Below, piece by piece: positions 1 to 64,000 of a stretch of 64,000 bases of DNA (positions are counted from its first letter, which is position 1; each line of letters begins with the position of its first letter). The position numbers and the translations under genes are program-made. This DNA comes from Setoptus koraiensis (Eukaryota; Animalia; Arthropoda). The notes under the pieces are model-generated. The model searched no databases, was not told where the DNA came from, and saw only the letters and a list, made by a program, of their open reading frames with translations. The DNA lies in NCBI GenBank assembly GCA_048013815.1, contig CM106585.1, positions 3,906,001 through 3,970,000 of the forward strand, given 5' to 3'.

Positions 1-3000
1 GTTGCAACGGCCAAAAGTGTTCAAAAAGCGTTCAGAAAGCGTTCAAAAGTGATGATTATTTTGAATCTCGCGTCATGTCCATTTCGGCGGCTCACTGGCC
101 GAGTTGACTAACGTCGACACTGTTGCTCTTTGGCCCTCATTTGGGCTGCCGTGGCATGCCGGCACAATCTATATGGGCACCATGGCGACGCCAAAACCGT
201 TAGTTGGCAAGCTCAATAAATGGCCAAATAAAAATATTGAGCTTGCCAAGTGAGGGCGAGTAACGGCCAAGCAGCGGCTGTAAGTGTGTATTGGGCGTAA
301 GTGTGTAGTGGCGTTAAAACAAGCGAGCCCCTAGTCAAACACACACAGACACACAAGTGAAAGTGAACTAAAACTAATTCAACAACTATTATTATCTCCA
401 GTTGCCGTTATTGCTTTATATGTGTAATAATATAAAGCAAAATAAAGTGTGTGCGTTATGGCACTGGAACTGGGTCACTCTGTTTGCTGGTAAAACATGC
501 CAAAACGTATGTTAGCACAGTGCAAATGTGCTTATCATCATAACATGTACACACCAACGCCAGTGGTAGCCTAATTTGCCGAGCTCGCAACGCCGAGTCG
601 GCGCAACAGCGAGCGCCATTGCTGCTGGTCTCAATTGAAACGTCGCCGTAATGCAACACTGATAATTGACAATAGACAACTCGTTGTTAGTGCTGCTCGC
701 TAGTCGCTAGTCTCAGCTGTGACGCGAGCCGCCGTTATCGTGGCGCCAGCTATTGGGGCCACCAATCTAGCGATCGAATCTAGCGATGGGCCCGGCGAAA
801 GTGCCTGTTGTGGCGGGCGAAAGCGCGGTGCGCGCCGCACCGCGCCGCATCCCGTTCGCGCTCGCCCGCCACAACAGTTAGCCGACGTTGGCCATATCAT
901 ATGAGTCACTGTTGCACTGGGCATGCTGGCTGGATGCTGGCTGGATGCGTTTGCATGTCGGCTGCCAGCCAGGACCGTTACGTCACATTTGCTGAGCGAC
1001 TCGCCGAGCGACTGGCCCGCCATTTCATGCTTGACACCCGCGCCCCTCGCTAGCGCGTCTATCCGGCATCGGGCGCCGCTATGCGCCGTGTGCCGCGCTG
1101 GCCGGCCGACCGCCGAAACACCGAAACAGCTAGACCGATAGAGCTAGACCGATGGAGCCAACTGGCACAAGTGAAGCCTGACAGATTGTGTGCACAGTGT
1201 GTAGACAGCCAGACGGGCATATATGCCGACAGTGTATGGGATGTCTATGGGAGCCTTGATGGCCGTAATCAGCCAGCAACAGTTGAGTTGCACACAATTA
1301 AATGAGCGGCAACGGCAGCGCTCATTTACTGTGAGCTCTTTTACTGTGAGCTAAATTATAACGCCGCCCGTTGTACAGTTAACCCTGTTGCGTTGCCTCG
1401 TTCAATTGTGTTCTAATTGTGTACGGATAATCCAGCGAGTGAGGAATTCGCGAGGAGGAAGTGGAGCCTCGCCTGCGTTTGTGCTCGCATGCGTTTGCGC
1501 TCGCTTACGTTTGTGCGCGGATATTCCGCGAGACGAGTGTGTGTGTGCGGATATTTCGAGGGATGAGTGTGTGCGGATATTCCGAGGGATGAGTGTGTGT
1601 GTGTGCGGATATGTAGAGGATGCGTAGAGGGATGCCGAGGGGATGCGGTGGGCGATGTGCGTTAAAGGCGAGAGATGCGGCGAGGGGCCCGAGAAGACGA
1701 CTAAGCGAGACGCGAGTGCCAAGCGCCCGTCTTGTCCGTCCGCCGTGGCGTCCGTGCGCGCGTTTGTTCGCCGTCTCGCCGTCGCATAATGCGCCGTTCA
1801 GCCACATATCCACGCATCCACATAGCCATATATCCACGCATCCACATAGCCATATACCCATACATCCACAGAGCCGTTTATCCGCAGAGCGAGGGCCGCA
1901 GAGCGAGAGGGCCAGAGCAACGGAGAGCCATACAGCACCAAAACATAGAGCCTCAGATAGACACAATGCGCAACACAACACGTCGAGTGCCGAGTGAAGT
2001 AAATCCGCTGGCGAGCTCGCTGGTGGCATACTTATGGCTCTCGTCTAGTCTAGTGTATGCGGCCTAGCTGCGTTGGCGCTGGCTGGCGGCCCGGCCCGGC
2101 CCGGCGCTGGCGCTCGGAAGGTTGCAACTCGGAAGGTTGCAACTCGCAAGCTTGGAAGGCAGCCAAAAAGTTGAGTCTGCGGCCTGTGTGAGCTGGCACT
2201 TGCAGCTAGTAGCGAACCGAAGCCATTGTGCAAGCCATTATGCAAACTCCGCTGCTCGGCTGCATCCCCCGACTGCATGCATTAGCGCCGACATGCTGTC
2301 AGTGTCTTGCCAAGTCGACTCAAGTCCGACGATCGCTATCGCAAGTTGCGATGCCAGTGCGCCAGTGTGCTTGTGCGTCACTTGAAGTTTGAAATTTAAT
2401 TGAATGAACAGCAATCATTAACGCAACAGCGTTACATAACTGTCTGCTGGCTGCTCACTTGCGAGCCCCAAATGAGCGCTCGCTTGCCTATATGCTCGCT
2501 CAGCTGAGGCCACTAACACACTGTGTGTTGTCGCCAACACTGTCTGTCAGTGTCGGCGGCGGACAGGCCTAGTAGCCGGCCGTCAGAGGTCCGCTAGGCC
2601 CGGTCGCTAGACGCTCGCAAAGTGCGCAAGTACGAGCATAGCGACTCTGCCAGCATACCGAGCCTAGCCTGCGAGCATACCGAGCCTAGCCTGCGAGCAT
2701 ACCGAGCCTAGCGATTCTGCGAGCACAGCGAGCCTAGTGGACCTCCGGTGGCGCCATCTGAGCACTGTCCACTGCATTGTTGTCGGGCGTCGCCGGTTGT
2801 GCCAATTAGATTGTGAGACGCTTAAATCGCAAACTAAACCCACTCTCGGTCCGTCGAGCTGCTCATCGCTTGCCGGCCGGCTGTTGGGTCATCTCTCGCT
2901 TTGGGGATGCCCGCTTCTGGGGTAGCGACTTTCGGGATACTGACTTGTGACTCACAAGTTGTGAGACAGCGACTTTGGTGCTGACTTGTGAGACTTGGGG

Positions 3001-3894
3001 TACGAGCCAACGGTCAGCGGCGGCAAACGTAATAATCCGGGCAGCAAGTGCAAGCGCCAGCGTGAAAGCGAGGGGATGTGACAAGGCAAACTCGTCAATC
3101 AATCGGGCAACGGTGCCAATATAGTGTGTCAATATATTGTTATCAGATATAAACATAGTTGCTGTTGGGGGCCTTTGTTAATGTGTTTTTAATGATGTGT
3201 CGTGTTGTGCCCTTTGTGTCTCTGCCCTCTGTGTCTCTGCCTGGCGTTTGTGTATATCACTGGGTATATCTCTATGCATAACACTGGGTATATCGCTGGG
3301 TGTATCACCGGGTATATCGCTGGCTCGTGTATCTGCTCTGCTGCCAATATCTGGCCCGTATTTCAAATGCAGCCGTTTGTGTGAATCAGCGCGCGCGCGC
3401 TGAATAAACACCAGCTCACGTAAGCGCCACGAAGGACACCCACGCACGCCGGCACTGATTTTGCACAAACTTGCGCAAACTTGCGCAACTTTGCACACTT
3501 ATCCAGTTATACCCTGCAGTTAGCGCATTTATCCATACAAACGATAAGTTACAAACGAGCACAACAGCCCAGAATTAGCCGATGGAGCGCGCGCGCCCGA
3601 TCTAGTCACCGGAAGGCGCGCCGGCGAGCTGCAACGGTCGCTGTCATTATTATTAGTTTTGGCCCCTCGCCTGGCTCTCGTCCGTTGCGTGGCTGTGATT
3701 GATGAGACCCATCAATAGCCGATAGCCCGGCAGAGCGCCACTGGCGGTGTCAGCTCGCAGCGCCCTAATTTATACACAGGCTTGCTTGAATTTTTTATTA
3801 ATTTGGATCCGCGCTCGGGGTCTTGCCCGTCTCCGGCCCGTCGTTGTTTGGCGCCGCTACAGCGGGCCAATGTTTACCGTTGCGATTGTTGTTG

Positions 3895-3990
3895 TTGGCG
3901 TTGTCGTTGCCGCTGTCGTTGCCGCTGTCGTTGCCGCCGTCGGTGCCGCTGTCGTTGCCGCCGTCGGTGCCGCTGTCGTTGCCGCTGTGG
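3895..3990. repeat. 12-bp/24-bp GC-rich minisatellite (GTCGTTGCCGCT)n
   Basis: Direct inspection. It explains several overlapping low-complexity ORFs. Confidence 0.85.
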
Positions 3991-6900
3991 CTGTCCGTGT
4001 TGTTGTTGGTGTCGGTGTCGCAGCGGCGGCCGAGCAGCGCCGACGAGCGCCAACAAATCGCACATACGTTAACTGTCAGCGGCGCTACATGGGTCACACA
4101 CGACATACAACAATGTCATAGTCACACAATAGCAATTTCCTGCCGCCAGCGCCGCCGCTGCAATCAGAAGCTCCCTTCGCGGCGGCACAGATTACGTAAT
4201 GTGATGATTATTATTATTATTATTATCATCACATGAGCAGCCTGCGCACATACGGACACGGCACGACAAGCTGACTAGCAAAAGACAGAGTCTGCCCAAA
4301 CTCAAATTACACACAGTGTGAGCTGGTCAGGCGAGCTCCGCCGATGAATGGTGGCCGGCAAAACTGCAAAACTTGGCAAATCATCCAGGCAGCCAGTCGG
4401 CGCTCGCATGCGCTCTCTAGCGTCTAAATTGGCCTTTTAATCAGCGATAATGATCAACTGACCAGAGAGACACAGATCAAATTAAATTGAATATTTGGTA
4501 AACACACTCGGGCAGCACTAGTGTTGCCCGATAATAATCATTAGCCGTCATTAGTGCGCGTCACTATTGGTATGCGCCTATGCCTTGCGACAGATCGAGT
4601 GTCCGCGCCGATTGTCAAACTGAATGTGCCCACTAATTACAATGGCATGACCAGTGCCAATCGCGATATATCCATCTGGCGATATCTGGCGATATTTGGT
4701 GATATTTGGTGATATCTGGTGATAGCGATACTGTGCCAATATGCTGGCGATACTGTGGCCAATATCAATCAGCGAGCAATCGACTTATCGAGTTATATTA
4801 TTATTTCCAATATTATTATTAGTATTATGTTACTGTGGTGTCCTATTATGATTGAATGCTGTCTTGTCTTTGCTGCATCGACTATGCCGTCCACTATCAG
4901 CTGTTACATCAGCGCGTTGGCTCAAGCAAGACGACGCGGCCCGCCGAGATGGCCATCAACTGACCACATGACCATGCCGCTTACGTGTGTTACATTTGTT
5001 TGCATCGATACTCGCCGTGTCGATACTCGCTGCATCGTCGGCGCGACTTATCCGGCGATTTATCCGCGCCCGCCACCAGGCGGATGGAGGATAAGTGTCG
5101 CGGACAAGCACATTTCGGCATATTTCGCATGGGATAATGCGCGCCATGGCCGGCGCTTGTCCGGCGCTTGTCCGGCGCGAATGTGCGCCCATCTCGGTCG
5201 ACTCGGCCCGCTACAACGTTGACACAAAAGTGCAAAATTGGCCCGACGGCCTGAGCAAACATTCACTTGGCGATAGATGCGGCCCTTAATTAAGTGCTCT
5301 CGCTTTCCCAAGCCAACGCCACACTAGCCAGCGCCATTCGAGCCAGCGCCGTGCGAGCCAACGAGCATATAAACAACGACGACACCGCCAACAAGTAGGC
5401 AAACACACTCGTACCCATGTAAACGCTATCCGGCTACTATGAACTCTCACTTAGTCATAGATCAATTATCTCGTTATTTCACATTTCACGTTATTTCAAT
5501 GGAATATCTGGTGGCATGTACGAGTCTGTACGCAACTGCCATTGCTATTGCTCTATGTGTGTGTTGACCAGTGCAAAAAGAGCGATAGTGGTGTCAATAA
5601 CCGAGTCACGGCTAACCAAACACACGTTTGCACAACTGAAAACTGATGCAGAAATAGAGAATAATAATAATTATGTAACAGCAACAGCTGATGTGTGCGT
5701 ATCACTAACAGGGGACGAGAGCTGGCCGCTTGAAACGGCTATCATCTATTATCTTTATGGCAAGGCAAACAATATGTTGCGCAATATGGCCGTGCCGTGC
5801 CGTGTGTATCATGTGTTGGCGTTGTTGTGCTGCCGATTCAAGTGTGCGCATTCAAGCTGCGGCTTGTGGCGACTGTTACGCAACAAGCTACAAATTGCGT
5901 ACTTGTGACTTGCGACTTGTGACTCGAGTACTTGGGTATTCGTGATGGCGAGGGTATTTCATAGTATTTCGCAAACATAGTGGCACTTGGTCAGGGAGAG
6001 TCCATTTAATTTATCCGCTGTTGCTGCCATTGCCGCCATTGGCGCATAGCTGTACTATGTAGTATGTGCAGCTGTATTTAGTGGTGCGGATGGCGCGGCT
6101 GTTGCGTAACAGAGCAACAAGCGGACCATCCGAAAGCCGATAGCTTATGGCAGCCTAGTGGGCACATACTGCTACAGTATAACGTCAACAAATGTTTTGC
6201 GAGCCATATCGCACACAACATGCGATATCGTTGCGCGCAGTCTTGGGGTCGTGTTTGTTTTGTCCTCTCTTCCAGCTACGAGCTACCAGCTAATCTAATC
6301 TCTCTGTTCTATAGCTTGTTGCATTATTATGTAATAATGGACACACACACAAGATAGTGGACATGAACTATGGGTGCATAAACTTTGCCATGCCACCACC
6401 AATATTGTGTGCGACAATTTTAGTTAGACCATCGCTGCCGCTGCCAAACGAATACATACACAGACACGGCCCAATAGTGCGCTAGATTTGATGTATCGCG
6501 TATTTGTTCAACCGCCACGCCATTGTGCTGGCACTAATAATAATAAAATGCCGTCTGGCTGGCTGGCTGGCTGGACTCATTATTGGATGGATCAGGGATG
6601 TCAGAGCTGCGAGAGATGACGCTCAAAGTCGTCGACGCTTCCATGCAGCGAAACAGTCCAAAAAATAACGAACGATCATGCCGAGCTGAGCCGAGCCGAG
6701 CTGATATTTGAGAGAGACACTATTTGAGAGGCTAGTTGTGCCATTGTGCGCTATTGTGTGGACTCACTACTCTCGCTATCTCGCTATATTTCTAGCTTAT
6801 TCATGTTGCAACAGCCACAACAGCATGCCACTCGCTGGCTAGCCAGCAGCAACTGCAAAGGCCGGCTGCATTATGTAATATTGTGCTGGCTTGCAACACA

Positions 6901-9504
6901 CATAGGCATACAAACACATTCATTGTGTGCATAAGCCAGCTAGTGGAAACGTAAAAACGCCAACAACAACTCATTACATGAGCTTATTGCATAATAGTTG
7001 CCAGTTGTCGTTGTGGTGGCCGACATCAATGAAACAACAGCCAGCCAGTCATGTAACAATTAGTGTGTCTAGGTGCGTTAGTGAGTTTGTTTGGCATCGC
7101 TCGCTCTCTTTGTCACCTTTGCTTTATTGTATTCCTGTGCGCCATCTTATCGGATAAATATATTTGTATGTTTGCGCCCCAATATCGGGCTTCGTCATAT
7201 AGACAGACCATCCGGCAACCACACATAAACAGGCAGACCACATGTAATAGGGCCTGTCATGTGTAGCCGACAAATATAATAGATAATATAATATAGATAG
7301 AAGTTAATGAATGTTGCACCGTTACAGAGTTGCACCGTCCTCGTCCACTGGTCCTCGGCTGCCGAAAGCGCCCTCTATCTGTCTCTATTTGTCGTTATGC
7401 CTCTCATTGGAGGATCGGACAGCACCTAATCTATTTTGCACTCAATGCGCGATATCCGCTGACAACGTGACCATTACGGGCTCATCACTATTATTATCCT
7501 CTCTCTCTCTCTCTCCATGTGTCGAATGCTAATTAGTCTAGCCAGCGATATCTCCTTTCATCCATTACTGTTAGCATTGAGACAGCTGCTTTTTATTGTG
7601 CGATTTTGCTATTTTGCTATGCAACCACAGCGGCCACATACTATTACTATTGCATATGTGGCCAGGCCGGCCAGATTGCGTAAGTGGCATATGTGGCATT
7701 TAGTTGGATGGCAAGCGCAGTCGGCAGTATGGGCATTGCTGTTTGTAGCAGCCCCAAATTGACCCCTCAATTGTGGCTCAATTGTCATGTTGACTGTTGC
7801 GGTGGCGCAAACAAACAAACTGCACAACTGTTAATGCAATTAAACTGCACCGTCCACCACCCATTGGCTGTGTGTCCGTTTGTGCCTGTAGTGCCGTCAC
7901 AAGTTGCATCATACGGTTGCATTGGCATGCTTGGCGTGTGGCTCAATGTGTCGAATGTTGGTTAGCCTAACATTGTTATGTAATAATTGTGAGCTGACTG
8001 GCTCAACAGTGCGCAGCGACGTTCGTTTGTTGGTCTCGGTCATTGATTGCGCCTGGCGCCGATGGGTTGCCTGTTGAGCGCTCTGTTTTGTGCTGTGCGT
8101 CCGTCATGATCCAATGAATGGCTATTTTATTGCAAATAATTGAAGAATTTTCGACAAGGAGATAATAGTTTAAGATAATTGTTTAGCGCGGATAATCCGT
8201 GTTTATCCGTTGTTAGTACTCGTTGTACTGGGTGGAAAGTAAATAGTTAGTTTGCATCTTGCAACAGCCGTGTCTGCCGCGTGTGAATACTCACGGCAGA
8301 CTCGAATTTGCGCGAATATTCACCTATGAACCTACACACAGTAAGAGCTTGTGATGGGCAAGCGCGCTTGTTGTGCGTGTTGCGAGCGGCGAGTCGGTTA
8401 GTGGCGAGTCGATTGGTGGCGAGTCGATTGGTGGATGGCGACACATGTTGTGCGCAGACCAACGTGCTCAACATTGTTTACCGCTCTCCACTGGCGAGTC
8501 TCCACTGGAGAGGGTGTATTCAGCGCACTGCAACACACACACTGTAATACTATTGCAGTGTAATAGTGACCGAATTGTCGCCAGGGCACCAATGGCGACC
8601 ACGGCACAGCCCGCACTGGCGACCATCGCACAGCCCGCACTGGCGACCATCGCACAGATCGGCGCTCGCCGCAATCGCCGGCGCCACGAGAGCGGGCGCC
8701 ACTCGCCTGGGCCGGCCATCGGCCGTTGGGTGTCGCCCGTGGTTTGTTTGTGGGCGCATCGCGGCACGCGCCGGCACATTGCAACAGTTGTGCCGCCGCA
8801 TGCCAGCGCTGGCCGCGGCCGGCAACAAGTACAGCGCCGAGTCGCAAAAAAGCGCTCAACCCAGCCTTACCAGTGCAAAGTTTGCAGTGCGAACTTGGCG
8901 CTGCTAACAAGAGTGAGCCGCTGAAGAATACCTTCGACAGCGCTCACTGTGCCGCACCGTGGCGCCCTGTCCTCGGCCGTGTCCTCGGCTGCGTGCCCCG
9001 CTGTCCTCGGCTCAGCCGAGTCGGCAGTGTGCTCAGTGCGAAGAATTGCGCAGACGGTCGATATCCGTTGCGCACGAAACAATACAGTGTGCAAGCTGCA
9101 AATTGTCGCGCTGCGAATTGCGTGGCCTTTCTAGTTGAGGAATTATAGTTCTGTTGGCCATTATTAGTTCTATTGGCGGACACCCTTCGAGTGGCCACGG
9201 TGTGGCGCTGGCACCGGTGTGTGTGTGTGTGCGCCACACCGCGCTGGTCATTGCGTGCGCCCAGCCCGACGCTCCAATTGTGTCGCCCATCAGCCAGAGC
9301 AGCATTACTGAGGATAATTCGCGATCGACCATTCGATAATTAACAATTAGTGCCGCCAACAATCACTACCCCCAACAATTAGTACCCCTAAAATTGGTAC
9401 CCAGCTCGTAGTCACCTACTAATCAGCCTCTGTGTACCCTCTGCCCCAAATATTCGGCCCAACGACAAATTCGGACACGACAATTCGAATCGGCGACTCC
9501 GAAC

Positions 9505-12258
9505 ATGGCAACTGCGAACATGGCGCCCCAATTGGCACACAACCAACTTGTTACCCCGGACCCTGGCCAAACGCGCCACAACCGTATCGCGCTCAACAAC
9601 CAATCAGGCGTCTACACAATAGTTTGTTCCACGTGCAATGAAAACTTTCATTCTATCTGGCGGCTCGTGGATCATGCACAATCTAGTCACGGATTTAGGA
9701 TATTCTCTAAGATTTACTACGACGACGATGACAGCGACACGGACGAGCTGCACCAGCAACAGCAACAACCGCTCGGTCTTGTCATTGACAGGGGCGGCGG
9801 GCCCCACTCCCTCGATGTTGGCGCCGGTAGCCCCGTCAATATCAACAGCAGCAGCAGCAGCAAAATGAGCAACAGCAACAGTACTAGCAACAGCACCATT
9901 AATAGTACCATTAATAGTGGCACCACTGCAACAGGCAACCACCCAACTAGCAACAACAACAACAACCAAACTAATACCAGCAGCAGCGCCACTAACAAAC
10001 ACACCACTGGCACATTATTCAAGAATAATAATGACAACAACCCATTGTTAAATTTTGTTACAAACCCCAACAACCAGCACTACCATCACACCAACGCTGC
10101 CGATGATGATGATGACGACGACATTGATGACGACGACAGAATGCAGCAAGACGAACAAGAGCAACAACAAACATCTAACACTGCAACATCGCATCAGCGT
10201 CACCAACTTACACAACAACAGCAACAGGCCACCCTAGACCCTGAACAAATGATTATGATGCTCCTCAATCATCATCAATTGCAACAACAGCAACAACATC
10301 TAACAGAGGACCCTCTAGCGGATCCCCGTTCAATGGCAGCGGCCTTCAGTAGTCTTGTGTCCGCTAACGCTGCCGCTGCCAATATTGCGGCGGCCGCCGC
10401 GGCCGCAAACAATCAAAATGCCTGTCTTGTAACAAGTGGCCCGGCTGCGCCCTTCTCCCCATTGTCACCCAACGATAGCCAGCACTTACAACAACTTCAG
10501 CAGCATCAGCATCGCCATCTTATGCAATCTCCTTTAAATCATTTACCGGACAGTGGGCCTATGTCTCCAATGAGTCCAAAGTCTATTTCAAAATCGTGCG
10601 AATTTTGTGGTAAAACATTTAGGTTTAATTCAAATCTAGTAGTTCATCGTAGGTCACATACGGGCGAAAAGCCTTACGAGTGTCACATTTGTCGACACGC
10701 TTGTACTCAGGCCTCAAAACTTAAGAGGCACATGAAAACTCACACCCGAGCCGAGCATAGCGATCATGCAACATCACAATATATGCAACAGAATGCATTG
10801 TTATTGCAACAACAAGAGCAAAATATTAACATCGCAATGAACAACAACAACAACTCTATTAACCCCAGCAGCCTCCCCGAAGATACAGATTTAAATTCTA
10901 TGAGATTATTAGACGGAAGCGGTCTGAATATGAATCAGCTGTTACAGTTACAACTGCAACCCTTTTATATGCAAATACAGCAGCAGCAACAACAACAACA
11001 GCAGGCCGCCTCGCATCAGCAGCCAATTCAATCACCTGGTTCTACTTTCTCATTAAATGATTTACACAATCAGAGAAGATCATCTCCTCTAGATATTAGG
11101 ATAGGTTCCAATAACAACAACAGCAACAACAACACGAATGGTGGTCACCGTAGTCACAGTCATAGTAGAACTCATAATCATCATCAAGCTAGCGCACCAA
11201 CAACTCCCACGCCAGCGGCCAGTATAGCGGCTGTAACAGCAGTTGCTGCTTCGTTAGACACTAAACCTCTTATTGACAGCAGTCATTTACACAATCATTT
11301 GTTGGCCCCAACAACTAGAGCGGCTAACAGCGGCTCGTTAGCTGCAATGTCGCCAGACAATTTAGTACCGGAAGATCTTACTGTGCACTCTTCATCGCCC
11401 TCGGTAATTAGTTGCAACAATAACAATAATAACAGCAGCAGCAACAACAATTCTATGTCACATCAGATGCAGCAACAACAACAACAGTCTGTTGCAACGC
11501 AACATCGAATTAGAAATTCCTCCTCAACAACACCCAGTCACCAGCATCAATTGTCCACAGCATCGACTACATCCTCGTCCACCAATATTACCTCAACGCC
11601 GCTGACTACTGCCACCACTGACCACCATCATCAGCATCATCATAATAGCAATCAAAGAAGAAAACACCCCAGATTACAAACAACAACTGGCCGTGGTTTG
11701 AGGCACGCGGCAGCGGCGGCCGCTAAAATATCAACTCGTCATTCGACCACAAGTGAGCATGGAAATAATCATACCACAAACGGACATCATACGCCTGGTA
11801 TTAGAGCAACTAGAAATCATCCTCATATTGGCCGTCATCATCATCATAATAATAGCAGTAGTGGCAATAATACCTCGTCTTCTGCCACTACAACACCAAC
11901 GCCCACAGGTAATCATCATCATCATCACAAGGAAACTAGATTGCGTAATGATACTTGCGAATATTGTGGCAAAGTATTTAAGAATTGCTCCAATCTCACT
12001 GTACATAGAAGATCGCATACGGGTGAGAAGCCATACAAATGTGAACTATGCACATACGCTTGCGCTCAAAGTTCTAAATTAACTCGCCACATGAAAACAC
12101 ATGGTCGTGTTGGCAAGGATGCCTATAAATGCCGATTTTGCAATATACCATTTAGTGTAGCATCAACTTTAGAGAAGCACATGAGAAAGTGCGTGATAAA
12201 CAATCAACGCGGCGGAGCTGGACAGCTTCATATGCTTGATGATCATGATGATGATTAA
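9505..12258 (+). CDS. BCL11: BCL11A/BCL11B (CTIP/Chronophage-like) C2H2 zinc-finger transcription factor; upstream exons possible
   Basis: 917-aa ORF with the BCL11 finger layout: single finger [26 protein letters not shown], central pair [49 protein letters not shown], and C-terminal triplet [49 protein letters not shown]...[21 protein letters not shown]. Linkers are poly-Q/N/H/D. PEDLT is a CtBP-like motif. Confidence 0.93.
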
Positions 12259-14526
12259 TAATATGATGATGTACAAATATCAACGTACTACACACACACA
12301 CACACATAAACACGTCACACCAGGACACACTACACACACACTTACGTAATGAAAATAACTAACTGATTAATTTAGGACATAATTTTTTTGTTTTTGCTCC
12401 CTTGCCCGCCCAAAATAATCAAACAACAACAAATTAATGTTTTGTGTGTGTCTCACTGTCTATCTTTGGAAGCTTGATGATGGTGACAACAACAAGAAAA
12501 AATTAGAGACATTTCTATATGTTGATGATGATCGTTAGAAACGAACAAACAAACAAAAAAGATAGACCAAGACACACACACACACACACACACACCTGTT
12601 CGTATATAAATACATACAAATAAGCAAATCAATAAATCTATATATACTATAAGCATATAAAACACAGCATACACACACACACACACACACTTATAGACCA
12701 CGAACGATGATATAATTATGTATTCAATTATGATAATAGTCATCTAAACACATTATTAACAATAGAGGAATCAATAAAGAGAAGCAATGGTGTACAAGTA
12801 TCAACATCGTTATAAACTGTAGTTATAAAGAAATATAATTGCTCCGTCGTTGTGGCAGCTCGCCGAAACATTCACTTGACCCCTGTACATTGTGTGTGTG
12901 AGTTTGCAGTTTGGCGGCCACTTCCTGTTCTTTCTGGCTCCTTCTCTGCACTCACATGAATTGTCGACTGATACAGGCACAATACCTTGTTGTCATCTTG
13001 TTGATATCTTGTTGTCATTGTGCCCGGTTGGATTGGAATTGTGATTGTTGTTGTTATTAATCACAATTGTCAATTGCAAAGCACAAAGTGGTGCTGTTAG
13101 CAGTGTGTTAGTAGGTGATTGCCGATCGCTGATTAGGTGAGCAAGTGAGACAGAGAAAGCGAGACAAGTGCACAAAAGCGAGGCCACTCAAAGGATTGCT
13201 GGAGTGCCAATTGACTCACATTGTCAGATGGAACAAATGTCGACAAATAAGTATAACAGTACGCGATGGCAGTGGCACTATCACTGAGCTGAATTGTGAG
13301 CTGAACTGAGATTTACATCTCACATCTCGCATCTTGCATCTCGCATCTCGCCTCTCATCTGATCTCGTCTGATCTGGCGCGGTCCGTAGGTAGCTCCGGT
13401 TGCAAATCAATTAGACGCGACATTCGCGTTTGCACGTTGTCTACAATGTGGTTACATTGTGCGCGAGCCTGATAAATGTTGCTCGGCATCACATGCCGTC
13501 GTCTCCCGTTGGTTGGTCTCGTCCTGATAGTATCAGGCTGATACCATTCAAATGAACTATTCAATGAATTGATGATAGAACCTGATTGATATTCTTTCAC
13601 GAAACGCGCACTCGCTCGCAATTAGCATCCTTGCTGTCTTGACATGGCTCTATCCATATCAAATGGTTTATCATGGTTGATCTTGGCCAGGCAAGCGAGT
13701 TTATCGCGAGCGAGCGAGCGAATGAATTCGAGCATCATGGATGGAAACATGAGACAACTAGTTGATGATCGGCGAGCGTCTAACTTGGTGTCGGCGCGCA
13801 GCGAAGCCAGCGAAAGAAAAAGAGGAACTGCAACAGTCGGTGTTGGTCTGGCATCTACTTGTTGTTGCTGTTGTTGCTGTTGCTGTCGGTGTTGCTGTTG
13901 CTGTCGGTGTTGCTGTCGGTGTTGCTGTTGCCGGTGTGTTCAACAAAAGCAGCAACTTGCAGCCAGCAAACGACAGCTCTTAACTCTCTCTCTGTCTAAG
14001 GCTCGCGCAGTCTGTGGCTCGCCGTCTGTGGCTCGCCGTCTGTGGCTCGCCGTGTGCAGTATGTAGGATGCAATTTTCAGTCCAAGGCCAGCAAGCGGAA
14101 CAACAACGACGACAACAACAACTGCAACAACAACTGCAACAACAACAACGACAACAACAACGACGCCAAAAGGCGACGACGACAACAGCAGCGAAAGCGA
14201 CTAAAACGAGTACTCATTGATGATGGCAGTGGCTCAACTTGGCTTCACACTTGCGAGATAAAAGTGTGCAAGTGTTGGCAAACACTGCACACTACACTAA
14301 TATACGTATAGTATGTGTGTAGCTGGCTTAGCATTCGGGGAATAAAACTAGAGATAAAGAGCGCTAAAAAAAGGCATCCACTGCTATCCAGTGGCATGAG
14401 AGAGCGAGAATTTATATTCATTTGATTTAGCTATCTCGCGCTATCAATAGATAAACAAGCCAGCCACTCAGACAGCTAGCTTGCTATCGGGCTAGCTGAC
14501 TGGCTACATTGAAAGTCAGTTTCTAC

Positions 14527-14592
14527 CTGTTGTTGTTGTTGTTGTTGTTGTCGTTGTTGTTGTCGTTGTTGTTGTCGTTGTTGTTGTTGTTG
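14527..14592. repeat. (GTT/GTC)n microsatellite
   Basis: Direct inspection. Confidence 0.9.
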
Positions 14593-15875
14593 CTAACACA
14601 CACACACACTGTGTGACGACATGCCACACGACCAATCAAATGAGCTGGCTAACAAGTAAACGAAATGCGAATGCGAATGCAAAAACCAAAACGAATGCCA
14701 ATGCCAATGCCAAATCGGCTGCCGAAGCGACACCTAAATGGAAAGTAAAGGGTACTGGCGGCGGCAGCAGCAGCAGCTCGAGCGAAAGGTAAGCATCATT
14801 GAACGTAGCATTAAATTAGATTGGACAAAGCCAAACTGCGAACGCTGCTCACTTTGCTCACAACATCTAGGCGCTGGCGCTTCCTTTTTATTTTTTAATC
14901 TTGCTGTTCGCCTCTCGTGGCGGCTGTCGGCTTGCATCTTATCGCTTATCGCTCTCGACTGTTGACTATTCGTCGACTGTTGCTGGTTTGTTAGCTGGCA
15001 GCTCACAATTGTGGCTGATGAATCGTCTTTGCGCATCGGTCTCGCCAGAGCCAGAGCCAGCGCCACCGCGTCATGTATAATAATGAGCGTTGCCTGTGTG
15101 GCCTAATGAGCTGGCTGGCGTACGCCGTGCCAGCTTGTGACAGATCGACAGACTGCGCTGACAGCCGGCGACAAGTCTCCGGCGATGGCAGTGAGCAAAA
15201 GCAAAAGCCAGCAAAAGCAAAAGCCCGCAAAAAAGCTTTGCACGCCAGAGATCATCTTTGTGGTTGTTTATCGCACAACTAATGGACTTGTCGGCTGTGC
15301 GCACTTGTTGTGCGATGGGGCCCGCCACATCGGACAACACGATCGCTGCATTGATACACACTGACAACGCTGACTTGTGAGTCACGTGTGCGCGAGCAAC
15401 GGCCGGCCGGATATTATTTTCACCACTTGACATTGGCAACAGTGACATTGGCAACAGCGACGCTGGCAACAGCGACGCTGGCAACAGCGACACTGGCGAC
15501 AGTGACATTGAGTGGCTCGGGCAGCTCAATGTCGGCCCATTAATCACGCCGTAACTATGGCGACCGTGCCCATTGTGACCACCGATCGGGCTACCTGTGT
15601 TTGTTTGTATATTCATGTACTTGTGTATAAAATTAATACATTTGTATTTATACTGTCAATACAAATGTTGCCAGTTTGCGCGCTTGAATGTGTGTGTGTG
15701 TTTGGCATTTTATTATTTTATTAATTTATTATTCATTGTGCCGGCTGATTTATGCCGCTGGGCGCACCGGCTGGCGCTGGCCAGGCGAGCCGGACAAGCC
15801 GCGTCAACCGTGATTGCCGACACTAGACTGGTGAGTTGATTCGAAAACATTGCGAGCGTTTCATTGGGTGGCCTC

Positions 15876-15968
15876 CAATAATTGAATCGCAATAATTGCA
15901 CTTCAATGTTTGAGCTCCAATGATTGAGCCTCAATAATTGAGCTTCAATTAGCGAGCTTCAATAATTG
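15876..15968. repeat. 14-bp tandem array (7 units) with near-palindromic CAATWATTG core
   Basis: Cores at 15876, 15890, 15904, 15918, 15932, 15946 and 15960. Confidence 0.85.
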
Positions 15969-17769
15969 AGTTTCGAATGGCGAGCGTCGGCCAGCGGGAC
16001 GACGGACAATTGATATGAATTGAATATTGATTGTATTCAAATGAGCGCCGGCTGTGAACGGAATTGGGCGACACTCACAACAGTTGTCAGCAGCAACTTG
16101 AGTCATCAGTTTGTCTGGCCATCTCGTGCAGCTATGTAATATGTGATATCTTGACTATTGTCGCTCGGTTGTCGCTCGGTTGTCGCTCGGTTGTCGCTGT
16201 ATCGTCGCTCGATCGTCGCTTGATTGATTCACGATTTAATTGGCGGCGCTAATGAAGCCACCAATTAGGCGGCGCACATTGCATGACCAATGGCAGCCAC
16301 AAGTGCCGTCAGACAGCGCGCGTACTTGCAATTAATTAACTCAACACTGGCAGTGCCCACACTTGAGCTGGAGATGAGATAAAATACAAATACAAAAAGA
16401 AAAAGAAAAAAAAATTAAAGGCAGCCTGAGCTAATTATTGAGTGATCGATATTAGATCAAATTAGAAACATACAGACATATGATAGACGTACGACTAATT
16501 GTTGGCCTAGTTACTAGTTGCCAGTTGCTAGTTCTCTCATAATATAATGGCCACATAATGCCGCACATAACACGGCTCACGTAATGCCACAGCTCATATC
16601 ATGCTCGTATAATTAATAGCTCGCCTTTAATTTTTATCTCTAGCTGTCAGCCTTTGTGCCTTTGCTGCAAAGGCTGCTAGTTATAACAGCTAGTTACAAT
16701 AATAGATAGTTATAATAATAGATAGTTATAATAATAGATAGTTATAATAATGGATGCTTATAATGGCTCGCTTGAGATACTCGTTGTACACTTATTAACA
16801 CACACACACACAATATACAAAGCAAAACTGTAGCAAGAGCGCAGTCACGAGCATCACAAGAAAGCCATTTGATCTTGGCAAGATCGAATCTTGAAGCTTG
16901 AGTTACATAATAGATAGCTTGTGTGATGACGATAACTGGTGAGACAATCGCGACTTCCACACATGACAACAACAACAACAACGACAACGACATGTAATGA
17001 CAGCAACATCAATGTAACTTTTCTCGAATGTTTACATTTTCAATGTTTGCGCCCTTTGTGGCGCGGCTCGCCCTCACGCAATCGCACTGGCAGCTCGTAT
17101 CGTTTGCCTCAGCCACAGTAATGACATCATAATGATGATTTATTGGCCGTCCGTCGGATAATCGCGCGCAACGATCCATTAGCCGTGGGTCCGACGCCGT
17201 CGATTGCGCTGATCGCCAGTGGAAGTGGTCGGCGGTTGTGGCAATTTTAGAGCCGCTCGCCGGTAGCTGCGACAACGGGCGACAACGAGCGACAACGACG
17301 ACAACGACGACACCGACGACAACGACGACAACGACGACGCGCCAATGACGACAAGCCGATATTAATAAACATTGGGCCGTTGTTGTCGCTTGCTCGCTTG
17401 TACGGCCGAGCGTACGACAGCCACACACACAATGATAATGCAACTTGTTGATGCTCGTTATATCATCTCGATATGTGTAACACAACATAGTAACGCAGCA
17501 GTTGCGGGCGCTGTTATCGGCGATTGCGCAACAGTCGCCGGCGCGCCGGCGGCAAGCTAGCTCGCTGACTAGCCATACTCTCATACTCATGTGCGTACAT
17601 ATGCGTACATATGCGTATGTATGCTAGTATGTATGTTGACGATTGCTGATCACACCACCATGCGATTGTAGCGCCAGATAGCGAGATCCGTCTGCTGTCG
17701 ACAGCACTGGCCAATCGGCTCTGTTGTGTCGGCCATGTTGCCGTTGGCGTGGTTGTTGGCGCTGTGGTT

Positions 17770-17850
17770 GGCGGTGCTGTTGCTCGGTTGTTGTTGCTCG
17801 GTTGTTGTTGCTCGGTTGTTGTTGCTCGGTTGTTGTTGCTCGGTTGTTGT
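17770..17850. repeat. 14-bp minisatellite (GTTGCTCGGTTGTT)x5
   Basis: Direct inspection. Confidence 0.9.
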
Positions 17851-19598
17851 TGTTGTCGGTGTCGCCGTTGTTGCGGTTGCGACGAGACGTGTAGATGGAT
17901 AATTGCGATATGCGCTGTCTATTATTTGCTGTGCACGCTCGCCTTGAGCCATCGGTATGCGCCCGATACCCCGCACATACCCGGCCGGCCCCGTGGCCAG
18001 ACACTGGCAACTGTGGCCAGACACTGGAAAATGTCGCAAACACACTGCCAGATATTGCCAGATATCGCACAGATATAAAGTTGGTATAAAGTTGGTATAA
18101 AGTTGGTATAAAGTGGCGGCGAAAACGGCCAACAGCGAGCGTGAGACGACAATGTGAGCCCGACAATTGTTGTGTGAGACCATTGTTGCCGGTATCCGCT
18201 GGCACCTCTATCATAGAGGCTCTGTGACAAGTTGCGCTCTATGTGCGCCTCGGTTATGTAATGGCTCGCTCAAGTGTCACGGCTCGAGATGAGACGACGA
18301 CGACGACGACAATTAGACACTTGTAGCCATTTGATCCAGTTTCGACAACCGATACGTTGCGCAGCTATTGCGTCACAAGACGTGCCTCGTCGGCCGTTTA
18401 GCGTTTGCGGCCAGCCAGCTATGGCGGCAGCCGCGCCGATGGCGATTGGCCAATGTTTTGTGGTGTTCAGTTGTGATCAGTTGTGATCAGTTGTGCTCAG
18501 TTGTGTTCAGTTGTGACGATTGTCATTGTCACAACCGAAAGTGGAGCAATTATCGTCACACTGAATAGCACTCTGTCAGCATTCACAAGTGAATATCGGC
18601 GAGCATTTTCCAGCAAAGTGCCACACAATTCACATCAGCGGCTCATGATCAGCCAATCGGATGTATAACACACACGAGAGAAACAAAACAACAAAAAATA
18701 GCTGGCTAGCCGGATTGTTTGTTTGTTTGCACTGTTTGGTAGTGGTCTGCGTGAGTGTGTCAGTTTTTACTCATTACTCATTGCTGGTTACTCATTACTC
18801 GTTACTCATTACTGACAACATTGTCGGCGACTGGCGAGTATCTTATCTAAAATCGATATCTCATTTGTTGAGCTTGCTGTTGCAGCGGCAGCAGCAGCAG
18901 CTTGCCAGCAAATCTTGATAAGCCCGCTGGCAAGCGCGCGTCACACAACAGCCACAACAGTCCGCTAGCTGCTGGCTAACGAGAAAACAAATCAACAATT
19001 AATAATAACAGCAAAATTAATAGGGCCCGATGAAACCATAATGCACCGCAATACAGTACACTTGTTGGCAGACAATTACTATTTCATGTTTGTTAGCCGA
19101 CCATTGTTGGCGGTCGCAATTGCGCCGGCAGCCACCTATGAATACATATAAATATATATTCATGTGATATATTTGTGCGATATATTTATGTGATGTATTT
19201 ATTTGATATATTCATTTGATATATTCATGTATACGATATATTGATATTTATATTTATATATATATATGATGTTTGTGCGCTTGTGGCAGGCGAATGCGAG
19301 CAAGCGCAACCGAATGGCAAAAGTAAAAACGTAAACAAACGTAAACTGTAACCGAATGAGGACATGCCCGCACAAACGGCCTATTGCGCAACCATTGCAT
19401 TCAATATATCACAAAATGGGCTGGCACTTTCCATATCGTCGATATGGCGAGCAGCAATTATGTGTGCTGGCCGCTCTTGATGTGCTCTAATTGTTGATCG
19501 CTCGCTTTTATCCGCTCGCTCTAATCCCCGACAATCTCGTCGCTTGGTGCCCGATTGCCGGCTCATTTGCAGCCGCTGTCTGGCCGGCTCGCCGACTC

Positions 19599-19722
19599 AC
19601 TGATAAACTCACAAACTGATAAAGACTCTCAAACTGATAGACTCGCGCACTGACAGACTCGCGGACTGATAAACTCACGGACTGATAGACTCGCGGACCG
19701 ATAAGCTCGCTGACTGATAAAC
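19599..19722. repeat. About 16-bp tandem array (8 units) carrying WGATAR motifs
   Basis: ACTGATAAACTCAC / ACTGATAGACTCGC units. TGATAA or TGATAG is present in 6 of 8 units. Confidence 0.85.
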
Positions 19723-22700
19723 GCACTGCCAGTGAGGCTGCCGGTGCATACAAAACGATATGTCTGCAATTGGCCAATTGGACATTGGCATTTGTGCCGA
19801 GTGGCGCTCGAAGTGGTGTAACTCGAAACTGCAAATAATCAATTTGCCCATTAGCTTGCCAGTGGCCGTCACCGTACGGCACCGACGGCGTGTTTGTTTT
19901 GTCTCGTTACCTTTGTGCCCCCTGTAGGCCTACCTGGCCAGCTCGATATGCAGCTCTCATATCCAGCTCTCATATCTGGCTCTCATATCTGGCTCGCATA
20001 TCTGGCCGGCCGCTCGACTCGCTGGCTGCGTCGCTCGATTTTTCAATTGTTCAATTGGCTCGCATTGGCGGACGGGCCGGCCCTGTTTTTGCTTTCATTC
20101 GCGGCTCGTTGGCCCGCTCAATGACACATCGGCCCACAACAGCGGCCATTTTTGTTTATTATAACAATTTTGCATCGATCGGCCAATATATAATATAATA
20201 TCGCCTGAATCATTCAGGCTGAATGTCATTGCAACGGCCGCATTGTATTTTTAGCTTGCCATTGACAATTGACACCCGATCGACGAGCGCACAGCCGCGC
20301 GGATAATTGCCCGCGCATCGACTCACGTAAGACCCGACAATTGTCGTCTGTCCGAGCCGACTCGTCGACATTCGTCGGCCAATTATTCGGGCTGGCAAGG
20401 CCGCCCGAGAGCAAGTTACCAAGGCAACTTGTGCACCCCGACAGGCCCACTTGACAGTACCCCGAGCAAGCAATCGCGCCTTGCTGTTGGATATAGACAG
20501 TTCATGTTCCATTACATACATTATAATTATTATAACAGCTTGCAATGCGCGACAAGGGCATAATTGTTGCCGCTGTGTGCATTTTTGCACTTGAAAAACT
20601 AACGAATTGGCACTAATTTTACGAAATTTCCGACAATTTGCTCTCTCTCTCTCTTGTTCACGACAACAGCACGCACATGCCAAATTGTTGTTGTATTTGG
20701 CCCGCGCTTAAATCATAACGCTAATTAGCCGGCATAACCGGCGGCCAAATGTGATGAGCAACCAACTGTTGCTGTCGCTCGCAAGTGTCTTGTGCGAGTA
20801 TCATCGCACCTTGCATGTTAATTAACTGCATCTCGTGACCAGTCTGGCTGGCTGGTTGTTGTCGCGAACGCGATAGTGGCCAAATTGGCAACATATCTGG
20901 CTGCATATTCTCATACAGACATAGCCGACAATCATGCGGGTCGACTCACACAGCGAGCGACATTATCAATCACATTCTTGAGAAATGTGTCAGTCCCAAC
21001 AAATACCGTCAACCGTCAAACTGATAATCAAATTAGATTGCGCCTATCTATTGATCGAGTTGCTCACATCATAATCGCTCAATGAGTCGCTCGCATTGGT
21101 CGCTCTGGCAACGCCAAACGACAAATTCAATTTGTTTTTGGCATCTCAGGTAGCTCAAGTCTGACACGACAATAACTGTACCGCTCGCTGTAACAAGCCA
21201 GCGGAACCTTGAACTCGATCAATAAATACACTTCCACTCACAATGGGCACAGCTTATAATAGGCAAGCGTTTGTTTCAGCAACAACAACGGCAACAACAG
21301 CAACAACAACGGCAACAACAACGGCAACAACAACAACAACAACGGCAACTTTTTGCAACTTGGCATCCCTTGGAAGCGATCCTGTTTTTCCCATGAGCAC
21401 AGTGGCGCCACCTCTCGCCCAATGCCCGCTTCATGCACTTCGCACGCACTTCGTGTAGCCATCGGGCTGTCACTATTTTTAGGCTGGCTCGCTTTTTGAA
21501 TCGCACCAAACTCAGAGTTTGGTTCAGAGTTTGAAACTCTTTGGTCCGACACTCTGGCAACCAGAGTCTGGTTACGAAATAAATGAAAATAAATACTCCA
21601 ACACACTCTGCCGGCCCTCACATGCCGACCCGACCATCGGCCACTGTTGTTATGAGCTCACTTTTTGCCAGAATTGGTGTTTGTAGCACGTTCGAAGGCG
21701 ACTTCACAATCAGACTGATTGAATCAGTCGACCGACCGACTGAACGAGCGACAATTTGGGAGTTTGATCGCGTTATAACACCATTCTCGTTGTGACATTT
21801 CTCTTCGGCCCGTCAGCTGATGGTGAGCGCTAATGAACCAATCAATATTTGCAACTTGAAATGCTGGCTACAATTGGAACTTGTCAGACACGAACAGAGA
21901 GAAAATGTTCGAGACGTGGACAACTCTGCTCTGGCGACAAACGGTGAGTTTGCGCGCATCAGATATTTGGGCGAGTGTTGTGAGAGTTGGATTCAGGCTC
22001 GATGGACCATGTGACAAACTGATAGAAGCATAGACAGATCAGTGTTTGCGATTCGTTCAATATATCAGATAGCAGACAGCGAGGGGCCATCCTTTCTATC
22101 CTTTGTTGTCGTTGCTGTTGTTGTCGTTGTTGTCGTTGGCGCTGTTGTCGCTGGCGCTGTTGTTGTCGTTGTGTCGTTGTTGTTGTTATACTTGGACATC
22201 GCGTAAGCCTCTACATAAACATTGAGGGGCAACTCTTCCTCTTTTTTTCGCTCGCTCCTCTGTGTTTGTTCGCCGCTCGATGGCTGGCAGCAAGTTGTAT
22301 AGCAGCCTCTCTCTCTATCCATTCACTGCTTGGGCTATTCTTTTTTGCTGTTTTTCTTTTCCCTTTCTGGGGCCCCTTTCGCTTCTATTTGCATACGCGC
22401 TGACTGACACATTGGTGTGTTTGTTTTGGCAACTAGGCGACTAGGTAAGCCCGCCAGTGGCCAGCCGACACAGTTGCAGCTGATGATGACCAACGCGTAA
22501 ACCTAAATTGAATTTGATTATGTAAACGCAATTGTTGTGAGGCCAGTGCCAGTTTTGCTATTTGTAGTCGCAGGCATGATTGGATGATTGAACAACCAGG
22601 CCAGCAGCACGTGGCGACCGGCGGGGCCGTTGTCGCCGTTGTCGCCGTTGTCGCTGTTGTCGCTGTTGTTGTTGCTGGTGGCAACGATATCAGCAACAAC

Positions 22701-23256
22701 AACAGCGACAACAGCGACACGAGCAATTTGAAAGAGTTTTTGCGCCTCTTCTTTTTTCACTCTCCAATTCTTTTTTACTTTTTTTGACAACTCCACTCTC
22801 CTCTGTTACTCCAATTTACCTTTCGCTCTCTCCTTCGCGTCAGAGTGGCCGTCGTTTTTTGTCGCCTGTCGCGTAGGTTGCACAATGGTGCCTGTGTCCA
22901 TCTGTTTCGTGCTCGAGTGTCCGTCATTGGACACATATCACCCGCCACGAGTATTCATTGGCCTCAATGGGCGCCAATTTTCATTCCGTTCAATTGCATT
23001 ATTATATTGAATTATATTAGTGACAAGAGCCCACGATAAGAGTTAGTCTGTTTTGATTAGCTGCTTATTTGTTGCGCAATTTGTTGGCCTCAGCAGTCGC
23101 TGGGCCAGTGTCCGCCGACCTGGGCCCAGTTGAGCCGATCACACCGTGATATATGGCCGTGTGTTATATGCTGGTATGGCCAGGTTAGGTGTCCGATTGA
23201 TGTGATATAAACCGTTGTGTGACCGTTATTACTGCATATTAAATAGCGGCCACCTT

Positions 23257-24492
23257 ATGATGGATCAATTGAAAAATAACTGGATCCGTTTCCACTTGAG
23301 CGGCGCCTCACTCGCTCTCACCGACGCTCGCCCGTTCAAATTCGTATATGTTGAGCGCATATACGCTCTCAACATATACGCTCCGAAAATATACGCTCTA
23401 AACGTAACCAGCCAGCGCCGCGTAACAGTATCGCACCGGCTTGAGTATCACACTGTTACGCGGCGCTGGCAAAATTGTTTGTTTGGTTATCCGATCCACA
23501 TTGCGTCACTTGCTTGCCTGCCCGACACACACACATACACGCACGTTTTGCGCTTGCAATTGTCTCAAGTGGGGCCCTCGGTTGGCCATTGTGGGGCCGC
23601 CACTTTCGTTGCAGCCGCTCTCCGTTCACCTTTTTGGGGCCAATTTCCAATTTCGGCTGCATCCAGTGACAATTCCTTTAAACACACGCGCCAGCGACAA
23701 GATGAATATTTGCGCGCCAATCTAACGATTTCCGCCGGTTCAACTCACAATGTCATGATGGGCCCAAATGAGTCAAATTGGCCGTGCCAGCCACCTCCGA
23801 CGAACGACTGCGACAATGTGCTCGCGCCCACTTTGGCACCAAAACGAAAAAAAGAAGCCGGCACAAAAAGGAGAAGCCAATGTTGGTATCAATTACACTT
23901 TTTCCATTTCCCTCTTCACCTTCAACTCGCGCGTGTCAGTGCTTGCGACGGGCGATCTTGCAGCGATCGCTTGGCCGAATTTCGTAGCGATCGCTTGTCC
24001 GAAGCGGATTCGCTCGGACGACGCTATGCTCGCCGGCCAGTGCCTCTGTTCGGAAAAGAAACGAGAAACTTGTTCCGCGAAAATAAGCATTTCAGCGCGA
24101 ACAGTCGAATTCGTTTCCGTCGCAGAAATTCTGTGCGAGTCTTTCTTTTTGCGCTCACGGCTCACTCGAAGCCGGATAGATATCACGAATACAATGGATG
24201 GCACGAATGCAATGGATATCGCGAATGCAATAGATGCCACGAATTATCCTCCATCTATCCATTGTTGCCGCTGTTTGGCCATTCGCCAGCGATGGGCAGT
24301 GGGGCGCCGACACAAACTCTTGCCTATATTGTTGCGTCCGACGCGTGTCCGGTGTTTTATTTGACCAGGTGTCCGGTGCTGTGTTCGATGGACAGCGAGC
24401 AAAAAAACTGGCCAATCACTGGCGCCCACAGAGAGCTCCTAGTGAGCGCCCATTGGCCAGTGCCTCGGGGTCAGTGGCTGAGATTATATTGA
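23257..24492 (+). CDS. Orphan ORF (about 411 aa from first ATG), no recognisable domain
   Basis: Unusually long stop-free frame. Its internal tandem repeats have units of 15, 24, 18 and 24 nt. No homology recognised. Confidence 0.3.
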   Translation: MMDQLKNNWIRFHLSGASLALTDARPFKFVYVERIYALNIYAPKIYALNVTSQRRVTVSHRLEYHTVTRRWQNCLFGYPIHIASLACLPDTHTYTHVLRLQLSQVGPSVGHCGAATFVAAALRSPFWGQFPISAASSDNSFKHTRQRQDEYLRANLTISAGSTHNVMMGPNESNWPCQPPPTNDCDNVLAPTLAPKRKKEAGTKRRSQCWYQLHFFHFPLHLQLARVSACDGRSCSDRLAEFRSDRLSEADSLGRRYARRPVPLFGKETRNLFRENKHFSANSRIRFRRRNSVRVFLFALTAHSKPDRYHEYNGWHECNGYRECNRCHELSSIYPLLPLFGHSPAMGSGAPTQTLAYIVASDACPVFYLTRCPVLCSMDSEQKNWPITGAHRELLVSAHWPVPRGQWLRLY

Positions 24493-27400
24493 GTTTATAT
24501 AGGGTCAGCAGCGAGGATTCTTTTTGGCGCGCACTAATGGCGACACACTGACCCATTGACACCGACCTATATCATCAGGGGCCAGCCTATATCTTGACGA
24601 CTGAGCCGCTGGACGGCGCTCGTTGTTGGAATGGTGTGTGTGTGTGTCGCATTGGTTGACGTTGTGGATTTAGTGTCATTGGACAATTGCCGACATGACA
24701 GTAATTGAGCTGGCCCCACTAGCTACCACTCAATTACTGTGCCGCTAAGCTTATGTAAGCTGCTTTGTCTATGAGCCAGCCAGCCAAAGGCTGTCTCTAG
24801 CCAGATAAGTCTATTTCAAGCAGACTCTATTTATCCGCCGATCGGCGGCATCGGGATATCGTAAATTTAAAATTTGCTCCAACTGAGACACAGTATCTGT
24901 TTCGGCTCGGCGGCTTGCACACTGGAGCGGGCCCATAGATTTAAGAAGATTTACCGAGACTAGTTATCGTTATTATTATTATTAATATTATTATTGCCAT
25001 TATACTGCTTTGGCTGGCTTGGCTGGCTCGGCTGCTTGGATGCAGGGGCCACGGACACAAAACATTAAGTGGATCGAGCGGGCCAGCGGAGCAGGCAGCA
25101 AGCCGGGGACTTATAATCATCTGTGATCATTACAATGAGATGAAACAGATATCGATTCTACAAATAAACGACTTGATAGATACAACAACATCATTAGCCG
25201 ATTTGGGGCCCACTTGAGCTGCGCGCGTCGAGTCGACAGATATCGCCACATCTCGCCATTGCTGTCGTCGTTGCTTGTGACGCGCCGTGGGTGCCCCTCA
25301 CGACGCAGCTCGCTGCTGCAACGCATCACGCAAGACACGTCGCCAAACGAGCCGACGGTTGGTCTTGACTGGCGCCCACCGCTCCATCGATGGAGGGCTC
25401 CATCAAGCTGCAGCGGGCTCCATTGGGCTGCAGCGGGCCCCATTACTGTGCAATGGGCTGACGGCCTGCTCATTTTGCCAAATAACCGCTCTTGGGTGCA
25501 TTGTCAAATCATGCATTGCATCTCGGAGCGCCCCATCATTCGGAAATGTTTCTATCTATGCGGCGGCTAGATACGCGGCGGCGCGCGTAAGCCGCTGATG
25601 AATAATCCAACCGGCAACATACTTCATATTTGGCCGATTTGAGGCCGACATTGGGGCCAATGTTAAATAGAGAGCCTTGTTAACTTGGCCGACAGGGGAG
25701 CCCGCTGCTGAACGCACCGCTGGCCTGGCTGGCCGTGTCGCCCAGCAGCGCCCTCCAGTTTACTGACGGCCTTGCATAGCCCCCAGTGAGGGCACTATTA
25801 TACACCGACCATTATATGCCGACGACTATCGCATAATGCAATATCGCATTGCGACCGCCGCTCGGATAAGTGGCGGCCGACCAGTGACTAAATATTGAAT
25901 TAATACTCAAATGCTAGCTCGGGGCGACTCGACGGACCTATACTCTTTCGGGTTATCGCTGGTATATGTATATCGGAATATATCCGAGCAGCGCTTATTG
26001 TCTGGCCCGGCGAATCGTCTGCCTGGCGACATGAACTACTGCCGACTACAAATATACGCCAGTTCGGTCGTGCTGCCGCCAGCCAACACATCTGTATATA
26101 TCGGCTGGCCCCATCGGTACACTTATATCGGTATATTTATATCGGTGTACTTATATTGGTATTCTTATATCGGTATACTTATATCGGTATATATGTGTGT
26201 GTTTACATATATTGGCACATATATTGGCTGGCCCAACAATTGCCAGTGACACCCATAGGTCACTCAATCATGATTAACAGTTTGTTTGCTCGCACTAACA
26301 GTGCTTTGGCGATGGCTAACCCGTTGGCTGGCCATCGCCACAGTTTGTGTGTTTGCATTGTCAACTCAATGACTGAAACTGTTCGCTTGGGGCCCCGAGA
26401 CTCTCCAGTTGAGAGTGACATCAAGAGCCAATTGTCGCCAGTTCAACTGTGCACTGTGCCGTTAATGAAGATGATGATGTGCTAATGGACAAACATAATG
26501 CCAATGTGTGCACATAACAGTGTCCATTATTATGCAATGAATCAATATCATTATCGTGTCAGCGTTACGTAACTATCTGGGGCCACCAGTAGACCAGTGT
26601 CGTGCTGTGCCGCATCACCGATATGGCACAGCGCACATGATATAACACATGATATAACTCGTCTGTCCGAATCTAATGATATCGCACATCAGACAAATAT
26701 AACATCAGACAAATATAACATTCTGACGGCTGCATCTTGGAATGGGCGCATTATCGCTGGCGACATGTAATATGGACAAGCACGTAATATTGTTGTGTCC
26801 ATTATTACCTGGTCATAAAATATCATTGTGCTGTAGTTGTTGCTGGCGCGCGCTGGCCCCCATCAACTAATTTGCATAACTAACATGTACGTTTTGCAAA
26901 CAAATGAAGCCGCGGACACGGGCGCCCCAAAAATGAATGACTAACCCACTAACTAACTGGCAACAGTCCACACAGCTAATCCACAAAGGTCAGCAAATTG
27001 TTTGTTCGTTGCGTCAGCATCATCGGCCAAGTTTGTTTTTTATGCGTTTTTATATGTTTTTATACGTTATCGCTATTATCGTGCGCATGCATGGTCCATC
27101 GTGCGGGCCAGTCAGCCTGCAAAGTCAAAGTTAGCCAAACCCCACACTGACCCTATATAACTGGACAGGGGGCGAGCGACGGTGGCGCCCGCTTCCGGCC
27201 GCTTTTTTGGCCGCCTCTGGCCTCTTTTCAGGCGGCTTCTGGCCTCTTTTTTTGGCCGCTTTTGGCCCCTTTTCCAGGCTACTTCTGGCCTCTTTTCTCG
27301 TTGCTTCTGGCCTCTTTTCTAGTGGATTCTGGCGTAGTTACGCCAGTATACTCATACGCACATGTTCGGTCAGCACAGCCAAGCCAAGAGCTGTCGAAAT

Positions 27401-27509
27401 TGTGCGAAAGCTCTCGCTGGCTAAATATATCTGTTGGTGCAAATGTTGCATAGGCAGCACGTCGGTGTCTCGGCCCGGCTAGACCGCTTGTCATTTTTCG
27501 GCAACAAAA

Positions 27510-27890
27510 ATGATGGATGGCACCTATCATGCCAATAGCACGCGCGATACAAATAGCGACCGGCACGAGAATTGCCACAGAATGGACACAAACAAGCTGG
27601 CAAGCGAGCTGGTGCGATATGATTTTGGCTGGTATTGGCGCGTATTTGCATACGGCACATTCGGTTACAGTTGGCGCTCGTTGAAAGTGAACGCCGGCGG
27701 TGCATGGCGTCACTTCGACGAGCCCATGATTGATATGTTGAATATTGTGTGGGCTGACCAGCCTATAGCTGGCTACTTCTTTCCCCCGTTCATTTGGCTG
27801 GCTTTCATGAAAAACAATGATACAAAAAGTGAGTTGAGCACAAAAAGTATCGAAAGAAATGTTAATAACGCGCACTGCGCGCCCCATTAA
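27510..27890 (+). CDS. Small ORF (126 aa), possibly a degenerate WWE-like domain
   Basis: Globular-looking W/Y/F-rich sequence YSW...GGAWRHFDEPMIDMLNIVW...FIWLAFMKNN...KSIER. TATATAA at 27154-27160 upstream. Confidence 0.3.
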   Translation: MMDGTYHANSTRDTNSDRHENCHRMDTNKLASELVRYDFGWYWRVFAYGTFGYSWRSLKVNAGGAWRHFDEPMIDMLNIVWADQPIAGYFFPPFIWLAFMKNNDTKSELSTKSIERNVNNAHCAPH

Positions 27891-30800
27891 TAATGGATAT
27901 CTTGGCTATATATTATACAATAATTGTTGTTATTTAGCATAACTTTTGGCGCCACCGCCGCACGGATATTACATAATTCGATATTCGCAAGCATATAATA
28001 TATTGAATGTTAAATCGATGACACGCTGCTTTGGCCCGGCAACCGAGTCGGTCGGTCGGTCGGTCGGCCAGCCAACTAACTGTCGTCGTTGTCTGGCGAT
28101 TTGCATAATGAAAATAACCAACCGAGCGCTCAATATCAGCACTACGAGCCACCATTGGGCTAACCAACGGGCGTCTGGCCTTGAATCAATTAAAGCGCCA
28201 AAGTGCCTTTGCTGTGGGCCCATTCCAGCCCCAGTTCAGCCTCGGTTCAGCCTCGGTTCAGCCCCAGTTCAGCCGCTCATTGCGAAAGCGAATCGAGATG
28301 AATCATCGGAATTAGTGCGAATTCGAGTAGCCAGTTGGAGCGAGTCGCCACTTAGGCCGCCCAAATAACTGGCTCGTGGGTGCAATTAATTTCTGAATGT
28401 GAGCGCCTAGCGACATTCGCGACTCGCGACTCGCGGCTCGCCCATCACCTAGCGGCCCAATTAGTTGCGGCAATCATTATAGGATGTGATACTTGCTTGA
28501 TCGCTGCTATTAGTCGCTCGCTGATGCTAATCTTGGGCCAAATTTTGCTTTTTGCTTTCGGGCTGGCCCTTTTTTGCCCCACTTCGGGGCAGCGTTCTCT
28601 GTCGGACAGTGCGGGGGGCATAATGGTTTAATTATGGTTATGGCGCATTGCCACACATTGCCTATAACGGTCATTAGTGGTGCGTGGCACGGGCCGGTTG
28701 GCTTGCCAGCGAAGCGCGCCACGCAAGCGATCCGATGGCCGAACCTGTGCCGGCCAATCGTATGGCTTCGCTCCGTTTATATTTATCCGTGTTCACGGTT
28801 GCCTCTGTTCGCACTCGCCTCTGTTTGCCGGCCGAACTCTGGCCTATAAGCCGGCCCGAGTCCGGGCTGGCGGCGACCGCTGCTGCCCGCACCCACAAAA
28901 TGCGAAACTGGCTCAACTGACAAACTAAACTGGCGACACAACGTGTGCGATACGCGAGATATGATGATTTGGCCAGCGGTTGCGCAACTCAAGTGTCGCC
29001 GACGGGCGCTGCCGGTCGGCGGGCCGGCGCGAGTCACGCGAATGAATACGCAACCGGAATATGCAACTGCAATATGCAACTGCAATATCCAATCATGACT
29101 GGCGGCAGCCCCCTGGTCACATCGGGCACATTCGCATATTCGCATATTCGCATATTTGCGCGATTGCGAGTGCGTGCGCGTGCGATAGATCCCATGATCT
29201 GATCACTAATGCATGAATGTGCCAGCGTAGGCTGGCAAAAAGAAGCAGCCACCACGAGCGAGAGAGAAAAAAGGGGCGCCCGCTTGCACTTTTTCTCTGT
29301 GCGAGTTGGCTGCGAGTGGGCCGCGAATCGCTCCGAATCGAAGCGGCCGACAGCAGAAAAAAGCGGGCGCCCCATTCCGCCAGCAGTCGACATGCCGAGT
29401 GCACGCACTGGCGAGCAGGCGGCCGATCGATAATCGATTGCGTTCACCCTTTGCTTCCGTTGGGCCGGGCTTCGAGCCGGCCCCCATTGGGGCCCCGACG
29501 TGCCGGCCGCTGGGCTGCTGGCGATTTCGCGCTCGCCCCACAACCAGCTAAATGGGCAACAAAGAGAACAGCATTCAATTATGGCTTTGCGACGCACACA
29601 CAATGACAGAGAGAGCCGGCCCGATAATGATATGAGCTCGCAAAGCTTGGCCACTGGCCAACCCGCCAGCGGCGCCCAAAACACAGTGCCGGCACGGGCT
29701 TCAGCACGTGCAAATGCACGTGCTCCCGTCGGGCGTGCTAGTGGGCCGCTGCGGGCCGGCCGGTCGGTCGCTGCGGGTTTGCCGGTCGGTCGGTTGGCTG
29801 GCTGGCTGGTGGGGCTCGCCAACGCGAAACATTCGCCAGCCTGCAGGGACTGCATTGCATGTTATGTCACCTAAAGGCTCTGTTGTCGGTTTGTCGACTG
29901 TGCCCATTAGTTGCGAGCTGACACTTTGTTGTTGCGCAACCAACAAACCAACGCATATACACGGTATGCACGTAACCAGCGCGCCATCTGTCTGGCGCGC
30001 AATGTCCAGTGTTCGCCGTTGACCAGTCACATCCGGTGCGCGCCACGGGCCGGTAATCACTGCACTGGCGCAACGCGTACAAACACGAGCGACGCTGCTT
30101 ACCTGGCGACAAACAAACTTGTTGTTTTCTTCCCTTTTCAGTTTCTTTGCTCCTTTGTTAACCAACAACAGACTATTGCGTAACAGCGACACAACGGCTC
30201 AGGCCAGCTCAAGTGTCGGCCGGCAGCGCTGGCAACAATTGGCCTGGAAACTAGGCCAACAGCAGCACATACATTACGGGCCGGTTACGTCACGTGAGCC
30301 AGCGCCGTCAAATCACTGAGGCACGTAAGCCGCGCCCGTACGTTGCCCAATGATCTGACCATCTGATGCTGATGATCGCGCATCATGATACGCCATTGCT
30401 GCCCGTGCTGACAATTGGCCCACGATGGGCCCACGAGTGTCGTTACGCAACGGCGCAACAAAAAAGCAAACATTAAGAGTGTAAAAAATAAAAATTCCTT
30501 TGTATGGGTCGCTGGCGTGTCCATGGTGCCGCTAATGTCGTGGTGTTGCTAATGTCGCCCCATGTTACTCATGTGTGCTCGCCATTATTGCATAATATGA
30601 TCTGTTGTTGTTGTTGTGCCGGCTACAACGGCGTGATTTGCATAAGCGCTTACGTAACTTGTCAACCTTTGCGCCGCTGCCGCCTGTTGTGGCGCTGTTG
30701 CATTTGTTGTGTGGCTGCTCCGGCTGATGACCGGTGAGTCGCTGTCACTCAGTCACGCTGGCCCCTCGCTCATAACTGATGGTGGCCGAAACTGGTGCAA

Positions 30801-30949
30801 GTCGCCAACAATTGAACCATTGAGACGACAAACGATGCAAATGATGATGCCGATATCAGATCTGGGTCACTGGGTGCACTCCAATCGAGCAGATGATGGA
30901 TCAATTCGGCGCGCACAACACCCGCTCACCCCATCCATTTGGTGCTCTC

Positions 30950-31003
30950 TGGTGCAGTGTGGTGCAGTGTGGTGCAGTGTGGTGCAGTGTGGTGCAGTGT
31001 GGT
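30950..31003. repeat. 10-bp tandem repeat (GGTGCAGTGT)x5
   Basis: Direct inspection. Confidence 0.9.
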
Positions 31004-34000
31004 GCCTCACGGCACTCAGGTGACATTCTCGGGAACGGGCATGAACGGGGGCCCGAACGCGGTGCGAGGGGCCGTTGCGGCGACGACAGGGGACGCGCGC
31101 GAGAACAAAGAGACGCAGAGACTCTCTGCCAGAGAGTTAAAGGATTGACTTTGCTGGCAACTGGCGCCGGCCTCGAACGAGCGCCGGTTGCCGGCAAAGT
31201 CCACGGGTCCTCAGTGTCTCTGGCAGTGTCGTCGGCAGCCAACACAACATCGCCAGCAGCCGCTCGAGAGGGGCCAGAGAGAAGCATGACGCAACACTGC
31301 TACAAACAGATTAAATAGTTGGGGCGCCAAAGAGTGCACACACACACACAGACTCTTTGTGCAACATGCGTGGCGATTTCGAGTTGCGGGTCGCGGGTTG
31401 CCGGTCGCGAAACGCGGATCGCCGGTCGCAAACGCGGGTCGCCCGTCGCAAAACGCGGGTCGCCGGTCGCAAGAGGCGAGTTGCCAGTTGTGAGGGGGAA
31501 GTTGAAAGTTGCCAGCTACAGCCAGCGCGTCTCAGGGCGCAAGATTGTTGTTTGGCGCGCTCTCAATTTAACCCAACAGCGACGCCGATCTCTGGCTGCT
31601 TTGTTCGTTAGCGCGAAAAGAATAAGAAGCAGCGACGAAGGAGAAGGGGGGCGAGGGGGCGAAAAAGAAGAGGAAAAGAAGTGCGAGCAGGAACTGGGTG
31701 CGTGCGTGTGTTGTGCAAGAAATAGATTAGGCGAGCAAAAAGAATGAGACAAGAAGCCTTTGAATGGCCCCAGCAGCAACGGCACCGACGGCCCCGCTAA
31801 CACCAGTGGCAAAAACTGGAACAAGTAACATTAGAATTAACACAATGAATAATGAGACTTGGCCCGTGCAGTTCCCCTCGGCGCTGGCCAACTGGCCGAC
31901 TTGCATCACTTCCAATTTGGATTATTCATTATCAGCAGCGACAGGGGCCAGAGTATGCAAATACTCTCCGGCTACCACTGTCTTCTCGCGCAATCTCAGC
32001 CACTCCGCTGGGCCGCGTCGGGCTCCGTCGGGCTCCGTCGGGTTCCGTCGGCTCCGTCGGGCTCCATTGGGCCCAGTGAGCGGGCCAGAGTCCATTTTGC
32101 GGCCTGCACCCAGCGCTTGCACCAATTTAAACATGTAAATTCAATTCTAAAAAATCCTTTTCTTTTTCTCGTTCGCCAGCGCGCAAAAACCAAACAAAAC
32201 CAGACAACGCGATTCTTGTTCCTCTTGTCCGACAATAACTAACTCGGTATTAGCGCTCTCAAAAGTGGGAAATGTCCGCATCACTTAATCGTGGCTCCCC
32301 CAACGCCGACTGTCTGACTGTCACTGAAACTTTGTACTGCCTTGCAAAGTTTGTTTGGCCACACACACTCACTGTGTGCGCTATATTAGATACGTGCGGA
32401 CGCTATTACGTAATTTACACCACCAATATCATCATTTATCATTTTATTGGTCGCTGTTGCGTTTGCCGATCCATTTGCTCGTTGTGTTTGCCTCCCAGCG
32501 TGATGCGAGCGCCCGTCGGCACACTCTTGCCATTCAATATTGGGGCTCCGCGTCGCATGCTGGCGCCCCAATCTCTGGCGCATTCATATAAACATACTCT
32601 CGGCCGGCTCATTGGCGCCTTGAGCCACCTCAGTGCGAGCTAATAGAGGTAATAGAGCCAACAGTGCCGATAGAGCCAACAGAGCCGATGGGGCCCATAG
32701 ATGGACGCTAAAAAGATGAGGGGCGCGACGCGCGCGCCCAGGCACAGAACGTGCACAGTGTGCACACTATATAATTGCATTTTGAATGAATATATCGGAT
32801 AAACAGTTACGTAACAAGCCACACAAAAGTCCATTAGTTGGCTGGCTCGCTCTGCCGCCGCTCTAATGAAGGCGCCCCTCGGAAGGTGCGCCCCCGCCCG
32901 CTCCCACATTTGCATCTCGGCCAATCTTTTGCCTGCTTGCGTCACTCTCCGCGGATAATCCACGCCACACACACACACACACACACACACGCGATGTTGT
33001 TCGGGCGCTAAATTTGCAAAATTCGGCACATTGGGCCCCCGAAGGCCGAACGCGGCCAGGCTTTGCCCGCGCTGCGCCGCGCCGGGCGAGCTGTGTCCAT
33101 CGCGGCCGGCCTTTCAAACGAGCATCGGCAAGAGCCGGCAAGAGCCAGGTCCAAGATATAATGAGGTCAGCACGTGTTACGTGCCGTTAAAACAAATTGC
33201 GATTGTTGTCGGGCAAGAGTTTTAGCGTGCAGTCGTCTCGTTATTATCATTTGAGAATGAATGATTTTTTGCCGGTGCGGCCCGGTTTTTTGGGGCCGGC
33301 CTTTGTTGACTTTGAATATTATCATAGTTTGTGTGTTGCTGTCTCATTATTTATCGCAAACACATCTTGTTTGGCGCTGCTACTGATCGACCTCTTTTCT
33401 TGGGCCCGTTTTTTGCTCTCTCTCTCTCTCTGCCATTCTCTTGTGCTCGACCTCAAACGACCGATGTAATGTCGTGTTGTGGATGTTCATTGTTTTCAAT
33501 TGTTGTGTTGACCCACCGTATACATGGCCATACACTTCGCAGTTATATAACCCATACGTACATGTGGCCGTGCTATGCTGGTTATATAACTGCTGGTTGT
33601 TGCGCAATGATGATGTTATCTCATCGTCGACAACGGCACAACAGCAGCGCACAGCGCGAGAGCATAGCGAGAAAAGAAAAAAAAAGATATAACAAGCGGC
33701 TAAAAAACGCCAATAACGTGTTGTTCCAAAAACCTATGATGAGCAGTTGGCGAAACCGCCCACGCTGGGCGCCACCAGCAGTCTGGTTGTGTCGCCGCAA
33801 CCAGATTGGGGCCACACCGTTATAGGCCGTCTGTCCCTCTGTGAGGCTCGGACTGTGGCTCGCGGCAGCTCGTGGTGGGCTCGTGTTTATTGGGGTCAAC
33901 CGAGGCGCACATTAGAGCGCATACGAGCACATTGTGGCGCATTGGGGCGCATTGGGGCACTCGGATCGGCGGCCGGCAGCGCTAGATTAGCGGCCAACAA

Positions 34001-37000
34001 ACAAGAGAGCAAAGCATTGCCCATTAAATGGATGATAATATCACTGGCGACATGACAGCTCTATTACCATTGCCCGGTGTCGTTATTGACTGTCGCCGTT
34101 GGCCGCTGTTGTCGCTGTTGGCCAGCGTTGTTGTCGGTGGCCATTAGCGGCCATTTTATGTATGTTGCGCAATGCACGCACTCACAACAACAAAGTGTCC
34201 ATTTGTGTCCATTTGACACTCTGCACCAGTGCACCGCTGCACCGGCGCCTCTATAGGCGACGCAACGCGAACACTATAGGCATGTGGTCAGTCATTTCAG
34301 GGGTCACTCGGTCGTCTTTTCTTGCTAGTTCTTGCTAGTTCTCGCTAATTGATACTAGTGCGTCAGAATGTGCCACAAACTACAGGTTCACAGTGGCCAC
34401 AGTCCAGCGCCAACAGCGCTCATGGCAGGTGAGAGAAACGGGCATGCGATTATGTAATCGTGCTGATATTTACGAGAAATCCACGTGTGTGCACGTGGAC
34501 ATTTCCAGCCTGTGAGTCCTATAAAAACGCGTGCAGTGTTCGCTTGACCATTGGTTCGCTCGTGGCCTATATGACATGCAGTCACGTAGGCAATGCTGGA
34601 ATGCATTGTGCAACGCTCACGACCGACCAGTCCAGTATAGTACCAGTGCACCAGTGTGGTATAGGGTCACTCGGACGGACACACACACACACTGGACCAG
34701 ACCCAATATAGGGTCAACTTGGGCCGAGCGGCGGGCCCCAATTTCAGGTCAGTCGTTGTGTGTGTGTGTGTGTGCGTGGATCATCATTGTAAGTGAATGT
34801 GAGTTGCGATATAGTCGCCAGTCAGCCATCCGTTGAAACAGGCTCAGCGGCTGCCCCCATGCATACACTGTATGGGCGGCTGCATGGGGGCAGCGAGTTG
34901 AGGCAGAGAGAGCCATCTTGAATTTGGAATTAATTCCAATTCCAGGGCGAATTGCGGGCCTCATTGTGTGACAAACAAACGTGACACACAGACAGCGAGG
35001 GGGCAAAAAAGTCGCGCAACTTGCACCAGTGATTGTTCCAATCAACAAGCTCTGTGTGTGCACTTTATTTTTTGTTCCCTCTCTCGGTGCCCCCTCTCTC
35101 GGTGCCCCCTCTCTTGGTGCCCCCTCTCTTGGTGCCCCCTCTGTAGTGGCCCGGGCCAGGCCGGCCCGCTGGCCCGTCCGCTGGCTGTCGGCGGGTCGGT
35201 GTGCCTGTCCGTCCGGAACACGCGCACACTTTCACATCCAAGACTGGCTAGGGGCCAAAACCGGGGCTCGGGCTGTCCCCCGGTGCCGACGCGGGGCCAC
35301 TGGCGACTATTGCGTCACTCGCGACTGGCGACTATTGCGTCACTCGCGACTGGCGACTATTGCGTCACTCGCGCAGCGTTCGGAGCGGCTCGCTGGGCCT
35401 CAGTGAGGCCCGCACCGGCTCACACAGACTCACTGAGGCTCACAGGGGCTCGCAGAGGCTCACAGAGGAACACTGAGGCTCGCCGGAGCTGCCCCCTGCG
35501 CAATTTTTGTCTCGTTAGTTCGAAGCCACCGCCCCCTTCTCAGGCTATTATGTAAGCGCGCGCGCGTGAGTGTGTGTGCGTGCGTGCGTGCGTGTGCGTG
35601 TGTGCAAAGGGCTAGCAACTGGAATGGAAATGCACAAAACGTCGTCGTCGTCGTCGTTGTTTGCATGCTGGTGCCGCTGTCTCTGGTAAGCTGGCCAGAC
35701 TGCACCGCTGCCAGTGGCGCTGATGACGCAACTAAACAGCAAGAGTTAGATCAGCGGGCAAATCAAACGAAATCTTCTCCATGAACGAACAGAAAAAAGA
35801 ATGAGAAGCAGCCAGGAGAAGGGGCGACAGTTGTACCTTAATTTATCGCCCCTTTCTATTCTTCAATGCGCCGTTGGCGCTGCTATGATCTCTTGGCTCA
35901 GATAAAATATACACACAAACATATCAACTTATCATATTATCGGATGATGTTATCACATGTTCTCACACAGCCAGCGCCGGCCCCAATTTGAGTAGTCGGC
36001 GCGCAAGTGGCAACAACGGCCACTACCACTGTATGGGGCTCTATGGCTGTAAGGCTGTATGGCTCAAAAATAATACAGCGGCTCATGCCGCACAAATGAA
36101 ATGGAACAAAATTGCACCACTCCCTCCCTGGGAGATAGATTGACCCTAGCCTCCCATTACTGGCGCTAACTGTCATTTTGCAGCAACTCAATTTGGTTCT
36201 GTTCAGTGGCGAGCTGCCAGAGCCATATAGTACCAAATGGCCATGTCCTTGCCCTCCATAACTCCATGCAGACTCTATGAGACACTATGCAGGCTCTGCG
36301 AGACACTAGGCAGACTCTGCGAGACAACGAGAGGGGGTCCTCCAAGCAACTGCTGCACAACTAGCGGAGAAAACATATTTAAATTCTTTGCGGATTATCC
36401 AACGCTAGCAACTAACCAGTGGTCGCTCTTTTTCGCTTTATAGGGTCAATTTTGGCTACCGCTATTGCCAATGGTGGCCAGTTTGCATTGGACGCACTTG
36501 CGTGGCCGACGACCAGACCAGATATACGATATTGTCGAGCCAAAAACGCGCAGATAAATAGATGGGGGCAGATAAATTGCTCGCCGGCACGCGCACTGAC
36601 ACACAGGACACATAAACAAATGGACTTTGTATTTTGGCTGGACGTCCAGCGTGGATTTTTGCGACAAAATGACAATTGATAAACACTGGCCCCTGTGACT
36701 ACTCGCGGTGACTACTCGCGGTGACTACTCGCGGTGACGCAGCTAGAAGCTATCAGACATAAATTAGTGTGTTTCACGAGTGTTGCGAATGGACGTCATA
36801 ACGTTGCGCAAATTCACCGACCTAATGCAATGGGTACAAGCGTGTTTCGTTGTACATATGAGTGGAACTACAGAGAAATTGGTAGAAAATGCATTTTGAG
36901 GCAGAGAGGCGAGCATTTTGAGTGAGCAAGAATGCGAGTTGAGCTGAAAAGGAAAAAATTGCAAGCTGTTATTCACTGTTCATACACTGCTCACTTTTCT

Positions 37001-40000
37001 CCGTTGGACTGTAATCCTTTGGAAAAGTTTCAGATTCGAAAAGATTTTTCCTAATTGAAAGAGATACCGTCAGCGAGACCAGGTTCTAGCGAGCCTTTTC
37101 CGATTTTCAGGCACAATCCAGCGATTCATACACACTGTCTCTGAGACACCAGTTGAGAGGTGCGTGGGCCCCTACGCAAGTTGTGTCAAGTTTCATTGGA
37201 GCATTGTCACGGAAACTTGGCAAAACTTATGAAACACCCTATTGTAACTATTGTGTGTTGTCAGTGAGACAAACATTGGTGTGACACGAACACGAAAACA
37301 ACACAGTGTATCCTGTGACGATGCACCCACAAACAAACCTAAGTGGAGATAAACCCAAATGGGTGCAAATGTCGACTGTAACGGTCTCGAGCAAACTTTT
37401 GGTCTGGGTCTCAGCAGGCAGCTCGTCGTGCCTGCTGAGACAGAGATGACAAAGATGATGTTAGTCGTGTCGAGTTGCACACAACAACAAGTGTTGCTCT
37501 TGAAGCGATGAATGGGGCCCGTTTGTTTTTTGTTTTTTTGTTGTTATCTTTTTGTCTCTCTGTCTCTATCCATTCATGTAGAACAATGGCTGTTTTTTGT
37601 TCGTTTGCGCGCGCACGTTTTCAAATTAACAACAGCAACAACAACGACAACAACCTCTGAGTCATAGGGAGCCCCAAACGGTGCCCAATATGTTTCGGGG
37701 CCATCGACATGTGCAACTCGACGTGTGCAAGTTGTGATGCGAAACAGCCAGCCAGTCCGAACTCGCTGCCAGAGAGTGGAAATTGATTGAATGAGCCAGG
37801 TGAGCTGTATCTGTAGTGTTAAACGGCCTGCATGGTCTTGTCTTTTGGCGCTGGTCGGTGCTTGGTTGGGTGTTGGGTGCTTGTCGATGGTTATTGTGGC
37901 AGAGTTATCGCGGCAGAGATTGTCGACACAACGGCTACGTGCTTGAGCCATTCCGATATGATATGCTGATGAGATATGTGACGATGCAACACAATGGCAA
38001 TAGCAGCAATTGTGTCGGCTGGCCAATAGTTGGCTAGTGTCGCTAAACAATCGTTTCATCTGTGTGTGTGTGTGTGTGTGTGCTTTTTGTTCTCTTTTTG
38101 CTGTATTTGTTGCTGGTGGGGCCAATTGGCCCCACCAGCAACTTGATTCCGACACTGTATTCAACTCACTTTGAGCCGCCTCTCCACTGGCTGTGCGAGC
38201 AGGCGCGGGCACAACCACTGAAGCGAGTTAAAAAATGAATGATAGGGGCAGCAGTGGGCAGAAGAATGAGAAAAAGTGAGGAGCCGCTTATGCAATTGAA
38301 TAGTAAGAGCGAGGGTGAGAGTGAGAGTGAGAGGCATAAACAAGAGACGAGAGACGCCAGAGGAGGGGATCAAATTTTGTCTTGGAGACAACGAGGCGCC
38401 AAGCAAAAAAAGAATGGGCACCCCAAATCTATCTATAGCTACTAAAGTGGCGATAGCGAATTTCCAATATATCCGTTCGTTACGTCGCCGTGTTTGCCGG
38501 CGCCGTCGCCACGCCGACAACACGCGCCGGCCCCTGCCACGGGCCCCAATAAGAGCAGTGTCACTGACACTTGTCCACACAACACGCGCACTTGCCAGCC
38601 ATTCGATTGAGCCAGCCGTTCGGTTGAGCCAGCCGTTCAGTTGAGCCAGCCGTTCGATTGAGCCACCCATTCGGAGGGCCCCTCGAAGGGCTCTTTATAG
38701 GGCCGGCTTTATCCAAATTAAAGCCAGCGACCTAGCCACTGGTTAGTGGCTGTCCTTTATAGGTCTCAAATGGCCCCAATGCTGCCCACGGCTGGCTCGG
38801 CCCTCTCGCTGGCGCCAGCTGCTGCTGGCTAGCGCTCGAGTATTGTCGTCGCAAGCGGCCAAATGGGCCAAATGGGGCGTCTATTGCATGGGCGCGTTGG
38901 CCAGCGACGAGAGAGGGAGCCCAAAATGGCTCAAGTTAACTTTTTAACGGACCATTGCTGGTGCAGCTGTCCGCGACGCCAACAACAACTGTCACAATCA
39001 CACTGCACTGCCGAATGAGAGCTAGCTCGCCAACTTTTCCACAATTTCGCCCCAATTCGTTGCGCTGTCAAAAAATGGGGCCAAATCGGCAGGCGAGAGA
39101 TATGCGAAAAGCGAAAGTTTCAACAGCAAATCAAATGTGCCATCCACATTTCCGTTTGGGTTAGTGCCCACCAAAAGTTGGTCGCACGCACCAGGCACTC
39201 TGGTGCAAGTGTGGCCAACTAATATCGACACAAACAATTACGACAGGCCTATAGCCCAACTGGCCACAACTGGACACAGCAGGCCGGTGGTAACCGTTGT
39301 TCGTTGAACCGACGTTAGGTGCCCGATGTGTTGTGCGATGATAGTGGCGCCATCTAGCATAGGTACCAAACACAATCCAATTACAATGATACATATGCAC
39401 AGCTGCAGTAGATAGTGACCATCATGGATCATCAAGTACCGTTAGCTAAATAATAAATTTATCTAATTGATGCTAAAACGTGTAGAACGTATAAAACGTG
39501 ACACCCAACAAGTTAATGCTCGGGTCCGACAGGTTCATTGAGTCGTTTTGCTGGCCTGGTCGCCAATCTACTGGCCAACTCGGCTTGATTGATGCGACAT
39601 CATGCTGTCTGATTTCGGCCATTGCACCGGGCCAATATAAACAAATGTATAAACAAATGCTCATTGAGAAAGAGAGCCGATCGTCTATCTGGCTCGATGA
39701 GCCAGCAGGCGAAGAAGCAAAGACGAAACAGATACGACGACGTGAAAATGTGAACATGTTAAGATGAAAAAGTAATGGCTGCTGGCGAAAGAAAAAAGCA
39801 GTCGATCTCGAATGTCAATGGTTGTTTTGGCATCAGTTATGCAAAAACACGTCAATAACAATGACCGTACAGTCACAAAAACTCTGATTGTTTGCGCTAA
39901 CTGTCAACTGCCAAACGTCGGTGTGTGTGTGTGTGTGTGTGGGAGTATTTGTTGTGCTCATGGGGAGTTGGTTCAGGGTTATATCGTGTGCGATTACATG

Positions 40001-42609
40001 TATTATTTAAAACGAGTATAAAATAACTGACCAAAGTCACTCTTTTGTGCGAACGGGCCGGTTCGTTGCGACATTCAATGGAGCTGCGATGAGAAAAAAA
40101 AAGCCACCAATGTGATCTAATCTGATTCTAAATCTCGTGCCAGAGAGTTGAGGCTACTTTTGCTATTTTTTTATTCGTTGACTCCATTCGAATGGCTGAC
40201 TATTGTAGTGTTAGAGATCAAAGTTGGTGATCTCTTGGAATCGATCGAATGAGGGGCTCGCTTTTTGCTCATTTGCATACACGTCATGCACAAAGAGGCG
40301 CCATCGACAACAAACGGTGTGGCTGTCTGTTTTGGCGCTGCTAGCACAACGCTAAACACGGCTACAGCATAACATGGCTGCTGTGGCATTGTTTAAATTG
40401 ATTCAATAAATAAAGTAGCGGCCGGTTAGAGGAAGAAAAGGAGTGCAGTGTTATATAATAACGGCACACAAACAAGTTTGCGGTTACTGTTCGTCAAACA
40501 CGCACAAATGTTGCTGCCGGACCTATGCGCACCTATGTGTGTCCATTTATATGTTATGTATGTTGTATGCGTTTTATATGTTATATTGTTATAATCAATC
40601 ATTTTAATCACCGTTACGCAAAATCAAAGGTGACAGTGCGAACAATCTACACGTGTTGGCGACTCTCCGGCTGTTGGTTTTTATTTTCATTTTGTGCAGC
40701 ATTTATTAGTTTGGCATTGTGGCAACAGCACACAACAGTTTTTGTTCAACCAACATTCTCACATTTTGACATAGCATCCAAAATAGTGAATAGATCATTG
40801 TCAGTCGGTCAACCGGTTTTCTATGCGACATTAGGCGTGTGTATTATTGTTAAACTATTAGATTTTGTGCTTACATCATCATTCAGTGATGGCTGGCTCA
40901 TTCAGTGGTTGTCATTCATTGAGTTTCATACTGTGTAACTCACACTATGCACTATGCAATCCATAGTCATGGTGTGCGATGGTCAGAGGAAGGAAGGGGT
41001 CGCCGCGAAAGGGAAAGGTTCTCACACTTAAGCACATTAGCGTGTTTCATTAATGGATCTCGTTACTTGTTCGCTTGTCAATTTGCAATTTTACTGCAAT
41101 CGCAATAGTTGTTATTTAATCGCATACAAACAAACAAACAAACAACATGAGGAAAGTTGCTCATTTTATCACTTCGCTCGTCGTGTTTCCTTCACGCATA
41201 CCGAGAATATCGTTTCGCTAAAGAGTGACGTCGACATTCTTTCGGCTTAACACGACACTCAACATTGACATCAACAACACCAATGGAAGAAGAAGGAAGA
41301 AGCGCTTCTCTTTTTTTCTGTTTCTTGTCTCTCTCTCTCTCTCGCTAGCTCGCTCGCTTCTTCTAGCTTGCCGTTGCGAGGATATGCGCGAAATCGCATC
41401 TCTGTTTCCCGTTTGCCAATGTGGCGACTTTTTGCACTTTCACAACACTTTTTACATTGTATCCATGCATCGTACACATCATGTCTACATGAGCCACACC
41501 GGATCAAATGGTAACATTGTAGTGAACACGTGACTGGCCTTTTTCACTCGAGCATACGTGATGATGCATTTACTTTAAGAGATGGCGTTCGAAGGCTCTC
41601 AAATGAGTGCAAGTCGACGATCGATCAGATACTGGCACCGATGATACAAACGCTACAAAGTCATCGCTGAACGATATCTTATCTAGACTCTAGATTCTAG
41701 AGGGATGGACTAACTGCGTCAGTATTTCGTGATGATGATGTCAGTCAGTTGTGCCCGATGAAGCCACTGATATGGCGACAAGATATTGAACACATCGCTT
41801 GGCGAGCTGCATGAGGCGACCGACTAACGCAACAAGTACCAAAACATATCAAGCCCGGCTCGTGACGCCACCATTGCCTCACTGCCGACTGCCTAACTGT
41901 TTGGTTTGTTTACACTAACAAACCGAAAATCTCTCAAATGAACGATTGCCCGAACGTGCAACTGCCCTACAACATTCTGACCAGCACAAACAACGAACCA
42001 AACCAACAAAGAAATCTAAAACACCCAAAATTGCCTAGAGGATGCTTCGTTGGGCGATCGTCGCGTCACAACCCGGGCTCGTTATGTTTTGGTGGCCGCG
42101 TCACGTGTGAACTACACTTGAATTAACAAGAGATATCTAGCCTCCAACAAATATTTGTTATGCGTATTCTCCTCTGTATTTGAGGCTACGCGAGCGCATT
42201 AAATAGGAAATTAGGAATTGTTACGAAATTATGCAAAAAATGGGCGCGTGCCCAACGCTAAACAAGGCTAATTTCGAGGCAAGAGAATTTCGATTATTGC
42301 AGAAAATGTCCGTTTTCCGGGTTTATGATAGACTTTTTATTTCTCAGCTCGATGAAGGCAGTCGATTCAGTGTAGTTTTGTTGAAATCAATTTCATGCGT
42401 GATAGGCGTTTACCTTGTAAGTTGGTTCAATGCAAAGTTGACCCGGGCTGGATTAAGAATTGAATTTGTGTACATTTCAACTGGTGAGTGCCGACCGGTA
42501 GGCACGACGGCAGAAGAAAAGGCCAAAAAAAAGTTGAAACTGACGAGACCCAGTCGCCCATTGTGCCCCATTGAGATGATCCTGGAAGAGCGCTCGCCAG
42601 ATTACACGA

Positions 42610-42972
42610 ATCCGACGTTAGACTCTAACGTCGGATAAACGGTAAGAGGCCGGGCCTCTGAGCGGTTTGAAATTAGCGCGCGGAGAGAAAGAGGGAGAGG
42701 GTGTAGTTACACGTACCGCACACGATCTCCCAACTTGGGAGTCCCAATTTGGGACTCCCAACTTGTGAGTGCCGGCGAGTGTGTGAATTGCGGCGAATTG
42801 AAGTGAGCGGTGTTCTAGCGGTTCCGGTTAGAAGGCCGCTCTCGCTGAGCTTGTTACTAACAAGCGGTTGTTAGATAGAGAGGGGCGTGGCAGTGGCACC
42901 GATTGCGCGGTGCGGCGCGCCGCACAAGCGAGCCGGCGCCGGCGCACAATCACACCGCCATGTTAGCTAACA
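42610..42972. other. Cluster of perfect palindromes and short inverted repeats
   Basis: ATCCGACGTTAG-act-CTAACGTCGGAT; AGAGGCC-g-GGCCTCT; TTGGGAGTCCCAA-t-TTGGGACTCCCAA; GTGCGGCGCGCCGCAC; GCCGGCGCCGGC; TGTTAGCTAACA. Confidence 0.8.
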
Positions 42973-43061
42973 AGTGATTGGCGCGCGGCTCACAAGAACG
43001 CGAGAATGCTACAATGCTAGAGTGATAGTGACAAGAGCATAAACAAAAAGATTAATCTGGC

Positions 43062-43160
43062 TACTAACAGCGATATCTGGCTAACAGCAATATCTGGCTA
43101 ATAGCAATTTCTGGCTAATAGCAATTTCTGGCTGGCAGTAATATCTGGCTAATAGAGCTA
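43062..43160. repeat. 17-bp tandem repeat (CTAAYAGCAATWTCTGG)x5
   Basis: Direct inspection. Confidence 0.85.
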
Positions 43161-46094
43161 ATAGAGTAAAGCGAGAGTGGATCATCAAGTGGTGAGTCAG
43201 ACACTCGAGCGCTGCCCTCGCTCTCACAACTTGTCATAGAGTCTCTGGCTCGTCTGTGCCGCGCGAAAAGAGATACACAGTTATTGGTGGCGAACGAGAG
43301 GCGGCGGCGAAGCGAACTCGCCATTATCGCCACTACAGGTTGCGGCGCGTTGACGACAACGAGCGTCGGCATCGCCAATGTCAATGTGTGTTCGTGCGTT
43401 GGAATAAGCGCAACTTTCGCTGGCGCTTCACTTTTTAGCTGCTTTGCCAGCAGCAACAGCCGCAGTCAGTCAGATCAAGCAGTGAGAGCGATGAGAGAGA
43501 CAAATTGTGAGATTGTGATTGGCGAAAGTTAGCAACAAGCGGCGATCATTCGCTGCGCAATGCAACTTGTTGCTGTGTGTCGCTATTGTTGTCAGATGAA
43601 TCGCGTCAGATAAATCAAAGCAAACACACTCGTTCGGTTGCCTGTTAGCAGCAGACTGTGTGACACCTACAATGGCACTAGACTCTAGTGACTAGCGCGT
43701 TGTGCCTTGTGTGTTGTGCGTTGTGCGCGCCCTTTGCACCCCCACCCTCATGCACTGTCACTGTTGACTGTTCCATCTTACAATCTTGTTAGTACCAGTG
43801 CAACTAGTGACTAGTCACTTGTGAGGCTAGCGATTAGTTGCTAGTGGCTGTCGCGAATCATGCAAGCGTCGTCTATTGTTGCAATTGTGACAATTGTAAT
43901 TGTGAGACACTTGTGAGCACACACTGACATGTTTACCATTCGCGCACTTATCAGATGCTCGCCTGTTAATTCTTCGTCTTGGACAAATCACTTGTGTCGA
44001 TCGCTGCACTGGCAGCATTAGTCACATGCACTCGCACAATGCGATATTATTAGCATTATTAGCAACATTATTAATATTATTGGCAGCATTATTGGCGGTG
44101 TCATTAGCGCCGGAGGCGCTCGCAACTCGTCACACGGGGCACGACGGAACGCGATGGAACGCGATGGAACCCGATGCAAGTTGCACCGCGTCGCATCGTG
44201 GAGCGTCGCCGTCGCTGCCTCGTGCACTCTGATCGTCGGAGTCTGATCGTCGGAGTCTGATGCGTCTAGGCGCTCGCGTCGAATCACGCGGCCGGCGCAG
44301 CGCGGCACAAGTTTCGCCAGATCGTGCGCCCTGCCGACAGCGAGTCTCTGGCGAATACGACGAGTATGACGAGTGTGGTGAGACTCTCGCCATGAGAGTC
44401 TCTGGCGAACAAATTCAGTAAATAAATTCAGTATGGCGAGGGGCTGGCGAATGGCACAGCGAGTGCGAATGGTATTGCGAGTCGCTGTTTGCGAGTCGAG
44501 TTGTGAGTTGGAACTTTTCAGCGCTCACATTGGCAACTGGCGAGTTGCAGCGAGTGCGCCGACAAGAGTTGCGAGGAGAGCGGGACGCGCACGTTGCATT
44601 GGTGGTCAGACGGCGGGCGAACAAGTTGCCGTTCACATGTTGCCAATGTAACGCTAGTTGTAACGCTAGTTTCCAATTTTCAAAATCGTTCTATATCCAA
44701 ACACATCGCTCACGCTGCACGACGGGCGCATGGGCGCATGGGCGCATGAGGGTATTAAATTGCAGCGCGCTGTAGCGGCGCCGCCAGCGCGCGCGCGCCC
44801 TCAGCATTGTCGGACGAGCCACAGAACTTTTTGGCAACCCTCTCTGGCAGAGAGTCTCTGCATGCATTTGAGCTCTCTATGCATGCATCTGAGCCCTCTG
44901 CTCTCTATGCGAGCTCTCAAGCTCGTTGCAGCCAGTCGAGCCTGAGTTGCACACACGACGATGCTGCCTGCCCCCTCCCTTTGCTCTCCCTCCCTTTGCG
45001 CCCCAGCGCGTCCCCTAGGGCTGCGAGTCTCAGGCCGAGAGTCTGGGCGACTCAGAGCGGCAGTGCCGGCAGAACACGATGGAACTGTATGGTAGTCGGT
45101 GTGTAACTCGCTAGAACTGCATGGTATGACTGCGCGATAGAACCGCCAGATACATACTCAGTACAGTTCCATCCTGTTGAACATACACACAGATGGAAGT
45201 AAACAGAAGGAAAGTGTAGAACTAAATCTCGGTACAGTCGCCGCTCGCAATTGTTTGAGCGCAAGCGTGTGCAACTGTGAACAACTGTTAGTGTGTTCGC
45301 TTTCACTTGAACTGTTGCTGCTACTCGCAGCTCACAGCTCGCAGCTCACAGTTTGTCAGAAGTTCTACACACTGCACTGATAACGTTCTGTCTGTCTGTC
45401 TGTCTGTTTACGCTCAATGGAATAGCAGCACACACACACACACTCAACTGACTGCAGCACTCGCAAGCACGCACGCACAAACGATCTTAGCGCTGATGTC
45501 TTCTTCATCGTCGTCATCGCCATCATCTGTTGATTCCCTATTCGATTATCATTATTTATTTTTCTATATGCACTCTCGCAGCCGCCACAACACCAACAAG
45601 TACAGCACCAATAAGCACAGCCCTGTGTGTATCGTTCGACTATATCATATTTATACACTTATACTCATACTCATACATGTAAGCTAGCTAGTAAGCGATT
45701 GGATTATTTCATTAGCTAGTGAAGTATTATTGGCAAAAACAAGGCTCAACAACAACAACAAGTGCAATATCGACAGGCCAAGAAAGAGCCAAGAGAGAGA
45801 GAGCGAGAGCCAGTTAGCAAGACCGTCGCCGCAGAAAGGCACCAGCAAGCCGATAAGCACACACGACGCACACACACACACACACACAAATGTGCGAATA
45901 GTAGAGATCGAATAAATCTCGCGGCAGCGGCGTCGGCGGCGCTCAATTATCGCTAAATGATCGCTAAAGAAGAAACGCTACAGTTGTGGCAATTATATCA
46001 TTTTATTACTGCTACAACTACAGAGATTGATCTCATTAGATTTAATTTGATTTGCGATAGGCTGCTTGCGCTAATTCGAGTGGAGCAACACAAC

Positions 46095-46129
<35 letters not shown>

Positions 46130-46293
46130 GAGAGGGCACAAGTTCATTTTCTTCGACCACCATCAGTAGTATTAGTATTTTATCAATACTTTATTTTATT
46201 CTCCAAATCATATCGTCGTCGCCACTATCAATGACATCAACACCGACGAATACCAAAACCACCACGCCAGTCGATCGATCGATTTAAGCGTTT

Positions 46294-46315
46294 CTACACA
46301 CACACGCACACACAC

Positions 46316-46359
<44 letters not shown>
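46294..46359. repeat. (CA)n microsatellite (others at about 12560, 12670, 32960, 45870, 46100)
   Basis: Direct inspection. Confidence 0.9.
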
Positions 46360-46362
<3 letters not shown>

Positions 46363-47205
46363 CAGATAGACAGATATAACACATATTACACATATTGGAA
46401 TTATCAGCATCAGACGCTCTCTCTCTCTCTCTTCATCTTGTTGTAAAAATGCTCATGCCACACATTCAACATATACTTTACGTTTGCGAAAATATATAAA
46501 AATGTGATATATTATTATTATCATTTTCGCTATAACAACGACGCCGGCCTTAGAAGCATTAGCAGCGTATCGGTAGTAGTAGCAGTCGTGCAACAACTAC
46601 TAAACAGCGCAACCAGCAGCAGCAATAGTCGACAGATAGTCTCTCTTTCTATCTCCCACTCTGTATATATCTAGATTAGCTCTCTAGCAAATGCAAGGCG
46701 CTAACAAATCACTACTAGCTTACCAGTTAATTAAACAGAGAGTTATTATATTTAATATCAATAGTGATATTGATGAATGCGTTCCCTCAATGAACAACAG
46801 CGCACTAGATCGTCGCTATCACTACTCGTGATATTACAACAACAACTATTACACACACTACTACTACACATACTATAGGCATTGCGAGCCGAAGAATTCC
46901 ACTACGTCTCTCTGTTCCTCTATTTGTCTTTCTCTCCTGTTCCTGAATCAAAGCAATGTTCGCAGCAGTCACGCGCCTGTGAATCAAAAAGCCACTCTTC
47001 ATTATAATAATTTTTATTATTTCTATTATTAGCATCGCCATTATTATTATTATCATCATCAACGCCATTATTACTATTATTATTATTATTACTACTAATA
47101 TTAACACACATTATTATTAGCATACAATTAGTACCTTGGACTAGTGATAGATAAACTAAATGTTTCAGTAAATTTCATCAAGTCAATTAATTATTAGCTG
47201 AGTAA

Positions 47206-49008
47206 ATGAGTACGAGCCCGGAAATCACTAAAACCATGGATGATGATAATTTAGATAAAAACAAAAAGTTATTCCCGCAAAAACTTTGGGAACTCATTCA
47301 TGATGAACGATATCAATCGTGCCTTCGCTGGTCAGAAGACGGTCACCGGGTTTATCTAAATAGGGAAGACTTTGAGGAGAGCTATCTCAAAAAGCCAGAC
47401 CAAAATCAATTTAACACTCAAAAGGCTATCTCATTCGTACGACAAATGAACATGTACGGCTTCAAGAAAGTAGATGATTTCTATTATGAAAATGAAAATT
47501 TCAAACGCGATTCACCTGATTCGCTGAAACGTATGATTCGCCGACATCCAGCTAGAAATTCAGACTTCATAACGCAAGAACTACTTAACAATAATGATTA
47601 TGAGATAAGCACAAACAATTTTATGAAGGCCAATAACAATAGTGTCTTTATCAACACCACCAATAATAATAATAACAACAACAACGCCAAGCTATTAACT
47701 AATAGCAACAACAAAGACAATCAGGACACTCAAGAAACGGACTACACAATAAATCATTGTTCGCCAACACGTTCACCAACTTCGCCCATACCCTTGTCCA
47801 CCAACGCCAACAACCATTTAGTGCCATATACTCAACCTAGCGATAGCTTGAGGGTTGGCCATTATGACTCTATCTCTCCCCAGAACATGGGAACCGATGA
47901 GGAAATCATGCAAAGAGGCCATTGGACACTACCCCAGGATAAGTCTATGTGTACAGCCGAAGAGGTACGCCGAGGGCAGCGTATTAATGGTGTTCCACGG
48001 AACAAGTGTCCAATAATTGGATGCAATAAGAGAGTTAGTCCTACAAATATCTATCCAGCACTGATATCACACTTATATGGTTATCATTTTAGTGGTTTCA
48101 ATTCCTACACGAGATACCATAATCCAAAATATTGTCGCCTGATCCAAAATAGTTCCTGGAGCGATAGAGTAGATGAAATGCATACAGTCCATGATAACAT
48201 ATCACACCAACGAAATCCCGCAAATTTATCCCACGATAGCTACGGGTTCATGAATTCATGTGTCAGAAATGATAATAATAATATCGATCCTGGAAATACG
48301 CATGGTAGCGATGAGGATCTAGAACATAATAATAGGGAAGATATAAGTGAAAATTCCGGTGGTCATAATGATGATGGTGATGATAATTATCAGGAGGACT
48401 CGTTGAACTCTTACTCTCCTACAATGTCGAATCTTAGAAAACGTAATCTGATACAGACGCATTCATCTTCAACATGCTCACCATCGAAGATGCTCAAGCA
48501 TCAAAGGCAAATTCTGCAGCACCAACAACATCAACAGCAGCAGCAGCAGCAACAACCTCAGGATCTATCTAATCATTCTCATCAAAATCAAAGATTGAAA
48601 GCAAATTTGAAAGTAGAATCGCCAAATAACCAAAATTTTGATAATGGCCCGTTTAGTTCCTCTGGTCAAACTGGATCATTGTGTCAGGGCTCTTTTTTAC
48701 CTTCCCCTCAACTTAATTCAATTGCATCCCAACTGGTGAAGAAAATTTCTGACCAGAGAGAAGTGAAGTTAGATTTGGGAGCCTCTATTGAAGCTGAAAA
48801 GTTTGCGGAAAAATTGTTATTTACTCTCATAGACGACGCTGCAATGATTGTCGAACATCAAAACGAATCGAAATCACCTCCGATAGATAAAAACAATAAG
48901 GAGATGCTAATTGACGCTTCAAGTCTCACTTTAGCTCTCAAATTTATGCCTTCCAGACTAGCGGCAGCTTTAAACGAAAAATCCATCTCCCAAATCAATC
49001 ATACGTAA
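47206..49008 (+). CDS. HSF-type DNA-binding-domain protein (divergent, HSF5/HSFY-like) with putative atypical C2H2 finger and C-terminal H2B-like histone fold
   Basis: Single 600-aa ORF. The N-terminus has FPQKLWELI...LRWSEDG...SFVRQMNMYGFKKV...FKRDSPDSLKRMIRR, matching the HSF DBD signature. No obvious HR-A/B heptad repeat. Confidence 0.85.
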   Translation: MSTSPEITKTMDDDNLDKNKKLFPQKLWELIHDERYQSCLRWSEDGHRVYLNREDFEESYLKKPDQNQFNTQKAISFVRQMNMYGFKKVDDFYYENENFKRDSPDSLKRMIRRHPARNSDFITQELLNNNDYEISTNNFMKANNNSVFINTTNNNNNNNNAKLLTNSNNKDNQDTQETDYTINHCSPTRSPTSPIPLSTNANNHLVPYTQPSDSLRVGHYDSISPQNMGTDEEIMQRGHWTLPQDKSMCTAEEVRRGQRINGVPRNKCPIIGCNKRVSPTNIYPALISHLYGYHFSGFNSYTRYHNPKYCRLIQNSSWSDRVDEMHTVHDNISHQRNPANLSHDSYGFMNSCVRNDNNNIDPGNTHGSDEDLEHNNREDISENSGGHNDDGDDNYQEDSLNSYSPTMSNLRKRNLIQTHSSSTCSPSKMLKHQRQILQHQQHQQQQQQQQPQDLSNHSHQNQRLKANLKVESPNNQNFDNGPFSSSGQTGSLCQGSFLPSPQLNSIASQLVKKISDQREVKLDLGASIEAEKFAEKLLFTLIDDAAMIVEHQNESKSPPIDKNNKEMLIDASSLTLALKFMPSRLAAALNEKSISQINHT

Positions 49009-49344
49009 CTATGGTATTGCACAGTCTTGATCGATTCTTATATTTCACTTTGGTGATCTAAAATAACATTAATGTTCCAAAAAATATCAAATTCCAATAC
49101 TGCATTAATCTGTTTACGTAGCGAGAGAAAAAAATCAAAAGAGCAATTCCTAGGCCTGACTCTGCTAGAACCGTCCTCATCCTGTTACTATCCATTGTTC
49201 ATTTTATATGCTTATATTTACAATGTTATTTACTATCCGCCACGCAACCCAGCTGCCTATACTAAGTTAAATTCTTAGATAATAAACACAATGAGTTTTA
49301 AGCTTGGTTCTGAGCTTGTTCAAGAGCCTTTATACGAACTTGTG

Positions 49345-50320
49345 TTACAGTCTGCAATTGAATCCACCGCTAACGCAGATATTTTCCCCAGAAATGAACG
49401 ACGCGTCATCACTACACAAGAAGCTACAAATGCCCGCTACTTCATGCGGCTGTCCCAAACGTTTAGCATCTATGACATTCATCATGAATTCAACGGCGGC
49501 ATTGGTTGTTATAATTTCACTAAATGCCGTTTTGATAATACCGGGCGCAACATTGTTAACTCTAATACTTTCTTTAGCCAATTGCGCTGATAGCTGTTTT
49601 GTCAGTCCACACAATGCTGTCTTGGATACTGCGTACATTCCAATACCCATCGTAGATGAATATCCTGCGACTGATCCAATAAATATGATCGATCCACTAC
49701 CATTATTTCTCATATGGGGCACTACTTTTTGAATAAGAAAAAATCCTGCTTTGAGATTAACATCAAATATCTTATCGTATTGGCTTTCAGAAATATCCAA
49801 TATATCACCAACATGAGGATTAACAGCTGCATTAGAGACAAGAATGTCTATCTTTCCATATTGTTGAATGGTAAAATCTACAAGTCGCTGTCTGTCTTCT
49901 TCTTTTCCAACATGACACACAATACCTGAAACATCTTCTAATTTGTATGATTTAAGCTCTTTTAAAGCCTTGTCGACGTTTTTCCAGTTTCTGCTGCTTA
50001 TCACCACTTTCGCTCCATCAGTGGCAAGTTTTCTCGCGATAGCAAATCCAATTCTATATAGAGGAACAGAAAATTGTGCGACGGAAAGTGATGTTTACCG
50101 TCAATGTCATCATAACTTAGGTGGATTTATTCCCGAATCGAGACGAGACTTACCCTTGTGTCGAGGCGGTCACGATGGCGACTTTATTTGCTAGCCTTGT
50201 TGATGGAACATAAATCAGGGAAGAATCAGGAACTGCAGCGGCATACCGAGAATATTCCTCCCAAGAGTTCGACTCGAGGTCTCGCAACTCTTTTAGTTTT
50301 TCACCCGCGTTCACGTTCAT
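49345..50320 (-). CDS. DHRS4: Dehydrogenase/reductase SDR family member 4 (peroxisomal NADPH carbonyl reductase); exons 50320-50154 and 50053-49345, about 291 aa
   Basis: LANKVAIVTASTQG|IGFAIARKLA is joined across a 100-nt GTAAGT...TAG intron (50153-50054). Also has VSNAAVNP, YAVSK (YxxxK), IRVNNVAPG and a C-terminal CRL PTS1-type signal. The exact start codon is uncertain. Confidence 0.92.
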
Positions 50321-51882
50321 GATCGTAAAATACAATTTTGAATACTTGAGAAAAGTGACGCTACTGTGTTGCTATAAGTTTTCGTGTCAACGGAAGTTGA
50401 ACGATTGGGCGAATCGTTTATCGAGAGCTATCTTAGACTTTCAGTCATCATTATTGCTAACTATGGAAATTGCTCGAGAACGATTGTCGAGTGGACGCTT
50501 AATCTAACATCAGTTGGTGCTTATCATCTCATTTATACTAAGATTACTTACATATGGAGAGCAATGGTACTGCTATAACTGATTTGAATACAAGAGCTAA
50601 ATGAAACTGCAATCATTGGTTCAACTTGATAGCTAACAGGCAATCAACAAATGTTTCTAATACTCTGCGCTCATATTCTGTCATTACATCATAAAAGTAC
50701 GGACTGCGGCTGGAGGTATCAGCAGATTTCCACACGGTACAGGGATGTATACTGGGATTGAGTTATGAACGCACCACAAGGGGGTGTACACTTAGTTATG
50801 TGAGCATGCTTCATAACCGGTTATCCGTTGATGAGATAGCCCATTTGATTATCAGATGTCCTTGAACAAATTCAACTGTATCTCGTGTCTATCTAACAGT
50901 TTTTTGTTTGTTGACTTTTGGGGTATTCTCGAAAGCTTGGAACTAATCATTAGGGTGATCAAGCTTGCCAGGCATAATATTTTTATGTTGTACACCCATT
51001 AAATTCCAACAGATTTTTTTGTTTCCTCTTTGATTTGCTTGCCCTTTTATTTGATTTGCTGCTGTTCATGTTGACATAAGAAAATTTTCCGCGTTTCATT
51101 GTACAGATCTTTGATTAGATGCATCTCCGACATTGGCACCATCGTGTCGTGCAATCTAAGGCCAGACTGAGACTCACGACTCCATGAGGAACTTTACTTA
51201 TGATTATTTATTGAATTCAACCATAAACTTGTGAAATGGATTTTTTTTTCTTCGCTAGTCTCTCATTTTCTACTGCCTCTGTTTAATAGGATCCTTAGCT
51301 AGTGGGGAGATAAAAAATTAACTCAGAGAGTGGAGGCTAGAGATACCGACATTTCAAATTTCCAAATACAAAACAGATTTGATTATCGACTCACAAGGCA
51401 ACCTTGGTGATCATAACTCTCGGCTTTTTTCCCAATGGGTCTATCCTGTAATCTCGACGAGTCGCTCCGAATCGGTATAACCATTTACTCGTTTTATTTT
51501 TCGTTCCTGGAATATTCTGGTCTTTTCGGGACCTTGCGCATGTACCAACCAGAATATTGCGAAAACGAAGGCAAAAACGGATAAATGGTTATCCGTATTC
51601 GACTCGATCGTCGGGATATGCAAGAACGGACTTATTGAAAAAAAAAACTCCGAGAGTTGAGATCACCTAGGTTATATTGTGAAAGGAACAAGCGACGTTG
51701 ACGCCCAGCTGTCTTGGCGAGGTTGGTGATGACCAATAACTTATCTTTTATCTGTGGATTTATTAAAACAACCTCACTACCTCCAGGCCGAACTCACCAG
51801 AATGTCCCTGCTACTAGGTTGTCTCATAAGTAACAAGAGGCCCACTCACTGACGAACTTGTTAGAGATCAATCATACAAGTC

Positions 51883-52700
51883 TCAATAGTACTTCAGAAA
51901 TGGATAAACATCGAATGCCATGAATGTCCAGTCATTTGTTATTAGCATTACACTAATAGTGGCGAGGATTTGTTCGCATCGCAGTTTGCACCAAACGTAG
52001 ATATTACCCGCGGCCTTAGCACAATTATCGGCTCTCAGTATCGTCGTGTAGCCTAGACCTAGAGGTAAATTCATAGAAGACTGGATGTGTTCGTGAGTAG
52101 GAAACAATCTATCACGGTTACAACTGACCAACACTAGACCGAGTTAATTTTACAATATAAAGCGATGATGCATTCGAATGACTACCATTGATTCATTCTA
52201 GCTCGTACGCCCAACAAGTATTCTTTCAAGAGATTCATGCTGATTATATTCTAAAATCATCTGTTGAGCTCTTGGTTATTCGATCGACAAATAATTCCTG
52301 ATTGTCGCTTGTGGCTTTTGCTTTACAAATAGAGCACCCAATATTCCGCCGGGTGATATATCCCGGTTGTACTATTCCGAAGGGAATTTCAGTTCCCTTT
52401 AGCTATTGATTTGTATCTCGCCAACCTCGTTTCATAACTTCAAAAATAAATATTGCCAGTATGCACATTATCACAATGTCTAAACTACAGATCGACTCTT
52501 GGAAATTTCGCTTGTTTAATACTCTCTATAGAGCAGAGTGTTACAGTGAGGGTAGTACTCTTGTGAAAGATTTTCATTTGAGTGGTGCAAACGTCGAACC
52601 CATCTCAACATCAGGGTGACATTCCAACAATTTATCTGTGCGAACCAGAACGAATGGTATGAGCATTTCGCATTTCTTCGCTATATAATCAGCCTCGAGA
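51883..52700 (-). pseudogene. 5'-truncated, disrupted fourth copy of the PAICS-like gene
   Basis: Minus-strand fragments KKCEMLIPF..CHPDVEMGSTFAPLK*, CSIESIKQAKFPRVDL*, FEVMKRGW and SSMNLPLGLGYTTILRADNCAKAAGNIYVWCKLRC match the intact copies but contain stops and frameshifts. No exon 1 or promoter block. Confidence 0.8.
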
Positions 52701-52754
52701 CCAGGAACATGATCACAAAAGTACCTCAGTGGTGAATGAACTTTTTGACTATCG

Positions 52755-54046
52755 TTATCTTTCTTCTCTTTTTATGCGCGGTCCTCTTCCTCTTGACGAT
52801 CTACCTATCGCAGCTATGGTTCGTTTCCATTTCATTTTGCACCAAACATAGATATTATCATTGGCCACGATTTGGGCTGCCGCCCTGGCACAATTATCTG
52901 CTCCTATTATTGTTGGGCAGCTAAGGCCTGGAGGAATATTCATCGATGACAAGACTTGCTTGCTGGTCCTCGCATGTGGAAAACAATTTAAGACGGGTAT
53001 ATCCGAATTTAAGGCCAACAGTTGGACCAGTAAATTAGTTTTACAAGATATCGCTATAATACATTTGCATGATGGCCATTGATTCAATCTAGATATTGTG
53101 TCCAACAAGCACTGGGTTGATCCATCAACTGAGCAGGTAATATTCTCAATTTGGAAAATTCCCCAATTCTTATTCAAGCTCTTGATTATCTCAAACGCAA
53201 ACGGTCCATGTTCGATGCTTGCGTTCAAATCCATCAAGATTGCAACTGATGGCGAAGATGTCGAGCGTAACTGTCGATTATCCGCGATCAAAGATTTTAA
53301 TCTCTTCGCCACGGATGAACTGTGAGTATATTCGTCAATCATCTGAACGAAGACTTCTCCTTCGTGGTCTATTCCAAATTGTACCTCTATCTCCGCTATG
53401 GAGCGAGACATGTGCTGCCATACACGTTCCATGACTTCGAATACAAGTCTCGACAGCGTGTACATTCTTTCAATATCCACATCCTCCAGATCGAGATTTG
53501 GAAATTCTGCGTGCTTTACACTTTCAATCGACCAGACTGTTCGATTTAAGCTAGCATCCAAATGGAATACTTCCACCTGCAATGTTGGGAACCTGGTGCC
53601 CTCTTTCACATTGGGGTGACGTTGTAAGAAATAAGGCGTTGCCTCGCGTGTAAGAACCCATCTAAGTGGCACTATTCGGCATCTCATCTCTATGAAACCC
53701 TCGTCCATGCTTGGATCATATTTAACAAATGTTGTAGGTAAGCCAATAAAATTTAGAAATTCAAACAGACTAGCGTCCGCGCGTATGTTCTGAGAGGTGT
53801 CGTCAGGATCATCATCATACAAAGGCACAACAAACCAATGATCGTCACGGTCCTCAAGTTCATAGAAACGGGAAAATCCATCATCTGCGATCAATTTTCC
53901 TTTGACTGCCAAGAAATTGTTGAAACAAATAATAACGATTGACAACGATGTGGTTGAAATAATTTTTGCTATACAGCGATTACTCGAATGAGTTATGATT
54001 AGTGGTGCCATATTCCGACTTGAGACTGTCGGTTGAACTTACCCAT
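52755..54046 (-). CDS. PAICS (SAICAR synthetase + AIR carboxylase)-derived protein, copy A, catalytically degenerate; exons 54046-54043 (ATGG) and 53905-52755, 384 aa
   Basis: RCRIVPLRWVLTREATPYFLQRHPNVKEGTRF resembles PAICS [59 protein letters not shown] resembles SSLRLPSGLGCSTV..FAAQI..NHLVWSKL. A 137-nt ATGG|GTAAGT...CAG|TC intron gives MVKGKLI. Confidence 0.85.
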
Positions 54047-54915
54047 TTTCACAAGACTCTCCAGCGGATATGTGACGTATCCTTCAGCGTAAGTTATGTG
54101 GAAAATTATGATTATTAGTGGTTTCTAATCTAGATCGATCTCCTGCGACAGTCCTGTAGTTCCTCGGAACTTCAATATTTACTTTTAATTGTTTGGCGAT
54201 TCAAGTCGACAGGCAAAAGCAAATGACGTTGGCTGAAACATGCGAATCTTTGTTGTAGGAACAAAGCAGCGTTGCGATAGCCTCGGTCATGGCGCCAATG
54301 AAGGCATGGCCAAGCTTAGTTCGTCTTGCACAGAAGTTGGGCAATGCACGAGATGAGTTCACCGTTTATTTTGTGCTTAGTCGTTGGTTACCACCGGCCG
54401 AATAGAGCGATGCACGGGACAACGAAGAATTGTAACCGGAAGTAGTAATCATATGCGGCATTTAATAAATGCCATCTATTGAATTGGCTCTCTGGCTTTA
54501 TTTGCTGAAATTTTAGTCACTCCAGGCTATCATGTATTTTTGGTTGTGGTGTTGCATGGTTAGGCACGAGAGCTCTCCATTGGTGCATAAACCGACGTTG
54601 GCGAGATATACAAAAGTCAGTGATACATGGAAAGTAAGCCATGCAATCGGTACTTAGGCCAGTTTTCTCGAGACCCATCAACTGGTTGAATAGAACGAGC
54701 CGATGGGAACCAACGAAAAAATCTGTGATAGAATTTCGACCTCGAGTCGTCCTAATGGTTGATCAATGATCATCATTGAGTGACTGGATTAGTTTGACAA
54801 GAAATTTATTTGTGGTCACACATTGATACGTTGTAGGCAGGACGGCTGTACACACACTGGTTATTTTGCTGGTTGGGGAACTAAACTTTGTCAGTCGTAT
54901 GATCACAAAAGTACC

Positions 54916-56213
54916 TCAATAATGAATCAGCTTATTGACTGCCTTCGATCCTATTCTTTCTGTTGACAATCTATCTAACGCAGCTAGGGTCCGTTGACAT
55001 CTCATTTTGCACCAAACATAGATGTTATCATTGGCCACGATCTGAGCTGCAGCCTTGGCACAATTATCTGCTCCTAATATCGTTGTGCAGCCAAGCACTG
55101 AAGGTGTACTCATAGAAGACCAGACTTGCTCGCTGGTTGTCGCATATGGGAAACAATTTATCACGGGTATTTCCGAATTTGCGCCCAACACGTTGCTGAG
55201 TAAGTTATTTTTATAAAATATGGCGATAATACATTTGCATGTTGGCCATTCATTCAATCTAGCTATCACATCCAACGAGCACTGGGTTGATTCACTAACC
55301 GAGCAGATAATCTTTGCAGTTTTAAAAATTCTCCAATTATTCTCCAAGCTCTCGGTTATACCCTTAGCAAGCGATCCATATTCGATGTTTGCGTAAGAAT
55401 CCATCAAGATTGCAACTGATGGCGACGATATTGACTGTGGGGGCTTATTTTCCGATATTAATGATTTTAACAACTTCACCATCTCTGTTGCTGAGCAGGA
55501 ATATCCAAAAATGCCCTTCACGATGATGCCTCCCTCTTGTTTTACTCCAAATTGCATTTCCAATTCCTTCAATGGTCGATTTAAACCTTGCCACACTCGT
55601 TCCATAACTTCAAAAACAAGTCTTGCCAGCGTGTACATTCTTTCAATGTCCCCATCCTCCAGATTGAGATTTGGAAATTCCGCTTGCTTAATACTTTCCA
55701 TAGACCAGAATGTTCGATTGAAGGAGGCATCCAAATGGAATGCTTCCACTTGCAATGCTGCGAGCCTAGAACCTACCTTCACATTGGGGTGACGTTTCAC
55801 GAAATCAGACGTAGCCAGGCGCGTAAGAACCCATACAAGTGGCACTATTCGGCACTTCTTCTCTATAAGACCTGAGTTCATACTAGGATCATACTCAACA
55901 AATGCTGTAGGTAATCCGATAGAATTGAGAAATTCAAACAGAGTAGCCCTCACACCTGCCCAATAGAAACGCCCAGGTTCAATTTTTTCCGCCAACCAGT
56001 AATCCTCTTTTCTCGCACAGTCAAGTTCATAGAAACGATAATATCCATAATGTGCGATCAATTTTCCTTTGACTGCCAAGAAATTGTTGAAACAAATAAA
56101 AACGATTGACAACGATGTGGTTGAAATAATTTTTGCTATACAGCGATCATTCGAATGAGTTATGATTAGTGGTGCCATATTCCGGCTTGCGCCTCTTGGT
56201 TGAACTTACCCAT
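54916..56213 (-). CDS. PAICS-derived protein, copy B; exons 56213-56210 and 56072-54916, 386 aa
   Basis: Same motifs, and the same 4-nt first exon plus 137-nt GT-AG intron as copy A. Reading frame intact. Confidence 0.85.
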
Positions 56214-57090
56214 TTTTACAAGACTCTCTGGCGTATATGTGACGTATCCTTCAGCGTAAGTTGTGTGGAAAATTATGATTATTAGTGGTTTCTAATCTAG
56301 ATCGATCTCCTGTGACAGTCCTGTAGTTCCTCGGAACTTCAATATTTACTTTTAATTGTTTGGCGATTCAAGTCAACAGGCAAAAGCAAATGACGTTGGC
56401 TGAAACATGCGAATCTTTGTTGTCCGAATGAAGCGGCCTCGATCATGGCGCCAATGAGCACATGGCTGAAGTTAGTTCGTCTTACACAGAAGTTGGGCAA
56501 TGCACGAGACGAGTCCATCGTTTATTTTGTGCATATTCATAGGTCATCACTGGCTGAATGAAACGAGGCTAGCGAGAAGAGTATGACACTAAACAAAGAG
56601 GAAGTGTGAACGAAAGTAGTGATGCAACACATTATTCAAATATGCGGCGTTCACTGAATTGGCTCGCTGTCTTCATTCGCTGAAAGTTTAATCACTCCAG
56701 GCTATCGTGTATTTGTGGTTGTGGTGTTGCATGGTTAGGCACGAGACCTTTCCATTGGTGCATAAACCGACGGTGGCGAGATATACAAATGTCAGTGATA
56801 CATGGAAAGCAAGCCATGCAATCGGTACTTAGGGCAGTTTTTTCGAGACCCATCAATTGGTTGAATAGATCGAGCCTACGTGGAGCAACAAAAGAAAAAT
56901 GTATGATAGAATTTCGACCCCAAATCGCCCTAATGATTGGCCGTTATCGAATCGACTGCATTAGTTTGACAAAAAAATGTATTCGTGGTCACACAATGAT
57001 ACGTGATACGCAGGATGGTACACTGCACACAATGGTTGTTATGCTGGTTGGGGAGCTAAACTTTGTCAGTCGTATGATCACAAAAGTACC

Positions 57091-58387
57091 TCAACAATGA
57101 ATGAACTTATTGTACGTCTCTGATTTATCTTCCTCTTCTAAAATTGTATGTATCGCAGCTAGGGTTCGTTGGCATCTCATTTTGCACCAGACGTAGATAT
57201 TATCATTGGCCACGATTTGAGCTGCAGCCTTGGCACAATTATCTGCTCCAAATATCGTTGTGCAGCTAAGGCTCGAAGGTATATTCACAGGGGACCAGAC
57301 TTGATCGCTTGTCGTAAGTGGGTAACAATTTATCACGGGTATGTCTGAATTTCCAACCAGCACTCGGCTCAGTAAATTACTTTTACAAGATATGGCAATT
57401 ATACATTTGCATGATGGCCATTGATTCAATCTAGATATTGCGTCCAACAAGCGCTGGGTTGAGCCATCAACCGAGCAGGTAATTTTTGCAATTTTGAAAA
57501 TTCCCCAATTCTTATTCAAGCTCTTGATTATCTCAAACGCAAACGGTTCTTGTCCGAGGCTAGAATCAAAAAATATCGCGATTGATGGCGCAGATTTTGA
57601 TTGTGGTGGCCTATTTTCCGAGACCAATGATTTTAACAACTCTTCTATACCCATTTCTTCGCGGGGATATCCTGAAATTCTTGTCACGATGATTTCTTCT
57701 GCTTCTGTCTCTCCAAAGTGAACTTCAATTCTCTCCAATGATCGATTTATACCCTGAAACACTCTTTCCATAACTTCAAAGACGAGTCTTGCCAGGTTGT
57801 TCATTATTTCACTATTCACTTCCCCCAGATAGTTAATTGGAAATATTGCATGTCTAATATTCTCGTGAGACCAGATTGTCCGATTGGACGTAGCACACAA
57901 GGGAAAAGTTTCCACTTGCAATGTTGGAAACCTGGTGCCCTTTTTCACATTGGGGTGACGTTCTACGAAATCAGGCGTTGCCAAGCGCGTGGGAGCCCAC
58001 ACAACTGTTACCATTCTGCACTTCTTCTCTATAAGACCTGAGTTTATATTCGGATCATACTCATCAAATGATGTTGGTATTCCAACAGATTTCAGGAATC
58101 CAAACAGAACAGCATCCCTACGTGCATTCTCCACGGGATCCCCAAGTTTAGTCTCAACAAACCAACGATCTTTCTTCCAAGGAATTTCATAGATACGATT
58201 AAACCCATCGTCTGTGATCAATCTGAAACTGACTGACAAGGAATTGTTGGAACAAATAATAACGATTGACAATTATGTTACAATTATGTAATTGGGATAA
58301 TTCTTGCTACATAAAGATCTTTTGGATAGATTATGATTAGTGTAGCTGCCTCATTCTGGCTTGAGCCTCTTGGTTGAACTTACCCAT
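57091..58387 (-). CDS. PAICS-derived protein, copy C; exons 58387-58384 and 58232-57091, 381 aa
   Basis: Same motifs, and the same ATGG|GTAAGT first exon with a 151-nt intron. Reading frame intact. Confidence 0.85.
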
Positions 58388-60336
58388 TCTCACGAGACTC
58401 TCTAGCGGATATGTGACGTATCTTTCAGCGCAAGTTATGTGGACTATGATGATTATTAATAGTTTCTATTCTAGATCGATCTCCTGTGACAGTCCCGTCG
58501 TTCCTCGGAACTCCAATATTTGCTTTTAATTGTTGGGCGATTCAAATCGACAGTCAAAAGCAAATGACGTTGGCTGAAACATGCGAACCTTTGTTGTCCG
58601 AACAACGTAATCTTTCGATAGCCTCGATCATGGCGCCAACGAAAACATGGCCAAGTTCGTCGTGCATAGAATGCACGAGATGAGCCCACGGTTTATTTTG
58701 TGTTTAGTCGTTGGTTGTCACTAGCCTAATAGAACAAGGCCAGCCAGACAAGTGCGACACAGAACGACGAAGAGTTGTAAACGAAAATAGTAATCTAACC
58801 CATCATTTAAATGTGCGGCGTCGATTGATTTGGCTCGCCGGCCCTATTTGCTGGAAATTTAATCTCTCAAAGCTATCCTGTACCAGAATACGTGCCAAAA
58901 TAGATTGCTAGCGATATCATTCTAGGAGTTATTGTTCGAGCGCAAAGCGCTCCGCCAAAAGGTAGGCGTCTAGCCGGCGCCGTTGTTTGTCTATGCCGGA
59001 AACGAGCATTACCTCAGCGATTGCCGTGCTCTTTTTGAGGAAAAAGAAATTCTCACCAATCGAGTAAATCAGTCTGTTTATGGGACTGGAAATGGTTTTG
59101 CAATCAATTGCACTCACAACAGTTGTCAGTTGACATTTTAAATAATTGTCGCTCGCATTTCAGTTGTATGTCAACTACAGAGACTTTTCGTTACAGTGCT
59201 TGCCCCTCAACAGCCGATATGCGTTGCAAAAATTGAACAAATAATGCGCGCATCTACATAGAAAATATTCCTGCCGCCGACGAATGTTTTTCTGCAAATA
59301 TTATTCAAACAAACAGTGATATGGCACTGCAGTGCGAACACTGTATCGTGTATCACAATACATCATAATGTATTGCTACATCAAAATCAAAAAGTGGCTT
59401 TAATTGAATTGCAAAAACGCTACTGAATATCTGAAAAAGAGGGTGTCGTCTAGATGCGATGTTCTAGAACATCCACCTGATTATGGCTACCTGGTGGGTG
59501 TAAATCGACGGCTTCTTTGTGATGTATTTTGCGTTGTACGCCATTTTCCAAACATACACGGATATTGCAGAACAGATTTATGTGTGAATCTTTGCACAAT
59601 AAACCTTCTCTTGAGAATTCGTTGTATTACACAACAACAACGGCAACAGCATTACCAACGACAACAAAAACAACAACAACAACCCATCCACCGCCGCATG
59701 CCGTATACTGTATCGTAGTGAGTGTGTGGTATGGAAAACAACTGTTCCATTTCTGCGAATCGTAAGTCCAAAGAAAAGAAACTGCGCTTCATTTGCGTTA
59801 CTGTCTTATCGGGCAATTCTTCTTTTCCTTCACATAATAATAATGCCTCGGTGTCAAAAGAAGGAACCATTGCATGACGCCGTGTAGAATCTGTAAGCGG
59901 CACAACAGCTGTTCGAAGAAAACCAAACAAACAAGACGCAGCATATTCAACCAATCAAATATTATTATTTGTTTGATTATTGTTAATTTATCAAGATCAA
60001 ATTACATTGTTAGCCTGTCTCATTCTCTACTGGCTGAATCAGCAATTTATATGGATGGTAACAAACCGACTAACTCACCACTATTACTATTATTATTATT
60101 ATTATTATTTAATGGTATGCGTTCGTCCGATCCAACTCAATCAAACAATATCACAAAATTCATATGAAATAGGAAGAAAACAATATTGGACACCACATAC
60201 TACAGTGCTTGTATCAAGTCAATCATAGAAACCAATAATAATAAATGATAACGCAATAGATAGTTGTATCTGACGTGTGTGATGACCATCAGCATATATT
60301 TTGTTGCTAGGCCGAACAACAACATTTATTCTACTA

Positions 60337-61800
60337 ATGGAGGCCAGAGAGAGCGCTATCAAAGCCCATATGGCCAGATATGAGGACAAATATACCGACT
60401 CAAGACAGTTTAGGATATTTGTGGGCTCATGGAATGTCAATGGTCAATCGCCGTTCGCCAATCCGATCGACGCTTGGCTCACCTGTGATCCCTTCCCTCC
60501 TGATGTATATGCAATAGGTTTTCAAGAACTAGACTTAAGTCGTGAGGCATTCCTATTTAATGATTCCCCAAGGGAACAAGAGTGGCTGAAAGCCTGCAAT
60601 CTAGGATTACACTACAAGGCCTCTTACGTGAAGGTGAGATTAATTAGACTGGTGGGTATGATGTTGATAGTGTTTGTTAAAAAGGAATTAGAGCCACACG
60701 TTACAAATGTAGCAGCCGAAACTGTTGGTACGGGTCTTATGAGAAAGATGGGCAACAAAGGTGGAGTGGCCATTCGTTTAGAATTGCATAATACGTCCAT
60801 TTGTTTTGTAAATAGCCATCTGGCGGCGCACGTGGAGGAATATCATCGTCGCAATCAAGATTATCATGAAATATGCTCAAGGATTGTATTTAATCAATTT
60901 CAACCTCCTAAATACATTAAAGATCATGATCAAATTTATTGGCTTGGAGATCTCAATTATAGAATAGATGAGCTAACCACAGAGGAGATCAAGGCTATGA
61001 TTGACCAAAAAGCCTTTGATGTACTTTTGTTGCATGACCAACTTAGGAAACAAATGGCTGCACAAAGAGTGTTCGTTGGCTACAATGAGCCCTGCATAAA
61101 CCATTGGCCCACTTACAAGTATGACACTGGCACAAACGAATGGGACACGAGCGAAAAGAACCGGCCACCAGCGTGGTGTGATAGAATTCTGTGGTCTGGC
61201 GGACCTACTCAGCCAATTATTTACAGAAGCCATCCAAAATTATTACTTAGTGATCACAAGCCCATTAGTTGTTTATTTAGTGCCTCTATCAAAGTGGTAG
61301 ACACCGTCCGTTATCGTCGTGTCTATGAGGATGTAATGAAACGATTAGACCGCTTGGAGAATGAATTTCTTCCACAGATATCATTGGACAAATTAGAATT
61401 TATATTCCAGAACGTTGAATTAAGCGAGCCAGCAGTTGACATTGTAACAGTGGCCAACACTGGCCAGGTGCCGGTTTATTTTGAATTTATCAAGAAATTG
61501 AATGATGAGGCCTATTGCAAATCATGGCTGCAGATCAGTCCCTTCTCTGGGCTAGTTATGCCTGGCGATACGCTCGACATTGAATTCAGGGTTTGTGTAG
61601 TTGCAAGGGACGTACCTGAGGACAATATTAGTCAGATGATGATTACAAAGGCTACCACATTGGACGACATACTAGTGTTGCATCTGGATCGTGGCAAGGA
61701 TTTATTTATAACTGTCAATGTCAACATGAGGGTGCAACAAGATACAGTGGCGGACGCCGAGACGCTAGCCGCGCTCGAGACGCCACTGATAACTTTTTGA
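60337..61800 (+). CDS. OCRL: OCRL/INPP5B-type inositol polyphosphate 5-phosphatase (5-phosphatase + ASH domains; no RhoGAP domain seen; 5' end uncertain)
   Basis: FVGSWNVNGQSP, DVYAIGFQELDLS, RLVGMML, GNKGGVAIR, WLGDLNYR, PTYKYD, PAWCDRILW and SDHKPI are 5-phosphatase motifs. NTGQVP..F.FI.KLND..YCK.WL and DILVLHLDRGKD are ASH motifs. Possible splice acceptor at 60310. Confidence 0.92.
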   Translation: MEARESAIKAHMARYEDKYTDSRQFRIFVGSWNVNGQSPFANPIDAWLTCDPFPPDVYAIGFQELDLSREAFLFNDSPREQEWLKACNLGLHYKASYVKVRLIRLVGMMLIVFVKKELEPHVTNVAAETVGTGLMRKMGNKGGVAIRLELHNTSICFVNSHLAAHVEEYHRRNQDYHEICSRIVFNQFQPPKYIKDHDQIYWLGDLNYRIDELTTEEIKAMIDQKAFDVLLLHDQLRKQMAAQRVFVGYNEPCINHWPTYKYDTGTNEWDTSEKNRPPAWCDRILWSGGPTQPIIYRSHPKLLLSDHKPISCLFSASIKVVDTVRYRRVYEDVMKRLDRLENEFLPQISLDKLEFIFQNVELSEPAVDIVTVANTGQVPVYFEFIKKLNDEAYCKSWLQISPFSGLVMPGDTLDIEFRVCVVARDVPEDNISQMMITKATTLDDILVLHLDRGKDLFITVNVNMRVQQDTVADAETLAALETPLITF

Positions 61801-63719
61801 ATTGATGCTCACAACACACACAATTAAACTTGATACCAATTAATTAATCTCATAATTATGGCAACAACATGATGCTGTCAGGACAGACGAGGGGGGAGGG
61901 TGTTTTCTGTTTGGCCGTTGTTGTGTTGCTCAGTCGGACGCATCTGCTTCTTTCAACATGAGGAGCGCTTCTTTTTGTGGCGCGGCCACTGAGTGACGCA
62001 ATTGTTGATGGTCACGACAAACGAGAGAATTACCTACGGAATGTGCAGCGGCCAATGGGCAATGTCAATGGCGCTGGCGATGGCTAATCAGCAGAAATGG
62101 CCAAGAGACAAAAGAGGAATGAATGAGGACGACGGCAGTGCTGCTGATGGTGGTCGTGATTATGATGGTGGCGCTCGAGCGAACGCTTCTTCGGCCTCTC
62201 TCTTTCTCTCTCACACACATTCGCGCACTGATATTTTGTTATGCTGCTAACAAAATATTCACAGTAGATTTGCTGTTGCCCGTAGCTTCGACGCGGCCAG
62301 TGTTTTAGTTACACAACGCACAACTGGTATCGCTGGTTCTGGCTCACGTTGGTGCCCGTTCGCGGACGCCGAACAGCGAACACCGAACAAGATGGTGACG
62401 GACAACGGAAGGCAAAGAGGGCACCAACAGAGAGCAACATTTGAGTAGCGGTTATATTAACTGCGTTCTTTCTATTTTCACTGCTTGCATGGCGCTGACA
62501 CACACACACACTCATTGTGAATAGTAGCCGACGTAACGTGCTGTAACGTTGTGACCAACCATAACTGTTTATCAATGCCAGTTGAATGAATGAATGCGTG
62601 TAGCACTGGTTGTAGTGTAGTATATAACAGTGGTGTGGGCCCTCGAACGCGAGCTGAGGGGCGACGAACATGAATGGACCAACGAAACGAACAATCATCG
62701 CTGACGCTTCAGCGCATTTGAGCGCGCGTTACGTAAGTTCAAACGGACAGGCACAGCAATATGAGGGCTGCTGCTGCCGCCTCGATGGTACAGCTACAGC
62801 ACCTAATGCTCACTAGTGGTGGCACCACCACTATGTACTACGTATGGCACCTCAAAGAATCATCACAATGGAGTAGTGGCGGCGTGCCACCGTTACGTAC
62901 CACTACGCCAGCGATGATTATGACGGCCCATGTGATGGGACGGATGGGCACCGTCTAACAACGCGTCGGCCATCCAAATTTATTTTGTTTGCCAGTCGAC
63001 TCATATCAGCTATTCTCAGTGTCGCCAACTGATGAGCCAACAACAGTTTTAGCCAACCAACTATGTTCGCTCTGTCCTCTCTTAGTCGATGCAAGTCAAG
63101 CGACAATTGATACACTTAAACATTGAAACAATTATAACACAATTACGAAATTATGTCATCGATTGTTTTATCACTCAAACTAGCCAGTGGCCAGCAGCAC
63201 CACAACTCGACAACACTCAGAGACAACCAAACTAAACGATATTAACCACTAGTGATGACCATCCAAATAACCGAATCAATATGTGTTGTATTTTCTTTCT
63301 CTAGTCCGTCTTTTGATTGTTGCTCAATCGGTGTTCATCAATGATAATTGTTTCATCTTCAACAGTCACACTCACCGTTGAGTAGTAATCAAATGCTGAG
63401 ATATGAGAATTGTCGTCTTTTTTGTGCGTAACAAACGTAGTAATCAATAATAATAACCAACAATGATTGAATTTGTGGAAGTCATCGATCCTACTATTTA
63501 ACACAAACAAAATTACTTGAAATACACATAATGATGATATAAATATATTTATATTATGTAATAACATTCTATCATCATCACGCTCTATCATCAATTTTTC
63601 ATCTTGAATGTTCCATTTTTGTTAGTCTGTCAGTTTCATAGTCACTCTAGGTTTGTACATTATTTTCATAAGTATTGCAGTATAAGGCGCAACTTTAATC
63701 AATTATAAGTGTGTGTCAT

Positions 63720-63990
63720 TCACTTTGCTGTTGTTGCTGTATCGCATTTAGTATCCGAATTAATAATAGGCCTAAATAGGTAGTTATGCAAACCAGATTT
63801 GTCTTTTGTCACCTTGTAATTATTACTAATCTCTAGAATTTTGAGTCTTCTTTTAACGTGCGGCGGCTGGTAACTATCAGTGTCCAGTCTCCTTCTTCTG
63901 CAGCTATTCAAAACAGAACAACGGACCAAATCGGCAAGCATAGTGCGACTGACTGTCATGCCATCAATTAGTGGTAGAGCCAACCAATGC
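63720..63990 (-). CDS. RALGAPB: Ral GTPase-activating protein beta subunit, last exon (gene continues beyond the window)
   Basis: LPLIDGMTVSRTMLADLVRCSVLNSCRRRRLDTDSYQPPHVKRRLKI resembles the RALGAPB C-terminus [46 protein letters not shown]. Acceptor CTCTTAG ends at 63991. Confidence 0.88.
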
Positions 63991-64000
63991 CTAAGAGGAT

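Follow-up and report, generated by a model that had tools for sequence, protein, structure and literature searches.

An atypical HSF-type gene of Setoptus koraiensis joins a heat-shock-factor DNA-binding domain to a predicted C-terminal histone fold

Introduction

Canonical heat-shock factors (HSFs) trimerise through an HR-A/B coiled coil that lies directly after the DNA-binding domain. The locus described here, in a 64,000-nucleotide stretch of the Setoptus koraiensis genome that we call the window (CM106585.1:3906001-3970000), encodes an HSF-type protein with no obvious coil of that kind and with a helical domain at its C-terminal end, and it raises the question of what this domain is and whether it could do the work of the coil. 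A sequence-only reading of the window had taken the tail for a histone fold, likened to H2B, with the TAF12 fold as the alternative. We compared the two ends of the protein with solved and predicted structures, with profile libraries and with a family of relatives, and asked which parts of that proposal hold.

Results

An HSF-type DNA-binding domain in a complete reading frame

The gene is a complete, intron-free ORF on the plus strand (47206..49008) that encodes 600 amino acids and a stop; it has no internal stop codon, and a stop codon lies directly 5' of its ATG. An HSF-type winged-helix DNA-binding domain occupies aa 23-113 (47272..47544, plus strand), where Pfam profile PF00447 is matched over all of its 100 positions (1-100) at E 2.9e-18; the match scores 66.7 bits, where the gathering score is 22. 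This domain aligns with solved HSF domains, best with that of K. lactis HSF (E 1.6e-8) and also with those of HSF2, HSF5, HSF1 and HSF4. Its recognition helix, SFVRQMNMYGF, aligns to SFVRQLNMYGW of the K. lactis protein, and the pattern SFVRQ.N.YGF is near-invariant among the relatives in the full-length family alignment. Judged by these sequence matches, the HSF-type DNA-binding domain is genuine. No second copy of it, or of the C-terminal tail, was found in the 64-kb window.

The DNA-binding domain is separated from the tail by a variable low-complexity middle (aa 114-499; 47545..48702, plus strand), rich in N, Q, S and P, with poly-N and poly-Q runs; this middle is unconserved across the family and gave no significant match in a Pfam search. 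The HR-A/B coil had been said to be missing, and a simple scan bears this out: among 35-aa proline-free windows, with a/d occupancy above 0.5 as the mark of a heptad repeat, no strong a/d window was seen outside the tail. By this crude measure the ORF has no obvious HR-A/B coil.

Two further observations concern the middle of the protein. A Cys/His-rich, zinc-finger-like stretch is read from the translation at aa ~265-330 (47998..48195, plus strand); it has the form CPIIGC-x15-HLYGYH, that is, C-x4-C-x15-H-x4-H, and has no Pfam match. It is kept in P0001, an orthologue with 91% identity, with a dN/dS of 0.076 over aa 225-335, and is missing from all other family members in the full-length family alignment. 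The poly-Asn and poly-Gln codon repeats (47623-47692 and 48512-48563) differ in length between the ORF and P0001, and short-read contigs break at them.

The C-terminal tail is predicted to adopt a histone fold

The C-terminal domain covers aa 500-600 (48703..49005, plus strand), and the segment 48715-49005 on the same strand, the final ~97 aa of the 600-aa ORF, translates to SIASQLVKKISDQREVKLDLGASIEAEKFAEKLLFTLIDDAAMIVEHQNE ... MLIDASSLTLALKFMPSRLAAALNEKSISQINHT. AlphaFold2 modelled the tail with a pLDDT of 44 in the absence of an alignment and with a pLDDT of 83 and a pTM of 0.67 when it was supplied with A2, an alignment of 19 family tail sequences. The resulting monomer model has three helices, which span its residues 2-18, 25-55 and 72-98, and a loop of 16 residues separates the last two. 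In the numbering of the plus-strand ORF it predicts helix 1 at aa 501-517, L1 at aa 518-523, helix 2 at aa 524-554, L2 with its insert at aa 555-570, and helix 3 together with a short C-terminal helix at aa 571-597; the proline at aa 582 is invariant in the family alignment. Every element of a histone fold, namely helix 1, L1, a long helix 2 (about 28-30 aa being the criterion), L2 and helix 3, is present in the model, and the 31 residues of helix 2 compare with a typical histone-fold length of about 30. The tail residues and helix boundaries given in the sequence-only reading agree with both the translation and the model.

Structure searches, which had been put forward as the check on the fold, returned histone folds from three libraries. 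With Foldseek against the PDB, histone-fold chains made up nearly all of the top 50 matches, among them TAF9, TAF6, NF-YB/C, MHF1/2, H3, H4, CENP-A and CENP-T; the best rows had probabilities of 0.96-0.99, while the E-values were weak, at 0.17 or above. VIA-align, an exhaustive search that is independent of Foldseek, was run against 48,161 representative PDB chains and placed histone folds at all of ranks 1-14, with Z from 6.4 to 5.6, on a scale where values of 6-6.6 fall in a range described by its authors as possibly a common arrangement; its top matches included CENP-X, a SAGA TAF, TAF9, dTAF62, H2B, TAF11, the archaeal histone HPhA, CENP-W, TAF12 and H3.V. A shape search of the ESM Atlas gave histone-fold families in nine of ten rows (TM 0.51-0.64). 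One relative, P0044, whose tail is 33% identical to that of the ORF, has an ESMFold monomer model of its own in the Atlas that shows the same fold and matches TAF10, TAF11, TAF8, Tada1, TAF9, H4 and an archaeal histone. The language-model neighbours of three of the tails all belonged to the histone-fold clan, with scores below 0.9, the level from which the tool counts a neighbour as more than a lead.

Sequence profiles gave a sparser picture. When the A2 profile was compared with the PDB, only two matches appeared at E<=10, and both were to fission-yeast CENP-A (Cnp1), at a marginal E of 0.0086; the alignment keeps its register from helix 1 across L1 and along helix 2 to the A-x-H with which that helix closes. 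Neither the ORF tail alone nor the last 202 aa had a meaningful Pfam match, and none of the Pfam histone-fold families searched (PF00125, PF00808, PF02969, PF03847, PF03540, PF15511 and others) reached its gathering score in any of the 19 family tails, where the best scores below the cut-off were to TAF10 (E 0.016), CENP-T_C (0.058) and TFIID_20kDa (0.14).

Taken together, the AlphaFold2 model, the structure searches, the profile match, the family alignment and the dN/dS values given below mark this segment as a domain, and the models and profiles make it very probable that the domain is a histone fold. Some doubt remains because the absolute scores are modest and no Pfam match was found in 19 members of the family. 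The doubt can be given a concrete form: the tail might be a lineage-specific three-helix module that has come to look like a histone by convergence, for example a transactivation or protein-binding domain that does not form a handshake dimer. In its favour, no Pfam histone family is significant, the structure searches score modestly for so short a helical domain, language-model scores stay under 0.9, and helix 3 and the C-terminal helix are modelled as one helix of 27 residues. Against it, the 14 best of 48,161 representative chains are all histone folds, three libraries and two independent predictors agree, the CENP-A match keeps its register from helix 1 to the A-x-H of helix 2, and helix 2, at about 30 residues, is as long as is typical. 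We regard convergence as unlikely, and the histone fold as the reading to carry forward.

Class of the fold

The tail had been likened to H2B in particular. In a second VIA comparison H2B (9inc_B) indeed scored Z 6.6, with an rmsd of 4.1 over 73 aligned residues, but it was tied with H4 (Z 6.5, rmsd 2.5), HMfB (6.4, 2.2) and CENP-X (6.4, 2.6), and H2B, H4, H3/CENP-A, the TAFs, CENP-S/X and the archaeal histones all fall within Z 5.8-6.6, so that the likeness is to the histone-fold classes as a tied group. Profiles made from parts of the tail gave no sequence signal for H2B: that of helix 3 and the C-terminal helix matched no H2B chain at E<=10 in the PDB, where H2B is abundant, and that of helix 1 to helix 2 found only CENP-A, weakly, at E 0.16. 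A proline after helix 3 (LLPSKL) is invariant in the family, and H2B has the motif LLLPGEL; by sequence the one does recall the other, but the motif is too short to carry weight.

The charge of the tail is also informative. Nucleosomal histones contact DNA at L2. Across the family tails the helix 1-helix 2 segment has a net charge of -9 to +2, and the L2 inserts, of 3-47 aa, have net charges of 0 to -11. The tail is neutral to acidic and carries an acidic insert of variable length in L2. Together with the tied structure scores and the lack of an H2B sequence signal, this makes the pairing with H2A and the delivery of a histone variant that had been suggested for the tail unlikely. The tail resembles protein-interaction folds of the TAF/CENP-S/X type, the opposite of a nucleosomal histone that wraps DNA, and a role as a surrogate for nucleosomal H2B is improbable. 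The alternative mentioned alongside H2B, a TAF-type fold, fared better: a TAF-like role in protein-protein contacts fits better than an H2B role. No TAF family in Pfam is matched at its cut-off.

These results bear on the specific proposal that the tail is an H2B-class or TAF12-class fold which pairs with H2A, H2A.Z or a TAF4-like protein and so recruits either a histone variant or a TFIID/SAGA module to specific DNA. H2B is among the tied top VIA matches and aligns as far as model residues 90-93, with the C-terminal helix included; the invariant proline of LLPSKL can be set beside the LLLPGEL of H2B; and one member of the family touches TFIID_20kDa (TAF12) at E 0.14. Against the H2B class, H4, H3, HMf, TAF6/9 and CENP-S/X lie within 1 Z of it at lower rmsd (2.2-2.8), a profile built on helix 3 with the C-terminal helix draws no H2B chain at E<=10, the only sequence match is to the H3-like CENP-A, and neither the charge range nor the acidic inserts are those of a DNA-wrapping histone. 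This assignment to H2B or TAF12 is improbable, and a histone fold of tied class with a TAF-like character is what we retain.

Relatives and conservation of the two modules

A word search with the tail alone found only P0001 (609 aa), encoded on a 6.1-kb Logan contig that carries the same short-chain dehydrogenase (SDR) neighbour as the window. A full-length search found 40 proteins with DNA-binding domains about 74% identical to that of the ORF, and iterated profile searches within this set identified a C-terminal module homologous to the ORF tail in 15 of them. An exhaustive phmmer search of 1.84 billion representatives with the tail returned six proteins, all from the same family; three of these (P0041-P0043) are further tail carriers, represented by partial gene models, which brings the carriers to about 18 relatives. 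A third word search, with the tail of P0044 as query, added no new relatives, and neither the word searches nor the exhaustive phmmer search of the 1.84 billion representatives found the tail standing alone or in any other architecture. The proposed search for the same architecture in relatives has thus yielded 15 carriers in which both modules are encoded by a single ORF, in addition to the three partial models.

In the full-length alignment the conservation of the family is confined to two blocks, the DNA-binding domain and the tail. The C-terminal domain is about 85-100 aa long in the family, and its approximate consensus begins A..LV..IA..R...LD...I.EA.RYTE.F.ETL.D.A.VIARHSN and resumes after the variable acidic insert as I..S.LTSALKLLPSKL. 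The precomputed annotations of family members record PF00447 only. In the searches run, the ORF appears from its sequence to belong to a lineage-restricted family of HSF-type proteins. Its gene neighbours, which are of SDR, ELMO and OCRL-like types, recur on the contigs of relatives, and this recurrence argues for orthology.

Two loci among the relatives deserve separate mention. At the P0041 locus the DNA-binding domain and the tail lie in separately called ORFs (L004:8492-8788 and L004:10322-10708) on one strand, the former encoded 1.5 kb upstream of the latter, an arrangement suggestive of an intron, of a frameshift or of a faulty assembly at this locus. The contig Ga0209372_1000079 (JGI) of another relative carries a tail-less HSF-type paralogue, P0019 (479 aa, with a C-terminal LDLAKPS motif; L005:6001-7440), 10.4 kb upstream of the tail-bearing P0044 (785 aa; L002:10001-12358) and on the same strand. 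No tail-coding DNA was found within 6 kb downstream of P0019. The 64-kb window holds the tail-bearing type only and no tail-less paralogue.

Selection and probable transcription of the gene

Comparison of the ORF with P0001 gave 17 synonymous and no non-synonymous differences in the DNA-binding domain (dN/dS 0), 32 synonymous and nine non-synonymous differences in the tail (dN/dS 0.05), and 129.5 synonymous and 62.5 non-synonymous differences in the whole gene (dN/dS 0.09). These substitution counts indicate purifying selection on the gene.

In run X7, contigs span 47286-47622, 47693-48511 and 48564-49189, and so take in both the DNA-binding region and the tail. One X7 contig skips 50054-50153, a segment with CT..AC ends that corresponds to a GT..AG intron in the SDR gene on the minus strand, and no X7 contig covers the intergenic stretch at 46.4-47.2 kb; because of this spliced contig and this uncovered stretch we take the run to be RNA-like. 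The gaps between its contigs are confined to the poly-N and poly-Q repeats, which also interrupt the DNA-type contigs from runs X2 and X3. Both halves of the gene are likely to be transcribed, given the inferred RNA nature of X7. Whether they form one transcript had been posed as a check on the fusion, and the outcome does not refute the fusion: RNA-like contigs cover both parts of what is one ORF, in relatives as well, but no single X7 contig joins the DNA-binding domain to the tail.

An annotation artefact, whether a pair of genes, a pseudogene or a chance ORF that is never transcribed, is highly implausible. In its favour one could cite that no RNA record spans the whole ORF and that X7 is RNA by inference. 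Against it, 600 codons run without a stop, the same two modules share single ORFs in 15 relatives, the 129.5 synonymous differences go with an overall dN/dS of 0.09, the contig gaps are at repeats and are shared with DNA contigs, and synteny with the SDR, ELMO and OCRL-like genes is kept in relatives. The proposal that an HSF DNA-binding domain and a C-terminal histone fold are joined in one gene is supported by the single ORF, the AlphaFold2 model, the structure searches and the CENP-A profile match.

On either side of the gene the window has the following features. The SDR gene, of the adh_short type, lies at 49345-50600 on the minus strand, tail-to-tail with the HSF gene, and has a 100-nt intron. 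Upstream, at 45300-46450, there is a dense array of (CA)n/(GT)n and related microsatellites at which all Logan contigs break.

Discussion

Histone folds are obligate handshake dimers, and from this we infer that the tail is most likely an oligomerisation or partner-docking module. Our preferred reading is of an atypical, coil-less HSF in which a histone fold provides dimerisation or docks a partner; with the architecture and this general role of the fold judged jointly, we consider it likely on the modelled structures. The tail might form a homodimer and so bring two DNA-binding domains to paired GAA-type repeats, or it might form a heterodimer with a non-nucleosomal histone-fold protein of the TAF/SAGA/CENP-S/X type; in either form it would do the job that the HR-A/B coil does in canonical HSFs. 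This claim rests on predicted structures, and the family behind it is narrow and comes from unannotated assemblies.

A bolder version, in which the factor plugs directly into a histone-fold assembly, is tentative and on the unlikely side. Here the TAF-like tail would bind a subunit of TFIID, SAGA or the CENP-S/X type and displace that subunit's usual partner, the HSF-type domain would tether the general machinery or a histone-fold chromatin complex to GAA-type elements with no need of a conventional activation domain, and a tail-less tandem paralogue such as the one seen in a relative could act as a competitor.

The dimerisation or docking role that we prefer matters for a wider question. In textbooks HSF-type factors are trimers held together by a coiled coil, which raises the question of how the coil-less atypical members (HSF5, HSFY and HSFX) assemble; the present family serves as a natural experiment that sets an HSF DNA-binding domain beside a different module, of an obligately dimeric kind. 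It bears on how oligomeric state shapes the grammar of heat-shock elements, for example the use of dimer as against trimer sites. Should the partner turn out to be a TFIID or SAGA subunit, the protein would also link an activator directly, at the level of domains, to the general machinery.

How does this protein compare with known systems? It shares with the canonical HSFs (HSF1-4, Drosophila Hsf and yeast Hsf1) the DNA-binding fold and the SFVRQ.N.YGF recognition helix; unlike them, it has no HR-A/B coil that the crude scan could detect and has a predicted C-terminal histone fold instead. HR-A/B is present in HSF1, HSF2 and HSF4, HSF5 lacks HR domains and yet oligomerises in vitro, and some invertebrates have extra HSFs (PMC12366260). 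HSF5 is in this respect a precedent for an HSF that oligomerises with no HR coil. With the atypical HSFs of vertebrates, HSF5, HSFY and HSFX, the ORF has in common an N-terminal HSF domain, the lack of HR-A/B and HR-C, and a long low-complexity remainder, and the DNA-binding domain of HSF5 (8zys_A) matches it at E 7.6e-6. The match of the ORF domain to HSF5 is no better than its matches to yeast HSF and HSF2. In those parts of the literature that our search covered, HSF5, HSFY and HSFX are not described as having a histone fold, and the C-terminal module is confined in the searches run to its own family.

On the side of the tail, the subunits of TFIID and SAGA (TAF6/9, TAF10, TAF11/13, TAF8, TAF12/4 and Tada1) and CENP-S/X/T/W are alike in having a histone fold of non-basic, protein-protein character, and some of them have long L2 loops; the top structural matches include 6f3t_F, 7edx_i, 1taf_B, 1bh9_B, 3b0b_C and 9ynu_E, with TAF9, TAF10 and TAF11 in the Atlas. 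The ORF tail differs from them in having no significant Pfam membership, and we know of no TFIID, SAGA or CENP histone-fold subunit that is fused to an HSF DNA-binding domain. H2B and CENP-A/H3 are alike in that H2B ties for the top Z and CENP-A is the sole sequence-profile match, whereas the module of the ORF is non-basic, its L2 is long and acidic, and it forms part of a larger protein and does not stand alone as a histone.

NF-Y offers a parallel of another kind, since NF-YB and NF-YC are subunits of a sequence-specific transcription factor built on a histone-fold dimer, and they are matched by the tail in Foldseek (7ah8, 7c9p and 4awl). In NF-Y the histone-fold pair contacts DNA and specificity comes from NF-YA; the ORF, in contrast, has an HSF specificity domain and an acidic histone fold in one chain. 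The sequence-only reading knew of no described HSF with this architecture, and a full-text literature search, as judged by the titles and the openings of the abstracts of the papers listed, likewise produced no protein that combines an HSF with a histone fold. Each domain is known by itself, and it is their combination that appears to be new; if the models are right, the family adds a case in which a histone fold has been recruited into the chain of a sequence-specific transcription factor.

Follow-up and report, generated by a model that had tools for sequence, protein, structure and literature searches.

PAICS is a drug target and, to our knowledge, a highly conserved gene that is single-copy in almost all animals. 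What, then, is to be made of a plant-feeding, eriophyoid-type mite whose genome carries a tandem array of PAICS-derived genes with rewritten catalytic motifs, and what might the products do? The array lies in a 64,000-nucleotide stretch of the Setoptus koraiensis genome (contig CM106585.1, positions 3,906,001 to 3,970,000; hereafter the window). The explanation that we favour, and consider probable as a whole, is that these genes form a PAICS-derived family devoid of active sites, which is maintained by selection and acts without catalysis, probably in the form of oligomer subunits.

Gene structure and the parent gene

Three intact two-exon genes derived from PAICS (A, B and C) occupy positions 52755-58387 of the window on the minus strand, in head-to-tail units of ~2.17 kb each (Table 1). 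Ahead of each long minus-strand open reading frame (52755-54011, 54916-56178 and 57091-58272) there is a 4-nt coding exon (ATG plus G, followed by GTAAGT) and an intron of 137-151 nt ending in AG. The array also contains a broken fourth copy with stops and frameshifts, which illustrates what an unselected copy looks like. The original prediction of three intact genes with products of 381-386 aa, amplified in tandem, agrees with this layout. One end of the span that it proposed is the ATG of gene C (58387), but the other (51883) belongs to the broken copy. At the 3′ end of gene A an insertion of ~20 nt has shifted the frame, with loss of the C-terminal tail typical of the family. Short open reading frames in the spacers differ in frame from copy to copy and were therefore rejected as coding. 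A scan for bacterial promoters and terminators, which is uninformative for a eukaryote, gave no excess over shuffled sequence, and an exact look-up of the genomic open reading frame of copy A in public assemblies found nothing on record.

Table 1. Features of the PAICS-derived array (window positions)
Feature	Position	Strand	Remarks
Broken fourth copy (pseudogene)	51943-52720	-	profile positions 55-191, 254-314 and 310-367 matched in three frames; several stops
Open reading frame	51883-52134	-	last open piece of the broken fourth copy
Gene A exon 2, including stop TAA	52755-53905	-	384 aa product
Gene A intron, phase 1	53906-54042	-	GTAAGT...GGCAG; 94% identity to gene B intron
Gene A exon 1, coding part (ATG+G)	54043-54046	-	arranged like the canonical PAICS gene
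Gene A 5′ flank (promoter and 5′ UTR)	54047-54346	-	93% identity to B, 86% to C
Gene B exon 2, including stop TGA	54916-56072	-	386 aa; tail ends ..NKLIHY
Gene B intron	56073-56209	-	
Gene B exon 1, coding part (ATG+G)	56210-56213	-	
Gene B 5′ flank	56214-56513	-	homogenised with the flanks of A and C
Gene C exon 2, including stop TGA	57091-58232	-	381 aa; tail ends ..NKFIHC
Gene C intron	58233-58383	-	
Gene C exon 1, coding part (ATG+G)	58384-58387	-	
Gene C 5′ flank	58388-58687	-	

The 48.8 Mb genome, assembled in 2 contigs, does hold one canonical PAICS gene with all motifs kept, on the contig other than that of the window (C2:21794084-21795310), and ATIC and GART are likewise present in single copy. 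Two more intact PAICS-derived copies, D and E, lie ~41 kb beyond the window, giving five in total in two tandem arrays. All six genes (the canonical gene and the five copies) have an identical 4-nt first coding exon and the same intron phase; it follows that DNA duplication of the mite's PAICS gene produced the copies. The ATG, GT and AG signals are retained in 5/5 copies. The notion that PAICS is normally single-copy needs qualifying, since frogs carry an independent degenerate paralogue, paics.2.

Loss of both active sites

The relationship to PAICS is clear at the level of sequence and predicted structure. A, B and C match the Pfam families SAICAR_synt and then AIRC, weakly but with both domains in one chain, and they match the silkworm and human PAICS entries in the PDB (4ja0 and 2h31, at 1e-34 and 4e-28). 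Two AlphaFold models have pLDDT values of 92.2 and 91.2, and the best Foldseek matches of the predicted fold are 6yb8, 4ja0 and 2h31 (TM 0.79-0.82). The models therefore bear out the proposal that the overall architecture is kept, and the copies are predicted to retain the PAICS fold. They are genuinely homologous to PAICS, share its two-domain order, and have a conserved C-terminal helix and a first intron positioned as in the mite's own PAICS. Unlike PAICS, however, they have 33-35 of 42 active-site residues replaced or deleted, lack two substrate-binding segments (about 10-14 and about 40 aa), carry a new C-terminal tail and number five rather than one.

The 42 residues are those of the active-site models of human PAICS (PMC9376930), and the motifs were compared by aligning the copies with the genome's own canonical PAICS. 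Copies A-E each keep 7-9 of the 42, and 34-42 of the 112 columns that are invariant in 18 canonical PAICS proteins. In the SAICAR synthetase half, the ATP-binding loop Gly16-Lys17-Thr18-Lys19 is lost (DGFS, YGYY, DGFN, DEWC and DDWC in A to E), the residues serving Mg binding and phosphoryl transfer (Glu97, Lys131, Asp137, Lys191 and Glu193) are replaced in 5/5 copies, and the CAIR/aspartate-binding segments (Thr40-Asn43 and Asp207-Arg232, including residues 212-232) are deleted in all five. In the AIR carboxylase (AIRc) half, the phosphate loop G-S-x-S/A-D has become DLNAS, DSYAN, DSSLG and DENRD in A-D and is deleted in E, while the A-G-R-S-N-G-L loop reads SCKTNLL, FYKNNLL, SCKSNLL, CNESNAL and CHESNAL in A-E. 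The Ser301-Ala-His303-Lys304 motif has become SVDG, SVSE and SVDG in the window copies A-C; the distant D and E have SVHE and SAHA. The general base His303 thus survives in D and E but not in the three window copies. Lys304, Gly330 and Arg331 have been substituted in all five; Ser301, Asn333 and Leu335 are retained in all.

Every motif change listed in the original prediction was recovered in this alignment, and its central claim, that the catalytic sites are lost, stands. Two details needed correction: the deletion of the DSWRLW...KDKQ segment is present but about 40 aa long rather than 30-35, and the lost phosphate loop derives from a parent whose own loop is GSKAD, not GSTSD. A second deletion, of the SKDRITAGDG loop (10-14 aa), had gone unremarked. 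The deletions are common to the copies, which places the loss of catalytic residues in their common ancestor. From these residues we infer that the copies would be unable to make CAIR or SAICAR and would act without catalysis.

Origin, gene conversion and selection

In the protein tree, the copies form one clade (100/100) that is sister to the mite's own canonical PAICS plus P0001, and this clade is nested within the eriophyoid PAICS clade, which includes Aceria tosichella; their branches are 7-14 times longer than that of the parent. Searches with exon 2 (all but the first two codons) found no relatives, whether by word search of 5.8 billion proteins or by profile search of 1.84 billion representatives; the same searches returned canonical PAICS, unrelated degenerate PAICS-like frog proteins and one secreted protein of unknown origin. 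In the searched protein collection there was no protein of transcript origin corresponding to A, B or C. The copies make up a young family confined to a single lineage of eriophyoid mites, as the original prediction had suggested. Synonymous divergence between the two arrays (dS 1.1-1.7) exceeds that to the sister species (dS 0.54), and by this measure the split of the arrays looks older than the split of the species. No such copy was found in the sister species' data, and an AU test of duplication before versus after the species split gave p 0.395. Literature searches on PAICS pseudoenzymes, paics.2 and eriophyoid purine genes yielded nothing relevant, and we found no published description of a PAICS pseudoenzyme family of this kind.

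The 5′ flanks of A, B and C are 86-93% identical and the introns 78-97%, whereas the coding sequences are only 72-75% identical. Diversifying selection beside conserved promoters was considered as an explanation for this pattern, but gene conversion of the 5′ part was preferred. Synonymous sites (dS 0.5-0.6) also exceed the non-coding divergence, which selection on the protein cannot explain but conversion can. In keeping with conversion, the copies are mosaic (informative sites fall into 235 runs, where 303±10 are expected) and the homogenised tract of D and E reaches into the coding region, where pS is about 0. There is no sign that the 5′ flank is a repeat, mobile element or RNA gene: the genome has just three occurrences of it, and Rfam finds nothing there. 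The one Rfam match, to a plant miRNA at 51477-51592, is weak and scores far below threshold.

The frames are held open by purifying selection, as the original prediction supposed, about six times weaker than that on the parent. Values of dN/dS for the copies are 0.49-0.62 with bootstrap intervals that exclude 1, compared with 0.083 for the parent PAICS against the sister species, and the deep pairs A-D and B-E give omega of 0.34-0.46. Five frames of 381-397 codons remain open after per-lineage neutral distances of ~0.25, and among 4000 neutral simulations per copy the frame stayed open in none. Because the loss of catalytic residues predates the divergence of the copies, each comparison within the family measures selection on the non-catalytic protein. 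Constraint is strongest in the C-terminal AIRc half of the protein and the last helix (pN 0.06-0.19, omega 0.11-0.5). An omega near 0.5 is nevertheless high, and part of the family may be decaying, given that one copy is dead already and the C-terminus of copy A is frameshifted. With homology to an active enzyme of the same genome, missing catalytic residues and a frame under purifying selection, the PAICS-derived copies have, on the evidence of their genes, the marks of real, selected and lineage-specific pseudoenzymes.

Possible modes of action

Several other accounts of the array have to be weighed. It is hardly credible that the copies are an assembly artefact, either uncollapsed haplotypes or a mis-assembled repeat. 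Head-to-tail units with very similar 5′ flanks could raise that suspicion, but coding sequences diverge between copies by 25-28% of nucleotides and the proteins by about 40% of residues, too much for haplotigs; the C-termini differ as well, as do the flanks at the array ends. Nor is it at all likely that the copies remain catalytic, with weak PAICS activity or a new reaction in remodelled pockets. The predicted fold is intact, and Ser301, Asn333 and Leu335 (and His303 in D and E) survive, but the Mg ligands, ATP loop, substrate clamp and phosphate loop are gone, Lys304, Gly330 and Arg331 are changed throughout, and in human PAICS mutations of His303 alone abolish complementation (PMC9376930). 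Moreover, the substituted residues differ among the copies, with only 3 columns that are family-fixed and unlike the parent, which argues against a new, defined active site.

We regard it as quite improbable that the copies are functionless duplicates in slow decay, whose purifying signal is a legacy of an earlier functional period. Such a course would fit the omega of 0.5-0.6, the broken neighbour and the recent frameshift in copy A, but not the five open frames at that neutral distance, the simulations or the intact start and splice signals, nor the shared deletions, which date the loss of catalysis to the ancestor, together with the low omega of A-D and B-E. Tandem pseudokinase arrays of parasites are the model for another reading, which we find improbable here: that of a fast-evolving conflict or host-interaction family in which the PAICS scaffold would serve as a variable binder or decoy, with diversifying selection on former active-site loops. 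The tandem array, birth and death of copies, long protein branches and coding sequences less alike than flanks and introns would all suit such a family, as would windows of pN/pS >1 at the sites of the former active-site loops, in the linker between domains and at the C-terminal end (residues ~28-45, ~190-200, ~225-250 and from ~352). However, with just 3-5 sequences the excess is not statistically secure in any window, gene conversion can explain the elevated dS, the copies are mosaic, and the proteins begin M-V-K-G-K-L, without a signal peptide.

In the favoured explanation, the common ancestor of the copies lost both active sites (the ATP loop, all Mg ligands and the CAIR/aspartate-binding segment in one half; the phosphate loop, Ser-Ala-His-Lys motif and AGRSNGL loop in the other). 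Birth and death of copies then enlarged the family into two tandem arrays whose neighbours underwent gene conversion, and a new flexible C-terminal tail with hydrophobic-aromatic residues at its end was gained. PAICS is obligately octameric, its core being formed by the AIRc halves together with the C-terminal helix; the AIRc sites are built from several subunits, and in PurE and PAICS structures the active-site loops sit at the AIRc subunit contacts. Those loops have changed in the copies, and octamer assembly could be disturbed as a result. Yet the parts that build the octamer are the best preserved, which makes action as oligomer subunits the most likely mode, and in human PAICS loss of the last helix impairs the octamer (PMC12229671). 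Of the forms that this could take, separate dead oligomers acting as a scaffold or binder are possible, and co-assembly with the single active PAICS to tune its activity, by analogy with trypanosome prozymes, is somewhat doubtful. Unlikely, but far-reaching, is the idea that the copies are exchangeable octamer subunits that set PAICS activity or its recruitment into purine-synthesis assemblies, as dead subunits in multi-subunit AIRc sites would, with the C-terminal tail as a docking peptide. If true, de novo purine synthesis would for the first time be seen under prozyme-like control, and an animal would supply an example in which the regulator is multi-copy and evolves fast.

The trypanosomatid prozymes of AdoMetDC, deoxyhypusine synthase and PRMT1 offer a close parallel, in that selection maintains a catalytically dead paralogue alongside one active copy of a metabolic enzyme that is obligately oligomeric, and the prozymes have been shown to form hetero-oligomers that activate the enzyme (PMC5201418, PMC3663545). 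The mite copies differ in being multiple and tandem, and in accompanying a PAICS that looks fully competent alone. With its predicted fold and probable assembly surfaces retained but both active sites gone, the family is a natural experiment on octamer assembly, partner binding within complexes for purine synthesis and possible regulation by dead subunits, and the locus is a clean, datable case of pseudoenzyme origin and spread (one parent, five dead copies and one corpse) in an animal whose genome is very compact. Amphibian paics.2 (Xenopus laevis XP_018085579 and the ADE2-like protein of Ranitomeya variabilis), for whose function we found no paper, is likewise a degenerate extra gene of PAICS descent that coexists with the normal one, with several catalytic motifs eroded and part of the same SAICARs segment shortened. 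It differs in its independent vertebrate origin, its fused N-terminal extension of 400-580 aa and its far milder erosion, with GRSNGL or GGSNGL kept and SAHT or SAFT in place of SAHK.

Gene structure and origin of the degenerate copies

The three tandem PAICS-derived genes in the window (A, B and C) and two further intact degenerate copies ~41 kb past its end (D and E) are dead, folded and selected PAICS paralogues. As an observation this is solid: the family consists of pseudoenzymes whose parent is a well-known enzyme. We found no paper on PAICS-derived pseudoenzymes in the literature. The copies emerged from a census of the entire genome (48.8 Mb, two contigs), which also returned a single canonical PAICS on the other contig with all motifs intact; the original prediction had proposed that such a gene be sought. 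ATIC and GART are each single-copy, and the amplification is therefore limited to PAICS.

A, B and C had been predicted to be two-exon genes of 381-386 aa, and reading the upstream DNA bears this out (see table). Each begins with ATG+G, followed by GTAAGT and a 137-151 nt intron closing in AG, and exon 2 supplies the remainder of the protein; searches were run with exon 2, the whole protein minus its first two codons. The canonical gene is built in exactly this way (ATG+A, GTAAGT, a phase-1 intron and an exon 2 beginning ..KGKLIAEGKTK), which makes the copies DNA-level duplicates of it and rules out an origin as retrocopies. The start at 51883 given in the original prediction is PAICS-derived but marks the end of a broken fourth copy (the corpse) and not an intact gene. 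The neighbours of the array encode an HSF-type DNA-binding protein, a short-chain dehydrogenase and an OCRL-like inositol 5-phosphatase, all three without a link to purine metabolism.

Features of the PAICS array and of the canonical locus (window positions unless another sequence is named)
Feature	Position	Strand	Remarks
Copy A, long ORF	52755-54011	-	ATG at 54046; product 384 aa
Copy B, long ORF	54916-56178	-	ATG at 56213; product 386 aa
Copy C, long ORF	57091-58272	-	ATG at 58387; product 381 aa
5' flank of A	54047-54346	-	more alike than coding
5' flank of B	56214-56513	-	more alike than coding
5' flank of C	58388-58687	-	more alike than coding
Tail sites	52755-52800; ends of ORFs at 54916 and 57091		loci L002, L003
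Corpse	51943-52720		adjoins copy A; matches in three frames, several stops
HSF-type gene	47206-49008	+	array neighbour
Short-chain dehydrogenase gene	49345-50007	-	array neighbour
OCRL-like gene	60301-61800	+	array neighbour
Canonical PAICS	C2:21794084-21795310		all motifs intact
ITFG1/FG-GAP-type gene	L001 2244-3389	-	adjoins canonical PAICS
ITFG1/FG-GAP-type gene	L010 7621-9618	-	adjoins canonical PAICS

Among named proteins, the one closest to the canonical protein is the PAICS of the eriophyoid Aceria tosichella, and the same signature occurs in about ten more Logan proteins. In a maximum-likelihood tree, A-E form one clade (100/100), sister to their own canonical PAICS plus P0001 (the canonical orthologue of a sister species, Logan run SRR33593474), and the whole is nested within the eriophyoid clade (100/98). 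The stem of the dead clade measures 0.72 and its tips 0.32-0.61, as against 0.04-0.06 for canonical genes. An AU test did not discriminate between a duplication older and one younger than the divergence of the P0001 species (p = 0.395). Synonymous sites differ more between the two arrays (1.1-1.7) than between this mite and the sister species (0.54); copies would then be expected in the sister species as well, a puzzling point given the searches that follow. Relatives of the dead copies were absent from word-index searches of 5.8 billion proteins and from 1.84 billion representatives searched in full with a profile, where the top match was a canonical PAICS (227 bits). On present data the family is thus confined to one mite lineage, in keeping with the lineage-specific family originally suggested. 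An ITFG1/FG-GAP-type gene adjoins canonical PAICS both here and in the sister species, so synteny holds at the parent locus, and it is the dead copies that have moved.

Loss of the active sites in a retained fold

The products of A, B and C match Pfam SAICAR_synt and AIRC weakly (16-44 bits), the SAICAR_synt match of C (16.5 bits) lying under that family's cut-off; their matches in the PDB are clear (silkworm PAICS 1e-34, human PAICS 4e-28). AlphaFold models, a check proposed with the original prediction, are confident for A and B (mean pLDDT 92.2 and 91.2), and Foldseek aligns model A with human and silkworm PAICS at TM 0.79-0.82.

The AIR carboxylase (AIRc) and SAICAR synthetase (SAICARs) active sites of human PAICS have been modelled quantum-chemically with 42 residues (PMC9376930). 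We mapped this set through the mite's own canonical PAICS, the human numbering being confirmed by HMMER alignment. Each dead copy retains only 7-9 of the 42, mostly structural (Ser301, Asn333, Leu335, Ile328, Met272), and 34-42 of the 112 columns invariant among 18 canonical PAICS that range from mollusc to mites. Substitution has removed the ATP loop GKTK and, in all five copies, Lys304, Gly330 and Arg331 as well as the residues for metal binding and phosphoryl transfer (Glu97, Lys131, Asp137, Lys191 and Glu193). The general base His303 is retained only in D and E, having become Asp in A and C and Ser in B. Copies A-D have other residues in place of the AIRc phosphate loop, which is deleted from E. 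Two segments, the T-A-G-N loop and the entire Asp212-Arg232 substrate clamp, are deleted, and because both deletions are common to A-E, the loss of catalysis was a single event in the ancestor of all five. The predicted loss of catalytic motifs is thereby upheld, and judging from their sequences the dead copies are very probably incapable of either PAICS reaction.

An extra C-terminal tail, lacking in canonical PAICS, is present in B-E, and even in the corpse, with a hydrophobic-aromatic end (..NKLIHY, ..NKFIHC, ..GLIFY, ..RPIYY and ..KYY, respectively). Copy A lost it through a frameshifting insertion of ~20 nt, and the former tail can still be read downstream in another frame. Since the tail is disordered in the AlphaFold monomer (pLDDT 44-62), it would fit a putative short docking peptide.

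Uneven constraint and likely gene conversion

By the Nei-Gojobori method, pairs within A-C have a dN/dS of 0.49-0.54; the D/E pair gives 0.62 and pairs between the two arrays 0.34-0.46, with bootstrap intervals that exclude 1. For the parent gene against P0001 dN/dS is 0.083 (dS 0.54). Being below 1 yet above the parental value, these ratios place the dead copies under genuine, though much weaker, constraint. Neutral simulation, with substitution at half the pairwise dS, left the frame open in none of 4000 simulated copies per gene, and the proposal that the genes are kept open by selection stands. The corpse beside A, with several stops and matches in three frames, exemplifies actual neglect, and start, donor and acceptor signals are intact in all five copies. 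The former active-site loops, the inter-domain linker and the C-terminal end are the least constrained regions (local pN/pS 1.2-1.4 near residues 28-45, 190-200 and 225-250, and from ~352); the most constrained is the AIRc domain in its C-terminal half (about 0.2-0.6). The last helix alone gives an omega of 0.11-0.5 with wide bootstrap intervals; its loss impairs octamer formation of human PAICS (PMC12229671).

The coding sequences of A, B and C (72-75% identical) are less alike than their own 5' flanks (86-93%) and introns (78-97%), with 66-80% identity at any codon position. Sites informative for the AB, AC and BC groupings fall into 235 runs, against 303±10 expected from shuffling (0 of 5000 shuffles as low), and this clustering in blocks identifies the genes as mosaics. 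In D/E the homogenised tract also takes in 90 codons of coding sequence, where pS is near 0. Diversifying selection as the sole cause of the similar flanks and introns was set aside, since synonymous sites have diverged as much as other coding positions; a simpler and, from these patterns, likely cause is conversion between the genes in their 5' part. Diversifying selection may nevertheless act on the former active-site loops.

Possible roles and degenerate PAICS elsewhere

The dead copies would probably work as non-catalytic oligomer subunits. We tentatively consider it possible that they form dead oligomers of their own, serving as scaffold or binder. That they instead join mixed octamers with the single active PAICS and tune it, which would liken them to the trypanosome prozymes (PMC5201418, PMC3663545), is nearly as likely. 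A fast-evolving interaction family is an unlikely description of the copies, and slow decay is quite unlikely. Residual or new catalysis we regard as very improbable, and an artefact as extremely improbable.

PAICS was originally described as normally single-copy; that it is always so calls for qualification, because frogs have an independent, partly degenerate paralogue (paics.2.L in Xenopus laevis, ADE2-like in Ranitomeya variabilis). We found no paper on frog paics.2, which is apparently unstudied. The frog paralogues P0017 and P0021 have an N-terminal extension of 400-580 aa fused to the PAICS-like part; P0027 (374 aa), a degenerate PAICS listed with them, has none. Finally, the PAICS-like Logan protein P0036 (418 aa), whose motifs are eroded (SAHK reads CCVHT, and GRSNGL is missing) and which appears to have a signal peptide, is possibly another independent dead PAICS.
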